This document shows positions 1 to 64,000 of a stretch of DNA of 64,000 nt, piece after piece. Source of the stretch: Brachybacterium sp. (GTDB lineage Bacteria > Actinomycetota > Actinomycetes > Actinomycetales > Dermabacteraceae); assembly GCF_052099115.1 (NCBI RefSeq), contig NZ_JBQDQS010000011.1. One strand, written 5' to 3'. The number at the start of each line of letters is the position of its first letter. Position 1 is the first letter of the stretch. The notes below the pieces were generated by a model. The model did no database searches. It saw only the letters and a list, made by a program, of their open reading frames with translations, and was not told the DNA's origin. The position numbers and the translations under genes are program-made.

Positions 1-205
1 GCTCGGAGACGATGATCTCCTCACTGGCACGATCGTGCTCGGTGACGATGTCGTGGCTGGAGGTCTTGTACTCGCGAGCCAGACCGTCGCGGTCCAGGCC
101 GCGGAGGTACTCCGCCGCCGCATGGGCCGCGGCCAGCGCGATGTCCAGCAGGTGCGACGGCGAGGGGACAGCAGCGGGCGGGGTGCGGGGCGCGGAGGTG
201 TTCAT
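1..205 (-). CDS. Inositol monophosphatase family protein, 5' part (runs off window start)
   Basis: Manual minus-strand translation from ATG 205: MNTSAPRTPP...LDIALAAAHAAAEYLRG...EYKTSSHDIVTEHDRASEEIIVSE, the IMPase N-terminal K-x(3,4)-D-x-V-T-x-x-D-x-x-x-E pattern. Not in the ORF track. TACCCT -10-like hexamer 7 nt upstream of the ATG. Confidence 0.8.
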   Translation of the reverse strand, partial: MNTSAPRTPPAAVPSPSHLLDIALAAAHAAAEYLRGLDRDGLAREYKTSSHDIVTEHDRASEEIIVSE

Positions 206-304
206 CCTGATCAGGGTAGCCCGCGCCCGTCGGCGTCGGGCGGGCGGACAGGGGGCGGGCAGCGTGCTGCGCGCACAGACCCTCAGACCCCCGCCCTCCT
301 GGGC

Positions 305-1615
305 TCAGCCCAGCAGATGGCGCAGGTAGGAGCTCATCAGCAGGCCGTCCGGGTCCGCGGCCGCACGGACGGCTCGGAAGTCCTCGAAGCGGGGGTAGAG
401 CTCCGTGAGCTCCCGGGCGCCCAGCCAGTGCAGCTTCCCCCAGTGCGGGCGGGCGCCGAAGGCCGCCAGGGTCCGCTGCACCAGCAGCAGGTAGGGTCCC
501 GCCTCCTCCGCGTGGTGGCGATGCGCAGCGATGTACACGGTGTCGCGGTCGTGGGCGGTGGACAGCCACACCCCGTCGGCCGCGGCGCGGCGGATCTCGA
601 GCGGGAAGGTGACGCGCACGTCCTCGGCCTCCAGGCGGGCCCGCAGCGCCGCGAACGCCTCCTCGAAGCGGTCGGCGGGCAGCGCCCACTCGGATTCGTG
701 GAAGCGCACCCGTCGCGGCGCGACGAAGACGGCGGCGGAATCGTCGATCACCCGGGGCCCGGCGAACAGGTGCGAGGCGATCTCGGCGAGGGGACGGCTG
801 AGCGGCGGGACCAGTGCGGCGCCGCGGCACAGCAGCTCCCAGGCACCATTGCCGAGGACGTCCTGCTGCAGAACCTCGACGGCGCGGGCGGGCCGGTGCC
901 GCGGGGCGTGCGGGGGCAGTCGGCGCATGGTGCGCACGGTCGCCCGGTCGGCGCGGGGGAACCAGAAGAACTCGTGGTGGTCCGCACGCGAGGAGTCGGC
1001 GAGGAAGCTGGCCGCTGTCGGCTCCAGCGCTTCGGTGCGCTCGACCAGCTCGAGGCGATAGGCGGGCACGCACTGCACGGTGACCTCAAGAACCACTGCG
1101 ATGCTGCCGAGCCCGAGCCGGGCGGCTTCGAAGAGGTCGGGGTCGTGGCTGGGCGAGGTGTCCACGACGGAACCGTCGGCCAGCACCAGCCGCAGGCCGC
1201 GCACCATGCCCGCGAAGCCGGTGAAGGCCGCGCCGGTGCCGTGGGTGCCGGTCTGGATCGCGCCGGCGATGGACTGCCGATCGATGTCCCCCATCACCGA
1301 CAGTGCGAGCCCGTAGGGGGCCAGCAGCTCGGCGATCGCCCACAATCGGGTGCCCCCGCGCAGCGTGACCAGTCCCGTCTCGGGATCGGCGGAGAGCAGG
1401 CCCTGGAGGCCGTCCAGTGACAGCGTGATCCCGTCGGTCGCCGCGAGGGCGGAGAAGGAGTGGCCGCCGCCGAGCACCCGCAGCGAGCAGCCGCGGGCGC
1501 GGGCGGCCTGGATGGCGGCGACCACGGCCTCCTGCGAGGTGGGGCGCAGCACCTGCTGCGGTCTCCACGATGTGCCTCTGCTCCAGGTGCGCAGGGTCTT
1601 GGTGCTCGCCGGCAT
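305..1615 (-). CDS. FAD-linked aldonolactone oxidase/dehydrogenase (D-arabinono-1,4-lactone oxidase / L-gulonolactone oxidase family)
   Basis: C-terminal 436 aa of ORF 305..2644 from MPASTKT. Has the FAD-attachment motif LGGGHSFS, the IAGAIQTGTHGTG motif and the C-terminal RPHWGK signature. Confidence 0.88.
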   Translation of the reverse strand: MPASTKTLRTWSRGTSWRPQQVLRPTSQEAVVAAIQAARARGCSLRVLGGGHSFSALAATDGITLSLDGLQGLLSADPETGLVTLRGGTRLWAIAELLAPYGLALSVMGDIDRQSIAGAIQTGTHGTGAAFTGFAGMVRGLRLVLADGSVVDTSPSHDPDLFEAARLGLGSIAVVLEVTVQCVPAYRLELVERTEALEPTAASFLADSSRADHHEFFWFPRADRATVRTMRRLPPHAPRHRPARAVEVLQQDVLGNGAWELLCRGAALVPPLSRPLAEIASHLFAGPRVIDDSAAVFVAPRRVRFHESEWALPADRFEEAFAALRARLEAEDVRVTFPLEIRRAAADGVWLSTAHDRDTVYIAAHRHHAEEAGPYLLLVQRTLAAFGARPHWGKLHWLGARELTELYPRFEDFRAVRAAADPDGLLMSSYLRHLLG

Positions 1616-1677
1616 CGGCCGCTCCTTCGGGGCTCGGTGGGGCGCGGTCCTCGGGGTCCGCGGTGGGAGAGGACGGC

Positions 1678-2892
1678 TCAGAGGAAGACTGCACCCTCTC
1701 CGCGGTAGGTGGGATGGAATCCGACGATCTCGTCGCCGCGGACCAGCAGATAGCTCGCGAAATGTTCCGCGGGCTCCCCGGCCTTGGCGTGGCGCAGCCA
1801 CACCGTGTCCCCCACTCGCAGCTGCTCGGCGGCGGCTCCGAGGACGGGGGTCTGCACCTCGCCCGCCGCTTCCTGCGGGGCGAAGGTGAGTGAGCTCGGG
1901 TGGGCGATGGTGGGCAGGCGGTCCGCTCCCGGGACGCCGCTGGCGATCCAGCCTCCGCCGAGCAGCGTCGCCACGCCGGGGGCGGGACGGCGCACCACGC
2001 TCACCCCGAGCAGCAGGGCCGGATGCGGGGCGAAGTCCCGGTAGCGGTCGAAGAGTCCAGGGCCGATCAGTCCGGAGCCGGCCGCGATCTCGGTGACCGC
2101 CTCCTCGGCGGCGGTGGACTCGATCGACCCGGTACCGCCGCCGTTGACGAACTCGAGGTCGGCGATCTCCCCCACTGCGGCGACCGCCTCGGCGCGCCGG
2201 GCGGCGATGTCCGGGCGGGACAGTCGCTTCATGGTGCGCACCGCCGCGCCGTACGCGGTGGGGGCCGCATCCGTCACGCCGGCGATGTGGCCCTCGTAGG
2301 CCATCATTCCCACCAGCTCGAGGCCGGGGCGGGCCTGGACCGCTCGGGCCAGGGACACGGCCTGCTCGGGGCTGCGCAGGGGTGAGCGCAGAGCCCCGAA
2401 GCGCACCCCGGGCAGTGGTGCGTAGGAGACGTCGAGCTCGAGGGCGAGCCGGATCCGCCGATCCCCCGGTCGAGCGCGGAGGTCCGAGGTGGCGTCGAGG
2501 ATCAGCTCGAGCTGCGCGGTCTCGTCGACCATCAGGGTGATGGCGTCCAGAGCCTCGGGGAGCATGGCGAGCCGGCGCAACGCCCCGCGCTCGACGCTGG
2601 GGTAGGCGACGACGACGTCGCGCGCACCGTGCTCGACCAGCCACAGTGCCTCAGGCAGGGTGAATGCGAGGATCCCGGCATATTCGGGCCGGGTCAGCAC
2701 CCGCTCGAGCAGGCCCCGGACCCGCAGGGATTTCGAGGCGACCCGCAGCGGGGTGCCGGCGGCGCGGCGGGCGAGGTCCGCCGCATTGGCGTCGAAGGCG
2801 TCGAGGTCGAGCACCGCGAGCGGCCGCTCGTGGTAGCCCTCGCGGGCGAGCAGCGACTCGAGGTCGCGGAACTCGCGGCCGGCGCGCCCCAT
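1678..2892 (-). CDS. Fold-type III PLP enzyme (alanine racemase-like / DSD1 / D-threonine aldolase family)
   Basis: From MGRAGREF: PLAVLDLDAFDAN, RVASKSLRV (PLP lysine), GMMAYEGH, VNGGGTGS, EIAAGSGL, GEVQTP, RHAKAGE. Confidence 0.85.
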   Translation of the reverse strand: MGRAGREFRDLESLLAREGYHERPLAVLDLDAFDANAADLARRAAGTPLRVASKSLRVRGLLERVLTRPEYAGILAFTLPEALWLVEHGARDVVVAYPSVERGALRRLAMLPEALDAITLMVDETAQLELILDATSDLRARPGDRRIRLALELDVSYAPLPGVRFGALRSPLRSPEQAVSLARAVQARPGLELVGMMAYEGHIAGVTDAAPTAYGAAVRTMKRLSRPDIAARRAEAVAAVGEIADLEFVNGGGTGSIESTAAEEAVTEIAAGSGLIGPGLFDRYRDFAPHPALLLGVSVVRRPAPGVATLLGGGWIASGVPGADRLPTIAHPSSLTFAPQEAAGEVQTPVLGAAAEQLRVGDTVWLRHAKAGEPAEHFASYLLVRGDEIVGFHPTYRGEGAVFL

Positions 2893-2903
2893 GAGCCCGG
2901 CGC

Positions 2904-3788
2904 TCAGGCCCGGCGCCGCGCGAGGATCTCGTCGAGGTGCAGGTCCTGGGCCGGGGCGAGGTTCTCGTCCACGGCCTCGAGCTCCTCGACCCGCTCGTTC
3001 TCCAGCGGCACGGAGGTGGCGAGCATGCTCTGACGGTGGGCCGCGTGGCGGCTGGCGAGATCGTCGACCTCGCCGCGCAGAGCGTAGGTGGGGCGCGGCA
3101 CGGGCCGCGGGGTCCATTCCCCGGGGCGGGAGACCTGCTCCGCCGCCCGCTGGGAGGTGGTCTCGAGGTCGGCCTGCGGTGACGGCTCGATGGTGGCAGG
3201 GGCGGTCCCGGTCGCTGGTGCCAGTGCCTGCTCGCGCTGGTCGACCTCCCGGCGCCGCGCGGTCTCGGCCTCGGCGCGCTGGCGGCGCAGGCGGGTGGCG
3301 GCACGAGTCGCCCGGGCCCGGCGCTCCAGCTCCAGGCGACGCAGCCCCACCAGATAGGCGGCGATGCCGACGACGGCGAGCACCGGCACCCACCACGCCA
3401 CCACCTGCACCGCGGCGAGGACGACGAGTACGGCGGCGACCGTGAGCAGGGCGCCGAGCACCATGCTGAGCAGCCGACGAGAGCGGACCCGCTCGCCGGC
3501 GGAGTCGATGCGGGTGCCGGGCTCGGCGTCGAACCGCGGTCGGCGGGTGGGATCAGAGGGACGCAGGAGCAGTCGGTCCTGGGACATGGGCGGGTTCACC
3601 TCGGTGGACGTGCGGCGGGAGTGGACGGCCGCGGAGAGGTCCCGCGCCTGGGGGGTCATCTCGGCTTCGTCGGCCGCGCGGGCGCGCCCCATCACCTCAC
3701 GACGGTTCGCGGTGCGCGGCAGGGCGTAGGCCAGCCACAGCAGCAGCAGGATGCCGAAGAGGACGGCTCCGAGATTGATCGACTCCAC
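2904..3788 (-). CDS. SepX/GlpR-family membrane protein (Rv0996-like)
   Basis: N-terminal TM helix, two central TM helices (VVAWWVPVLAVVG), WTPRPVPRPTY motif and RRA C-terminus; lies directly downstream of rimJ as in mycobacteria. Confidence 0.7.
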   Translation of the reverse strand: MESINLGAVLFGILLLLWLAYALPRTANRREVMGRARAADEAEMTPQARDLSAAVHSRRTSTEVNPPMSQDRLLLRPSDPTRRPRFDAEPGTRIDSAGERVRSRRLLSMVLGALLTVAAVLVVLAAVQVVAWWVPVLAVVGIAAYLVGLRRLELERRARATRAATRLRRQRAEAETARRREVDQREQALAPATGTAPATIEPSPQADLETTSQRAAEQVSRPGEWTPRPVPRPTYALRGEVDDLASRHAAHRQSMLATSVPLENERVEELEAVDENLAPAQDLHLDEILARRRA

Positions 3789-3824
3789 ACCGACACCTTA
3801 ATGACACTGCTGTGATTCCCCTGG

Positions 3825-4451
3825 TCACGTTGCGGGCGTGTCGGAAGGAAACTCGTCTCGGAGTCGTCGTAGCACTCCTCGGCCATCGTCTCCGGTGGCG
3901 ACCTCGTCTGCGGTGAGCGCGAAGACCAGGTGGTCGCGCCAGGCCCCGTCGACGTGGATCGCCGAGCGCCGCAGCCCCTCCTGGCGCAGATGCAGCTTCT
4001 CCACCACCCGCAGGCTGGCCGCGTTCTCGGGCCGCACGGTGACCTCGATCCGGTGGACACCGAGCTCGGCGAAGAGGTGGTCGATCAGCAGCGCCGTCGC
4101 ACGCGGCACGATCCCGCGGCCGGCCGCCTCGTGGCCGATCCAGTAGCCGAGCACCGCGGAGCGCAGCGCACCGTACTGGATGGGGCCTGCGGTGATCTGA
4201 CCGACCAGCCGACCCTGGACCGTGATCACCAGCGGCAGCGCGAGCCCCAGCCGCGCCTGCTGCTGGTTCCAGCGGTGCAGGGTGCGGAAATCGATCGGGA
4301 GCGGGCCGCGCTCGGGGTCGGTCGCATCCCAGGGGCGCAGCCAGCTGGCGTTGCGCCCCCGCAACCGTTCGAAGGCCGCGCGGTCGCGGCGGCGCAGGGG
4401 GCGCAGCGTCAGCTCCCCGTCATGCAGTGCCAGCGGCCACACGTGAACCAT
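3825..4451 (-). CDS. rimJ: RimJ/RimL-family GNAT N-acetyltransferase
   Basis: LTLRPLRRRD, AVLGYWIG, GVHRIEVTVRPENAASLRVVEKL, IHVDGAWRDHLVFALT. Start set at ATG 4451, 6 nt after TACGAT. Confidence 0.88.
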   Translation of the reverse strand: MVHVWPLALHDGELTLRPLRRRDRAAFERLRGRNASWLRPWDATDPERGPLPIDFRTLHRWNQQQARLGLALPLVITVQGRLVGQITAGPIQYGALRSAVLGYWIGHEAAGRGIVPRATALLIDHLFAELGVHRIEVTVRPENAASLRVVEKLHLRQEGLRRSAIHVDGAWRDHLVFALTADEVATGDDGRGVLRRLRDEFPSDTPAT

Positions 4452-4530
4452 CGCGTCATCGTAGACGGCGCCAGGGGGATCTTGTGCTCCGTCCCGGCCG
4501 GGACGTGGCGCGCTGTGCGAACCTGGGGCC

Positions 4531-5193
4531 ATGGACGAGGAGACGGTGAGGTCGCGCAAGCAGGAGCTGCGCCGGCAGCTGCGGTCCCGCCGGGCCGCCA
4601 GCTACGCTGGCCAGGACGGTGCCGAGCGACGGGCCCGGGAGGCGCAGCAGCTCCTCGCGCACGCCGCACCGCTGATCGCCGAGATCCAGCTGGCGGTGGC
4701 CGCCGCCTCCGCCGCGGGCACACCGGCCCCGCTGGTCGCCGCCTACCACCCCACGCCTGCGGAGGCCGATGTGCTGCCGCTGGCCGGCCGGCTCGCGAGC
4801 GCCGGTGCCCAGGTGGTGTTCCCGGCCGCCGCCGGGCGGGAGTTGGAATGGGTGATCTGGGACGGCCGGTCCCCCTTCGCGGACTCCCCCGGTCGCGGCT
4901 TCGGGAAGGAGCCGACCGGCGAGCGGCTCGGCACCCGGGCGCTCGCAGCGGCGATGCTGGTGCTGACACCCGCCGTGGCGGTGGACCGCACCGGCACTCG
5001 GATCGGGCACGGGGCCGGCTACTACGACCGAGCCCTGAGCACCCTGCCCGAGGACGCGCGGATCGTCGCGGTGATCAACCCCGAGGAGCTGCTGGAGGCG
5101 GAGTCGCTGCCGCAGGAGGAGCACGATGTACCGATCCCCGAAGTGCTCACGGCAGACGGCCTCGTCTCGCTGGTCACGTCCCCGCGCGCCTGA
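4531..5193 (+). CDS. 5-formyltetrahydrofolate cyclo-ligase
   Basis: KQELRRQLR N-terminus; VLTPAVAVDRTGTRIGHGAGYYDRAL ATP-binding motif; LPQEEHDVP. Confidence 0.9.
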   Translation: MDEETVRSRKQELRRQLRSRRAASYAGQDGAERRAREAQQLLAHAAPLIAEIQLAVAAASAAGTPAPLVAAYHPTPAEADVLPLAGRLASAGAQVVFPAAAGRELEWVIWDGRSPFADSPGRGFGKEPTGERLGTRALAAAMLVLTPAVAVDRTGTRIGHGAGYYDRALSTLPEDARIVAVINPEELLEAESLPQEEHDVPIPEVLTADGLVSLVTSPRA

Positions 5194-5266
5194 GCCCCGC
5201 GCGGTCGTAGACTCTTCCCCGGTCGCCCGCGCGACCCAGCACTTCGACCATCCCGGAGGATCCCGC

Positions 5267-5608
5267 GTGCCCACCTACGTCTACGCCTGCAAGAACTGCG
5301 GACATCGTTTCGAGCAGTACCAGAGCTTCAGCGAGGACTCGCTGCAGATCTGCCCCGAGTGCACCCAGGGCGCGTTGCGCAAGGTCTTCGACTCCGTGGG
5401 CATCGTCTTCAAGGGGTCCGGTTTCTACTCCACCGACTCCGCGACCTCCGGCGCCTCGACGGGCTCCTCCGGTTCCTCCGGTGCGAGCACCGGCGACTCC
5501 ACGAGCACCGCCGACTCCACGAGCAGCGGCGACTCCACGAGCAGCTCCTCCGAGACGTCCTCGACCTCCAGCACCCCGAGCGCTCAGCCCGCCCCCGCGA
5601 CGTCCTGA
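5267..5608 (+). CDS. FmdB-family zinc-ribbon protein (Rv0991c/Ruc-like) with Ser/Thr-rich tail
   Basis: GTG start after GGAGGA; PTYVYACKNCGHRFE...CPECTQGALRKVFDSVGIVFKGSGFYSTDS. Confidence 0.9.
   Translation: MPTYVYACKNCGHRFEQYQSFSEDSLQICPECTQGALRKVFDSVGIVFKGSGFYSTDSATSGASTGSSGSSGASTGDSTSTADSTSSGDSTSSSSETSSTSSTPSAQPAPATS
5485..5545 (+). repeat. 18-bp coding tandem repeat, 3.4 copies (STGDST/STADST/SSGDST)
   Basis: gagcaccggcgactccac / gagcaccgccgactccac / gagcagcggcgactccac / gagcagc read directly. Confidence 0.9.
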
Positions 5609-5731
5609 GCCGCGGGCGAGAGCAGCACGGGAGCAGCCGCCCCCGCGCCGACCTCTCCTCCCCAGCGCGCCCTCATCCACTATTTCGATGCTCCGGCCCG
5701 GTGGCACGGCCGGGCCGCCTAGCGTCGCGGC

Positions 5732-6364
5732 ATGCTCTCCCGTCTCCGTGCTCATCTGCCCGCCTGGCGCCGTGCCCTGCGCCGGCGGCGACGGCTGCTC
5801 GCTGCGCTGGCCATCGCGGCGCTGGTCGCGGCCCTGCTGCCCTCGATGCTGCCGCCCTCGGCGCGCGGGGTCGAGGTGGTCGTCGCCGATGCCGCGCTCG
5901 CGCCCGGCACGGTGCTGACCTCTGCTGATCTGAGCACCGCCCGCATCGCGGAGGACCTGGTCCCCGCGGGGAGCGCACTCGAGGTCGACGCAGCAGTGGG
6001 CCGCACCACCCGGGTCCCGTTGGACGCCGGGGCGCCCCTGCTGCCCGGCATGCTCGAGACCGTCGGCGCCACCGCGATCCCCGAGGGCTCCGTACTGATC
6101 ACGGTGCCTGTGCCCGCAGCGCTGGCGCCGCATCTGTCGCCGGGCACCGGGATCGAGCTGCTCTCGACGGATCCGAGCCACTTCGGAGGCTCGGGGGTCC
6201 CGGCGCAGGTCCTCGAGGTCGTCACGGTCGATGCCGCCACGTCTGCGCTGGGCGGCGGAGGGTCCGGGACGGCCGAGGCGCTCGTCACCGTCGAGCGGGG
6301 GCGAGCAGGAGAAGTCGCTCACGCGCTGGGGGTCGGCACCCTCGTGGTGACGGTGATCGGTTAA
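5732..6364 (+). CDS. SAF-domain membrane protein (RcpC/CpaB-like, Rv0990c-like)
   Basis: Arg-rich N-terminus plus TM helix; VVVADAALAPGTVLTSADL SAF motif; conserved position between FmdB and mscL. Confidence 0.8.
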   Translation: MLSRLRAHLPAWRRALRRRRRLLAALAIAALVAALLPSMLPPSARGVEVVVADAALAPGTVLTSADLSTARIAEDLVPAGSALEVDAAVGRTTRVPLDAGAPLLPGMLETVGATAIPEGSVLITVPVPAALAPHLSPGTGIELLSTDPSHFGGSGVPAQVLEVVTVDAATSALGGGGSGTAEALVTVERGRAGEVAHALGVGTLVVTVIG

Positions 6365-6429
6365 AGTCCCTCTCGGACCGCCCAGCGGCTCCATCTCCTC
6401 AGTATCCCTCTCCTCGTAAGGATGACCCC

Positions 6430-6867
6430 ATGAAGGGTTTCAAGAACTTCGTCATGCAGGGCAACGTCATCGACCTCGCCGTCGGTGTCGTGATCGGCGG
6501 GGCCTTCACCGCGCTGATCGGCGCGTTCGTGGACAACCTGATCCAGCCGGTGATCAACGTGTTCGGCGGGCAGAACCCCACCGGCCTCGCGTTCCCCATC
6601 ATCGAGGGCAATGACGCCACCCTCGTCAACATCGGCGCCGTGCTCTCGGCGATCATCGCCTTCCTGATCACCGCGGCCGTCGTCTACTTCGTGTTCGTGC
6701 TGCCGATCTCCTCCGCGCGCAAGCTCGATCGCAAGCGCCGCGGGCTCCCTGCGGAGGAGGAGACCGCGGTCTCCGAGGACATCGTGCTGCTCACCGAGAT
6801 CCGCGACGCGCTCACCGCGCAGCGGGGCGGGGCGAGCCAGCTCGGCGGGACCACCCCGCAGGTCTGA
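6430..6867 (+). CDS. mscL: Large-conductance mechanosensitive channel
   Basis: MKGFKNFVMQGNVIDLAVGVVIGGAF; IIAFLITAAVVYF; LLTEIRDAL. Confidence 0.96.
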   Translation: MKGFKNFVMQGNVIDLAVGVVIGGAFTALIGAFVDNLIQPVINVFGGQNPTGLAFPIIEGNDATLVNIGAVLSAIIAFLITAAVVYFVFVLPISSARKLDRKRRGLPAEEETAVSEDIVLLTEIRDALTAQRGGASQLGGTTPQV

Positions 6868-6872
6868 GCATC

Positions 6873-7856
6873 ATGCGCGGTGTCTCGGCACCAGATTCCA
6901 CCGGCGCGGGCCGGGGCCGTACGGCTCCGACCCGCGCCGTTCGTGCTGCCTCCCCCGCTCCGGAGAGCACGACCGGGCAGACCGCTGTCGAGGAGGACTC
7001 CGTCGATGCGGTGATCGCATGGTTCGCCGAGGAGGGCCGCGACCTGCCCTGGCGCCACGAGGACGCCTCGACCTGGGCGATCCTGGTCTCCGAGGTGATG
7101 CTTCAGCAGACCCCGGTGGTCCGGGTGCTGCCCCGCTGGCTGGAGTGGATGGAGCGCTGGCCCGCGCCGTCGGACCTCGCCGACGCACCGACCGCCGAGG
7201 TACTGCGCTGCTGGGACCGGCTCGGCTACCCGCGACGGGCGCTGCGGCTGCAGGAGTGCGCGCGGGTCATCGTGCGCGAGCACGGCGGGAGGGTGCCCCG
7301 GGGCGAGGAGGCCCTGCGGTCGCTGCCGGGGATCGGTGAGTACACCGCCGCCGCGATCACGGCCTTCTCCCACCAGGAGCGAGCGGTGGTGGTCGATACC
7401 AATATTCGCCGCGTGCTCGCACGCAGCGTGCGCGGCCGGGCCCTGCCCGACCGCTCCTACAGCGCCGCCGAACGCGCCGTAGCCACGGCCAGCCTGCCCC
7501 TCCCCCGTCAGCGCTCGGTGGACTGGAACCGGGCCGTGATGGAGTTGGGGGCGCTGGTGTGCACCGCCCGCGCCCCGCGCTGTGAGCAGTGCCCGCTGGC
7601 CGGGAACGGCTGTGCGTGGTTCGCCGCCGGGCGCCCCCGGGCACAGGAGGACACCCGGCGTCGTCAGGCCTTCGAGGGCACGGACCGACAGATGCGCGGC
7701 ATGATCATGGCACTGCTGCGCCGGGACGGCTCCGCCGCGGAGGACCAGCTGCTGGCGCTCGACGAAGCGAACATCGAGCGGGCCCGGCGAGGCATCCGCA
7801 CGCTGATCGCCGACGGGCTCGCGGTCCGCGAGGGGACACAGCTGCGCCTGCCCTGA
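6873..7856 (+). CDS. mutY: A/G-specific adenine glycosylase (short actinobacterial MutY); exact start uncertain
   Basis: RDLPWR, ILVSEVMLQQT, HhH LPGIGEYTAAA, VVDTNIRRV, Fe-S loop CTARAPRCEQCPLAGNGC. Confidence 0.88.
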   Translation: MRGVSAPDSTGAGRGRTAPTRAVRAASPAPESTTGQTAVEEDSVDAVIAWFAEEGRDLPWRHEDASTWAILVSEVMLQQTPVVRVLPRWLEWMERWPAPSDLADAPTAEVLRCWDRLGYPRRALRLQECARVIVREHGGRVPRGEEALRSLPGIGEYTAAAITAFSHQERAVVVDTNIRRVLARSVRGRALPDRSYSAAERAVATASLPLPRQRSVDWNRAVMELGALVCTARAPRCEQCPLAGNGCAWFAAGRPRAQEDTRRRQAFEGTDRQMRGMIMALLRRDGSAAEDQLLALDEANIERARRGIRTLIADGLAVREGTQLRLP

Positions 7857-7897
7857 GCGGCCCGTCGGCGCGGGGAGCTCCCGGGCGCGGGATCCCG

Positions 7898-8407
7898 TCA
7901 GCGCGGGGCGAGGAGCTCCTTGAGCATGCGGGTGTTGCCGAGCGTGTTGGGCTTGACCCGGGCGAGATCGAGGAACTCCGCGATCCCCTCGTCCGGGGAG
8001 CGCAGGAGCTGGTTGTAGATGTCGGGATCCACGGCCTCGCTCATCACCTCGAAGCCGTGCCGGGTGAAGAACTCCACCTCGAAGGTCAAGCAGAACACGC
8101 GCTGCAATCCGAGCTCCAGCGCGCGCTCGAGCAGGGAGTCGAGCAGACGGTGTCCCAATCCGGTGCCGCGCTGGTCCTCGTGCACCGCGAGGGTCCGCAC
8201 CTCGGCGAGGTCCTCCCACATCACGTGGAGCGCGCCGCAGCCGACCACCTCCCCGTCCTCATCGGTCGCCACCAGGAACTCCTGGACCGCCTCGTAGTAG
8301 GACACCAGATCCTTGCCGAGCAGGACACCGGTGTGGGTCATCGGCTCGACGAGGCGGTTGATGCCGCGCACGTCGGCGGGCAGTGCGGAGCGGATGATGA
8401 TGCTCAT
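7898..8407 (-). CDS. Amino-acid N-acetyltransferase (short GNAT ArgA-like)
   Basis: From MSIIIRSA: VVGCGALHVMWEDLAEVRTLAV, RGTGLGHRLL, RVFCLTFEVEFF, LGNTRMLK. Confidence 0.85.
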   Translation of the reverse strand: MSIIIRSALPADVRGINRLVEPMTHTGVLLGKDLVSYYEAVQEFLVATDEDGEVVGCGALHVMWEDLAEVRTLAVHEDQRGTGLGHRLLDSLLERALELGLQRVFCLTFEVEFFTRHGFEVMSEAVDPDIYNQLLRSPDEGIAEFLDLARVKPNTLGNTRMLKELLAPR

Positions 8408-9141
8408 ACGGGGCTGTCCTCTCCACGGCTGGGGCTCAGCGGTGAGTCGGCATCGGAGGCCTCCTCGTGCTCGTCGACGCCCTTCTCCGCCTCGCGACGC
8501 TCTGCCCGTCGGTCCAGAGCTCGGTGCAGAACGGCGATCAGCCGCTCGAGGATCAGGGCTACCACCACCGCGGCGATCAGCGCGACGGTGATCGCCAGCA
8601 GATGGTGATCGGCGAACCAGGCCCCGGCGATCGCCCCGATCGCGCACGAGTAGACCGCCCACACGAAGGTGGACAGCAGCGAGCGGGGCCAGAAGTTGCG
8701 GTGGGGGTAGTGCACAGCGCCGGCGACCAGGTTCACCGCGGTGCGGCCGAAGGGGATGTAGCGCGCGGTCATCAGGAACACCAGCGCCCGCTTCTGCAGA
8801 CCGCGCTCGGCGGCCTCGACCGCCGTGCGCCCCTTCCCCTCGCGCAGGAACCGGAACCGGTCGGCGCCGACCTTGCTGCCGATCAGGTAGCCGATGTTGT
8901 CCCCGGTCCAGGCACCCATCCAGGCGGCCAGGGCGATGAAGATGATCGACGGCTGCCCCGAGCTCGACCACAGGGAGGAGAGGGTCACGATCGTCGACTC
9001 GCTGGGCACCGACGGGAAGAAGCCATCGAACGCGGCGAACAGGTACACCAGGAGATGGACCCACCAGGCGTCCGCGACACCGAGGATCCATTCCTCCAGC
9101 TGTCCGGTCAGTGACAGCAGCCACTCGATGGTGTCGCCCAT
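8404..9141 (-). CDS. DedA-family membrane protein
   Basis: DGFFPSVPSES, GAWTGDNIGYLIG, ARYIPFGRTAVNLVAG. Confidence 0.88.
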   Translation of the reverse strand: MGDTIEWLLSLTGQLEEWILGVADAWWVHLLVYLFAAFDGFFPSVPSESTIVTLSSLWSSSGQPSIIFIALAAWMGAWTGDNIGYLIGSKVGADRFRFLREGKGRTAVEAAERGLQKRALVFLMTARYIPFGRTAVNLVAGAVHYPHRNFWPRSLLSTFVWAVYSCAIGAIAGAWFADHHLLAITVALIAAVVVALILERLIAVLHRALDRRAERREAEKGVDEHEEASDADSPLSPSRGEDSPV

Positions 9142-9268
9142 GCGTCCTCCCCGTCGACGGCCCCGGCGGATCGCCCGGGACCGGCCGGGCACGTCGAAGC
9201 GGGTTGTCGGGTCCGCACGGGCCCGGCCCGGTGGTGCTCGCGGCCCGGCGGAGCTGCCGGGGCGAGCA

Positions 9269-9306
9269 GTGGTGCCGGCCCCGCCCGGAGGCAGGGCCGG
9301 CACCAC
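9269..9306 (-). terminator. Hairpin immediately after the clpC stop (probable terminator)
   Basis: 13-bp inverted repeat gtggtgccggccc ... gggccggcaccac. Confidence 0.6.
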
Positions 9307-9309
9307 GGA

Positions 9310-11892
<2,583 letters not shown>

Positions 11893-11958
11893 GGTCCTCC
11901 CCCGTCCGGTGGTGGTGATGGATCGAGACTACGCGGATCCACCGAGGATGCGTCCCCT

Positions 11959-11994
11959 GTTCGCCGCTGGCGTGACGGCTGTTCGCCGAGGGCA
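11959..11994. promoter_or_regulatory. Two tandem ClgR-like operator boxes upstream of clpC
   Basis: GTTCGC-cgctg-GCG at 11959-11972 and GTTCGC-cgagg-GCA at 11981-11994; minus-strand TAGTCT -10-like hexamer at 11931-11926. Confidence 0.62.
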
Positions 11995-12146
11995 TGACAG
12001 CGTGCGGCCCGCGATCGTCATCGGCGACGTGACACCCCGACCGACCTGATGGTCGAGCTCCCCGCCCACCGGAACCCTCCCCCGTACCATGAGCTGGGTC
12101 ACAATGCCCAGTAATCCCCAGCAGGCCTGCACAGAAGGAGCTTCCC

Positions 12147-12386
12147 ATGGGCGCCATCGTCGGCGGCATCATCCTCTTCGTCCTCGGAGCGATCGCCCGT
12201 TTCGCTCTCGAGATCAACCTGCCGGGCGTCGACTCGGCGATGCTCGGCACCATCTTGATGGGCGCGGGCGCCGTGCTGTTCCTCGTGGGCCTGCTGCTGA
12301 TGCTGCGCTCGCGCAAGACGGTGGTGAACACCCAGCGCGCCCCGGGCCACTCGGTCTCCGAGCGACGGGACCCGCCGGTCGGCTGA
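12147..12386 (+). CDS. Small two-TM membrane protein (DUF6458-like)
   Basis: AGAAGGAG SD; MGAIVGGIILFVLGAIARFAL...LGTILMGAGAVLFLVGLLL, then a short polar tail. Confidence 0.7.
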   Translation: MGAIVGGIILFVLGAIARFALEINLPGVDSAMLGTILMGAGAVLFLVGLLLMLRSRKTVVNTQRAPGHSVSERRDPPVG

Positions 12387-12449
12387 GCAGCCCTGCTTCG
12401 GTCTTGTCGCCGGCCCCGCGCCGGCGGGCTCACCCTCGCAGTGCTGCAC

Positions 12450-12491
12450 CCTGACGCGACGGCGGCACTCGGAACGTCCTGACGCGACGGC
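12450..12491 (+). repeat. Exact 14-bp direct repeat (period 28) upstream of mqo
   Basis: cctgacgcgacggc at 12450-12463 and 12478-12491; TACGCT -10-like hexamer at 12509-12514. Confidence 0.75.
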
Positions 12492-12595
12492 CGCCTCCGG
12501 AGTCGAGATACGCTGATGGGCACGACCGCCCGGGGCCGTGCGAGGCAGCACGCCGACCGACCGCGGAGCGAGTGACGAGCAGCGAATGGAGAGAC

Positions 12596-14080
12596 ATGGC
12601 AGACCTGGACGTGACCCACGCGGATGCGGTGCTGATCGGCGGCGGGGTCGCCAGTGCGACGCTCGCCGCGATGCTCACCGAGCTCGAGCCGAGCTGGAAG
12701 ATCGTGGTTCTCGAACGCCTCCACACGCTCGGCGCCGAATCCAGCGACGGCTGGAACAACGCCGGCACCGGACACAGCGCCCTGTGCGAGCTGAACTACA
12801 CCCCGCAGGACGTGGACGGCTCCGTCAGCCCGGCCAAGGCGATCTCGATCAACGAGCAGTTCCAGGTCTCCCGGCAGTTCTGGGCGCACCTGGTGGAGAA
12901 CGACCGCATCGGTGACCCGAGCAGGTTCATCCACACCGTGCCGCACATGAGCTTCGTGCACGGGATGGAGAACGTCGACTATCTGAGCCGACGGCATCAG
13001 GCGCTGACCTCGAATCCTCTGTTCGACCGGATGGAGTTCACGACCGAGCATGCGCAGCTCGCGGACTGGGCCCCCCTGGTCGCCGAGGGCCGGCCGGTCA
13101 CCGAGACGATCGCCGCGACCCGCTCCCCGGACGGCACCGATGTCGATTTCGGTGCGCTGACCCGGGAGATGCTCGACTTCGCCTCCCGTGCCGGCACCAC
13201 CGTCTCCACCGGTTCCGAGGTCGTGGACCTGCGACGTCTGGGGACGGACTGGGGCGTGATGGTGCGGTCCACGAAGGACGATTCGATGAGCGTGGTGCGC
13301 GCGCCGTTCGTCTTCGTCGGCGCCGGGGGCTACGCGCTGCCTCTGCTGCAGAAGTCCGGGATCGACGAGATCCGCGGCTTCGGTGGCTTCCCGATCTCCG
13401 GTCAGTGGCTGCGCAGCACCGACCCCGAGACCATCGCCCGTCACGACGCGAAGGTGTACGGCAAGGCCGCGGTCGGGGCTCCCCCGATGAGCGTCCCGCA
13501 CCTGGACACCCGCTATGTGGACGGGAAGCGGTCCCTCATGTTCGGTCCGTACGCCGGCTGGTCGCCGAAGTTCCTGAAGACCGGCAAGTACACCGACCTC
13601 TTCGAGTCGATCAAGCCCTCGAACATCACCCAGATGATGGCCGTTGCCCCGCCGAACCTCGACCTGATGGCCTACCTCGGCTCGCAGCTCGCCTCGACCC
13701 ATCATCAGCGCTTCGAGGCCCTGCTCGAGTACATGCCGGCGGCGCGCGAGTCCGAGTGGGAGGAGGTCACCGCCGGGCAGCGCGTCCAGGTGATCGCCCC
13801 GGACAAGTCCAAGCACGGCGTGCTGCAGTTCGGCACCCAGCTGATCACCGCCGCGGACGGGTCCATCGGCGGCATGCTCGGCGCCTCCCCGGGCGCCTCG
13901 ACCGCGACCAGCATCCTGCTCGGCATGCTGGAGACGATGTTCCCGCAGCGCATCGAGGCCTGGCGGCCCGCCCTGACCCAGATGGTCCCGAGCTGGGGAC
14001 GGTCGCTGTCGGAGAACCCCGAGGAGGCACACCGGACGCTGGACCGCACGGCCGACGCGCTGGGCCTGACGCACGCCTGA
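12596..14080 (+). CDS. mqo: Malate:quinone oxidoreductase
   Basis: DAVLIGGGVASAT, ESSDGWNNAGTGHSALCELNYT, PPMSVPHLDTR, LGASPGAST. Confidence 0.97.
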   Translation: MADLDVTHADAVLIGGGVASATLAAMLTELEPSWKIVVLERLHTLGAESSDGWNNAGTGHSALCELNYTPQDVDGSVSPAKAISINEQFQVSRQFWAHLVENDRIGDPSRFIHTVPHMSFVHGMENVDYLSRRHQALTSNPLFDRMEFTTEHAQLADWAPLVAEGRPVTETIAATRSPDGTDVDFGALTREMLDFASRAGTTVSTGSEVVDLRRLGTDWGVMVRSTKDDSMSVVRAPFVFVGAGGYALPLLQKSGIDEIRGFGGFPISGQWLRSTDPETIARHDAKVYGKAAVGAPPMSVPHLDTRYVDGKRSLMFGPYAGWSPKFLKTGKYTDLFESIKPSNITQMMAVAPPNLDLMAYLGSQLASTHHQRFEALLEYMPAARESEWEEVTAGQRVQVIAPDKSKHGVLQFGTQLITAADGSIGGMLGASPGASTATSILLGMLETMFPQRIEAWRPALTQMVPSWGRSLSENPEEAHRTLDRTADALGLTHA

Positions 14081-14093
14081 CGGCGGCTCGCAC

Positions 14094-14120
14094 CCGTCCC
14101 TCCCCATGCGGGGAGGGACG
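14094..14120 (+). terminator. 11-bp hairpin between mqo and lutA (no U-tract)
   Basis: ccgtccctccc-catgc-gggagggacgg. Confidence 0.5.
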
Positions 14121-14164
14121 GAGCCGGCGGGCCGTGAGAGCACGACGAGGAAGAAGGACAGCGC

Positions 14165-14971
14165 ATGCGCATCTCCCTGATGACCACGTGTCTGGTGGAC
14201 GTGATGGCTCCGGACGTGGCCCGGGCGACGGTCGTCCTGCTGGAGCGGCTCGGCCACGAGGTGGTGTTCGACAAGCGCCAGACGTGCTGCGGCCAGATGC
14301 ACACGAACTCGGGCTACTACACCGAGGCGGCACCCATCGTGCGCTCCTTCGTGGACACCTTCGAACCGGCGCTGGAGACCGTCGATGCCATCGTGATGCC
14401 GTCCGGCTCCTGCGCCGGCTGTGTGCGCGACCAGCACCAGCTGGTGGCGCGGCACCAGGGGGACAGCGCACTCGAGCAGCGGATCGCGGCGGTCTCGGCG
14501 AAGACCTATGAGCTCTCGGAGCTGCTGGTGGATGTGCTCAAGGTGACCGATGTCGGCGCGTACTTCCCGCACTCGGTGACCTACCACCCCACCTGCCACT
14601 CGATGCGCTTCCTCAAGGTGGGTGCGCGACCGCTGAAGCTGCTGCGCGCGGTCGCGGGGCTCGAGATGAAGAACCTGCCCGAGTCCGACACCTGCTGCGG
14701 CTTCGGCGGCACCTTCTCCGTGAAGAACGACGCCACCAGCAATGCGATGGTCACCGACAAGGCCGCGAACGTGGTGGCCAGCGGGGCCGAGTTCGTGGTC
14801 GCGGGGGATGCCTCGTGTCTGCTGAACATCGGCGGCAAGCTGCGCCGCACGAGTGCGTCGAGCACGTCGAGCACTGCGCCCCGCGCCGTGCACCTCGCCC
14901 AGATCCTCGCCTCGACCCAGGAGGACCCCTTCGTCCCGGCGGAGACCATTCTCGGGAGGGCCGCTCAGTGA
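14165..14971 (+). CDS. lutA: L-lactate utilization protein A (LutA/YkgE/LldE, CCG domains)
   Basis: TTCLVD, QTCCGQMHTNSG, PSGSCAG, YHPTCHSMR, CCGFGGTFSVKN, DASCLLNIGG. Confidence 0.9.
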   Translation: MRISLMTTCLVDVMAPDVARATVVLLERLGHEVVFDKRQTCCGQMHTNSGYYTEAAPIVRSFVDTFEPALETVDAIVMPSGSCAGCVRDQHQLVARHQGDSALEQRIAAVSAKTYELSELLVDVLKVTDVGAYFPHSVTYHPTCHSMRFLKVGARPLKLLRAVAGLEMKNLPESDTCCGFGGTFSVKNDATSNAMVTDKAANVVASGAEFVVAGDASCLLNIGGKLRRTSASSTSSTAPRAVHLAQILASTQEDPFVPAETILGRAAQ

Positions 14972-16572
14972 GCACCGTGCACCTCGGCATCCCCACCGTC
15001 CGGCCCCAGCACGCCTCCCCCAGCTCACTGCTGCGCGGCGAGAGCGGCTTCCCGGAGGCGGCACGTGAGGACCTCGCCGACGAGACCCTGCGCGAGAATC
15101 TCCGTCACGCCACCTCCACGATCCAGTCCAAGCGCACCGCGGCGGTGCGCGAGGTGCGTGACTGGCAGAAGCTCCGCAGCGCCGGGAGCGCACTGAAATG
15201 GCAGGTCACCGATCATCTCCCAGAACTCCTGGAGCAGCTCGAGACGTCCGTGACCGCGGCCGGCGGTGTGGTGCACTGGGCGCGCGACGCGGAGGAGGCC
15301 GGAGAGATCGTCACCGCCCTGGCGCTCGAGCGCGGCGCCCAGGAGGTCCTGAAGGCCACGTCGATGGCGACCCAGGAGATCGGCCTGAACGAGGTGCTCG
15401 CCCACGCCGGGATCCGGGCGATCGAATCCGATCTGGCCGAGCTCATCGTGCAGCTCGCCGGGGACACCCCGTCCCACATCCTGGTGCCTGCGATCCACCG
15501 CAATCGCTCCGAGATCCGGGACATCTTCCTATCGGCGATGCCGGACCTCGACCCCTCGATCACCGACGAACCGGCCGAGCTCGCCGAGGCCGCGCGCCGC
15601 TTCCTGCGCGAGAAGTTCCTGGAGATGCCCGGCTCGGTGGCGATCTCCGGGGCGAACTTCGCCGTCGCCGAGACCGGCACCCTGGTGGTCGTCGAGTCCG
15701 AGGGCAACGGCCGCATGTGCCTGACCCTGCCCAGGACCCTCATCTCCGTGGTCGGCATCGAGAAGATCGTGCCGAGCTTCCAGGATCTCGAGGTGTTCCT
15801 GCAGCTGCTGCCCCGTTCCTCCACCGGGGAGCGGATGACCCCGTACACGACCCTGTTCACCGGCGTCCACGAGGGGGACGGGCCCGAGGAGTTCCACCTG
15901 GTGCTGCTGGACAATGGCCGCTCCGCGGTCCTCGAGGACCCCGAGGGGCGCAGCGCCCTGCACTGCATCCGCTGCTCCGCCTGCTTGAACGTCTGCCCGG
16001 TCTATGCGCGCACCGGCGGTCGCGCCTACGGCTCCACCTATCCCGGTCCGATCGGCGCGATCCTCTCGCCGCAGATGACCGGGATGCACGGCGACGACGA
16101 CCCGAACTCGACGCTGCCATACGCCTCGAGCCTGTGCGGCGCCTGCTACGACGTGTGCCCGGTGAAGATCAACATCCCTGAGATCCTGGTGCATCTGCGC
16201 GCTGAGGACGTCGACCGGCGGCGAGAGACCCGCGGCGAGTTCCACAGCACCTGGGATGTGGCGCTGCAGGGTGCGAGCAAGCTGATGTCCTCGCCCCGTG
16301 CCTACGACATCGCAGTGCGCTCGGCAGGACCGCTCAGCTCGGTGCTGCCCGGGAAGAACATCGGCACGCTGCCCGGGATGCTGCCCCTGATGCCGGGCTG
16401 GACCGACCATCGTGATCTGCCCAAGCCCGGGCCCTCCTTCCGCACCTGGTGGGACCAGCACGAGAAGGATCGCGCCGGGCGCGGGTCGGCGGCGGGACCG
16501 CGGGCCGACGGCGGCACCGCCGAGGAGGCACCCGCCGACGGGTCGGGCACCGGGGACGAGGAGCGCTCATGA
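14968..16572 (+). CDS. lutB: L-lactate utilization protein B (LutB/YkgF/LldF, 4Fe-4S)
   Basis: GTG overlapping the lutA stop; SMATQEIGLN, PSHILVPAIH, ESEGNGR, CIRCSACLNVCP, YPGPIGA, SSLCGACYDVCPVKI. Confidence 0.92.
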   Translation: MSTVHLGIPTVRPQHASPSSLLRGESGFPEAAREDLADETLRENLRHATSTIQSKRTAAVREVRDWQKLRSAGSALKWQVTDHLPELLEQLETSVTAAGGVVHWARDAEEAGEIVTALALERGAQEVLKATSMATQEIGLNEVLAHAGIRAIESDLAELIVQLAGDTPSHILVPAIHRNRSEIRDIFLSAMPDLDPSITDEPAELAEAARRFLREKFLEMPGSVAISGANFAVAETGTLVVVESEGNGRMCLTLPRTLISVVGIEKIVPSFQDLEVFLQLLPRSSTGERMTPYTTLFTGVHEGDGPEEFHLVLLDNGRSAVLEDPEGRSALHCIRCSACLNVCPVYARTGGRAYGSTYPGPIGAILSPQMTGMHGDDDPNSTLPYASSLCGACYDVCPVKINIPEILVHLRAEDVDRRRETRGEFHSTWDVALQGASKLMSSPRAYDIAVRSAGPLSSVLPGKNIGTLPGMLPLMPGWTDHRDLPKPGPSFRTWWDQHEKDRAGRGSAAGPRADGGTAEEAPADGSGTGDEERS

Positions 16573-17357
16573 GCGCGTGGCAGGACACCCGCCCCGGCCG
16601 CACCCCGGGGATGAGCGCGAAGGACGAGATCCTCGCCCGGCTCCGGACCGCACTGGCGGTGCCGCGCCGTGACGAGGTCACCGAGGCCGACGATGTGCCG
16701 CGCACCTACCAGCGGGCCGACGACAAGCAGGAGGTCCGCACCGCGCCCGAGAAGGTGCGCGGGGTGCTCGTGCGGCGCCTGGAGGACTACACCGCGACCG
16801 TCCATCGCACCACCGCGGCCACCGCCCCGGCGGTGATCGCCGGTGCCCTCGGTGCGGCGCGCAGTGCGGTGATCCCCTCCGGACTGCCCAGCACCTGGCT
16901 CGAGCAGATCGAGGCCTCGCTGGTGGTCGACGACGGCACCGCCACGCCGCACGAGCTCGACGCGATCGATGCGGTGCTCACCGGCTGCCATACGGCGATC
17001 GCCCAGACCGGCACCCTCGTGCTGCGAGCCGACGACCTCGGAGGGCGGCGGGCGATCACCCTGGTGCCCGACCACCACGTGGTGGTCGTCGCGGCCGAGC
17101 AGGTGGTGCTCGGCGTCCCCAGGGCGATCGAGCGCATGGCGGAGGATGCCGCTGCAGCCTGGACCATGATCTCCGGACCGAGCGCGACCAGCGACATCGA
17201 GCTCGACCGGGTCGAGGGCGTGCACGGGCCGCGCCGCCTCGAGGTGATCCTCATCGAGCCGGAACCGGACCCCGAGCCCGAGCCCCAGCCCGAGCCCCAG
17301 CCCGCCCAGAACCCCACCCCGGCCACCCCGGCCAGCACCCAGGAGAAGTCCTCATGA
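16569..17357 (+). CDS. lutC: L-lactate utilization protein C (LutC/YkgG/LldG) with Pro/Glu tail
   Basis: ATGA overlap with lutB; AIAQTGTLVL, ITLVPDHHVVVV, ISGPSATSDIELDRVEGVHGPRRLEV. A second in-frame ATGAGCGCG at 16611 is an alternative start. Confidence 0.9.
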   Translation: MSAWQDTRPGRTPGMSAKDEILARLRTALAVPRRDEVTEADDVPRTYQRADDKQEVRTAPEKVRGVLVRRLEDYTATVHRTTAATAPAVIAGALGAARSAVIPSGLPSTWLEQIEASLVVDDGTATPHELDAIDAVLTGCHTAIAQTGTLVLRADDLGGRRAITLVPDHHVVVVAAEQVVLGVPRAIERMAEDAAAAWTMISGPSATSDIELDRVEGVHGPRRLEVILIEPEPDPEPEPQPEPQPAQNPTPATPASTQEKSS

Positions 17358-18319
17358 ACGACGCCCCTGACACGACGGGCCTGGACCTGTCCGCCGCAGG
17401 CCCCGCCCGCGATCGCGGCGAGCTGTTCACCCTCGAGGCCGGGGCGTATCGGGCGGAGATCTCCTCGGTGGGAGCGATCCTCGAGTCCCTCACCATCGGC
17501 GGACGTGACCTGCTGGTGCGCAGCCCCGAGACCGGGCCCATGCAGTTCTACCGCGGCGCGATCGTCGCGCCGTGGCCCAATCGGATCGGCGACGGCACCT
17601 ACACCTGGGACGGTCAGGAGATCCGCACCGCGCTCACCGAGCCCGAGCGCGGCAATGCGCTGCACGGCCTGGTCTGTTTCCAGGCCTTCTCCCCGACAGC
17701 CCTCTCGGAGGACGAGCTGGTGCTGCGCACCGAGCTCTTCCCTTCCCCGGGGTACCCCTTCCACCTGCTGCTGACCGTGCACTATGCACTGGATCCGCAG
17801 GAGGGTCTGACCACCACGGTGACCGCTCGCAACCTCGGTGCGCAGGACGCCCCCTACGGGGTGTGCCCCCACCCGTACCTGGTCGCCGGGACGGAGCCGT
17901 TGGATACGTGGTCGCTGCAGGTCGAGACCGGGACCGTGCTCACCGTCACCGAGGATCGGCTGCTGCCCACCGGCACCGCCCCGGTCACCCCCGGTGGCGA
18001 CTTCGACTTCCGCACGGCGAAGACCCTCGGACCGCTGTTCATCGACCACGCCTTCACCGACCTCGGCAGGGATGGTCAGGGACGGGTCGTGGTGAGCGTC
18101 TCCGCTCCCGGCGGCACCGGGGTGGAGCTGACCGCCGGCCCGGAGTGCCCCTGGCTGCAGATCCATACCGGTGACCGTCCGGAGCCGGAGAACAACCGGC
18201 GCGGTCTCGCCGTGGAGCCGATGACCTGCCCGCCCGATGCCTTCCGCAGCGGCACCGATGTGGTGAGGCTGACCTCCGGCGCCGAGCACGCCGCCTCCTG
18301 GTCCCTGCGGGGCTGGTGA
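17354..18319 (+). CDS. Aldose 1-epimerase (galactose mutarotase-like) family protein
   Basis: APWPNRIGDG, NALHGLV, GYPFHL, HPYL, IDHAF, LAVEPMTCPPDAF; ATGA overlap with lutC. Confidence 0.88.
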   Translation: MNDAPDTTGLDLSAAGPARDRGELFTLEAGAYRAEISSVGAILESLTIGGRDLLVRSPETGPMQFYRGAIVAPWPNRIGDGTYTWDGQEIRTALTEPERGNALHGLVCFQAFSPTALSEDELVLRTELFPSPGYPFHLLLTVHYALDPQEGLTTTVTARNLGAQDAPYGVCPHPYLVAGTEPLDTWSLQVETGTVLTVTEDRLLPTGTAPVTPGGDFDFRTAKTLGPLFIDHAFTDLGRDGQGRVVVSVSAPGGTGVELTAGPECPWLQIHTGDRPEPENNRRGLAVEPMTCPPDAFRSGTDVVRLTSGAEHAASWSLRGW

Positions 18320-18465
18320 GCGGGCTCGCGGAGCGCGGGCTGCGCACAGGACGAGGGACGGGCCGAGGCGGCGCGTGAGTCGCCGGAGGGCCGCTGGCGA
18401 CGGGGCCGGCTGATCGCGCAGAGGCGATGCGGCGCCTGCAGGAGCACCGAGGTCGAAACTTTCAG

Positions 18466-18508
18466 TTGATTGACCGGAAACGTCATATACTCTGGTGACC
18501 ATGGTCAC
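18466..18508 (+). promoter_or_regulatory. Putative leaderless promoter of the sugar ABC operon, with a palindrome over the start codon
   Basis: TTGATT (18466-71), 16 nt, TACTCT (18488-93), 7 nt, ATG 18501; palindrome GTGACCATGGTCAC at 18495-18508. Confidence 0.5.
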
Positions 18509-20018
18509 AGCCGACCCCCCAGCGCCTCTGTTGCGCGTCACGAATCTGATCAAGCACTTCCCCGGCGCGAAGGCGCTCGACGGAGTGGACTTCGACGTCC
18601 GCGCCGGCGAGGTCCATTGCCTGCTCGGGCAGAACGGTGCGGGCAAGTCCACACTGATCAAGGTCCTCGCCGGTGCTCACCAGCCCGATGCCGGACAGCT
18701 CCATTGGCAGGGCGAGCTGGCGACGATCCCGTCGCCCACCACGGCGCTCGACCTCGGCATTGCCACCATGTATCAGGAGCTCGACGTGGTCGACGGCCTG
18801 ACGGTGGCGGAGAACATCTATCTGGGCCACGAGCTCTCCCGCGGCGGGCTGCTCCGGCACGCCGAGGCGCGCACCCGCACCCGGGACCTGCTGCGCCGCC
18901 TCGGGCACCCGGAGATACGACCGGGCCAGGACGTGGGGAGCCTGTCGGCGGCGGGCAAGCAGATCGTCTCGATGGCGCGCGCCCTGTCCCACGACGCCAA
19001 GGTGATCGTCATGGACGAGCCCTCTGCGGTGCTCGATCCCGAGGAGGTGGACAAGCTCTTCCACGTCGTCGACTCGCTCACCGCCGAGGGCCTGTCCGTC
19101 ATCTACATCTCCCACCGATTGGAGGAGATCCGTCGCATCGGGGACCGGATCACCGTGCTCAAGGACGGCAGGACCGTCGCCTCCGGGCTCGCGGTCGCAG
19201 AGACCCGCACCGGTGACCTCATCGAGATGATGACCGGACGCCGGGTCGAGAGCGACTTCGGCGGCACCGGGGTCGAGGAGGTCGGCGAGGTGGTGCTGGA
19301 GGTGGCGGGACTCGCGCTCACCGACGTGTTCGAGGACGTGAGCTTCGAGGTCCGCGCCGGGCAGATCCTCGGCCTGGCGGGCCTGGTCGGTGCCGGGCGC
19401 TCCGAGATCCTCGAGACGCTCTACGGCGCACGACCGGCGGCCGCGGGCACCGTCAGGGTCCACGGGAGACCGGTCCGCCCCGGTTCTGTCGCCCGCGCGG
19501 TGCACCGCGGCATCGGACTCGCTCCGGAGGAGCGCAAGAGCCAGGGCCTGCTGCTTGATGAGCCCGTCTATCGCAACATCACGCTGTCCACCTTCGCCCG
19601 GTTCGCGCGCGGCGGCTTCCTCGACGAGCGCGCCGAACGGCGGGCCGCCGAGGAGCAGATCACGGCGCTCCACCTGGCGCCGGCTGATCCCGATCGTGCG
19701 ATCAGGACCCTGTCCGGAGGCAATCAGCAGAAGGCGATGCTGGCCCGCTGGCTGGTGCACGGCTGCGAGGTCCTGCTGCTGGACGAGCCGACGCGCGGCG
19801 TCGACGTCGGTGCCCGCGCCGAGATCTACACCCTGATCCGGCGCCTGGCACGCCAGGGCACCACCGTCGTCATGGTCTCCAGCGAGATCGACGAGGTGCT
19901 CGGCCTCGCCGATCAGGTCCTCGTCATCGCCGACGGCACTGTCGTGCACGAGGGACCCACCGCCGAGATCGACGAGCACGGGGTGCTCGACCTCATCATG
20001 GAAGGAACCCGCATATGA
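18501..20018 (+). CDS. Monosaccharide ABC transporter ATP-binding protein (RbsA/MglA type, two NBDs)
   Basis: GQNGAGKSTLIK, MDEPSA, YISHRLEEI, EERKSQG, LSGGNQQK, LLDEPTRGVDVGA. Confidence 0.95.
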   Translation: MVTADPPAPLLRVTNLIKHFPGAKALDGVDFDVRAGEVHCLLGQNGAGKSTLIKVLAGAHQPDAGQLHWQGELATIPSPTTALDLGIATMYQELDVVDGLTVAENIYLGHELSRGGLLRHAEARTRTRDLLRRLGHPEIRPGQDVGSLSAAGKQIVSMARALSHDAKVIVMDEPSAVLDPEEVDKLFHVVDSLTAEGLSVIYISHRLEEIRRIGDRITVLKDGRTVASGLAVAETRTGDLIEMMTGRRVESDFGGTGVEEVGEVVLEVAGLALTDVFEDVSFEVRAGQILGLAGLVGAGRSEILETLYGARPAAAGTVRVHGRPVRPGSVARAVHRGIGLAPEERKSQGLLLDEPVYRNITLSTFARFARGGFLDERAERRAAEEQITALHLAPADPDRAIRTLSGGNQQKAMLARWLVHGCEVLLLDEPTRGVDVGARAEIYTLIRRLARQGTTVVMVSSEIDEVLGLADQVLVIADGTVVHEGPTAEIDEHGVLDLIMEGTRI

Positions 20019-21091
20019 GCGAACAGGCAGCGCGCAGCGTTTCAGGCGCCGAGCCGAGCAGTGCCTCCCTGCCGTCGACGGAGAGCGCGCCGCCGCCCGC
20101 ACCGGACGAAGGAGGCCAGGGCGCGCGGGCCCGTCTCGGAGGCGGCGGGCTGGGCCGCAGCCTCGGACTCATCGTCGCCCTGCTGCTGATCTGCCTCGTG
20201 GGCGCCCTGACCAGCGGAGATCGTTTCCTCGATGTCGACAACGTCCTCACGATCGTCCGCGGAGCCGCGGTCATCGGAGTCGTCAGCATCGGCATGACCT
20301 TCGTCATCACCGCCGGCGGCATCGACCTGTCGGTGGGCTCGGTGCTGGGCCTCGCCAGCGTCTGGGCGACCACGCTGGCCACCCAGGCCATGGCCGAGGA
20401 CGTGCACTGGGTCGTGATGGTCTTCACCGGGGTGGCGGTCGGCACCGCGGCGGGCATCGTCAACGGGATCGTCGTCTCCTACGGCAAGGTCGTCTCCTTC
20501 ATCGCCACCTTCGCCATGCTGATCGCCGCCCGCGGTCTCGCCGAGATCATCTCCGGCCGCGGGACCCAGCTGGTCACCAATGACGGCTTCGACGACTTCT
20601 TCAACGGCAGCTTCCTGGGCGTGCCGACCATCGTGTGGATGTTCATCGTGGTGGCGGCACTGGGCTGGGTGGTGCTGAACCGGACCACCTTCGGCCGTCG
20701 CACCGTCGCGGTCGGCGGCAACGCGGAGGCCGCCCGCCTGGCGGGGATCAACATCCGGCGTCACACCGTCTACGTCTTCGCGCTCAGCGGCTTCACCGCC
20801 GGCCTCGCCGCCGTCATGATGCTCGGACGCACCGGGGCCGGCAGCTCGACCAACGGCATGCTGTACGAACTCGATGCGATCGCGGCCGTCGTCGTCGGCG
20901 GCACCCTCCTGGTCGGCGGGCGGGGCACGATCGTCGGCACCGTGATCGGTGTGCTCATCTTCCAGACGCTGACCAACGTCTTCGTGCTGAACAACCTGTC
21001 CACCTCGGTCCAGGCGCTGGTGCAGGGCGCGATCATCGTGATCGCGGTCCTCCTCCAGCAGCGTTTCGTCGTCCGCGCCAGATCGACGTGA
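20015..21091 (+). CDS. Monosaccharide ABC transporter permease (RbsC type)
   Basis: GMTFVITAGGIDLSVGS, RTTFGRRTVAVGGNAEAARLAGI, YELDAIAAVVVGGT. Confidence 0.95.
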   Translation: MSEQAARSVSGAEPSSASLPSTESAPPPAPDEGGQGARARLGGGGLGRSLGLIVALLLICLVGALTSGDRFLDVDNVLTIVRGAAVIGVVSIGMTFVITAGGIDLSVGSVLGLASVWATTLATQAMAEDVHWVVMVFTGVAVGTAAGIVNGIVVSYGKVVSFIATFAMLIAARGLAEIISGRGTQLVTNDGFDDFFNGSFLGVPTIVWMFIVVAALGWVVLNRTTFGRRTVAVGGNAEAARLAGINIRRHTVYVFALSGFTAGLAAVMMLGRTGAGSSTNGMLYELDAIAAVVVGGTLLVGGRGTIVGTVIGVLIFQTLTNVFVLNNLSTSVQALVQGAIIVIAVLLQQRFVVRARST

Positions 21092-21174
21092 CCGTGCGCG
21101 CTTTCCGGCCCTGGCTGACACGGCCCCGTCCTGCCCAGTCCGCATGTCCCTCACCACCCCAAGGAGCATCTCCC

Positions 21175-22236
21175 ATGACCGCATCACTGACGTTGCGTCG
21201 CCGTGTCACGGCCTCCCTCGCAGCCCTCGCCTCCGTAGCGCTGCTCGCTTCATGCACCGGCAATACGCCGGAGACCACCGGCGGAGGCGGCGGAGGCGGC
21301 GGTGACACCAATGCCGGCAGCAGCAACGACGACACCGGCGAGACCGTCACCATCGGCTTCTCCGCCCCGGCCGCCGATCACGGCTGGATGGGGTCGATGA
21401 GCACGCACGCGCAGAACCTGGCCGACGAGTACGACGACGTCGAGCTCCTGGTCGCCGAAGGGACCAACGACGTCAATCTGCAGATCAGCCAGATCGAGAC
21501 CTTCATCAACAACGACGAGATGGATGCGATCGTGGTGGTCCCCTTCGACGGCGGCGCCCTGACCGGCGTCGCACTGGAGGCGATGGAGGCCGGTATCCCG
21601 GTCATCAACGTGGACCGCGAGTTCTCCGACCCCAACGCCGCGCGGGTGACCGTGATGGGAGACAACTACGGGATGGGCCACAATGCCGGTGAGTACATCT
21701 GCGAGCAGGTGGGCGATGACCCCGAGGCCGTGGTCGCCGAGGTCACCGGCATCGCCTCCCTGCCCCTGACCGAGGAGCGCACCCAGGGCTTCGAGGACGC
21801 GCTCGGCGCATGCGGCCAGGAGGTCGACAACCGCGTCGCCGCGGACTTCACCGTCCAGGGTGGCGAATCCGCCACTGCGAACCTGCTGCAGGCCGCTCCG
21901 GAGATCGACGCGATCTGGAACCACGACGACGACCAGGGAGTGGGCGTGCTGGCGGCCATCGAGAACGCCGACCGCGACGAGTTCTTCATGGTCGGCGGTG
22001 CCGGCTCGGCGAACATGATGCGTCATATCCAGGAGGAGGACTCCGTGGTCGAGGCCACCGTGGTCTACCCCTCCAGCCAGGCCGCCAACGGCGTGGCGCT
22101 GGCGCGGCTGCTGGCCCAGGAGAAGTCGCTCTCCGACCTCGTCGAGAACGAGGTTCCCCGCCAGGTCCAGCTCTTCGCCCCGGTGGTGACGAAGGAGAAC
22201 GTCGACCAGTACATCGACTCGGCCTTCGAGTCCTGA
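21175..22236 (+). CDS. Sugar ABC transporter substrate-binding lipoprotein (RbsB-like)
   Basis: AAGGAG SD; lipobox LLASC; poly-Gly linker; APAADHGW, GIPVINVDR, WNHDDDQGVG. Confidence 0.92.
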   Translation: MTASLTLRRRVTASLAALASVALLASCTGNTPETTGGGGGGGGDTNAGSSNDDTGETVTIGFSAPAADHGWMGSMSTHAQNLADEYDDVELLVAEGTNDVNLQISQIETFINNDEMDAIVVVPFDGGALTGVALEAMEAGIPVINVDREFSDPNAARVTVMGDNYGMGHNAGEYICEQVGDDPEAVVAEVTGIASLPLTEERTQGFEDALGACGQEVDNRVAADFTVQGGESATANLLQAAPEIDAIWNHDDDQGVGVLAAIENADRDEFFMVGGAGSANMMRHIQEEDSVVEATVVYPSSQAANGVALARLLAQEKSLSDLVENEVPRQVQLFAPVVTKENVDQYIDSAFES

Positions 22237-22267
22237 ACACCCGGCACAGAGAGCTCAGAGCACAGAG

Positions 22268-22315
22268 AGCAGGGAACGGGCCCGTCACTTGTCGGTGACG
22301 GGCCCGTTCCCTGCT
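22268..22315. terminator. 21-bp perfect hairpin between convergent SBP and lsr2 genes (bidirectional terminator)
   Basis: agcagggaacgggcccgtcac-ttgtcg-gtgacgggcccgttccctgct. Confidence 0.8.
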
Positions 22316-22359
22316 GAGAGTCTCCTCGATCGCTCGACGCGACCGGGGAGACGGAGAAC

Positions 22360-22689
22360 TCACTCCGCGTGAGCCTCTTCGTACGCCTTGCGGATGGTGC
22401 CGGAGATGCGGCCGCGATCCGGGACCTCGTAGCCGGCCCCGCGAGCCCACTCACGAATCCGAGCGGAATCGTTCGAGCTGCTGCGGGCGGGAGCGGTTCC
22501 GCGAGAACGACGACCGCCCACCCGACGCGCCTTCTCGACCCAGCTGCCGAGTTCCTCGCGGAACGTCGAGGCATTGGCCTCCGACAGGTCGATCTCGTAC
22601 GCGACTCCGTCCAGGGCGAAGCTGACTGTCTCCGCGGCCGTCTCTCCACTGAGATCGTCGATGAGCTCCACGTAGGTCTTCCGTGCCAT
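22360..22689 (-). CDS. lsr2: Nucleoid-associated protein Lsr2
   Basis: MARKTYVELIDDL, VSFALDGVAYEIDLS, IREWAR..GYEVPDRGRI (RGR AT-hook). Confidence 0.95.
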   Translation of the reverse strand: MARKTYVELIDDLSGETAAETVSFALDGVAYEIDLSEANASTFREELGSWVEKARRVGGRRSRGTAPARSSSNDSARIREWARGAGYEVPDRGRISGTIRKAYEEAHAE

Positions 22690-22805
22690 AGGGGTTCTCC
22701 CTTGCTGGTCTGATGACATAGTTTCGTGCGAACTCTGGTGAGCTCGCCATCCGCCACCAGTATCAGTCGAGAAGACCTGGATTTCAATCTGATACCGATA
22801 TCAGT

Positions 22806-22988
22806 TCAGGCGGAGTGATTCTGTTCATCGCCCTCGCGGAGTTCGCGGTATTCCCGTTCCGCCTCGCGCTCGACCTCTCGTTCGTGACGGTCCGCGCGCA
22901 TTACCGCGCGCATCACGAACCAGAAAAGGAGCCCCACCCCGAGGGAAGGCAGCAGCGCCCCGGCTTCGAACCAGAACCCGGAATCCAT
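22806..22988 (-). CDS. Small single-TM hypothetical protein (60 aa)
   Basis: Starts 1 nt after the lysS stop; LLPSLGVGLLFWFVMRAVMRADR followed by a charged helix. Confidence 0.7.
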   Translation of the reverse strand: MDSGFWFEAGALLPSLGVGLLFWFVMRAVMRADRHEREVEREAEREYRELREGDEQNHSA

Positions 22989-22989
22989 C

Positions 22990-24498
22990 TCAGGCCTCCG
23001 GCTTCACGAGCGGGAAGAGAATGGTGTCACGGATCCCCAGGCCGGTCAGCGCCATGAGCAATCGGTCCATGCCCATGCCCATGCCGCCCGTCGGCGGCAG
23101 CGCGTACTCCATCGCCTCGAGGAAATCCTCGTCCAGGCGCATCGCCTCGTCATCGCCCTGGGCGGCGAGCTGTGCCTGCTGAGCGAACCGCTCGCGCTGG
23201 ATCACCGGGTCCACGAGCTCCGAATAGCCGGTGCCGAGCTCGAACCCGCGCACGTAGAGGTCCCACTTCTCGACCACGCCGGGCTGGGAGCGATGCGCCC
23301 GCACCAGCGGGCTGGTCTCGACCGGGAAGTCGCGCACGAAGGTCGGTTCGTAGAGATGATCGCCGACCCGGTCCTCGAACAGCTCCTCGACGAGCTTTCC
23401 GTGGCCGAACTTCGGGTGATCGAGATCGAGATCGAGGCGGCGGGCGATCTCGCGGAGCCGCTGAGGAGTGGTTTCCGGGGTGATCTCCTCGCCGAGCGAT
23501 TCCGAGAGAGATCCGTAGATGGTGATCTGCGCCCAGTCACCCGAGAAATCGTACTCGGAGCCGTCGGCGAGGGTGACCACCTGGGATCCGGTGGCGTGCT
23601 CCGCCGCCTCCTGCACGAGCCGCTGGGTGAGATCACCGATGGTGTCGTAGTCCCCGTATGCCTCATATGCCTCGAGCATCGCGAACTCCGGGGAATGCGT
23701 GGAATCTGCGCCTTCGTTGCGGAAATTGCGGTTGATCTCGAAGACCTTCTCGAGACCGCCGACGGCGGCCCTCTTCAGGAACAGCTCGGGGGCGATCCGC
23801 AGGTAGAGGTCCAGGTCGAAGGCATTCATGTGGGTGACGAACGGGCGTGCCGCGGCACCGGAGGGGATCACCTGCAGCATCGGCGTCTCCACCTCGACGA
23901 AGTCGCGGTCGTGGAACGAGGAGCGCAGCGAGTGCATGACCCGGGCCCGCTGTCGCACGGTGTCCCGGGCCTCCTGGCGCACGATGAGATCGACGTAGCG
24001 GTGCCGGACCTGCGACTCCTCGGAGAGGCCGGCATGGAGGACCGGGAGCGGACGCACGGCCTTCGCCGCCATCTGCCAGGTGTCGGCGAAGATGCTCAGC
24101 TCTCCGCGGCGCGACGCCCCCGCCCGGCCGTGGAAGAAGACGTGGTCGCCGAGGTCGACGTCGGCCTTGAGGTCGGCGAGCCGCTCCTCGCCGATGACCG
24201 CCTGGGAGGCCATGATCTGGAGACGCTCCCCGGCCCCGTCCTGGAGGGTGATGAAGGCCAGCTTGCCGGTGTTGCGCTGGAAGACGACGCGGCCGGCGAC
24301 GCCGACGACGTCCTGCGTCTCCTCACCGGCCTCGAGGTGGCCGTACCGGGCACGCACCTCGGCGATGGTGGTGGTCACCGGCACCGAGACGGGATAGGCC
24401 TCCTCGCCGCGCCCCAGCAACCGCTCCCGCTTGGACTTGCGGACCGCGACCTGGTCGGAGGTGTCCGTCGTGTCGAGGGCAGGGGAATTCTCGCTCAT
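22990..24498 (-). CDS. lysS: Lysine--tRNA ligase (class II)
   Basis: OB-fold [59 protein letters not shown]. Confidence 0.97.
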
Positions 24499-24540
24499 GG
24501 CGCGATTGTCTCATCACTGCCGCTGAGAATGCCCGTTCGC

Positions 24541-25416
24541 TCAGGGTGCTGTCGCGACTGCCACAGCGGCGTCCAGCAGCCGGGTGCCCTCGACGGTGCC
24601 GGCGAGCGCCACCAGCACCTCCCCGCGGTGCTCCGGACCGACCGGCTCGAGGGAGGTCGGGTCCAGGGCATGGGCGTAGTCCCAGTCGATCTCCGCGCGC
24701 TGAACCGCCGCGGCGAGCGCGGCCCGGATCCCGCCCACCGAGGGGGCGGCCGCGAGCGCGGCGGCGATCGTGCGGGACAGGACGAGCGCCTGTTCCCGGC
24801 CCGCAGGGCTGAGATAGGCGTTGCGGCTGGAGCGGGCCAGGCCCGTCGGCTCGCGCTGGATCTCGACGGGTTCGATCCGCACCGGCAGGTCGAGGTCGGC
24901 GACCAGGCGCTGGATGATCGCCAGCTGCTGGGCGTCCTTGCGGCCGAACACGCTGACGTGCGGGGCGGTCAGCTGCAGCAGCTTGGCCACCACGGTCACC
25001 ACACCGTCGAAGTGGCCCGGACGGGCCGCGCCTTCGAGGATCGTGCCTGCGTGACCGGCGGTGACGGAGACCATCGGTGGGTAGGCCGGGTACATCTCCG
25101 GGATCGACGGGGCGAAGACCACGTCGACCAGTCCGTCCACCAGGGCCAGATCCGCCTCCAGGGTGCGCGGGTAGGCCTCGAGGTCCTCTCCGGGGCCGAA
25201 CTGGAGGGGGTTGACGAAGTCGGTGAGGATGACGTGGTCGGCGAGCTCCCGGGCGCGGAGCACGAGCGCCAGGTGGCCGTCGTGCAGAGCGCCCATGGTG
25301 AGCACTGCGGCGACGGTGCCGTCCATGGCGGTGCGCCGCTGCCGCAGCTCGTCCTTGGTCCGCACCAGTGCAGTGATCGGGCGGTGCGCGCTGTGAGACG
25401 GCGGGTCCTGGATCAT
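24541..25416 (-). CDS. panC: Pantoate--beta-alanine ligase
   Basis: TMGALHDGHL, FVNPLQF, RPGHFDGV, FGRKDAQQ, GLARSSRNAYL, TRLLD. Confidence 0.95.
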   Translation of the reverse strand: MIQDPPSHSAHRPITALVRTKDELRQRRTAMDGTVAAVLTMGALHDGHLALVLRARELADHVILTDFVNPLQFGPGEDLEAYPRTLEADLALVDGLVDVVFAPSIPEMYPAYPPMVSVTAGHAGTILEGAARPGHFDGVVTVVAKLLQLTAPHVSVFGRKDAQQLAIIQRLVADLDLPVRIEPVEIQREPTGLARSSRNAYLSPAGREQALVLSRTIAAALAAAPSVGGIRAALAAAVQRAEIDWDYAHALDPTSLEPVGPEHRGEVLVALAGTVEGTRLLDAAVAVATAP

Positions 25417-26318
25417 GCGTCGTCCTCCCTGGGCGGCTGGTCCTCCAGCAGCACCCGGATGCTCGCCCGGGTGTCCTCCGGGAGTCTGGCACGGGACAGT
25501 GCCGCGAGCGCCAGCGCGCGATAGGTGGCGGAGACGTCTCCGCGCTCCCCCGGCGTGCCGGTGGCGTCCAGGTCCGCCAGTGCGTCCAGGTGCGCGCCGA
25601 CGGTGCCGGCGTCCCCCCGCACGACCGGCCCGGTCAGCGCCTTCGCACCGTGGCGGAGGGACTCGTCCAGGGCCGCCTCCAGCAGCGGCCGCAGATAGGC
25701 GCCGGGATCCTCGATCCCGAGCCGGAAGAGGGCCTCGCGCGCCTGATCCACGAGGACCACCAGGTGATTGGCGGCGTGTGCGAGACCCGCATGGTAGAGC
25801 GGCCGGTCGCCCTCGGCGATCACCACGGACTCCCCGCCGAGCTCGACCGCGAGCGCGGCGGCGATCGGCAGCAGATCGGGGGCGGCGGTGATCCCCATCG
25901 GGCAGCCGATCAGCCGGGCGAGGTCCGCTCGGGTGCCGGTGAAGGTCATCGCAGGATGCAGGGCGAGGGTCGCGCTGCCGGCCCGGGCCAGCGGTGCCAG
26001 CACCTCGGTGCCGTAGCGGCCCGAGGTGTGCACGACCAGCTGACCGCCGGGGGCCATGCCGGTCGCGGCGATGCCGGCGGCCAGCGGCGCCAGCTGATCG
26101 TCGGGGATGCTCAGCAGCAGCATCTCGCTGCGTTCGACGATCGCGGGGACGTCCAGCAGCGGCACGCCGGGCAGCAGCTCGGCGGCGCGCTCCCGGGAGC
26201 CGTCGGAGACGGCATAGGCCCCGGTCACCGCATGCCCCTGCGCACGCAGCGCCGCGCCGAGCACGGCGCCGACCCGGCCGGCGCCGATCACGCCGATGCC
26301 GAGGCGCGGCGGGGTCAC
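25413..26318 (-). CDS. Rossmann-like + DUF2520 protein (Rv3603c/PanG-like)
   Basis: GTG start; GVIGAGRVG, VVHTSGRYG, LALHPAMTF, YHAGLAHAANHL, LTGPVVRGDAGTV. Confidence 0.85.
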   Translation of the reverse strand: MTPPRLGIGVIGAGRVGAVLGAALRAQGHAVTGAYAVSDGSRERAAELLPGVPLLDVPAIVERSEMLLLSIPDDQLAPLAAGIAATGMAPGGQLVVHTSGRYGTEVLAPLARAGSATLALHPAMTFTGTRADLARLIGCPMGITAAPDLLPIAAALAVELGGESVVIAEGDRPLYHAGLAHAANHLVVLVDQAREALFRLGIEDPGAYLRPLLEAALDESLRHGAKALTGPVVRGDAGTVGAHLDALADLDATGTPGERGDVSATYRALALAALSRARLPEDTRASIRVLLEDQPPREDDA

Positions 26319-27985
26319 TGCGCTGCCCCGGGCGTCACCGCGGAGGTACCGGCGGCCGCCAGGGCGGGCTGGGGCCAGTGCTCCCGGTCCCGGTAGCGGC
26401 GGAGGGTGGCGGCGTCGCGGGCGAGCACGGCGTGGAGGGCGAGGAGCTCGTGACGGGGCAGATTGCTCACCGTCACCGTCGCCCCGGCGATCCCCACCTG
26501 CAGATCCAGGACATCGAGCCTCCGGCTCAAGGGGCCGTCGTCGACGGAGAGCTGCTGGAGACGCTCCCGCGGGACGATCGAGATGTGCTTGGTCAGCAGT
26601 CCCCCACGAGTGATGAGCGCACCGGGCAGCAGCACCGTCACCTCGGTGCGACGGGCGATCCAGTACGCCCGCACCCGCGTGCGCAGTCCGTCGATCTCGC
26701 GGGCCGGGGCAGTGAGCAGGTGCTCGAGGGCGGCGAGGTCGTCCGAGGTGCCCAGCGGCACGGCGAGGTGGCCGAGGGTCGCCCACAGCTCCTCGCGGGT
26801 GCCGACGGGAAGCACGTTCTCGGCGCCGTTCTCGCTGTCATCGTCGATGCCGGCGACCGTGGCGGTGGCAGCGGTCCACCCGGGTCCGCGCCAGAGCAGG
26901 GGGCGGCGCAGCTCGATGCGCTGGATGCGCCCGGAGACGATGTTGTCGGTACGGGTGTTGGCCAGGCCCCGGCGCATCCGCAGGCCGCGCTCGGTGATCC
27001 GGGAGACGAAGCCCCAGCCGGATTCGATCCGGCCGAAGATGTACTTCGGCACGGCGATCGCGGCGGGCGCCAGGGCGATGAACATCGCGACGTTGATCCC
27101 GTCCTGCCAGATCGCCAGCGTCACCGCGACGGCGACGCCGACGATGCTCATCACCACGCCGATGACGAAGCCGACGTCTCGCAGCAGGGAACGCACGAGC
27201 CGTTCGGTCGGCACCTCGGCGATCAGCTCGCCGTCGGTGACCCCATCGTTCAGGAACCGCTCGAGCCTCCCCGAGGCATCGCCGGCGTCGCGGGGATCCT
27301 GCACGGCACCCTCCCCGGGCGCCGCGGGAGCCGTCCCCCCGGCAGCGGCCTCCGGAGCCCCGTCGCCGGGCGTCTGCGGGACCGCGCGCTCGGCGATGCC
27401 GAGGATGCCTCGTCGGAGGTCTTCCGCCGCGGCGGCCTTCACGTACTCGATGTCGAGATAGGACTCGCCGCCCCCGGCGACCTCGACCCGCACCTTCGCG
27501 AGTCCCAGCAGCCGGGCCAGCAGCGGGCGCTCGACGGAGACCGATTCGATGCGGGCACGGGGCGCGTACTCGCGGGAACGTCTGATCATGCCCGTGTGCA
27601 GGGAGACACCTCCCTCATCGACCGCGTAGGTGGTGAACCACCAGCTGAGTGTCGAGAACACGATCGCGAGGAGCGCAGCGACCAGCAGCACGCCCGCCCC
27701 GATGAGCGCCCGCCGGATCGTGAACTCGTCGAGCAGCTGGGCGACGTTCTGCGCCGCGATCACCGCGATCACGCCCACCACGAGCTTCCAGCCGGTCACC
27801 AGTGGGGTGATCGGGTGGGTGCGGCGGCGCGGGGTGGAGGGGTCCGGTGCGGTCGCGGTCGAGGGATCGGCGGGGGCCGGGACCGCGGCCGACGGATCAG
27901 TGGTGGTGCCGGCCGAGGACCCGGCTCCGGCCTCGCCGGGTGCCGGGTCGCTCTGGCTGGAGGGGCTGGACAGCGGATTGTTCAC
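26315..27985 (-). CDS. Bacterial PH-domain membrane protein (YdbT-like)
   Basis: RTHPITPL, TM helices, RIESVSVERPLLARLLGLAKVRVEVAGG, RIQRIELRRPLLWR, RLQQLSVDDGPLSRRL (three bPH repeats). Confidence 0.8.
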   Translation of the reverse strand: MNNPLSSPSSQSDPAPGEAGAGSSAGTTTDPSAAVPAPADPSTATAPDPSTPRRRTHPITPLVTGWKLVVGVIAVIAAQNVAQLLDEFTIRRALIGAGVLLVAALLAIVFSTLSWWFTTYAVDEGGVSLHTGMIRRSREYAPRARIESVSVERPLLARLLGLAKVRVEVAGGGESYLDIEYVKAAAAEDLRRGILGIAERAVPQTPGDGAPEAAAGGTAPAAPGEGAVQDPRDAGDASGRLERFLNDGVTDGELIAEVPTERLVRSLLRDVGFVIGVVMSIVGVAVAVTLAIWQDGINVAMFIALAPAAIAVPKYIFGRIESGWGFVSRITERGLRMRRGLANTRTDNIVSGRIQRIELRRPLLWRGPGWTAATATVAGIDDDSENGAENVLPVGTREELWATLGHLAVPLGTSDDLAALEHLLTAPAREIDGLRTRVRAYWIARRTEVTVLLPGALITRGGLLTKHISIVPRERLQQLSVDDGPLSRRLDVLDLQVGIAGATVTVSNLPRHELLALHAVLARDAATLRRYRDREHWPQPALAAAGTSAVTPGAAQ

Positions 27986-28587
27986 AGCGCCGCCATCAGG
28001 TCGACGCCGCGATCGGTGAGCAGGGTCCGCAGACGCTCTGCCTCGGCCTTGGGCAGCCCCGGCAGCGCCTCGGTGCCGCCGCCCGCGGCGGTGGTGATCG
28101 TGAGGGTCGCCAGGCCGTAGCGCCGCTCGATCGGGCCCTCCCCGATCTTGACGGACTGGACGCGGCCGTACGGGATCGTATGGACGGAGCGGAACATGAT
28201 GCCGCTGGCGATCGTGAGGTCCTCCTCCTCGTCCAGGTAGCCGATGGCTCGCACCCGGCGCGGAGTCAGCAGCAGGTGCTGGAGGATCAGCAGCAGCGGC
28301 AGCACGGCGCAGGCCGCGATCCACCACCATCCGGTCAGCACGGTGCCCACGATCGCGGCGATGATCAGCAGCAGCCAGAAGACGTTCCCGGCGATGCCGC
28401 CCAGGTAACGGGCGGGGATCAGCTTCGGGGAGACCGGGCGCAGCGCCTCCGCCCCGAGCAGACCGGCGGGGTCATCGGAGAGGGTGCGGGCGGGCACCTC
28501 GGGGGCGGCAGGAGCTGCCATCGGGGCCTGGTCGCCGGGTGCGAGGGATGCGGCGGGCGGCTCGTGGGGATCGGGCGCGGAGGTCAT
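27982..28587 (-). CDS. Bacterial PH-domain membrane protein (YdbS-like)
   Basis: Two TM helices, then TIPYGRVQSVKIGEGPIERRYGLATLTITTAAG. Confidence 0.82.
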   Translation of the reverse strand: MTSAPDPHEPPAASLAPGDQAPMAAPAAPEVPARTLSDDPAGLLGAEALRPVSPKLIPARYLGGIAGNVFWLLLIIAAIVGTVLTGWWWIAACAVLPLLLILQHLLLTPRRVRAIGYLDEEEDLTIASGIMFRSVHTIPYGRVQSVKIGEGPIERRYGLATLTITTAAGGGTEALPGLPKAEAERLRTLLTDRGVDLMAAL

Positions 28588-28690
28588 GGGAGCTATCGTG
28601 TCATCCCGCGGCCCCGGTCTGCTCCGCCAGGAGTGGGAGGAAGATCCGCCGAAGGTCGAACAGGGGCGGGCGCCTCCGGGGACGAACGGC

Positions 28691-29200
28691 TCAGCCGCCG
28701 GCTCCTGCGCCCTCCGGCGACCCTTCGCCGTCGTCGGGCGGCAGATGGCCCCAGCGCTCGACGACCACGCCCAGCACTGCCAGCACGATCCCGGCGAGGG
28801 CCGCCGCGGCGGTGGGCAGGATCCCCCGCCACGGATCACCGGTGCCGGTCAGGAGCAGGAACAGCGCCTGCCCCGCGAAGATCCCGCCGACCACCGCGCC
28901 GGTGTAGGCGCAGGCCCGGGCGAGCAGCACGGTGCGATAGGCGGTGGGCAGGTCGATCTGGTGGCGCCGCGGGGCGAAGCTGGGGCGCTCGCGACGCTCG
29001 GCGCTCTCGAGCATGTAGCGCCGCAGCGGCAGCCCGAACAGCAGCAGCACTGCGCTCAGCACCAGCAGCACCACCGTGGTGAGCCAGCCGGCGAGCGGAA
29101 GGGTGTGGCCGCGGGCGGCCAGGGTCTCCAGCATCTGCGCCCCGAAACCCGCGCCGACCACCAGGATCAGCGCCAGGACCGGTATGTTCAGGGGTCTCAC
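28691..29200 (-). CDS. DUF3180-family membrane protein
   Basis: GTG overlapping the folK stop; LLARACAYTGAVVGG, VVERWGHLPPDD; usual position after folK. Confidence 0.78.
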   Translation of the reverse strand: MRPLNIPVLALILVVGAGFGAQMLETLAARGHTLPLAGWLTTVVLLVLSAVLLLFGLPLRRYMLESAERRERPSFAPRRHQIDLPTAYRTVLLARACAYTGAVVGGIFAGQALFLLLTGTGDPWRGILPTAAAALAGIVLAVLGVVVERWGHLPPDDGEGSPEGAGAGG

Positions 29201-30150
29201 GAGATCCCGTACCCCTCGATCTCGGGGCCGGGGCGCAGTCCGTCGCGGTCCTCGGCCGTCTCCCGCAGCGCGGCGATCCGGCCGTGCCCCGGCAGTTCCG
29301 CATCGGGGCGCGCGGCGTGCCAGGGCGCCAGGACGAAGGCGCGCAGGTGGGCGCGTGGATGCGGCACCGTGAGGATCTCGTCCTGACTGGTCCAGTCGCC
29401 GTAGGTGATCAGGTCGACATCGAGGGTGCGCGGCCCCCAGCGCACCAGCCGTTCCCGGCGGGCGGCGTGCTCCGCGCGATGCGCCGCCTCGAGCAGGGCG
29501 AAGGGGCCCAGTCCCGTGCGCACTCCGATGGCGGAGTTCAGGAATGCGCCCTGGTCCGCGGGACCGCCGACGGGGGCGGTCTCCAGCACGGGCCCGGACC
29601 ATTCCACGTCGATGCCGTCCGTGGCGGCCAGCAGCTCGAGCGCGTCATGCAGGTGCTGGGCGCGGTCGCCGAGATTGGTGCCGAGGGCGAGCACGGCATC
29701 GACCGGTGCGGCGTCCCGCTCGATGCGCACGGTGACGTCGCCGACGGGCAGGCCCACAGGTGCGGCCGGCTTGTGGATCCGGATCCCGACCCGGCGCACC
29801 AGCGGATGGCCGGTGTCGGTGAGTATCCGCCGGGCGATCCGCTCCGCGAGGGTCTCGACCAGCGCGTACGGGCCGCCGGTGAGCTCCTCGTGGACGGCGT
29901 GCGCCACCTCGGCGTAGTTCACCGTGCGGGAGAGCGCGTCGGTGCTGCCCGCGGGGGCGGTGGACAGGTGCAGGGTGACGTCGGCGAGGAACTGCTGACC
30001 CAGCTGCGTCTCCGCCTCCAGCACCCCGTGGTGGCCCCAGGCGCGGATCCCGGTCACCTCGATGCGGTCCAGGCGCTCCGGGCCGACACCGTCGCCTCCG
30101 CGCGCTGCAGTCATCGGGCTCATCGGGCTCATCGGGCTCATCGGGCTCAT
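29197..30150 (-). CDS. folBK: Bifunctional dihydroneopterin aldolase / HPPK (FolB-FolK fusion)
   Basis: FolB half: WGHHGVLEAE..GQQF, TVNYAEV, HKPAAP. FolK half: LALGTNLGDR, FLNSA, RWGPRTLDVDL, VPHPR...RAFVLAP. One continuous frame. Confidence 0.93.
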   Translation of the reverse strand: MSPMSPMSPMSPMTAARGGDGVGPERLDRIEVTGIRAWGHHGVLEAETQLGQQFLADVTLHLSTAPAGSTDALSRTVNYAEVAHAVHEELTGGPYALVETLAERIARRILTDTGHPLVRRVGIRIHKPAAPVGLPVGDVTVRIERDAAPVDAVLALGTNLGDRAQHLHDALELLAATDGIDVEWSGPVLETAPVGGPADQGAFLNSAIGVRTGLGPFALLEAAHRAEHAARRERLVRWGPRTLDVDLITYGDWTSQDEILTVPHPRAHLRAFVLAPWHAARPDAELPGHGRIAALRETAEDRDGLRPGPEIEGYGIS

Positions 30151-30155
30151 CGGGC
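30111..30155 (-). repeat. 9-bp tandem repeat (GCCCGATGA x5) at the folP/folBK junction
   Basis: Plus strand catcgggct repeated from 30112; encodes MSPMSPMSPMSPM at the FolB N-terminus. Confidence 0.95.
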
Positions 30156-31013
30156 AAGGCTCCGGCGCAGCCGATCGCCCACCCGCACGGCGGCGACGGA
30201 GGACGCGACCTCGTGCACCCGCACCGCCCAGGCGCCGTGCTCGGCGCTGAAGGCACTGATCGCGGCGGTCGCGAGATCGCGGTCCACGCCCAGAGCGCCC
30301 ACGAAACGCTTGCGGGAGGCGCCGATGAGGATCGGCAGCTCATGGGAGGCGATCGCGTCCCAGCCTGCCAGCACCTCCCAGTTCTGCTCCCCGGTCTTGG
30401 AGAATCCCAGGCCCGGGTCGGCGACGAGGAAGCGGTCCTCGACCCCGGCGTCGCGCAGCGCCGTGAGCCGCTCGGCGAGCTCGGCCGCGCTGTCGCGCGC
30501 CACGTCCTCGTAGACCGCCAGCTCGTTCATCACGTCGCTGTGGCCTCGCCAGTGCATCGCGATGAACACCGGCGGGGTGCCCAGCTGGGTGCGGAGCCGA
30601 GCCGCCTGACCACCCATGTCCACGTCCGCCCGCCCGGCGGAGACGTCGTTGACGATCAGGGCACCGGCCTCGACGCTCGCCGCGGCGACGGAGGCCCGCA
30701 TGGTGTCCACGCTGACCACGATGCCCTCGGCGGCCAGCGCCGAGACGACCGGCAGCACGCGGCGCAGCTCCTCGTCCTCGTCCACGCGCGGGGCACCGGG
30801 CCGGGTCGATTCCCCGCCGACGTCGACGATCGCGGCACCCTGCGCCACCAGGTGGCGGCCGTGCGCGATCGCGGCGGGCGGGGCGTCGTGCGCGCCGCCG
30901 TCGGAGAAGGAGTCCGGGGTGACGTTCAGGACGCCCATCACCAGGGTGCTGTCCTCGCCGAGCCGCTCGGGCAGACCGGCGGGGCGGCGGAGCGGGCTGT
31001 GCGCAGTGCTCAT
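30147..31013 (-). CDS. folP: Dihydropteroate synthase
   Basis: VMGVLNVTPDSFSDGG, DVGGESTRPG, SVDTM, NDVS, DPGLGFSK, GASRKRF, VRVHEV. Confidence 0.96.
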   Translation of the reverse strand: MSTAHSPLRRPAGLPERLGEDSTLVMGVLNVTPDSFSDGGAHDAPPAAIAHGRHLVAQGAAIVDVGGESTRPGAPRVDEDEELRRVLPVVSALAAEGIVVSVDTMRASVAAASVEAGALIVNDVSAGRADVDMGGQAARLRTQLGTPPVFIAMHWRGHSDVMNELAVYEDVARDSAAELAERLTALRDAGVEDRFLVADPGLGFSKTGEQNWEVLAGWDAIASHELPILIGASRKRFVGALGVDRDLATAAISAFSAEHGAWAVRVHEVASSVAAVRVGDRLRRSLAR

Positions 31014-31042
31014 GACTCAGTGCTCATCACGCGTGTGCTCAT
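31010..31042 (-). other. 10-codon mini-ORF (MSTRVMSTES) bridging folE and folP
   Basis: ATG 31042; its TGA overlaps the folP ATG as ATGA; GAGG at the folE stop lies 8 nt upstream of it. Confidence 0.4.
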
Positions 31043-31052
31043 GACCGGGGCC

Positions 31053-31619
31053 TCACGACCCGTGGATGAGCGCCATGGCCTCGCCACGGGTGCTCGGGTT
31101 CTCCCGCAGCATGCCTCGCACCGCGCTGGTGACCGTGCGGGCACCGGCCGCGCGCACACCACGCATGGACATGCACATGTGCTCTGCTTCGATGACGACG
31201 ATGGCTCCGCCCGCTCCGAGCTCGCCCATCAGCGCATCGGCGATCTGGAAGGTGAGTCGCTCCTGCACCTGGGGGCGCTGGGCGTACACGTTCACCAGGC
31301 GCGCGAGCTTGCTGAGCCCGGTGACCACTCCCCCGCCGGGGATGTAGCCGATGTGGGCGGAGCCGTGGAAGGGCAGCAGATGGTGCTCGCACATCGAGTA
31401 GAACGCGATGTCCCGCACCAGCACCAGCTCCTGGTGGTCGATGTCGAAGGTGGTCGACAGCGGTGCGCTCGCATCCTGGTCCAGGCCCTGGAAGACCTCG
31501 CCGTACATGCGGGCCACCCGCGCCGGGGTCTCCTGCAGGCCGTCACGGTCCGGGTCCTCGCCGATCGCGGCGAGGATCTCCCGGACTGCGGCTTCGATGC
31601 GGGGCTGGTCCACGGCCAT
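31053..31619 (-). CDS. folE: GTP cyclohydrolase I
   Basis: [55 protein letters not shown]. Confidence 0.96.
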
Positions 31620-31620
31620 C

Positions 31621-33756
31621 TCAGCGATCCGCTCCGTCGCCGGTGTCATAGCCATAGCCACCGCCGCCGTATCCGCCACCGCCCTGTCCCGGCTCGCCGC
31701 CGTGCGGGGCGCCGGGGATCTGCGGTCCGTCCCCGCCCGGGTGGGGCAGCTCCGGGGGGTTCGGCTGCATCGGCTCACCGGCGTCGTGGGACTCGGTCCC
31801 CGTCGCGGTGGTGGTGCTGCCGGCCGACGGCGCCGCCAGGGCGGGCCGCTCGGCGCTGGAGACCCACACCTCACGCGGCGGCTGCTTCTTCACATCGCGG
31901 AAGATCTCGGCGAGATCGTGCTCGGTCAGGGTCTCCCGCTCCAGCAGCTCCTCGACCAGACGGTCCAGCACGTGGCGATTGTCGACGATGACGGACCAGG
32001 CCTCGTCCAGGGCGGTGTCCAGCAGCTCCCGGACCTCCTGGTCGATGATGCTCGCGGTCTCGGCGCTGAAGCGGGGCGCCTGCCCCTGCTGCATGCCGAC
32101 GAAGACCTCGTCCTGATCACCCGAGAGCGCGATCTGACCGACCCGGTCGCTCATGCCCAGCTGCATCACCATGGTGCGCGCGATCTTGGTCGCGTTCTGC
32201 AGGTCCGAGCTGGGTCCGGTGGTGACGTCGTGGAAGATGCTCTCCTCCACCGCATAGCCGCCCATCGCATAGGCCAGGCGGTCCAGCAGCTCGTTGCGGG
32301 ACTGGTAGTTGCGGTCCTGGGTGGGCACCACCATCGTGTATCCGCCGGCACGGCCGCGCGGCAGGATGGTCACCTTGGTGACCGGGGCGGAGTTGTTCAT
32401 CGCCGCCGCGACCAGGGCGTGCCCGCCCTCGTGGTAGGCGGTCATCTGACGCTCGCGCTCGGTCATCACCTTCGAGTACCGCTGCGGACCCATGGAGACG
32501 CGGTCGATGGCCTCGTCCAGGGCGCGGTTGTCGATGATCTGGTTGCCGGAGCGGGCAGTGAGCAGCGCCGCCTCGTTCAGTACGTTCGCGAGATCCGCAC
32601 CGGACATGCCGATGGTGCGCTTGGCGACGTGCTCGAGATCGACGTCGTGCGCGAGCGGCTTGCCCTTGGAGTGCACGCCGAGGATGTGCAGACGGCCCTT
32701 CATGTCGGGGGCCTCGACGCCGATCTGGCGGTCGAAGCGACCCGGGCGCAGCAACGCCGGGTCCAGGATGTCCACCCGGTTGGTGGCGGCGATGAGGATG
32801 ACGTTCTGGTTCTCCTCGAACCCGTCCATCTCCACCAGCATCTGGTTCAGGGTCTGCTCGCGCTCGTCGTGCCCGCCGCCCATGCCGGCACCGCGGTGGC
32901 GGCCGACGGCATCGATCTCATCGATGAAGATGATCGCCGGGGCGTTCTCCTTCGCGGTGTTGAACAGGTCGCGCACGCGGCTCGCGCCGACGCCCACGAA
33001 CATCTCCACGAAGTCCGAGCCGGAGATCGAGTAGAAGGGCACGTTCGCCTCGCCGGCGACCGCCTTGGCCAGCAGGGTCTTGCCGGTGCCGGGCGGGCCG
33101 TACAGCAGCACGCCCTTGGGGATCTTCGCGCCGACGGCCTGGTAGCGGCCCGGGTCGACCAGGAACTGCTTGATCTCGTCGAGCTCCTCGACGGCCTCCT
33201 CGGCGCCGGCGACATCCGCGAAGTTGACCTTGGGCGCCTCCTTGTTGAACAGCTTCGCCTTGGACTTGCCGAACTGCATGGCCTTGCCGCCGCCCTGGGC
33301 GTTCATGATCAGGAACCAGAACAGGCCGATGAACAGCAGCAGGGGCAAGAAGGTCAGCAGGAGCGAGGACCACCAGGAGCTGCTGGCGATCTCGTCGGTG
33401 TAGCCCTTCTCGGGTGCCGCCTCCTCGACGGCCTGCACGATCGCTCCCCCGCGGGCGTCCACGTAGGAGAAGCGCACCTGGGTGCCCTTGTTCTCCTCGC
33501 CGTCCACGAAGTCCTCGGTCAGGACCAGGTCGACCCGCTGCTGGTTGCCGTCGATGATCTTGGCCTGCTCGACGGTACCGCTCTCGAGCAGCTCGAGGCC
33601 CTGCTGGGTGTCGATCTCCTGGTAGCCGTCGCGCCCGAACAGGGAGAACATGGCCATGCCCAGCAGCAGAGCGATGATGATCCACAGGGCGAGCCCGGAG
33701 AAGGGTCGACGCTTCTTGCTGCCGGAGCCCTTGGGGGTCTTGGCGGAATCTGCCAC
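31621..33756 (-). CDS. ftsH: ATP-dependent zinc metalloprotease FtsH
   Basis: Two TMs, [31 protein letters not shown] zinc motif. Confidence 0.98.
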
Positions 33757-33760
33757 GTGA

Positions 33761-34330
33761 TCAGTCCTCGTAGATCGAGCGCGAGAGCACGCCCACGTAG
33801 GGAAGGTTGCGATAGTTCTCGGCGAAGTCGAGACCGTAGCCGATCACGAACGCGTTGGGGATGTCGAAGCCGACGTACTTCACGTCGATCTCGACCCGTG
33901 CGGCCTCGGGCTTGCGCAGCAGGGTCGCGATCTCGACGCTCTTGGGGCCGCGTGAGCGCAGGTTGGACAGCAGCCACTTCAGGGTCAGACCGGAGTCGAT
34001 GATGTCCTCGACGATCAGCACGTTGCGGCCGGTGATGTCCCCGGAGAGGTCCTTGAGGATCCGCACGACGCCCGAGGACTTGGTGCCCGAGCCGTAGGAG
34101 GAGACCGCCATCCAGTCCATCTCGACCTTGAGGTCGATCTGGCGTGCGAGGTCCGCCATCACCATCACCGCCCCTTTGAGGACGCCGACCAGGATCGGGG
34201 GCTCGTCCGCGTAGTCCGCGGCGATCTGCTCTCCGAGCTCGGCGAGCCGGTCGCGGATCTGCTGCTCGTCCAGCAGCACGCGGTCGACATCGGGGTGGGG
34301 GTGCGTCTGGGGCACGCGGATCTCCTCCAT
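33761..34330 (-). CDS. hpt: Hypoxanthine phosphoribosyltransferase
   Basis: [50 protein letters not shown]. Confidence 0.96.
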
Positions 34331-34359
34331 GGAACGTGGTGGGGTGCGCGAGCCGCGGG

Positions 34360-35454
34360 TCACGAATCGATGCGGCGCCACACCAACAGGCCGTCGCGGC
34401 GAGCGACTTCGATCCTACCCGGAACGGGCACGGCTGACTGACCGTGCCATGAGACCACCAGCGCGTCGATCGCCAGCACCTGGCGTCGGAGCAGGGACTT
34501 CGATGAGCCCGCGCCCGAACCCGAGAGGTTTGCGCGGTCAGCGGAACGTGAGGCGTCCCGCAGGATCCGGGTGCGCAGCGGGCCGGGGGCGGCCGCCAGC
34601 GCGTGGACGTCCAGCAGCAGCAGGTCCCGCTCCTCACGGAGCTCGCCGCCGTCACGGCGCAGCGAGTCCAGCAGCGCGGTCGCCTCGGCATCGAGGTGAT
34701 CGGCGTCGGGGCCCACCAGGTCGGCGGTGCGCGCGAGGTTCTCGTCGAGGTGCTCGCCCAGCATCTCCCGCAGCAGGGGCAGGGCCCGATGCCGCACCCG
34801 GGAGCGCAGCAGCGTCTCGTCAGCGTTCATCGGGTCCTCCCACCACTGCAGGTCGTGCACGCGGCAGATCTCCTCGGTGTCGGCCCGGCGCAGTGCGGTG
34901 GATTCGTCCCGGCCGCTGCCCAGGAAGGGCCGCAGCAGCGCTCCGCGGGCGCGGGAGATCCCGGCCAGGGCGCGGGGCCCGCCACCGCGCGCCAACCCCA
35001 TCAGCACCTGCTCGGCCTGGTCATCGAGGGTGTGGGCCATCAGCAGCGCGAGCGCACCCCGCTCCTCGCGCAGCGTCTCCAGCGCCTCGTGACGCACCGT
35101 GCGGGCGGCGTTCTCGAGCCCGCCGGGCGCCTCGGCGGCGACCTCGACACGCAGGATCCGCGCCTCGGCGCCGAGGTGCTGGGCCTGGACCAGCGCCCGC
35201 TCCGCGACCTGGGCGGATCCCTCCTGCAGGCCGTGGTCGACGATCGCCGCCTCGGTCTCCAAGCCCATCCGTGAGCCCACCCAGACGGTGGTGGCCAGCA
35301 GTGCGAGGGAGTCCGCTCCGCCGCTGAGGCCGACCAGCAGGCGCGGCATCGTCCGGCCGATGGCGGTGTCGTCGGCGAGCAGCTCGAGCCGGGTGGTCAG
35401 CGCGGCACGGACGGCGGTGCGGGCGCGGGCGACGACGGGAGGCGGTCCGGCCAT
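34360..35454 (-). CDS. tilS: tRNA(Ile)-lysidine synthase
   Basis: From MAGPPP: [11 protein letters not shown]-loop, [25 protein letters not shown]. Confidence 0.93.
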
Positions 35455-36863
35455 CAGTCCACCTGCACCATCTCGGCGGCGACCTGGTCGACCGCCGCAC
35501 GGGCGGCGTCCGCGTCGGCGCCGTCGAAGCCGTGCACCGCGATCGAGTACCCGACGGTCCGCCCGTCTGGCAGCACGGCGACGCCCGCCAGGGTGGCCGC
35601 GCCCCCGAGATAGCCGGTCTTGCCGCGCACGAGACCGCTCGCGTCCTCGGTCTCCTCCGCATCGAAGCGGCCTGCGAGGGTGCCGGACAGTCCCGCGATG
35701 GGCACGTCGAAGAGGATCTGCTCGAGGGCCGGTGCCTCGCCGGAGGCCACCTCTGCCAGGACCGCGGAGAGCAGGGCGGGCGGCACCCGGTTCTGGCGCG
35801 AGAGCCCGGAGCCGTCGTGGATCTCCAGGGAGGCGACCGCCTCCGGCGCGACCCCGAGCTGCTCGGCGAGATCCTCGATCTCTGCCTCGACCGCGGCGGC
35901 GGCCCCGGCCGGGGTGGCCTCCTCGCCGCGGGAGAGCGCCACCAGGTGCGCGAGCAGCTCGGCGGTGGTGTTGTCGGAGACCAGCAGGGTGTGTCGCACC
36001 AGCTCCGCGATCGTCTCGGAGTGGACCTCTGCTGTCGGCGCCTCCTGCGGAGCCTGTGCTGCGGTGATCACACCGGTGACCGTGAGCCCGCCCTCGCTGA
36101 GCAGCTCGGCGAAGCGCTCGGCGGCGTCCCGGGCCGGGGTGGCGGACTTGGGCCCGTACTCCTCGCCGTCCAACCATCCCTCGTTCAGTGCGAGGGAGGC
36201 GGTGGGGGTCACCCAGCCACCGGGCTGGCCGTTGTTCCCCCAGGCCGGGTTGGGGCCGCCGACGAGATAGCTGTCATCCAGCGCCACGGAGACCTCGGTG
36301 GCGCCCTGCTCCGTGGCGAGTGCCGCCGCCTGGGCCGCCAGCTCGCGCAGATCGTCCTCGCTGAGAGTCATGTCACCGCCGCCGACGAGGGTGATCACGC
36401 CGTCCTGGACGGCCGCCCGAGTGGTCAGGACCTCGTCCCCCCTGTACTGGCGCAGCACGGCGGCGGCGGTGAGCAGCTTGAGGGTCGAGGCGGGCACCAG
36501 GGCGGCGCTCTCCTCGCGGGCGGCGAGCGTCTGCCCGGTCTCGGCGTCGATCACGCTGAACGCCAGCCCACCGGCGACCACCGGCAGGTCTGCACCCGCG
36601 GACATCCGTTCTTCGAGGTCAGCGGGGTCCACTGGCGCGGCGGCAGGCAGCGAGGTCGGCAGGGTCTCCTCTGCCGCGACCCGCTCCCAGTCCTCGGCGC
36701 CCGCACGCGGACCGAAGCTCGGACCCTCCTCGGTGCTGCGGACGGTGAGGACGCCGGGAAAGGCGTCAGTGAGATCTCCGAGCACGTAGAAGCTCGCCGG
36801 CACCGCCGCGCACATCACGATCGCGGTGGTGCGCCAGATCCGCTCGATTGCGCTCGCTCCCAT
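35454..36863 (-). CDS. dacB: D-alanyl-D-alanine carboxypeptidase/endopeptidase (PBP4, peptidase S13)
   Basis: PASTLK (SxxK), SDN (SxN), [15 protein letters not shown]; N-terminal TM anchor. Confidence 0.9.
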
Positions 36864-36930
36864 GGCACCCACGATATGGTGTCACGGTCTTTACCAGTGG
36901 CCTTCAGGTCCCGAGCAATGGAGCGGTGTC

Positions 36931-37443
36931 GTGGAATTCGACGTGACCATCGAGATCCCTCGCGGAAATCGGAACAAGTATGAGGTGGACCACCACAACG
37001 GGCGCATCCGGCTCGACCGGATGCTGTTCACCGCCACCCGCTACCCGGACGACTACGGATTCATCGAGGGAACCCTCGGCGAGGACGGCGACCCGCTGGA
37101 CTGCCTCGTGCTGCTCGAGGAGCCGACCTTTCCGGGCTGCCTGATCCGCTGCCGCGCACTGGGCATGTTCCGTATGCGCGACGAGGCGGGCGGCGACGAC
37201 AAGGTCATCGCGGTGCCGGTCGGGGACCAGCGCCAGGTGCGCCGCCAGGAGCTCACCGATGTCTCGGAGTTCCACCGCCTGGAGATCCAGCACTTCTTCG
37301 AGGTCTACAAGGACCTCGAGCCCGGCAAGAGCGTCGAGGGCGCGCACTGGGAGGGCCGCAGCGCTGCGGAGGCGGAGATCCGCCGCTCCCACGAGCGCGC
37401 CGTCGGCACCGAGCACGCCAACGACTTCACGCAGGAGGTCTGA
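36931..37443 (+). CDS. ppa: Inorganic pyrophosphatase (family I)
   Basis: [46 protein letters not shown]. Confidence 0.96.
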
Positions 37444-37489
37444 GGTCCTCGTCAGCGCACCGCGGAGCGCTGACGCAGCCCTGACCACG

Positions 37490-37527
37490 CACGAAGGGTC
37501 CGGCCCCGCGGGGCCGGACCCTTCGTG
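37490..37527. terminator. 18-bp hairpin downstream of ppa (probably bidirectional)
   Basis: cacgaagggtccggcccc-gc-ggggccggacccttcgtg; a second 8-bp hairpin lies at 37451-37474. Confidence 0.78.
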
Positions 37528-37579
37528 CTCTGCAGGCTCCAGCACTGTGTGGTCATGCCCTGCGTGCACGTGCTCCGTG

Positions 37580-37650
37580 CCGGACTGCGAGGGCCGGACT
37601 GCGAGCGGTCAGCCTGCGAGGGCCGGACTGCGAGCGGTCAGCCTGCGAGC
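37580..37650 (-). repeat. 29-bp unit x2 plus partial, built from 14/15-bp subunits, spanning the stop codon of the 37638-38384 gene
   Basis: Minus strand ctcgcaggctgaccgctcgcagtccggcc repeated; core ctcgcag occurs five times. Confidence 0.88.
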
Positions 37651-38384
37651 GCGTCGCGCTCCCCGGAGATCTCGCCGTCGAGGGTCGCGCCGTGCGAGAA
37701 GATCTCCAGCATCGCCTCGACCACCGAGCGGGAGACCGCACGGGCGCCGAGCCCGCCGATCACGGCGCCGATCCCGAAGGGCGCCAGCCGCGCGAACCAG
37801 AGCCCGCCGGTGCGCGCCACGACCCGGCGGCGCACATACCGGGAGACCTGCTTGCTCACCAGGCCCGGCAGGAATCCGCCACCGCCGCTGAACACGGCGT
37901 TCCACCGCAGGCCCTGCCTGCCCATCGCCTTGGCGATGATCTCGGTGCCGCGCTCACCGCTGAGCACTCCCAACAGGACCAGGCGACGAGTGCTCTGATC
38001 GGTCATGTCCACGTCGTGGATGTCCGCCGCGGCGAGAGTGAGGAAGGCGCACGCCTCCGCGAAGGACACCCCCTCGCCGATGGTCAGGCCGAGTGCGGCC
38101 ACCGTGCCGAGTCCGGGCAGGGCCGCGACGCCGCCGATACCGGCGCCGGTGACCGCGGTGAGGCCGATGAACCGCGAGGTGACGTGCTGGAGCAGTTGGC
38201 GATCGCTCGCCTCAGGATGCTTCTCCCGCAGCTTCTCCACATAGCTGTGGGCGAGCGGCGCCTGCACCCTCAGGGCGGCGTCGATCACCGAGAGCCAGCG
38301 CTCGTCGAGCTGCTCGACGAACTCGCCGTCGTCGGCCAGCTCGCTCTGCGGGATGGGCGGGGTGCTCTGGTCGCTCTGGGCCAC
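37638..38384 (-). CDS. Conserved actinobacterial hypothetical protein (EcsC-like, Gly-rich hydrophobic hairpin)
   Basis: Clean ORF with SD; TGAGIGGVAALPGLGT; RLAPFGIGAVIGG. Confidence 0.65.
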   Translation of the reverse strand: MAQSDQSTPPIPQSELADDGEFVEQLDERWLSVIDAALRVQAPLAHSYVEKLREKHPEASDRQLLQHVTSRFIGLTAVTGAGIGGVAALPGLGTVAALGLTIGEGVSFAEACAFLTLAAADIHDVDMTDQSTRRLVLLGVLSGERGTEIIAKAMGRQGLRWNAVFSGGGGFLPGLVSKQVSRYVRRRVVARTGGLWFARLAPFGIGAVIGGLGARAVSRSVVEAMLEIFSHGATLDGEISGERDALAG

Positions 38385-38453
38385 CGTCTGCTCCGTTCTG
38401 TCGGGTCGTGAACAGGGTCAAGCTACCGCGTCCGGCCGAGCGCAGCCTGGAGA

Positions 38454-39146
38454 TCAGCTCTGCCCGCCGATCACCACCTGGCCCGGGGCGAGGTCGGTGA
38501 TCTCTCCGGTCAGTCCGAGGCGACGGACGGCTTCGGTGAGATCGGCGTAGTGACCGGCGTAGCCGGCGTCGATGTAGGAGCGGGGCACGGACACGTCATG
38601 GCACAGGGTCCCGGCCAGGTGGTCGGTCTCGTGCTGGAGGATCCGGGCGGTCCAGCCCACGTGCTCCTCGTCGACCTCCTCGAGCCGACCGTCCGGCAGC
38701 AGCTCGACGGCGCGCAGGCGCACCCGACGCGACCGCGGGACGATGGACTGCCAGCCGTCGACCGACAGACACCCCTCGAAGGCATAGACCCGCTGCGTGC
38801 CGAGCGGCTCCAGCACCGGATCGAGCAGGGCACGCAGCGCGAGGGGGCGCCGCTCGAGCAGGTCGTCGTCGGCATCCTCGCCCGGCTCGCTCGCGAAGCC
38901 GTCCTCGACCACGTAGACGCTCAGCGGGAGCCCCACCTGAGGGGCGGCCAGCCCCACGCCCGGCGCCGCGCGCATCGTCACCGTCATCGCCTCGGCCAGC
39001 TCGCACAGCAGCTTGAGATCGATCCGTCCACGGGCAGGCGCTGCGCGTCGGCGCAGGGCGGGATGACCGGCCTGCACGATCCGCAGCGGGTCCCCATCCT
39101 GCGCGCGACGATCGAGGGTCTTCCGGGTCAGCTCGTTGATGTCCAC
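38454..39146 (-). CDS. def: Peptide deformylase family protein
   Basis: All three PDF motifs present: GVGLAAPQ, EGCLS, QHETDHLAG. Confidence 0.9.
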   Translation of the reverse strand: MDINELTRKTLDRRAQDGDPLRIVQAGHPALRRRAAPARGRIDLKLLCELAEAMTVTMRAAPGVGLAAPQVGLPLSVYVVEDGFASEPGEDADDDLLERRPLALRALLDPVLEPLGTQRVYAFEGCLSVDGWQSIVPRSRRVRLRAVELLPDGRLEEVDEEHVGWTARILQHETDHLAGTLCHDVSVPRSYIDAGYAGHYADLTEAVRRLGLTGEITDLAPGQVVIGGQS

Positions 39147-39211
39147 GACGCCAGTATCCCGCAGCGTCCGCCGCCCGACCCGGCCTCTGCCGCGGAACCC
39201 GGTCCCGACAG

Positions 39212-39225
39212 GTGAGACGCGTCAC
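39212..39225. promoter_or_regulatory. CRP/GlxR-like site in the divergent def / ABC-ATPase promoter
   Basis: GTGA-gacgcg-TCAC (core of TGTGA-N6-TCACA, outer bases mismatched); TACACT -10-like hexamer at 39258-39263. Confidence 0.4.
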
Positions 39226-39373
39226 GGCGGATCACCCCGCACAGATGAGAGCTGAGCTACACTTCTGCGAGCCGGTGCGACGAAGCACCTCTTGTGGGAA
39301 CGACCTCGAACCGGCCGCTCATCACTTCACAACGGACCGTCCGGCACGTACCTGCCGGTGAAGGAGAACCACC

Positions 39374-40459
39374 ATGGCAACAGTCACGTTCGACAACGCA
39401 TCACGCGTCTACCCCGGCACGGAGACCCCGGCCGTCGACAGTCTCGACATCGAGATCGCAGACGGCGAGTTCCTCGTCCTCGTCGGCCCGTCCGGTTGCG
39501 GCAAGTCGACCTCCCTGCGCATGCTCGCCGGTCTCGAGGAGATCGACGCCGGCCGCATCCTGATCGGCGATCGCGACGTCACCGACGTCCCGCCGAAGGA
39601 TCGTGACATCGCGATGGTGTTCCAGAACTACGCGCTGTACCCCCACATGAGCGTCGCCGACAACATGGGCTTCGCCCTGAAGATCGCCGGCAAGCCCAAG
39701 GCCGAGATCCGTAAGCGCGTCGAGGACGCCGCCGAGATCCTGGACCTCTCCGAGTACCTGGACCGCAAGCCCAAGGCGCTCTCCGGCGGTCAGCGTCAGC
39801 GTGTGGCCATGGGCCGCGCCATCGTCCGCTCGCCCCAGGTGTTCCTCATGGACGAGCCGCTGTCGAACCTCGACGCGAAGCTGCGTGTGTCCACCCGCAC
39901 CCAGATCGCCTCGCTGCAGCGTCGCCTCGGCGTCACCACGGTCTACGTCACCCACGACCAGACCGAGGCCATGACGATGGGCGACCGCGTGGCAGTGCTC
40001 GATCGCGGCGTCCTGCAGCAGATCGACTCCCCGCGTCGTATGTACGACCACCCGGACAACGTGTTCGTCGCGGGCTTCATCGGCTCCCCCGCCATGAACC
40101 TCTTCGAGGCACCGCTGACCGACCAGGGCGTCGAGTTCGGCGGCGCCGTGCTCCCCGTGGACCGCTCCACCCTCTCGGAGACCGATCAGAAGACGGTCAC
40201 CGTGGGTGTGCGCCCCGAGGACCTGGAGATCGCCGCGGACAACCAGGGGCTCGCGATCGAGGTCGACCTCGTCGAGGAGCTCGGCGCGGATGCGTTCATC
40301 TACGGTCGTCGTGCCGGAGCCGAGGAGACGGACAAGCCGTTCATCGCCCGGGTCGATGCCCGTCGTCCTCCGAGCAAGGGCGAGACGGTGTACTTCCGCC
40401 CCTCGGCGGAGCACGCCCACCTGTTCGACACCAAGAGCGGTCAGCGTCTCGGCGGCTGA
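39374..40459 (+). CDS. Multiple-sugar ABC transporter ATPase (MsiK/MsmX/SugC type, orphan)
   Basis: GPSGCGKST, MVFQNYALYPHM, LSGGQRQRVAMGRA, DEPLSNLDAKLR, YVTHDQTEAM, TOBE tail. Confidence 0.95.
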   Translation: MATVTFDNASRVYPGTETPAVDSLDIEIADGEFLVLVGPSGCGKSTSLRMLAGLEEIDAGRILIGDRDVTDVPPKDRDIAMVFQNYALYPHMSVADNMGFALKIAGKPKAEIRKRVEDAAEILDLSEYLDRKPKALSGGQRQRVAMGRAIVRSPQVFLMDEPLSNLDAKLRVSTRTQIASLQRRLGVTTVYVTHDQTEAMTMGDRVAVLDRGVLQQIDSPRRMYDHPDNVFVAGFIGSPAMNLFEAPLTDQGVEFGGAVLPVDRSTLSETDQKTVTVGVRPEDLEIAADNQGLAIEVDLVEELGADAFIYGRRAGAEETDKPFIARVDARRPPSKGETVYFRPSAEHAHLFDTKSGQRLGG

Positions 40460-40477
40460 CCACCTCCGCTGCACCGC

Positions 40478-40513
40478 GCGACGGGCGTCCGGCACTCGCC
40501 GGGCGCCCGTCGC
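40478..40513 (+). terminator. Hairpin after the ABC ATPase gene
   Basis: gcgacgggcgtccggc-actc-gccgggcgcccgtcgc (16 bp with one G-U pair). Confidence 0.7.
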
Positions 40514-40531
40514 CGTTCTCCGTCTTCCCGC

Positions 40532-40573
40532 GACAGTGATCGCAAGACCGTGATCGCGAGACCGTGATCGCGA
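40532..40573 (+). repeat. 14-bp intergenic tandem repeat x3
   Basis: gacagtgatcgcaa / gaccgtgatcgcga / gaccgtgatcgcga. Confidence 0.9.
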
Positions 40574-40650
40574 GGTGACCTTCGCGTCGAGATGACGTGA
40601 ATTATCGCCCCGACGGTGCGAACACCCCCGGCTCAGGAGACAATGGCTCC

Positions 40651-41892
40651 ATGGCACCCCTGGAGATCACCGCGTCCCGCGCAGATCCGGCACTGCTGGA
40701 CCTGCCGTGGGAGACGCCGCTCGAGCAGTGGCCCGACGAGATCCTCGCCGCCCTCCCCCGCGGCATCTCCCGCCACGTCGTGCGCTTCGCGCGCGTCTCG
40801 GGACGGGTCCTCGCCATCAAGGAGATCTCTCGCACCCTCGCGCAGCGCGAGTACGACATGCTGCGGGTGCTGGGCCGCCTGGAGATCCCCTCGGTGGAGC
40901 CCTTCGCCGTGGTCTCCGGACGCACCGCGGAATCGGGCGAGGAGCTGGATGCCGTCCTGATCACGCGCCATTTGCAGTTCTCGCTCCCCTACCGGGCCGT
41001 GTTCAGCCAGGTCTCCCGCCCGGACACCGCCCATCGCCTGCTCGACGCGCTCGCGGTGCTGCTGGTGCGCCTGCACCTGGAAGGCTTCTACTGGGGCGAC
41101 GTCTCCCTGTCCAACACGCTCTTCCGCCGCGACGCCGGGGCCTTCGCCGCCTACCTCGTCGACGTCGAGACCGGCTCCCTGCACGAGCAGCTCTCCACCG
41201 GTCAGCGCCACTACGACCTCGACCTGGCGCGCACCAACATCATCGGCGAGCTGATGGATCTGCAGGCCGGGGACATGTTCGACCCCGAGGTGGATCCGGT
41301 CGAGATCGGTGACGACCTGATCTCCCGCTACGAGGAGCTGTGGGAAGCACTCACCTCCCGTGAGCGGTTCTCCGCGGACGAGCGCTGGAGGGTCTCCGCC
41401 CGGATCGAGAAGCTCAACGAGCTGGGATTCGACGTGGGCGAGCTGGAGATCACCACGGACCTCGACGGCACCAGCCTGTCCATCATGCCGAAGGTCGTCG
41501 ACGCAGGGCACCACGCGCGCCGGCTGATGCGGCTGACCGGGATCGACGCCCAGGAGAACCAGGCCCGGCGCCTGCTCAACGACCTCGACCAGTACCGCGC
41601 CGACACCGAGCAGCAGCTCGAGGACGAGGAGTTCGTGGCGCACGAGTGGCTCCAGCAGCAGTACGAGCCGGTGGTGCGGGCAGTCCCCCGCACCATGCGC
41701 TCCAAGCTCGAGCCTCCGGAGTTCTTCCACGAGATCCTCGAGCACAAGTGGTTCCTCTCCGAGCAGGAGGGCCAGGATGTCAGCCTCGACGAGACCGTGC
41801 GCCACTACCTCCTCAACGTCCTCATCCACCGACCGGACGAGAAGTCCCTGGTGACCACCGAGACCTCGGCCCTGCCGATCTTCGACTCCTGA
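40651..41892 (+). CDS. DUF4032-domain protein with kinase-like (Kdo/LPS kinase fold) N-terminal region
   Basis: GISRHVVRF, LAIKE, GFYWGDVSLSNTLF (catalytic-loop-like), YLVDVET, ILEHKWFLSE. Confidence 0.8.
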   Translation: MAPLEITASRADPALLDLPWETPLEQWPDEILAALPRGISRHVVRFARVSGRVLAIKEISRTLAQREYDMLRVLGRLEIPSVEPFAVVSGRTAESGEELDAVLITRHLQFSLPYRAVFSQVSRPDTAHRLLDALAVLLVRLHLEGFYWGDVSLSNTLFRRDAGAFAAYLVDVETGSLHEQLSTGQRHYDLDLARTNIIGELMDLQAGDMFDPEVDPVEIGDDLISRYEELWEALTSRERFSADERWRVSARIEKLNELGFDVGELEITTDLDGTSLSIMPKVVDAGHHARRLMRLTGIDAQENQARRLLNDLDQYRADTEQQLEDEEFVAHEWLQQQYEPVVRAVPRTMRSKLEPPEFFHEILEHKWFLSEQEGQDVSLDETVRHYLLNVLIHRPDEKSLVTTETSALPIFDS

Positions 41893-41935
41893 GTCTCGTC
41901 GACGCTCCGGACTCCCGAGAGGAACCCTCCGCTCC

Positions 41936-42661
41936 ATGACCCGCGTTCCTCGGCCATCGGCCGCCCGCCTGGACAACCTCTCCCTGCGCGACCAACTGCG
42001 CGTGGACCGGCTGCCGTTGCGCGCCCTCCAGATGATGGTGGGGCTGACCGGGTTCGGGTTCTCCCTCGCCCTGCTGCTCGAGTCCGGCCTGGGGGGAGCG
42101 CCATGGGACGTCCTGCACACAGCCCTCGCGGACCGGCTCGGCCTCACCGTCGGGACGCTCAGCGTCAGCGTCAGCTTCGTGGTGCTGCTGCTCTTCCTGC
42201 CGCTGCGCGAGCGGATCGGGATCGGCACCATCGCGAACGCGATCTGGGTGGGCGTGAGCATCGACCTGGGCATGCTGGTGCTGCCCGAGGCGGGCGGGAT
42301 CCCGCTGGGGGTGACGATGATGCTCCTCGCAGTGGTGCTCAACGGGATCAGCGGCGCGGTCTACATCGGCGCCCAGCTCGGGGCGGGTCCCCGCGACGGC
42401 CTGATGACGGGGCTCGGCCGGTTGCTGAACCGGCCCGTCGGCCCGGTGCGCATCGTGCTCGAGGTGATCGTGCTGATCACCGGCACGCTGCTGGGCGGTC
42501 CGCTCGGCGTCGGCACCGTCGTCTATGCGCTCGGTCTCGGGCCGATCATCCAGCTGACCCTGCCGCACGTGACCATCCCCGTACGCACCGTGAACGGCCG
42601 TGCGGTCCCAGCCCCGGCCCGGACCGTGTCGGAGCCGTCGCCGGGCGCACAGCCCCGCTGA
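41936..42661 (+). CDS. YczE/YyaS/YitT-family membrane protein
   Basis: SGLGGAPWDVLH, GIGTIAN, GAGPRDGLMTGL, GVGTVVYALGLGP. Confidence 0.85.
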   Translation: MTRVPRPSAARLDNLSLRDQLRVDRLPLRALQMMVGLTGFGFSLALLLESGLGGAPWDVLHTALADRLGLTVGTLSVSVSFVVLLLFLPLRERIGIGTIANAIWVGVSIDLGMLVLPEAGGIPLGVTMMLLAVVLNGISGAVYIGAQLGAGPRDGLMTGLGRLLNRPVGPVRIVLEVIVLITGTLLGGPLGVGTVVYALGLGPIIQLTLPHVTIPVRTVNGRAVPAPARTVSEPSPGAQPR

Positions 42662-42703
42662 CCCGCTGCTCTCCTACCGGCTCGTCCCTCGCCAGCACGT
42701 CGA

Positions 42704-43672
42704 TCAGCGAAGCCCCTGGCCTTCGCGGACGCCCGAGATCTCGTAGAGGGCGATCGCGGCGGCCACCGAGGCGTTCAACGACTCGGAGCGCCCACCCATC
42801 GGGATCGACACCACCTGGTCGCTGATCTCGCGGGCCAGACGGGACAGCCCTTTGCCCTCCGCACCGACGACGAGAGCGGTCGGCTGGGTGCCCAGCTGGA
42901 GCCCACGGGTGGTGACGTCACCGTCGGCATCCAGGCCCAGCACGAACACGTCCTGCGCCTTCAGCGAGGTCAGGGTGCGATTGAGGTTGGTGACCTGGGC
43001 AACGCGGACCCGGCCGGCCGCACCGGCGGCGACCTTCCACACGCTCGCGGTCATCGAGACGCTGCGGCGCTCGGGCAGGATCACGCCGTGGGCACCGAAG
43101 GCGTCGGCGGACCGCAGGATCGCGCCCAGATTGCGGGGATCGGTGATGCCGTCCAGGGCCACCAGCAGCGGCGGCTCGAATCGGTCCGCGGCGATGCGCA
43201 GCAGCTCGTCGATCTCCGCGTACTCGTACGGCGGGATCGTCAGTGCCACACCCTGGTGGACGGCGTGGTCGGTCATGCGATCCAGATCAGTGCGGGAGGC
43301 CTCCGCGACCGGCAGGCCGCGAGCGGTGGCCAGGCGCATGATCTCGCGCACGCGCTCGTCGGTGTCCAGGCGCACCATCACGGTCAGCTGGGTCGCGGGC
43401 ACCTCCTCGCGCAGCGCCTCGAGCACGGCGTTGCGACCGGCGACCTGGTCGCTGCCGGGTGCCTTCCGCACCCCCTTGCCGCCTCCCCCGCGCCGCGGAG
43501 CGGTACCGGCGGAGGCCGAGGCACCCTTGTACGCCTTGTGGTTCGGCCGGTCCTCAGCCCTCGGCGTCGGACCCTTCCCTTCGAGCGCGCGGCGACGCAC
43601 ACCGCCGGATCCGACGGTCGCGCCCTTCTTGCCCTTGCGCACCGCACCGCGGCGCGCGCTGTTTCCTGCCAT
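42704..43672 (-). CDS. rlmB: 23S rRNA (Gm2251) 2'-O-methyltransferase RlmB (SpoU family)
   Basis: HQGVAL, LDGITDPRNLGAILRS, VVGAEGKGLSR, ESLNASVAAAIALYE. Confidence 0.93.
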   Translation of the reverse strand: MAGNSARRGAVRKGKKGATVGSGGVRRRALEGKGPTPRAEDRPNHKAYKGASASAGTAPRRGGGGKGVRKAPGSDQVAGRNAVLEALREEVPATQLTVMVRLDTDERVREIMRLATARGLPVAEASRTDLDRMTDHAVHQGVALTIPPYEYAEIDELLRIAADRFEPPLLVALDGITDPRNLGAILRSADAFGAHGVILPERRSVSMTASVWKVAAGAAGRVRVAQVTNLNRTLTSLKAQDVFVLGLDADGDVTTRGLQLGTQPTALVVGAEGKGLSRLAREISDQVVSIPMGGRSESLNASVAAAIALYEISGVREGQGLR

Positions 43673-43693
43673 CGTTCGTCTCCTCAGTCCTGC

Positions 43694-45139
43694 TCAGTCT
43701 CGGGTCTCAAGGGTCCAGCGGGCGCCGTCAGCCCCGTCCTCGATACGGATCCCGGCGTCGCTCAGCGCATCACGCAGCGCATCCGCCCGGGCCCAGTCCT
43801 TCTCCGCGCGTGCCGCCTCCCGTGCGGCCAGCTGCGCGGTGATCAGTGCATCCAGCGCCTCATGCTCGCCGCCGGCGAGGCCGGTGGCCTGCCCCCACTG
43901 CGCACCCAGCGGGTCCAGCCCCAGCACGTCCAGCATCGACCGCAGCCGACCCAGTGCGGCGGCGATCTCCGCCACGTCCGCAGCGCTCCGCCCAGCCAGC
44001 AGGGTGTTCAGCGCGGACTGCTCGCGATGGATGACGGCGAGCGCCTCCGGGACGGCGAGATCGTCGTCCATCGCGGCGGTGAAGTCCGCCGGCAGCTCCA
44101 CCTCGCCCAGGGGTGCGTCGGTGGCGACGAGGGGGTGCGGTCCGAGCCGCTGGGCGGCCCGCACAGCGGTCGCGCGGAAGCGCTCCCAGACGGTCTCCGC
44201 CTCGGCCATCGCCGCCTGGTTGTACTCGACCGTGGCGCGGTAGTGGCCGCTGACCAGGGCGAGTCGTACCGTCGGGGTGGGGTGCTCGGCGAGTGCGCGG
44301 GCAGCGGTGACGAAGTTGTCCAGGCTCTTGCCCATCTTCAGCCCGTCCACGGTGAGCACACCGGAATGCATCCAGCGGCGGGCGAAGCCGTATCCGGCGG
44401 CACGGGACTGCGCCTGCTCGTTCTCGTGGTGCGGGAAGCGCAGGTCCAGTCCCCCGGCATGGATGTCGAAGGTCTCGCCCAGGTACTTGCGGCTCATGGC
44501 GGAGCACTCGAGGTGCCAGCCCGGCCGGCCCCGTCCGAAGGGGGTCTCCCAGGAGGCGGTGTCCGGCTCCGTGGACTTGGCCGCCTTCCACAGCGCGAAG
44601 TCACGAGGGTCCCGCTTGCCGGGCTCCCCCTCCTCCCCCGCGTCCTGCATGTCCTCGAGGGACTGGCGGGTCAGCGCGCCGTAGTCCGCGTGGGAGGCGA
44701 CGTCGAAGTAGACCGAGCCGTTCCCATCCGCGTAGGCATGGCCGCGCTCGATGAGCAGCTGCATCAGCTCGATCATCTCGGGCACGTGCCCGGTGGCACG
44801 CGGCTCGTAGTCCGGCCGACGGTTCCCGATCCGGTCCAGCACGTCCTGGAACTCACGCTCGAAGCGCAACGACCAGGCCCACCACTCGGCTCCCGCCTCA
44901 GCGGACTTCACCAGGATCTTGTCATCGATGTCGGTGACGTTGCGGACATGGGTGACCGCAAGACCGCTGCGCTCGAGCCAGCGCACCAGCACGTCGAAGG
45001 CGAGGAAGGTGCGCAGATGCCCCAGATGAGGGGCACCCTGTGTGGTCGGGCCGCAGACATACAACGACACCGCCCCCTCTCGCGCCGGGTTCAGCGGTGC
45101 GATGGTGCGGGTGGCGGTGTCGTGCAGCTGGAGAGTCAC
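43694..45139 (-). CDS. cysS: Cysteine--tRNA ligase
   Basis: YVCGPT..HLGH, RNVTDIDDK, DFALWK, GRPGWHLECS, GGLDLRFPHHENE, KMGKS. Confidence 0.97.
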   Translation of the reverse strand: MTLQLHDTATRTIAPLNPAREGAVSLYVCGPTTQGAPHLGHLRTFLAFDVLVRWLERSGLAVTHVRNVTDIDDKILVKSAEAGAEWWAWSLRFEREFQDVLDRIGNRRPDYEPRATGHVPEMIELMQLLIERGHAYADGNGSVYFDVASHADYGALTRQSLEDMQDAGEEGEPGKRDPRDFALWKAAKSTEPDTASWETPFGRGRPGWHLECSAMSRKYLGETFDIHAGGLDLRFPHHENEQAQSRAAGYGFARRWMHSGVLTVDGLKMGKSLDNFVTAARALAEHPTPTVRLALVSGHYRATVEYNQAAMAEAETVWERFRATAVRAAQRLGPHPLVATDAPLGEVELPADFTAAMDDDLAVPEALAVIHREQSALNTLLAGRSAADVAEIAAALGRLRSMLDVLGLDPLGAQWGQATGLAGGEHEALDALITAQLAAREAARAEKDWARADALRDALSDAGIRIEDGADGARWTLETRD

Positions 45140-45243
45140 GTGCCCCAGGGTACTGCCAGGCGGCGGCGCCGATGGTCCACGGCGCGCAGCACGAGCATGA
45201 GGTGCCCGATCGCTCAGGTGCTCCGGCGCCCCTCCGGACGCTG

Positions 45244-45726
45244 TCAGTCCGTGCGGGCGCTGACCTGCTTGCCGTAGAGCTCCTCGAAGGTGTCGTCGTA
45301 GGAGACGGCGTTGTGACGTCGCTTGCCCTGGGCCGCCTGGACCGCCGACTGTGCGGTCTCGATCGTGGTCTCGGGGGCCTTGAGCTTCTTCGAGACCAGG
45401 AAGGCGACCAGTCCGAGGATGGCGCTGATCACGACGAAGACGCCCGCGACGATCAGGAAGGATGCCCAGTAGGACAGCCCCAGCGCCTGGAGCCCGGTGG
45501 CCGCCGCGAACAGCAGCATCACCCAGGCCGAGAGCAGGAGGAACAGCAGCACCGCCGCGCAGGCGGCGATGATGCCTGCCTTGATCGCGAGGGCGGTGAT
45601 CTCCTTCTTCGCGATGTCGATCTCGTGGTGGACGACACCGAGGAGCTCGTCGCGGATGGACTGGACGAGCTCGCCGATGGACCGCTGAGTGGGCGGCGTG
45701 CTCGGGTCGTTCGTGGTGTTGATCAT
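45244..45726 (-). CDS. Actinobacterial holin-like membrane protein (DUF1469 / phage_holin_3_6 type)
   Basis: RSIGELV...VHHEIDIAKKEI, two TM helices, APETTIET. Confidence 0.78.
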   Translation of the reverse strand: MINTTNDPSTPPTQRSIGELVQSIRDELLGVVHHEIDIAKKEITALAIKAGIIAACAAVLLFLLLSAWVMLLFAAATGLQALGLSYWASFLIVAGVFVVISAILGLVAFLVSKKLKAPETTIETAQSAVQAAQGKRRHNAVSYDDTFEELYGKQVSARTD

Positions 45727-45787
45727 GGTCGGAGCCTATCGCAGGAGGAAGATCGTTCGCAGGTCGGGTGCGCGGAGTCGTCGACGA

Positions 45788-46927
45788 TCAGTCGACCGAG
45801 ATCCGCTTGCGCTTGGTGCTCTCGGGGCGCGGTCCTGCCGAGGTGGTGCGTCGCACCACGATGGAGGGTGCCACGGCCACGTCACGGGTGGCGCCCTCGT
45901 GTCCGGAGACGCGCTCGACGAGGAACTGCGCGGCGAGTGCGCCGAGGCGGTCGGAGTTGGGATCGACGCTGGTGAGCTGGGAGACCCCGGAGGACGCCAG
46001 CGAGGTATTGCCGTAGCCGGCCACCGAGAGCTCCTCGGGCACGGAGTAGCCGGCATCGCGGGCGGCGGAGAGCACCCCGACCGCGGTGACGTCGTTGGCA
46101 CAGGTCACTGCGGTGGGAACGCGGCTGCCGCGCAGCAGCATCGACCCGGCGGTCTGCCCGACCTGCTCGGTGAAGTCGCCGGGCTCGACCCGCGTCAGAT
46201 CCTCGAGGCCGTGACGTGCCATCGCCGAGCTGAAGGCGTCGGCGCGCTCGCGGGCGACGGCCGCGCCGACCCCGCCGACGTGCGCGATCTCGCGGTGGCC
46301 GAGGCCGACGAGGTGGTCCACCAGGAGGCCCTGGCCGACCTCGTCGTCGATGCGGACGGTGTCGAACTGACCGGTGAAGCTGTGCGAGCAGCCGATGCCG
46401 ACGAAGGGACGACCGGCGGTGGCTTCGAGCACGTGATCCATGTCCGCCAGGTCCGAGATCATCAAGAAGCCGTCCACCCCGAGGCGGACCAGGTCCTCGA
46501 TCGCGTCGGTATCAGCCGCGACCGGGTGCTCGGGGATGCGGCGCCGGGTCGGGACCACCACGGCGGTGCGCCCGGTGGCCGCCAGCTCGATGCGGATGGC
46601 GCGGACCAGGTCGGAGATCCAGGTGTTGCGCATGGTGTTCACCAGCACGGCGACGACACCGCGGTGCTCGGTCTCGCCGCTGAGCTCCTCGAGCGGGAAG
46701 CGGAGCCGCTCGGCGGTCTCCCGCACCCGTCGTGCCAGCTGCGGCTTGATCTCGTCGGCACCGCGCAGGGCGCGCAGCGCGACAGCGCTGGAGATGCCCA
46801 GGGAGTTCGCGACATCGCTCAGGGTGCCGCGATCCTCGCCGGCGGCGGACGACCCTGCATCGGTGGGCGATCCGCCGTCGACGGCGGGATCGAGGGACTC
46901 GTCGGAGGAAGTGGCGTCACTGCTCAT
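45788..46927 (-). CDS. LacI-family transcriptional regulator (divergent HTH, acidic N-terminal extension)
   Basis: TLSDVANSLGIS HTH; HLVGLGHREIAHV, RERADAF, ANDVTAVG, VPEELSVAGY, LTSVD. Confidence 0.88.
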   Translation of the reverse strand: MSSDATSSDESLDPAVDGGSPTDAGSSAAGEDRGTLSDVANSLGISSAVALRALRGADEIKPQLARRVRETAERLRFPLEELSGETEHRGVVAVLVNTMRNTWISDLVRAIRIELAATGRTAVVVPTRRRIPEHPVAADTDAIEDLVRLGVDGFLMISDLADMDHVLEATAGRPFVGIGCSHSFTGQFDTVRIDDEVGQGLLVDHLVGLGHREIAHVGGVGAAVARERADAFSSAMARHGLEDLTRVEPGDFTEQVGQTAGSMLLRGSRVPTAVTCANDVTAVGVLSAARDAGYSVPEELSVAGYGNTSLASSGVSQLTSVDPNSDRLGALAAQFLVERVSGHEGATRDVAVAPSIVVRRTTSAGPRPESTKRKRISVD

Positions 46928-47075
46928 GTCCCCATTGAACCGCATCTGCACGCCGCATCCCGCTCATTGAGCATGGATGTCCGTCACGGATCCGTGCCAT
47001 GTGGGGGATGTCCCCCGCTCCGCCGGAGGGCAGGCCCGGTGGGAGAGGTGCCCACGTGGGGCCTACTGTCATGGC

Positions 47076-48398
47076 ATGAACGACTCCCTCACCGGGTCCG
47101 GGGACCGAGCGCGCCCCCGGCTCTCTCCCTCCTCGATCGCCTCGGTGGCGATCGGCGGGCTGCTGCTGTGCACCTGGTTCTGGATCAGCCTGGCACTGCT
47201 GATCACGGGGATCAGTGCACTGCCGGCCCTGGGCAGCGGTCTGGTGCTGCTGCTGCCCTGGCTGCTGCTGATGCAGCAGATCGTGCGGGTGGAGCGGCGC
47301 CGAGCAGTCGCCATCCATGGCCTGCGGGTGATCCTGCCGACCCAGCGCCGCTCACGTCGTCAGGGGGCCGCGGGCTGGTTGCAGAACCGCTGGTTCGAGC
47401 TCGGGTCCGGTGCGTTCTGGCGCGGAGTCCTGCATCACCACCTGGCGATCCTGGTCACCGGCATCTTCTTCCTCGCCTTCCTGGTGCTGCTGTGGTGCGG
47501 CTGGAAGGGAGCGGAGATCGCTCTCGTCCACGGTCCGGTGGAGCTGGGCTCGTGGGAGCTGTCGCGGGCGGCGCTGGCGGTGCTCGCCTCGGTGTGCGTG
47601 CTGTTGGCCGCGGCGATGCTCGCCCTGGGGTCCCTGGCCGATCGCGGGCTCGCCCGTGTGCTGATCTCCGGCTCCGAGGACGATCTGCGTGAGCAGGTCG
47701 CCGAGCTGGCCGAGCGTCGCCAGGGCGCGGTCGATGCCGCCACGCAGGAGCGCCTGCGGATCGAGCGCGACCTCCACGACGGGGTCCAGCCCCGACTGGT
47801 CAACCTCGCGATGACGCTCGGGGTCGCCCGGAGCGCGATCCGGGCTGATCCCGACCGTGCTGAACGGATGGTCGGTGAGGCGCATGCGGAGGCGAAGGCT
47901 GTGATGACGGACCTGCGCCAGCTGGCCCGCGGCATCCACCCCGCCGTGCTCACCGATCGGGGCCTGGACGCGGCGCTCTCGGCACTCGCCGCCCGTTCGC
48001 AGATACCGGTCGCGCTGGACGTCGACCTGAGCACGGTCACGGGGCCGGCGCTGGATCGGGAGCGGGAGGCCGTGGCGTACTTCGTGGTCGCCGAGGCGCT
48101 GACCAATATCGCCAAGCACGCCGCAGCGGCACGCGCCGAGGTCACCGTCACCCGGAGCCCGGAGCTGCTGCGGGTGCGGATCCGGGACGATGGGCGCGGC
48201 GGTGCACGGGTGCACCGCGACGGGCGCTCCACCGGATTGGCCGGGCTCACCGACCGGGTCCGAGCCACCGGCGGAGCGCTCGAGCTGTCCAGCCCGCCCG
48301 GCGGCGGCACCGACCTCCGTGCGGAGATCCCCCTGACCAGCGGCCCGACCACCACCTGGGCCCCGGCCCGACCCACCACCGAGGAGACTGTCCGATGA
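47076..48398 (+). CDS. Membrane sensor histidine kinase (HisKA_3/NarX-like)
   Basis: Four TM segments; ERLRIERDLHDGVQ, EALTNIAKHA, IRDDGRGGA, GLAGLTDRV. Confidence 0.93.
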   Translation: MNDSLTGSGDRARPRLSPSSIASVAIGGLLLCTWFWISLALLITGISALPALGSGLVLLLPWLLLMQQIVRVERRRAVAIHGLRVILPTQRRSRRQGAAGWLQNRWFELGSGAFWRGVLHHHLAILVTGIFFLAFLVLLWCGWKGAEIALVHGPVELGSWELSRAALAVLASVCVLLAAAMLALGSLADRGLARVLISGSEDDLREQVAELAERRQGAVDAATQERLRIERDLHDGVQPRLVNLAMTLGVARSAIRADPDRAERMVGEAHAEAKAVMTDLRQLARGIHPAVLTDRGLDAALSALAARSQIPVALDVDLSTVTGPALDREREAVAYFVVAEALTNIAKHAAAARAEVTVTRSPELLRVRIRDDGRGGARVHRDGRSTGLAGLTDRVRATGGALELSSPPGGGTDLRAEIPLTSGPTTTWAPARPTTEETVR

Positions 48399-49048
48399 GG
48401 ATCGTGATCGCCGATGACGCCGTGCTGCTGCGCGCCGGGCTCGAGCGGCTGCTGACCGAGGCGGGGCACGAGGTGGTCGCGGCCGTCGGCGACGGCACGG
48501 CTCTGGTCGCGGCCATCTCCCACCACCGCCCGGACCTCGCGGTGGTCGATGTGCGGATGCCGCCGACGTTCACCGACGAGGGCGTGCGGGCCGCGATGCT
48601 GATCCGTCGCCAGGATCCGGAGGTGGCGCTGCTGGTGCTCTCGCAGTACGTCGAGGAGCGCTACGCCTCCGATCTCATCGCCGACTCCCCGCAGGGCCTG
48701 GGCTACGTGCTCAAGGACCGCGTCGCCGACGTCGAGGACTTCCTCGAGGTGGTGGCCGACGTCGGCGACGGCGGCACCTGGCTGGACCCCGAGGTGGTCC
48801 AGCAGATCTTCGTCCGCTCCAGACGCCGCCGCACCCTCGAGGGTCTGACCCCGCGCGAGCGCGAGGTGCTGTCCCTGATGGCCCAGGGACGCTCCAACCA
48901 GGCGATCGCCAGCACCCTGTTCGTCTCCGCCGGCAGCGTCGAGAAGCACATCTCCTCCGTGCTCACCAAGCTCGACCTGCCACGCGTGGACGGGGAGAAC
49001 CGCCGCGTGATGGCGGTGCTGCGCTACCTGGAATCCGAGGAGCGCTGA
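48395..49048 (+). CDS. NarL/LuxR-family response regulator
   Basis: IADDAVLLR, DVRMPP, GYVLKDRV, LTPREREVLSLMAQGRSN. Confidence 0.95.
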   Translation: MRIVIADDAVLLRAGLERLLTEAGHEVVAAVGDGTALVAAISHHRPDLAVVDVRMPPTFTDEGVRAAMLIRRQDPEVALLVLSQYVEERYASDLIADSPQGLGYVLKDRVADVEDFLEVVADVGDGGTWLDPEVVQQIFVRSRRRRTLEGLTPREREVLSLMAQGRSNQAIASTLFVSAGSVEKHISSVLTKLDLPRVDGENRRVMAVLRYLESEER

Positions 49049-49902
49049 TGGTCACGCAGCTCCCACCCTCCGCGCCGGGGCCCCTGCTCGTCCCCGGCCG
49101 CCGCCTGACGCCCTCCCCCGCCGGCGATCACCGCCTGCGTCGGGCCACCACGCTGGTGGGCGCCGCGATCGTGCTCCTGGTGGTGCTGGGTCTGGCGCTG
49201 CTGTCGACCGCGACCTGGCTGGCCGGCCGCGGCTTCACCTCGGTGCCCGCGACCACCGGGCTCGGCAGCCCCTCCTCGTTGACCCTGACCTCGGGAACGG
49301 GCACCGTGCGCGTGCTGCCCTCCGGGGCCGTCGACGAGGTGACCCTGGCCCTGGTCGCTCCGGGATCCACGACACTCCCCGCCACCGATGCCCAGGTGCC
49401 GGCGCAGGTCACCCGGTCCTCCCGCGCCGAGGGGACGACGGTGGAGGTGCGCCAGCCCGCCCGCTCCTTCGGCTCGCCCTGGTCGAACGGGACCCAGGAC
49501 GTCCTGCTCCTGGTCCCGACGGATCTGGAGCTGGCGCTCGAGGTGCACGCCCACGTCGACGACGTGCTCGTCGACGGGGAGTTCACCGCGCTGGAGGTGA
49601 ATGCGGACATCGGCAACATCGACCTCGAGCTCGGTTCGCCCGCCCCCGCCGCCGTCGACCTCACCGCCGCGATCGGCGACGTCGACGTGCTGCTGCCCAC
49701 GGACGCCGGAGGCCGAGTCTCGATCGCCACCGATCTCGGCGACATCCAGGTCGCGGCACCGGGCACCGCACGCTGGGAGGTCCAGGCCGACTCCGAGCTC
49801 GGCGAGGTGAGCACGGAGCCGAGCCTGACCGACGGCACCGGCGAGACCGTCGGCACCCTCACCGCGACCACCGACCTCGGGAACATCGACATCACCCGCT
49901 GA
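49048..49902 (+). CDS. Membrane-anchored DUF4097/adhesin-like beta-repeat protein
   Basis: One TM helix, then repeated x-T/A-D/A-x-G-N/D-I/V units (ADIGNID, AAIGDVD, TDLGDIQ, SELGEVS, TDLGNID). Confidence 0.72.
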   Translation: MVTQLPPSAPGPLLVPGRRLTPSPAGDHRLRRATTLVGAAIVLLVVLGLALLSTATWLAGRGFTSVPATTGLGSPSSLTLTSGTGTVRVLPSGAVDEVTLALVAPGSTTLPATDAQVPAQVTRSSRAEGTTVEVRQPARSFGSPWSNGTQDVLLLVPTDLELALEVHAHVDDVLVDGEFTALEVNADIGNIDLELGSPAPAAVDLTAAIGDVDVLLPTDAGGRVSIATDLGDIQVAAPGTARWEVQADSELGEVSTEPSLTDGTGETVGTLTATTDLGNIDITR

Positions 49903-49941
49903 GGACGCGCTCTGCGGGGACGCGGCCCGGTGCGCACGGGA

Positions 49942-49982
49942 ACGGGCGAGCGTCCCGGTCGATGACCGGGACGCCCGCCCGT
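49942..49982. terminator. 19-bp hairpin (one mismatch) between convergent DUF4097 and acs genes
   Basis: acgggcgagcgtcccggtc-gat-gaccgggacgcccgcccgt. Confidence 0.75.
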
Positions 49983-50017
49983 CCGCCATGCCGCGGGATC
50001 CTCCCGCAGCGATCGGC

Positions 50018-51997
50018 TCAGCCCTGGCCCGAGATCCCCTTCTGGATCAGGTCCATCACCGAGGCGTCGGCGAGGGTCTGGGTGTCGCCCACCTGACGGT
50101 TCTCGGCGACGTCCCGCAGCAGCCGCCGCATGATCTTCCCGGACCGAGTCTTGGGCAGCTCGGTGACCAACAGGACCTTCTTCGGCTTGGCGATCGGGCC
50201 GATCTCCTTGCCGACGTGGGCCCGCAGCAGCTCGGAGACCTTCTCGTCGCCGCCGGCCTCGGCGATCTCCTCGTCGTTCCCGCCGCGCAGGATCACGAAG
50301 GCGACCGGGGTCTGGCCGGTGGTCTCGTCGTTCGCCCCGACCACGGCGGCCTCAGCCACCCAATCGTGGCTGACCAGGGCGGATTCGATCTCCATGGTGG
50401 ACAGGCGATGCCCGGAGACGTTCATGACGTCATCCACGCGGCCGAGCAGCCAGATGTCGCCGTCGTCGTCGCGCTTGGCGCCGTCACCGGCGAAGTACAG
50501 GCCGTCGAAGCGCGACCAGTAGGTCTCCTTGTACCGCTCCGGGTCGCCCCAGATGCCGCGCAGCATGCCCGGCCACGGCTGGTTCAGCACCAGGTAGCCG
50601 CCCTCGCCGTCGGCGACCGACTCGCCCGCATCGTTGACCACGTCCGCGCCGATGCCCGGCAGCGCGACCTGCGCGGAACCCGGCTTGGTAGCGGTGATGC
50701 CCGGCAGCGGGGAGATCATGATCCCCCCGGTCTCCGTCTGCCACCAGGTATCCACGATGGGGCAGCGATCGCCGCCGATGACGCGGCGGTACCACATCCA
50801 CGCCTCGGGATTGATCGCCTCGCCGACGCTGCCCAGCAGGCGCAGCGAGGACAGGTCGTGCTTGGCGGGGATCTCCTCGCCCCATTTCATGGCGGTGCGG
50901 ATCGCCGTGGGCGAGGAGTAGAACAGCGAGACCTTGTGCTTCTCGATGATCTCCCACCAGCGGCCCTGGTGCGGGAAGTCCGGGGTGCCTTCGTAGATGA
51001 CCTGCGTGGAGCGGTTGGCCATCGGTCCGTAGACCACATAGGTGTGGCCGGTGATCCAGCCGACGTCCGCGGTGCACCAGAAGACGTCCGAGGACGGCTT
51101 GAGGTCGAAGACGTTCCGGTGGGTGTATGCGGCCTGGGTGAGGTAACCGCCGGTGGTGTGGACGATGCCCTTGGGCTTCCCCGTGGTGCCCGAGGTGTAG
51201 AGGATGAACAGCGGGTGCTCCGCCTCCACCGCCACCGGGGCATGCTCGGTCGAGGCGCTCTCACGTGCCTCGTGCCACCACACGTCCCGCCCCTCGGTCC
51301 ACTCGACGTCGCCACCGGTGCGGCGCACCACGAGGACCTTCTCGACGCTGGCACCGCCACCGGCGAGCGCCTCGTCGACCGCGGGCTTGAGCGGCAGCTG
51401 CTTGCCGCGACGGTTCTGGCCGTCGGCGGTGATCACTACGCGCGCCTCGGCATCCTCGATGCGGGAGCGCAGCGCGTCGGCGCTGAAGCCGCCGAACACC
51501 ACCGAGTGCGGGGCCCCGATGCGAGCGCAGGCCAGCATCGCGAAGACGGCCTCGGGGATCATCGGCATGTAGATCGCGACCCGGTCGCCGGTCTTCACCC
51601 CGAGGTCGGCGAGGACGTTCGCCATCTTCGAGATCTCGTCCTTGACGTCGGCGTAGGTGAAGGTGGCGCCGGAGCCGTCCTCGTACTCGGCCAGCAGCGC
51701 GGCCTGCGCGCCGTGGCCGGACTCGACGTGACGGTCCACGCAGTTGTAGGCGACGTTCAAGGTCCCGTCGGCGAACCAGCGGGCGAAGGGCGGATCGGAC
51801 CAGTCGAGGGTCTCGGTGAAGGGCGTCTCCCAGCTCAACAGGCTCGCCCGCGAGCGCCAGAACGCGAGATCGTCCCGCTCGGCCTCCTCGTAGAGCGAAG
51901 GACGAGCGACCGCGTTCTGGACGAACTCGGTGGGAGGAGAAAAGGTGCGGGTCTCCTGGGAGAGGTTCTCGATCCCGGTGACAGCGTCGTCAGACAT
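50018..51997 (-). CDS. acs: Acetyl-CoA synthetase
   Basis: [47 protein letters not shown]. Confidence 0.97.
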
Positions 51998-52238
51998 CAG
52001 TACTCCTGCTTCGCGGGCCCCGGCTCACCGGGGCGGATGGACGCGCACACCGTATCGCAGGAGATGCACGTCACGCGCACCGGACACAGTCCGTGGTCAC
52101 CGGGCAGGTGCTCGGTGTCGGGGTCGCGAAGGGATCACGAGATGCTGGCCGACCGACCCACCGGCGTTCACCACCTGCTGGGACGCCGTCGACGGACGCG
52201 CAGGCAGGAGCCGGCGCGGGCGACTACCGTAGGGGACC

Positions 52239-53345
52239 ATGGTCCCCGATGCGGTCGATGTCTCCCCAGCACTCCTGACTCCGGCCCGGCTGCGTGAGCT
52301 CGAGATCCGCAACCGCATCTGGCTCGCTCCGATGTGCCAGTACATGGTCGAGGAACAGGACGGCATCCCCACCGACTGGCATCTGGTGCACCTGGGAGCG
52401 CGAGCCGCCGGCGGCTTCGGACTGATCGTCACCGAGGCCACCGCCGTCTCCCCCGAAGGCCGCATCAGCCCGCAGGACACCGGGCTGTGGAACCACGCCC
52501 AGACCACCGCCTGGCGCCGGATCACCGGCTTCTGCCAGGACCAGGGAGCGAGGATCGCCGTCCAGCTCGCCCATGCCGGCCGCAAAGCCTCCACCTGGCC
52601 CGCACTCCCCCGCTTCCGCGGACGGCGGGGCACGGTGCCGGAGTTCGCCGCGGGCTGGCGCTCGGTCGGACCGACCTCCGACCCCTTCCCGGGGCTCGAC
52701 GCCCCCGATGCGCTGAGCCGCGCGGACATCGCCGGCGTGGTCGAGGACTTCGTCGCCGCGACGCGACGCGCCGAGGAGGCGGGCTTCGACGCGGTCGAGC
52801 TGCACTTCGCCCACGGCTACCTGGTCCATGAGTTCCTCTCCCCGCTGGTGAACACGCGCACCGACGACTACGGCGGTCACGGTCCGGGACGTCGGCGCCT
52901 CGCGCTCGAGATCGCCGCCGCGGTGCGCGAGCAGTGGCCGGCGGAGCGTCCCGTCATCGTGCGGCTCAGCGCCACCGACTGGATCGACGGCGGCTGGGAC
53001 ATCGAGCAGTCCGTCGAGCTCGCCCGGGAGCTCGAGGAGAGAGGGATCGACGCCCTGCACGTCTCCACCGGGGGTGCGGTGATCGCCGATATCGCCGTGG
53101 GCCCCGACTACCAGGTCGGCTTCGCCCGCACCCTGCGGGAGGCTGTGACGATGCCGGTGGCCGCCGTCGGCCTCATCACCGAACCAGCCGGCGCCCAGGC
53201 GGTGCTGGAGCGCGGTGACGCGGACTTCGTCGCACTCGGCCGGGCCGCCCTGCGCGAGCCGGGATGGCCGCAGCGGGCGGCGCACGAACTCGGCGTGCGC
53301 GACGGGGCGCTGTACCCCGGCGCCTATCGACGGGGGTCGTGGTGA
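52239..53345 (+). CDS. NADH:flavin oxidoreductase, old yellow enzyme family (YqjM/NamA class)
   Basis: APMCQY, IQ-like VQLAHAGRKAS, HFAHGYLVHEFLSP, VRLSATDW, C-terminal YRRG. Confidence 0.92.
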   Translation: MVPDAVDVSPALLTPARLRELEIRNRIWLAPMCQYMVEEQDGIPTDWHLVHLGARAAGGFGLIVTEATAVSPEGRISPQDTGLWNHAQTTAWRRITGFCQDQGARIAVQLAHAGRKASTWPALPRFRGRRGTVPEFAAGWRSVGPTSDPFPGLDAPDALSRADIAGVVEDFVAATRRAEEAGFDAVELHFAHGYLVHEFLSPLVNTRTDDYGGHGPGRRRLALEIAAAVREQWPAERPVIVRLSATDWIDGGWDIEQSVELARELEERGIDALHVSTGGAVIADIAVGPDYQVGFARTLREAVTMPVAAVGLITEPAGAQAVLERGDADFVALGRAALREPGWPQRAAHELGVRDGALYPGAYRRGSW

Positions 53346-53364
53346 CCACCCGCAGCGGGCCGCG

Positions 53365-54492
53365 ATGAAGGTCCTCCCTGCCTCCACCGCGCTGCGGGCA
53401 CGCGTCGCACTGCGCCCGCACACGGCCGTCCTCATGGACCATCACGGCGCGCTCAGCGCGGGCGAGCTGCTCGACCTCGTGCATCTGCACCGCCGCCGCC
53501 ACCGCGGCACCCCACCGGCGGGCCTGGGCAGCCTGCCCGCCACCGCACCGCTGCGGCAGGTGCTGGTCACCGTCCTGGCCGGGAACGGCGTGCTGGAGCT
53601 GCGCTCGCACGGCAGCACCGGGCCCCCGCACCTGCGTCGGCGCGGTCCGCTCACCGCGGGCCAGCTGTCGAGCCTCGCCGATCTCGCCCGGCGGATCGGC
53701 CTGCGCCGGGGGCGACGCATCGCCTGCCTCGCCCCTGGGGTCCACGGTCACGGTCTGATGATCGCTCTCGGCGCCCTCGCCCTCGGTGCACCGCTGGTGG
53801 ACCTGACCCATCTGCCCGGTCCCGAACGGGTCGCGCTGCTGCACCACAGCTCCCCCGACCTGCTCACCGGCGTGCCCGTGCATCTGGTGGACCTGCTGCG
53901 GGCGGACACCGAGCTCGCCGGCGGTCGAACGCTGCGGATCCCGCACGTGGTCTCGGGCTCCGATCTGCTCACCCCCGACCTGCGCGCAGACCTCGCCCGC
54001 CACTACCGGGCCCAGGTGCACGATGTCTACGGGACCTCCGGGACCGGCCCGCTCGCGGTCGATGGCAGGCCGTTGCGCGGGGTGCGCCTGCGGGCGGCAG
54101 ACGGGCTGCTGCATGCGCGCACCCCCTTCACCGGTCGGCGCGAGCTCGTCACCGATCGCGGAGAGATCCTCGCCGACGGCACCGTTGATGTGCTCGGACG
54201 CGCCGACGGTGCCGTCTCCTCGGGCGGGATGCTCCCCGATCCCGGCGCAGTGGTGCGGGTGCTGCGCTCGCACCCCGCCGTGGCGGCGGCGCGCCTGCGT
54301 GCGGTGCCCGACGACCGCTTCGGGGTGCGCACGGTCGCCGAGGTGGAACTGGCGGTGCGGGCCGACGGGATCCCGGCACCCAGCTCCGATGAGCTGCGCG
54401 CCCTGATCCGCGACCGCTTGGGCGCGGCGTCGGTGCCGCACGATGTACTGCTCAGCGACCCCGGCACCGGGGGCCTCGGGGCCGGCTGCTGA
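53365..54492 (+). CDS. Degenerate AMP-binding (ANL) family protein; possibly inactive
   Basis: SHGSTGPP (P-loop-like), DVYGTSGTG, TDRG, LGRADGAVSSGG, HPAV...VPDDRFG; ends without the A10 lysine. Confidence 0.6.
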   Translation: MKVLPASTALRARVALRPHTAVLMDHHGALSAGELLDLVHLHRRRHRGTPPAGLGSLPATAPLRQVLVTVLAGNGVLELRSHGSTGPPHLRRRGPLTAGQLSSLADLARRIGLRRGRRIACLAPGVHGHGLMIALGALALGAPLVDLTHLPGPERVALLHHSSPDLLTGVPVHLVDLLRADTELAGGRTLRIPHVVSGSDLLTPDLRADLARHYRAQVHDVYGTSGTGPLAVDGRPLRGVRLRAADGLLHARTPFTGRRELVTDRGEILADGTVDVLGRADGAVSSGGMLPDPGAVVRVLRSHPAVAAARLRAVPDDRFGVRTVAEVELAVRADGIPAPSSDELRALIRDRLGAASVPHDVLLSDPGTGGLGAGC

Positions 54493-54496
54493 GTGC

Positions 54497-55891
54497 TCAG
54501 CAGTCCGGGACGCTGACCGGGACCGCGGTGACCGCCAGCCCTCCCATCGCGGTCTCCTTGTAGCGCTCGTTCATGTCCTTGCCCGTCTGGCGCATGGTCT
54601 CGATGACTGTGTCCAGGGAGACGAAGTGCTCACCGGTGCCGCGCAGTGCGAAGCGGGCCGCCGTGATCGCCTTGACCGCCGCCATGGCGTTGCGCTCGAT
54701 GCACGGGATCTGCACCAGACCACCGATGGGGTCGCAGGTCAGGCCCAGGTTGTGCTCCATCGCGATCTCCGCGGCGTTCTCCACCTGGGCCGGATTGCCG
54801 CCCATCGCCTCGCACAGGGCCGCCGCCGCCATCGAGCAGGCCGACCCGACCTCGCCCTGGCAGCCCACCTCGGCACCGGAGATCGAGGCATGCTCCTTGT
54901 ACAGCGAGCCGATCGCCCCGGCGGCGAGCAGGAAGCGCACCGCGATCTCGTCCGGATCCGCCCCCTCGATGTAGGTGGTGGCGAAGTAGAGCACGGCCGG
55001 GATGATGCCGGCGGCCCCGTTGGTGGGGGCGGTGACCACACGGCCCCCGGCCGCGTTCTCCTCGTTGACGGCGAGCGCCGCGAGGGAGACCCACTCGAAG
55101 GCGTTCATCGGCAGACGCACCGGGTCCTCGGCCGAGAGCGAGTCGAACCAGGAGGAGGCACGGCGCTTGACGTCGAGACCGCCGGGAAGGATGCCGCTGG
55201 TGCGGGTTCCCCGCTCGATGCAGTCGTGCATGGCGTGCCAGATCGTGAGCAGACCCTCGCGGATCTCCTCATCGCTGCGCCACTGCCGCTCCCGCATCAG
55301 CATCGCCTCGGAGACGGAGATCCCCCGGTCCTCGCACACCCGCAGCAGCTCGTCACCGGTGGTGAAGACGGCCTTCCCCTCGTCCTCGGCGGCGACCTCG
55401 GCGATCGAGCGGTCCATGTCCGCCTCGTCGACCACGAAGCCACCGCCGACGGAGAACATCGGCCGCCGCAGCAGCTCCTCGCCGTCGGCGTCCAGAGCGA
55501 TGAAGGTCATCCCGTTGGAGTGCTGGGGCAGGAAGGTCAGCGGGTGCAGCACGATCGAGGAGGGACGCAGGTCGATCGGCAGCGTCCCGTCCAGGCGCAG
55601 ACCGCCCTGCTCCTGGATCTGCACGACCCGTTCGAGGCCGGCGACGGGGTCGACGGTCTCCGGATCCTCCCCCTGGAGCCCCATCACCACCGCATTCAGG
55701 GTGCCGTGGCCGGCGGCGGTCGCCGCGAGCGAGCCGTACAGGTGGACCGCGACGTCGGCGACGCGGGATCCGAGCTCGGCGTCGCCGAGCACCTCCCGGG
55801 CGAACAAGGCCGCGGCGCGCATCGGTCCCACGGTGTGCGAGCTCGACGGTCCGATGCCGATCTTGAACATGTCGAATGTGCTGATGCTCAT
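54497..55891 (-). CDS. sdaA: L-serine ammonia-lyase (Fe-S, single chain)
   Basis: [70 protein letters not shown]. Confidence 0.96.
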
Positions 55892-55970
55892 CGCGCGCCT
55901 CCTCAGCGTCCCGGCCGTTCCTCGTCGAACAGCCTTTCAGCCGCTCCTCACCGAGCGGCCGCTCATCCTC

Positions 55971-57566
55971 TCATCGTCCGCCACGGCGGCGCGGTGCGCG
56001 CGACGGCGCGCCCGAACGGCCGCGGCCCTGGCCCTTCCCGGTGCTCCCGGAGCGTCCCCGGCCCCCGCCGCCGGCCGAGTGGCGGCCCCCGCCTTCGCCG
56101 CCGCGGTCCGAGCGGGCGTCGCCCTGAGGGTTCCGCTTCGCCGCGGCTCCGCGACCGCGGCCGCCACCGGTCGGTGCGCCCCCGGAGCGCGCAGGGCCCC
56201 GCCCGCCGCGCCGGCCACGATCGTCGGGCTCCTCCTGCCAGGAGGCACGCCGCTCCTCGTTGGCCCGGCGCTCCTCCGCCTTGCGCCCATCGGCGCCGCG
56301 GGACCTGGACAGGTCGAGCTTGCGGGGCGCGCCCTTGTACTTCACCGTCGCCGGATCCTCCGCCGGCTCCCCGGCGGGCTCTCGCCCCCCGAGCTCGGCG
56401 AGCGCCGGATGCTCGGCGGAGGTGACCTCCTCGGCCCAGCGGGGTTCGACCTCCGCCTCACCGAGGATGCGGTGCGAGGAGCGGATCTGGTGGGGCAGTG
56501 CGAGCGTGACCACGCTGCCGGCGGCGCCGGCCCGGGCGGTGCGACCCGAGCGGTGCACGTACTCCTTGACGTCGTCGGAGGGATCGACGTGGACCACCAT
56601 GGAGATGTCGTCGATGTGCAGACCTCGGGCGGCGACATCGGTCGCGACCAGCACCGGGAAGGCGCCCTGGCGGAACCCGGCCAGCACGTTGGTGCGCAGG
56701 CCCTGCTGCTTGTTGCCGTGCAGCGCCGCGGCGGGGACGCCCACCTCGATCAGCTCCTGAGCCACGCGCTCCGCCCCCAGCTGGGTGCGAGTGAACATGA
56801 GGGTGCGGCCCGTGCGGGCCCCGAGCTGGGCGGTGACCGCGCGCTTGGCCTCGGGGGCGATGGCCAGCACATGGTGATCCATGGTCTTCACGGCCGCGGT
56901 GACCGGGGTGGTCTCGTGGTTGACCGGGTCGACCAGGAAGGTATCGACGATGTCCTCGACCTGCCCGTCCAGGGTGGCCGAGAAGAGCATCTTCTGGGTG
57001 CCCATCGGGATCGCGGCGAGGATGTCGCTCACGTCGGGGAGGAAGCCGAGATCGGCCATGTGGTCGGCCTCGTCGACGATGGTCGTCTCCACCAGGTCCA
57101 GCTGAAGAGCTCCTCGCTCGGCGAGGTCGATGAGGCGGCCCGGGGTGGCGACCACGATCCCGACCCCGCGGGCCACGGCGTCGGCCTGCTTCTCGATGTT
57201 CATCCCGCCGGAGACCAGCTGTGCCGAAGATCCGACGGCGCGTGCGAAGGGGTGGATCGTGTCCACGACCTGCACGGCGAGTTCGCGGGTGGGGACCAGC
57301 ACCACCCCCAGGGGCCGGCGCTTGTGGACCTTCCTCCCGCGGAAGCGTGCGGTCATCGCCAGGGTGAACGCCAGCGTCTTGCCGGAGCCGGTCTCGGCCC
57401 GGGCCAGCACGTCGCGTCCGGCGAGGGCGTCGGGCAGGATCGCGGATTGGATCTCGAAAGCGCGTTCGAGCCCCTGATCGGCGAGGACTCCCAACAGCTC
57501 ATCGGGCAGCGCCATGTCCTCGAACCGCTCGGAGCGGTGAGCTGAGCGGCGACGGGCCTTGGGCAT
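55971..57566 (-). CDS. DEAD-box RNA helicase with RGG-rich C-terminal tail
   Basis: Q motif FEIQ, AETGSGKT, PTRELA, DEAD, SAT, DVAARGL, HRSGRTAR. Confidence 0.95.
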   Translation of the reverse strand: MPKARRRSAHRSERFEDMALPDELLGVLADQGLERAFEIQSAILPDALAGRDVLARAETGSGKTLAFTLAMTARFRGRKVHKRRPLGVVLVPTRELAVQVVDTIHPFARAVGSSAQLVSGGMNIEKQADAVARGVGIVVATPGRLIDLAERGALQLDLVETTIVDEADHMADLGFLPDVSDILAAIPMGTQKMLFSATLDGQVEDIVDTFLVDPVNHETTPVTAAVKTMDHHVLAIAPEAKRAVTAQLGARTGRTLMFTRTQLGAERVAQELIEVGVPAAALHGNKQQGLRTNVLAGFRQGAFPVLVATDVAARGLHIDDISMVVHVDPSDDVKEYVHRSGRTARAGAAGSVVTLALPHQIRSSHRILGEAEVEPRWAEEVTSAEHPALAELGGREPAGEPAEDPATVKYKGAPRKLDLSRSRGADGRKAEERRANEERRASWQEEPDDRGRRGGRGPARSGGAPTGGGRGRGAAAKRNPQGDARSDRGGEGGGRHSAGGGGRGRSGSTGKGQGRGRSGAPSRAPRRRGGR

Positions 57567-57634
57567 GGTGATCCTCCTGACGAAACGAACACCCCCATCA
57601 TCCAGCATGTGCCATCAGTGGGATAATGGAAGCG

Positions 57635-58060
57635 ATGTTGCGCACTCTGATGACCTCGAAGATCCACCGAGCCACTGTCACGCAGGCAGACCTGCACTAC
57701 GTGGGCTCGGTCACGATCGACCCCGTGCTCACTGCGGCCGCGGGCCTGGTCGAGAACGAACAGGTCACCATCGTCGACATCACCAACGGCCACCGCCTGG
57801 TCACCTACGTCATCGAGGGCGAACGCGGCACAGGCGTGATCGGCATCAACGGCGCGGCGGCCCACCTGGTCACCCCCGGCGACCTCGTGATCATCATGGC
57901 CTACGGACAGCTGGACGCGACCGAGATCGCCTCCCACCGCCCCCGGGTCGTCCACGTGGACCGCGACAACCGCATCGTCGCGCTCGGCGCGGACGGCGCC
58001 CAGCCGGTCCCCGGCATGGACGACCAGATCGACGGACGCACCTCGCACGGCGTGCGGTGA
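57635..58060 (+). CDS. panD: Aspartate 1-decarboxylase
   Basis: [21 protein letters not shown] (G-S autocleavage site), [15 protein letters not shown]. Confidence 0.96.
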
Positions 58061-58179
58061 CCCCCTCCCCTGGGTGCGCACCCGCGCACAGCACGGCCGA
58101 GCTCGCAGGACCGGGCTCCGCGCGTCCGGGTGGTGATCCGAGGAAGACCCTTTCCCGTTGTCGGGCTAGGATCCCTCGG

Positions 58180-58212
58180 GTGACTGCTCCCCGCACCTCC
58201 GCACCACTGTGA
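58180..58212 (+). other. Putative leaderless uORF (VTAPRTSAPL) coupled to the AEC transporter
   Basis: TAGGAT at 58167-72, 7 nt, GTG 58180; its TGA overlaps the transporter GTG (GTGA at 58209-12). Confidence 0.45.
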
Positions 58213-59135
58213 CCGGGGTCCTCGCCGGCTTCTTCATCGTCTGGTCCATGATCGGTGTGGGCTGGGTGGTGGGCCGCACCGGTGTGCTCGGTCCGCATGC
58301 ACGCTACGTGCTGAACCGGTCCACCTTCTTCATCGCCTCCCCGGCTCTGGTGCTGGTGGGTCTGCTCGGTTCCGAGGTGCGCGAGGTGCTCTCGCTGCCG
58401 ATGGCCGTGGCCGGCATCTCCGGGCTCGCCACCGGCGGGATCCTGATCCTGGTGGTGGCCCTGTTCACGAAGCGTCGCGGGGCCGACCTGGTCGTGACGG
58501 CCATCAGCGGCTCGGTGGTCAACGGGGCCAATATGGGCTTCCCCATCGCCCTCTACGTGCTGGGCGACATCTCCCACGCCCTGCCCGTGATCATGTTCCA
58601 GCAGGCGGTGTACACACCGTTGTACCTGTTCGTGCTGCACCGGGTCACCGAGGACGAGGCGCCGGGCTCCGCCGGCGTGCTGCGCAGCATCGTCGCCAAC
58701 CCCACGATCATCGCCTCCGCCGTCGGCCTGGTGCTGGTGCTGGCGGGCGTGAACATCCCGGACGTGGCGCTCGAGCCGGTGCGCTCGTTCGCGAACATGG
58801 CGATCCCGGCGATGCTGCTGGCCTACGGACTGTCGCTGTACGGCTCCAGGCCGCTGGCGAAGGACGACGGCTATCGCGGGCTGATCGCCCTCGCCTCGGG
58901 CTCGAAGCTGCTGGCGATGCCGGTGATCGCGCTGGGGGTGGGCCTGCTGCTCGGGATGCGGGGCACTGCTCTGTTCGAGGTCGTGGTGATGGCGGCGCTG
59001 CCCACGGCGCAGAACGTCTACGTGGCGGCGGCCCGCTATCGGGCCTCGGAGAATCTTGCCCGCGACACGGTGCTGATCACCACGATCGGCACCGTGCTGG
59101 TGCTGCTGCTGATCTCCGCAGTGCTCGGGGTCTGA
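58209..59135 (+). CDS. AEC (auxin efflux carrier)-family transporter
   Basis: About 10 TM helices; FFIASPAL, NGANMGFPI, MAIPAMLL, KLLAMP, AALPTAQNVY. Confidence 0.88.
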   Translation: MTGVLAGFFIVWSMIGVGWVVGRTGVLGPHARYVLNRSTFFIASPALVLVGLLGSEVREVLSLPMAVAGISGLATGGILILVVALFTKRRGADLVVTAISGSVVNGANMGFPIALYVLGDISHALPVIMFQQAVYTPLYLFVLHRVTEDEAPGSAGVLRSIVANPTIIASAVGLVLVLAGVNIPDVALEPVRSFANMAIPAMLLAYGLSLYGSRPLAKDDGYRGLIALASGSKLLAMPVIALGVGLLLGMRGTALFEVVVMAALPTAQNVYVAAARYRASENLARDTVLITTIGTVLVLLLISAVLGV

Positions 59136-59190
59136 GTGCTCGAGGTCTGAGTGCTCGAGGTTTGAGTGCTCGGGGTCTGAGCGCTCGAGG
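59121..59190 (+). repeat. 15-bp tandem repeat x4.7 starting in the last five codons of the AEC gene
   Basis: gtgctcggggtctga / gtgctcgaggtctga / gtgctcgaggtttga / gtgctcggggtctga / gcgctcgagg. Confidence 0.95.
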
Positions 59191-59268
59191 CCCGGGGGCT
59201 CGACGTCCGGGCCCTCGTCGCCCGGGTGCTCACCGGAGGCAGCGGCGCCGACGCGGTACGATGGCACG

Positions 59269-59334
59269 GTGACTGGACGGCTCCTGCTTATGCAGCCGCG
59301 TCGGACAAGGCCCACGCCCACCCCACGCTCCTGA
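59269..59334 (+). CDS. leuS leader peptide (21 aa, MTGRLLLMQPRRTRPTPTPRS)
   Basis: GTG 6 nt after TACGAT (59257-62); tandem Leu codons CTC CTG CTT at 59281-89; followed by a terminator before leuS. Confidence 0.78.
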   Translation: MTGRLLLMQPRRTRPTPTPRS

Positions 59335-59373
59335 GAGCGTGAGCGGTGAGCATGTGAGGCACCGATGCGGCTC

Positions 59374-59397
59374 CCCTCGCCTGCGCGAGGGTTTTTT
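59374..59397 (+). terminator. Intrinsic terminator in the leuS 5' leader
   Basis: ccctcgc-ctgc-gcgaggg followed by TTTTTT, about 60 nt before the leuS ATG; the only clear U-tract hairpin I noticed in the window. Confidence 0.85.
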
Positions 59398-59456
59398 CAT
59401 GTCACGAGACGCCTGGCGGCATCTGCCGCACTGATCCTTCGGAGGACGATTCATCC

Positions 59457-62423
59457 ATGAGCGAGGCCCCGCACCGATACACCGCCGACGTGGCGGACCA
59501 GATCGAGCGCCGCTGGCAGCAGCGCTGGGACGAGGACGGCACCTTCCACGCCGACAATCCTGTCGGTGAGCTGCGCGGCTCGGCCGAGTCACTCGAGGAC
59601 GCCGCAGCGGCGACGTCAGCCGCGGCGCCCGAGAAGATGTACATCATGGACATGTTCCCGTACCCCTCGGGGGCAGGTCTGCACGTGGGGCACCCCTTGG
59701 GCTACATCGCTACCGACGTGGTCGCCCGTCACCAGCGCATGTTGGGCAAGAACGTCCTGTACACGATGGGCTACGACGCCTTCGGGCTGCCAGCCGAGCA
59801 GTACGCCGTCCAGACCGGCACGCATCCGCGCACCACCACCGAGTCGAACATCGCCACCATGCGCCGCCAGCTGCACCGGCTGGGCCTGTCCCATGATCCG
59901 CGACGGACGCTGTCCACCACCGACCCCGAGTTCGTGAAGTGGACGCAGTGGATCTTCCTGCGCATCTTCGACTCCTGGTACGACCCCGAGGCACCGAACG
60001 CCGACGGCATCACGGGCCGGGCGCGCCCGATCGCCGAGCTGCGCGAGGAGCTGCGGGCGGGCACCGTGGACCCGTATGCCCTCGCCGAGCGGCAGGGCAT
60101 CGAGCTGCCCGCGGAATGGGCCGGTCGCAGCGCTGCCGACGTCATCGCGGCGTCCGACACCGAGCTGTCCGAGCTCGCGGATTCCTTCCGCCTGGCCTAC
60201 ATCTCCGAGACCCCGGTGAACTGGTGCCCGGGCCTGGGCACCGTGCTGGCCAACGAGGAGGTCACCGCCGAGGGGCGGTCCGAGCGCGGCAACTTCCCGG
60301 TGTTCACGCGTCGGCTGCGGCAGTGGAACATGCGCATCACCGCGTTCGCGGACCGGCTGATCGACGACCTGGACCGAGTGGACTGGCCGGAGTCGATCCG
60401 GGCGATGCAGCGGAACTGGATCGGTCGCAGCCACGGCGCACAGATCACCTTCCCCGTCTCCGGGTCGGCGATCGACGGTGGCGGCGTGGCGAGCTTCGAT
60501 GTGTTCACCACCCGCGCCGACACCCTGTTCGGCGCGACCTTCTGCGTGCTCTCCCCCGAGCACACGCTGCTGGCCGAGCCCTCGACGCTGCCCGCCCAGT
60601 GGCCGGCGGGCACCAAGGATGCCTGGACCGGTGGCGCGGAGGGCCCGCGTGCCGCGGTCGCCGCCTACCAGGCCCGGGCCGCCGCGCTGGACGAGGACGA
60701 GCGCACAGCCGATGACCGAGAGAAGACCGGCGTGTTCACCGGCCTGTTCGCGACGAACCCGATGGACGGCCGTGAGCTGCCCGTGTTCACCGCGGACTAC
60801 GTCCTGACCGGCTACGGAACCGGCGCGATCATGGCCGTGCCCGCCGAGGACGCGCGGGACTTCGAGTTCGCCGCACGCTTCGACCTGCCGGTGATCCGCA
60901 CCGTGCGGCCACCGACCGATTTCGAAGGCGGTGCCTGGACCGGCACGGGAGAGAAGATCAACTCCGCCAGCGCGGAGCTGGATCTGAACGGCCTGGACCT
61001 GGACGAGGCGAAGACGCGGGCCACCGCGTACGCCGAGGAACAGGGCTTCGGCCGCGCCCGCACCACGTTCCGGCTGCGCGACTGGCTGTTCTCCCGCCAG
61101 CGCTACTGGGGCGAGCCCTTCCCGATCGTCTACGACCCGGCCGCACCCGAGGTGCCGATCCCGCTGCCGGAGGAGATGCTGCCCGTGGACCTGCCGGAGG
61201 TCGCGGACTTCTCCCCCAGGACCTTCGACCCGGCGGACGCGGACACCGAGCCGCAGACACCGCTCTCGCGCGCCACCGAGTGGGCCGAGGTCGAACTGGA
61301 CCTGGGCGAGGGCCCCAAGCGCTACCTGCGCGAGACGAACACGATGCCGCAGTGGGCCGGCTCCTCCTGGTACCACCTGCGCTACATCGATCCCACCGAG
61401 GACGAGGTCCTGGTGCGCCCGGAGAACGAGCAGTACTGGCTGGGTACCCGCGAGGACGGCGGCGTGGGCGGGGTGGACCTGTACGTCGGAGGGGTGGAGC
61501 ACGCGGTGCTGCACCTGCTGTACGCCCGGTTCTGGCACAAGGTGCTGTTCGACCGCGGGGACGTCTCCAGCCAGGAACCGTTCCACCGCCTGTTCAACCA
61601 GGGGTACATCCAGGCCTTCGCCTACACCGATGCCCGCGGCGTCCACGTCCCGGCGGAGGAGGTCGAGGCAGGTGCCGACGGCACCTTCACCTATCAGGGC
61701 GAGCCCGTCACCCAGGAGTACGGGAAGATGGGCAAGTCGCTGAAGAACGCGGTGGCGCCCGACGACATGTACGAGGAGTACGGCGCGGACACACTGCGCG
61801 TGTACGAGATGTCGATGGGCCCGCTGGACCTGTCCCGGCCGTGGGAGACCCGCGCCGTGGTCGGCTCACAGCGCTTCCTGCAGCGGCTGTGGCGCCTGGT
61901 GATCGATGAGGAGACGGGTCATCTGGCCCTCTCCGAGCAGCCGGCGGATCTCGCCACGCTGCAGGCCACGCACCGGGCGATCGACGGGGTCGCCCGGGAT
62001 ATGGAGCGGATGCACTTCAACACCGCGATCGCGAAGCTCATCGAGCTGGTGAATCAGCTGACCAAGCAGCTGACGTCCACCGGGTCCACGCCGCGGGAGG
62101 CGGTCGAGCCGCTGGTGCTGATGGTCGCACCGCTCGCGCCGCACCTGGCCGAGGAGCTGTGGACCCGGCTGGGGCACAGCGGGAGCATCTCCCGCGTCGC
62201 CTACCCGGTCGCGGATCCGGAGCTGCTGAAGGCCGAGCGCGTCACCTGCGTCATCCAGGTCAAGGGCAAGGTGCGTCACCGCATCGAGGTGGATCCGGAG
62301 ATCGCCGAGGCCGATCTGGAGGCTGCGGTCATGGCCGAGGAGCGGGTCCAGGAGCTGCTGGAGGGTCAGACGGTCCGGAAGCTGATCATCCGGGCGCCGA
62401 AGATCGTGAACATCGTGGTGTGA
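59457..62423 (+). CDS. leuS: Leucine--tRNA ligase
   Basis: [14 protein letters not shown] (HIGH), editing domain [37 protein letters not shown]. Confidence 0.98.
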
Positions 62424-62463
62424 GCGTGGCCCGGCTCTCGCCGGATCGCGAGACCGGTCCTCT

Positions 62464-62497
62464 GCGGCCCCGGAGCTCCTTCGAGCTCCGGGGCCGC
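62464..62497 (+). terminator. 15-bp hairpin after leuS
   Basis: gcggccccggagctc-cttc-gagctccggggccgc. Confidence 0.72.
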
Positions 62498-62605
62498 GTC
62501 GTCCGCGGGACCCGTCGCCGATGACGGTTCCTCCACCGCACGGGTCCGTCCACAATCTGCGCTCCCTCCCGGCCGCGAGGAGGGCGCACTGCCTACGGTC
62601 GCGCC

Positions 62606-63778
62606 ATGAATACTTTCTGGGGTTGCGAGACCGAGGAACTGACCGAGCTGTCCGCCGTCTTCGGCACCCGTGCCGTCCGGCTGCAGACCCTGATCCAGCA
62701 GGCCGCGTCGTGCGTGCGTGCCGCCGACTGGATCGGCCCCGATGCGGAGGACCACCGGATACGCACCGAGGACCTGGTCGAGTTCGTGATCGGTCTGGTC
62801 GAGCGCCTGCGGGAGCTCGGAGAGCTGCTCGGGGACGAGGCCGCGGAGCAGGACCTCTGCTCCCAGGCTGACGGTGTCCCGGCACGGGCAGGGGACCCGC
62901 TCGGGGTGCGCGCCACCCCGCCCTGGGTCCCCGACGATCTCGATCTCGTGCCGGACCTGAGCCGACCGGGCCACGACCCGATGATGGGCGGCCCCCTCAT
63001 GCATCCGGACCCGAGCCGCCTCGTGGACCTCCTGCCGGATCTCCCGGACCTCGGCGACCTCGGCCCGTTGATCGGCGGCCCCCTCATGCACGAGGACCCG
63101 ATCGGCCTGCTCCCGGCAACGGGACCTCTCCCCGAGGGCGAGGACTTCGCCCTGGACCCGGAGACTCTGGCTGAGGCGGAGAGCCACCGGAAGCTCCTCC
63201 TCGGCGAGGTCCCCGGGGTAGGACTCGCACAGACGCTGATGGACGACCATGCGGCGATAGGTGACATCTTCGACCACGCCGAGACGACGCTCGAGGAGAA
63301 CGGGTACGGCGCCTTCGCCCCGGCGCTCTCACTGGCACGCATGCCGCACGACATCTCCGGGGGCGTGCTCGGCGAGGACTCGACGCTGGCACAGGCGTTC
63401 TCCAGCATCGACCGGGGAGTGGCCAACGTGATGCAGACAGGCGACGAGGTGTTCTCCGCGGTCGGTGACGGTGACCTGGCCGGCGCGATCCAGGCGAGTG
63501 AGCGCGGGGTCTACCGTCATGCGGGAATGTCCGCGGACCTCCTGACGATCACCCCGGTTCCCGCCATCGCGGACACCGCCTCCGACCTGATCGGGACCGG
63601 TGCGGACGTGACGGAGCCGTTCAACCCCGAGATGGCCGAGACCCTTCGCTCGGCGGAGCAGGCGGCCAAGGAGTACGGTCAGGCCTGGGAGCGGGGCCAG
63701 GAGCGGCTCACCGAGCCGGAGACCTACTACGACCTGCGTCGGACCTACTTCCCGGCCCCCTGGGACCCGCAGGCCTGA
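62606..63778 (+). CDS. Hypothetical protein with WXG100-like N-terminal domain
   Basis: GAGGAGG SD upstream; ~90-aa helical N-terminus with central WIGPDA; Pro/Asp linker with two GGPLMH repeats; acidic Ala/Gly-rich C-terminal region. Confidence 0.65.
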   Translation: MNTFWGCETEELTELSAVFGTRAVRLQTLIQQAASCVRAADWIGPDAEDHRIRTEDLVEFVIGLVERLRELGELLGDEAAEQDLCSQADGVPARAGDPLGVRATPPWVPDDLDLVPDLSRPGHDPMMGGPLMHPDPSRLVDLLPDLPDLGDLGPLIGGPLMHEDPIGLLPATGPLPEGEDFALDPETLAEAESHRKLLLGEVPGVGLAQTLMDDHAAIGDIFDHAETTLEENGYGAFAPALSLARMPHDISGGVLGEDSTLAQAFSSIDRGVANVMQTGDEVFSAVGDGDLAGAIQASERGVYRHAGMSADLLTITPVPAIADTASDLIGTGADVTEPFNPEMAETLRSAEQAAKEYGQAWERGQERLTEPETYYDLRRTYFPAPWDPQA

Positions 63779-63823
63779 ACGACCTGCCGGGGACGCTGAC
63801 CGCGCCCCACAGCCGGCGCTCCC

Positions 63824-64000
63824 TCACCGCTGCTCCTCGACGGGCGCCTGCGGCGGGGCGTCCGAGCCCGTTCCGCCGCCGGTCTCCCCATCGGCCGTGC
63901 CCACGGTGAGGACCAGCCCCGGGCCGTCCTCACCGGCCGAGACCGCGACGCTCTGCCCGTCCTGCACCTGTCCGCGCAGGATCAAGCGGGCGAGGCCGTC
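63824..64000 (-). CDS. clpB: 3' end of a ClpB-type chaperone (runs off window end)
   Basis: Manual translation: DGLARLILRGQVQDGQSVAVSAGEDGPGLVLT...EEQR-stop, resembling the Clp/Hsp100 D2-small C-terminus. Only 58 codons visible. Confidence 0.6.
   Translation of the reverse strand, partial: DGLARLILRGQVQDGQSVAVSAGEDGPGLVLTVGTADGETGGGTGSDAPPQAPVEEQR

Follow-up and report, generated by a model that had tools for sequence, protein, structure and literature searches.

A predicted leucine-sensing leader-peptide attenuator ahead of leuS in Brachybacterium, with relatives in several actinobacterial orders

The leucyl-tRNA synthetase gene of Brachybacterium (Dermabacteraceae) was studied in a stretch of 64,000 nucleotides (the window), which has a G+C content of 71%. 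DNA of the window was found in cheese, dairy, and food-fermentation metagenomes, and the nearest LeuS genes in a genome scan belong to Brachybacterium (76-87% identity). No tRNA genes are present in the window, and its only Rfam match is an msiK RNA (RF01747) at 39314-39372 (+), which scored 59 bits against a gathering score of 33. Directly upstream of leuS (ATG at 59457), and on the same strand, lies a leader element at 59269-59397. The preceding gene (58209-59135, same strand) corresponds to the 308-aa Mem_trans (PF03547) permease of related loci. The following features were recognized:

59257-59262, + strand: -10 promoter hexamer TACGAT, of the TANNNT type, 6 nt ahead of the start codon (sequence)
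59269-59334, + strand: leader ORF, predicted to be leaderless, with a GTG start and 21 codons plus TGA; predicted transcription start at 59269
59281-59289, + strand: regulatory Leu codons CTC CTG CTT, the putative sensor (sequence and codon comparison)
59294-59304, + strand: 5' arm of the long helix, AGCCGCGTCGG, with an invariant GCCG core from 59295, 14 nt past the first base of the first Leu codon (Leu-1) (fold and covariation)
59310-59360, + strand: variable interior of the long hairpin, with some compensatory changes within Brachybacterium (fold)
59324-59341, + strand: apical 7-bp hairpin (59324-30/59335-41) with loop CUGA; the leader stop codon (59332-34) lies in the loop (fold)
59362-59372, + strand: 3' arm of the long helix, CCGATGCGGCT, ending in invariant CGGC plus U (fold and covariation)
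59374-59397, + strand: intrinsic terminator, 7-bp stem CCCTCGC-CTGC-GCGAGGG (59374-91) followed by T6 (59392-97) (terminator scan and fold)
59399-59434, + strand: second mini-ORF of 11 residues, its start codon 7 nt past the Shine-Dalgarno-like GAGGG of the terminator 3' arm
59415-59427, + strand: small hairpin GGCGG-CAU-CUGCC in the read-through 5' UTR (read by eye)
59441-59446, + strand: Shine-Dalgarno sequence GGAGGA of leuS, 10 nt ahead of the ATG (sequence)
59457-62423, + strand: leuS, leucyl-tRNA synthetase, 988 aa, the presumed regulated gene (homologs named leucyl-tRNA synthetase)

A preliminary description of this DNA had placed TACGAT at 59257-62, 6 nt ahead of a GTG-started ORF of 21 codons carrying CTC CTG CTT, followed by an 11-bp helix, a 7-bp hairpin with the leader stop in its loop, and a GC-rich terminator with T6. 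All of these were found exactly where it had located them, and folding reproduces every helix. The gene downstream had been named leuS, an assignment borne out by the names of the homologs of the 988-aa ORF.

The window sequence has no TANNNT box in the interval from the terminator to the leuS ATG; expression of leuS therefore appears to require read-through, either from the leader promoter or from upstream. The second mini-ORF lies on this read-through RNA. A start codon (ATG or GTG) exactly 7 nt past the G-run of the terminator was found in 14 of 21 loci scanned, plus L008 by eye (the loci named for this spacing are the window, L001-L004, L008, L012, L081-L083, L085-L089, L115, L121, and L165). 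The length of the mini-ORF varies from 2 to 31 codons across loci. In L003 and L012 it shares the reading frame of leuS, and in L001, L002, L004, L083, and L088 its stop codon overlaps the leuS ATG (ATGA). The sequence CATGTCA is kept in nearly all Brachybacterium loci, not in L081, and the fourth pair of the small hairpin is G-U in the window, A-U in L001, and G-C in L002 and L082. The second mini-ORF may couple translation into leuS on read-through RNA, and it may stand outside the switch discussed below.

The end of the permease gene is marked by a 15-nt tandem repeat (59120-59231; about 4.7 copies followed by degenerate copies), which reiterates the last five codons and the stop of that gene (GTG CTC GAG GTC TGA). 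One copy is present in L002 and L082, and an RNA contig of run X52 skips 59135-59252. The repeat looks like a strain-specific expansion.

The leader ORF of the window encodes the peptide (M)TGRLLLMQPRRTRPTPTPRS, a short product with a run of at least three leucines (MTGRLLLM...). Mini-ORFs that contain LLL and start with ATG or GTG 5-8 nt after a TANNNT box are rare: exactly one was detected on both strands of the whole window (128 kb). Terminator-like sites are likewise few (four on both strands of the whole window), and one of them adjoins the LLL mini-ORF; given these counts, the adjacency is not a matter of chance. Among the 1293 Leu codons of the window's high-GC3 ORFs, 7 (0.5%) are CTT, and leuS, with 83 Leu codons, has none. 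The codon CTT was found in 15 of 16 representative leaders, mostly as CTC CTG CTT. The Leu run is the sole coding feature kept in every lineage, while the remainder of the peptide varies. At the level of sequence, the strongest argument for a Leu run that is read and sensed is the retention of a near-unused codon at the one position where slow translation would have an effect.

Downstream of the Leu run, AGCCGCGTCGG (59294-304) and CCGATGCGGCT (59362-72) form an 11-bp helix with a single G-U pair. The minimum-free-energy fold of 59269-59400 recovers all helices at -65.7 kcal/mol (z = -4.6), and none of 200 shuffled sequences folded as well. The terminator at 59374-97, a hairpin with a U-rich tract between the leader ORF and leuS, is the only terminator-like site in 58900-59700. 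A single nucleotide, C59373, separates it from the long helix. It had been remarked that the helix stops one base short of the terminator stem; this holds for the window, and the absence of overlap extends to the whole family described below.

RNA data were available as assembled metatranscriptome contigs of relatives, which were placed on the window and carry no strand information. In three metatranscriptomes, a close relative is represented by contigs whose first positions are 59276, 59278, and 59279, i.e., 7-10 nt inside the leader ORF and right after the adapter sequence, with zero depth over 59150-59268. These positions fit a transcription start at 59269, because libraries of this kind commonly miss several nucleotides of an RNA 5' end. 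The same contigs continue through the terminator into leuS, and contigs of two further runs also span the terminator, which shows that read-through RNA of the leuS leader exists in a relative of the strain. One low-depth contig (X43) reaches upstream of the promoter. The RNA 5' end near the predicted start and the read-through RNA are direct observations, as are the anatomy of the element, its conservation, its covariation, and its use of a rare codon. The leader starts (59269-59277) with GTGACTGGA, which we take to be the first nine bases of the Illumina TruSeq index adapter; adapter trimming could therefore clip reads at the true 5' end of the leader RNA.

Regions upstream of leuS were collected from the genome scan, from contig look-ups of relatives, and from a metagenome scan. 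The same element was found ahead of leuS in 21 further loci, giving 22 family members with the window. Twelve of these loci are of the Brachybacterium type (L001-L004, L081, L082, L085-L089, and L115). The other bearers are L121, Pedococcus (L165), Streptomyces (L083), Catellatospora, Actinoplanes (Micromonosporaceae), Geodermatophilus, Pseudonocardia, and two MAGs, so that element and leuS are conserved together in at least five actinobacterial orders. The distribution is patchy. In the metagenome scan, 7 of 80 LeuS relatives bear the element, and it is absent in the other 73 (59-67% LeuS identity). It is also absent in the Actinomycetaceae, Acidimicrobiia, Frankia, Actinomycetospora, and Paraoerskovia loci examined and in the AT-rich relative L084. 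Thirteen non-bearing loci were read, and ten of them (L090, L096, L100, L105, L113, L125, L131, L139, L153, and L160) have a box of the TAAACT, TAGCCT, or TAGACT type that lies about 20 nt upstream of the matched LeuS start and is followed, after 6-7 nt, by a GTG at or near the LeuS N-terminus. This arrangement suggests that leuS itself is leaderless in these ten loci, and that a leaderless promoter drives either a leader ORF or leuS directly, depending on the lineage.

The permease gene lies on the same strand as the leader, and X43 runs from upstream into it; the hairpins might thus be taken as the terminator of the permease gene (58209-59135), with the ORF present by chance. The comparative data make such an origin exceedingly improbable. 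The element stays with leuS while the neighbor upstream varies (Mem_trans, GT87, YhhN, and others) or is divergent, and its -10 box, start codon, and Leu run are conserved. The ORF is moreover the only one of its kind in 128 kb, and the RNA contigs of three runs start at the leader. On the strength of this conservation we regard the permease-terminator reading as untenable.

Alignment of the leuS upstream regions, suggested in the preliminary description as a check, revealed that the helix covaries and that the Leu run is conserved across lineages. A TANNNT box stands 6-7 nt before ATG or GTG in 22 of 22 members. An Arg codon followed by the Leu run is conserved as well, the resulting R-L-L-L run nearly always including CTT. 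By computation, 13 of 16 representatives have the start of the GCCG core 14 nt past the first base of Leu-1, and a correction of the L018 anchor by eye makes this 14 of 16; the exceptions have 12, 12, and 17 nt. The four basal pairs (GCCG/CGGC) are invariant across the family. Compensatory changes (C-G to U-A, G-C to A-U or G-U, etc.) were found in 5 of 10 helix pairs, namely in five of the six that follow the basal four. In the helix alignment 95.7% of cells are paired, a figure somewhat favored by the choice of the arms, which were anchored on GCCG and CGGC; none of 500 shuffles matched the covariation score. The interior of the hairpin varies from 21 to 70 nt and is too variable for an alignment. 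The terminator is conserved in all members and lies 0-3 nt past the helix, never overlapping it (the gap was measured in 16 representatives).

Members differ in the position of the leader stop, which may lie just before the 5' arm (endings LLLP, LLLL, and LLLI), in or just beyond it (SEPC, IEPR, SQPH, and APH), or in the apical loop, as in the group of the window. In this group TAG has become CAG and the ORF is 14 codons longer; the helix base and the terminator are invariant, with few compensatory changes in the interior. It was also observed that the peptide ends in Pro-x-stop (EPC, QPC, RPC, EPR, QPH, APH, and APR) in L008, L011, L012, L013, L015, L083, and L165, and that such endings persist even where the frame relative to the helix is different (L011 and L015). 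Such endings might slow termination and so keep the ribosome on the 5' arm, or they might be no more than a consequence of the CCG in the GCCG core.

Leader-peptide control of leuS has been predicted before. Classical leuS attenuators, consisting of a leader ORF, an antiterminator (the upstream hairpin), and a terminator, were predicted for Streptomyces coelicolor and S. avermitilis (Seliverstov et al., 2005, BMC Microbiol 5:54, PMC1262725). Based on RNA-seq, leuL2, encoding MRAVRLLLSEPR, was annotated ahead of leuS in S. lividans TK24 as a leaderless ORF that has a hairpin and a run of U residues downstream (Droste et al., 2021, Front Microbiol 12:604034, PMC8079986). The Streptomyces precedent of a leuS attenuator with an RLLL-type leader, which had been mentioned in the preliminary description, is real: it was predicted in the first of these papers and annotated in the second. 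The Brachybacterium element shares with leuL2 its place directly upstream of leuS and its leaderless-type R-L-L-L mini-ORF (MRAVRLLLSEPR versus MTGRLLLMQPRR...). The Streptomyces locus L083, which encodes MRAVRLLLIEPR, has the same CTC CTG CTT, the same GCCG...CGGC helix in the same register, and the same CCCCTC/GAGGGG terminator with a U tract. Because position, ORF type, Leu codons, helix, and terminator agree, and because the Streptomyces locus is directly similar, the element is, as judged from its sequence, the Brachybacterium ortholog of the Streptomyces leuL2-leuS leader and a member of the leuS leader-peptide attenuator family. In Brachybacterium, in contrast to Streptomyces, a change of TAG or TGA to CAG has removed the stop codon in or before the 5' arm; the reading frame continues for another 14 codons, up to the stop codon of the apical loop, and the interior of the hairpin has grown to 57 nt. 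The older layout is kept by the relatives with short ORFs, L003, L004, and L081. The leuS element itself has thus already been described in Streptomyces; its taxonomic spread, the list of constrained features, and the family-wide separation of helix and terminator are new here.

Classical attenuators of this general kind are found in enterobacteria. Like the leaders of trp (trpL), of the leu operon (leuL), and of pheST, the leuS leader combines a peptide rich in cognate codons, rare codons among them, with an intrinsic terminator before the gene, and in pheST the controlled gene also encodes an aminoacyl-tRNA synthetase. The classical trp/his/leu type has in addition an antiterminator that shares bases with the terminator (2:3 versus 3:4), whereas in the leuS element no bases are shared. 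The 1:2 pause hairpin of the enterobacterial leaders overlaps the regulatory codons, while the leuS codons lie outside the helix, and the leuS leader mRNA differs further in being predicted to be leaderless.

Cysteine-responsive leaderless small ORFs are known in mycobacteria. In Corynebacterium, leaderless leaders precede trp, ilvB, and leuA (Neshat 2014, as cited in PMC8079986). In both cases, as here, a leaderless mini-ORF enriched in one amino acid stands upstream of a gene for the metabolism of that amino acid. In several of those leaders no terminator can be recognized, or the effect may be on translation; the leuS leader, in contrast, has a canonical hairpin and U tract.

T-box leaders control aminoacyl-tRNA synthetase genes in Firmicutes, and ileS in some Actinobacteria. 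They follow the same physiological logic, in that tRNA charging is sensed and synthetase expression is set, but the leuS element has no T-box or specifier structure, and its minimal members measure about 70 nt. No T-box was matched at E <= 10 in 58900-59700 or at the gathering threshold in the whole window, in agreement with the earlier view that leuS is not under T-box control. No Leu leader of Rfam was matched in 58900-59700 at E <= 10 either, and no Rfam family covers the element. The Rfam matches that did appear in this region at E <= 10 were at chance level; the anti-hemB match, for example, reached 19.5 bits against a gathering score of 49.5 and was driven by the terminator.

In the preliminary description, the locus had been read as an attenuator that controls leuS through the Leu codons of a leaderless leader ORF. 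The conservation with leuS across orders, the covariation of the helix, the retention of CTT, and the lack of an Rfam match all support that interpretation. We propose that the element is a ribosome-mediated, leucine-sensing transcription attenuator of leuS, with the long helix acting as an antiterminator that abuts the terminator, and consider this probable. Transcription would start at the GTG at 59269, giving a leader mRNA that has no 5' UTR and is translated at once. When Leu-tRNA is scarce, the ribosome would wait at CTC-CTG-CTT (59281-89). The helix (59294-304/59362-72) begins 13-14 nt past the first Leu codon and narrowly clears a ribosome that is stalled at Leu-1 or Leu-2, so that the GC-clamped helix could form behind RNA polymerase. 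With a ribosome standing at its foot, this rigid helix would hold the 5' arm of the terminator too tightly for it to enter the RNA exit channel. When Leu-tRNA is plentiful, the ribosome would run into the 5' arm, and in the window on to the stop codon at the hairpin tip; the helix would be excluded, and the terminator (59374-97) would stop most transcripts before leuS.

The register of the helix is consistent with this sequence of events. The ribosome protects mRNA to about +15/16 from the first base of the P-site codon, with the helicase at about +11. The GCCG core is at +18 when Leu-1 is in the A site, at +15 for Leu-2, and at +12 for Leu-3, so the helix can stand at the first two Leu codons and is touched only at the third. 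Further movement of the ribosome, toward a stop in or near the 5' arm, would be expected to melt it. Read-through in the presence of the helix is the most likely polarity; the register is that of a classical antiterminator, as the upstream hairpin was labelled by Seliverstov et al. (2005). With the 21-codon ORF of Brachybacterium, the basal part of the 5' arm lies free behind a ribosome that has reached the stop codon, so the helix would be excluded less cleanly in the leucine-replete state than it is in the short forms.

It had been argued that switching is not a simple 2:3/3:4 overlap, and this is upheld by the lack of shared bases in all 16 representatives. As helix and terminator have no nucleotides in common, the helix cannot act by competition for bases, and we infer that it would exclude the terminator sterically. 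Twenty family members were folded with a ribosome footprint kept unpaired, the A site being placed at Leu-1, Leu-2, the last Leu codon, or the stop codon. The terminator stayed formed under every ribosome mask, with a probability of 0.8-0.99 in most members. A switch made by RNA alone was rejected on this evidence, the terminator being kept in essentially all 20 members, and the alternative pairing with 59337-59351 that had earlier been considered showed no competition with the terminator in these folds. Several pairings noticed by eye were also set aside as too weak or not conserved: GUGAGG (59355-60) with CCUCGC (59375-80), GCGG (59367-70) with the terminator loop CUGC, a helix that would continue into the 5' arm of the terminator, and pairing of the helix 5' arm with the terminator loop and 3' arm.

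A likeness was observed between the Arg-Leu codon segment (59278-59289, CGGCUCCUGC) and the end of the helix 3' arm together with the terminator 5' arm (CGGCUCCCCUCGCCUGC). Pairing of the Leu-codon segment with the terminator 3' arm (59385-59391), as a second partner, falls short of the real stem by 4-10 kcal/mol in most lineages (by about 2 kcal/mol in L004 and L081) and was rejected. The segment is the best alternative partner of that arm in 6 of 13 lineages. The pyrimidine-rich character of Leu codons may explain this likeness.

The same observations bear on the possibility that the polarity is the opposite one, similar to trp 1:2. Here the long helix would be the default state and permit termination, and a stalled ribosome, especially at CTT, would mask the 5' arm and free the 3' arm or the G-rich interior to disturb the terminator. 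The register and known footprint sizes allow for this in part, because with CTT in the A site the leading edge of the ribosome reaches the outer 1-4 helix pairs. GAGG-like stretches are present just 5' of the 3' arm in several Brachybacterium loci, and in the short-ORF members L003, L004, L081, and L121 a stalled and a terminating ribosome are only 3-12 nt apart, so that dwell time instead of position could be the signal. With the 5' arm masked, however, no alternative partner beats the terminator, whose probability is 0.8-0.99 in 19 of 20 sequences, and the minimal members L121 and L013 have no G-rich interior. The helix also starts outside a ribosome at Leu-1 or Leu-2, not under it, unlike trp, and the four invariant basal GC pairs argue for a helix that resists invasion. 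We therefore consider opposite polarity rather unlikely.

A further possibility is that the helix is inert by itself and sets the stalled ribosome beside the base of the terminator, where the ribosome would block the hairpin; without translation the terminator would work fully. The invariant basal pairs, the tight 14-nt register from Leu-1 to GCCG, and the 0-3-nt gap, next to an interior that ranges over 21-70 nt, fit this arrangement well, as only the ends of the helix appear to be constrained. Against it, three members have a register of 12 or 17 nt, and the proposal is one of pure geometry for which we can cite no precedent. We consider this arrangement unlikely as well. The steric step in the favored attenuator model is drawn from geometry in the same manner and likewise comes with no precedent that we can cite. 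Leucine dependence and the polarity of the helix are, together with this step, the parts of the model that we infer.

Seliverstov et al. (2005) also mention that an exchange of the codons presumed to be regulatory in the ilvB leader of S. coelicolor was without effect; consequently, actinobacterial leader peptides cannot be assumed to work in the classical way. We found no report of leucine-responsive read-through, or other functional data, for a leuS leader of any species in the searched literature. Both points would suit a constitutive, partly efficient terminator with a mini-ORF that senses nothing, or a response to some other signal (growth rate or a protein factor), with Leu codons that are not regulatory, and no RNA switch was visible in the constrained folds. 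Such a role would leave a Leu run kept in every lineage, beside a peptide that otherwise varies, the retention of a near-unused CTT, and the fixed distance from Leu run to helix as points against it. We consider it very unlikely.

If helix formation does lead to read-through, the leuS leaders may use a kind of antitermination that has not been described for attenuators, in which the helix, with a ribosome at the 14-nt register, sterically blocks the terminator that it abuts. We offer this tentatively, and rate it as possible rather than probable. The block could arise because the terminator 5' arm is denied the slack needed to reach the exit channel, or because the stalled ribosome is placed next to RNA polymerase; in the latter case a ribosome 80-100 nt upstream in sequence would act like a closely coupled one.

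The leuS element, known before as a prediction and an annotation in Streptomyces, is extended here to Micrococcales (Brachybacterium and Pedococcus) and to several other orders. The comparative set defines what is under constraint in this family, i.e., the rare CTT, the 14-nt register between Leu-1 and the helix, the GCCG/CGGC clamp, and the 0-3-nt junction of helix and terminator. No member of the family has the competing base pairs of the textbook mechanism; these leaders may act by steric antitermination, or they may be conserved leaders which do not sense leucine.
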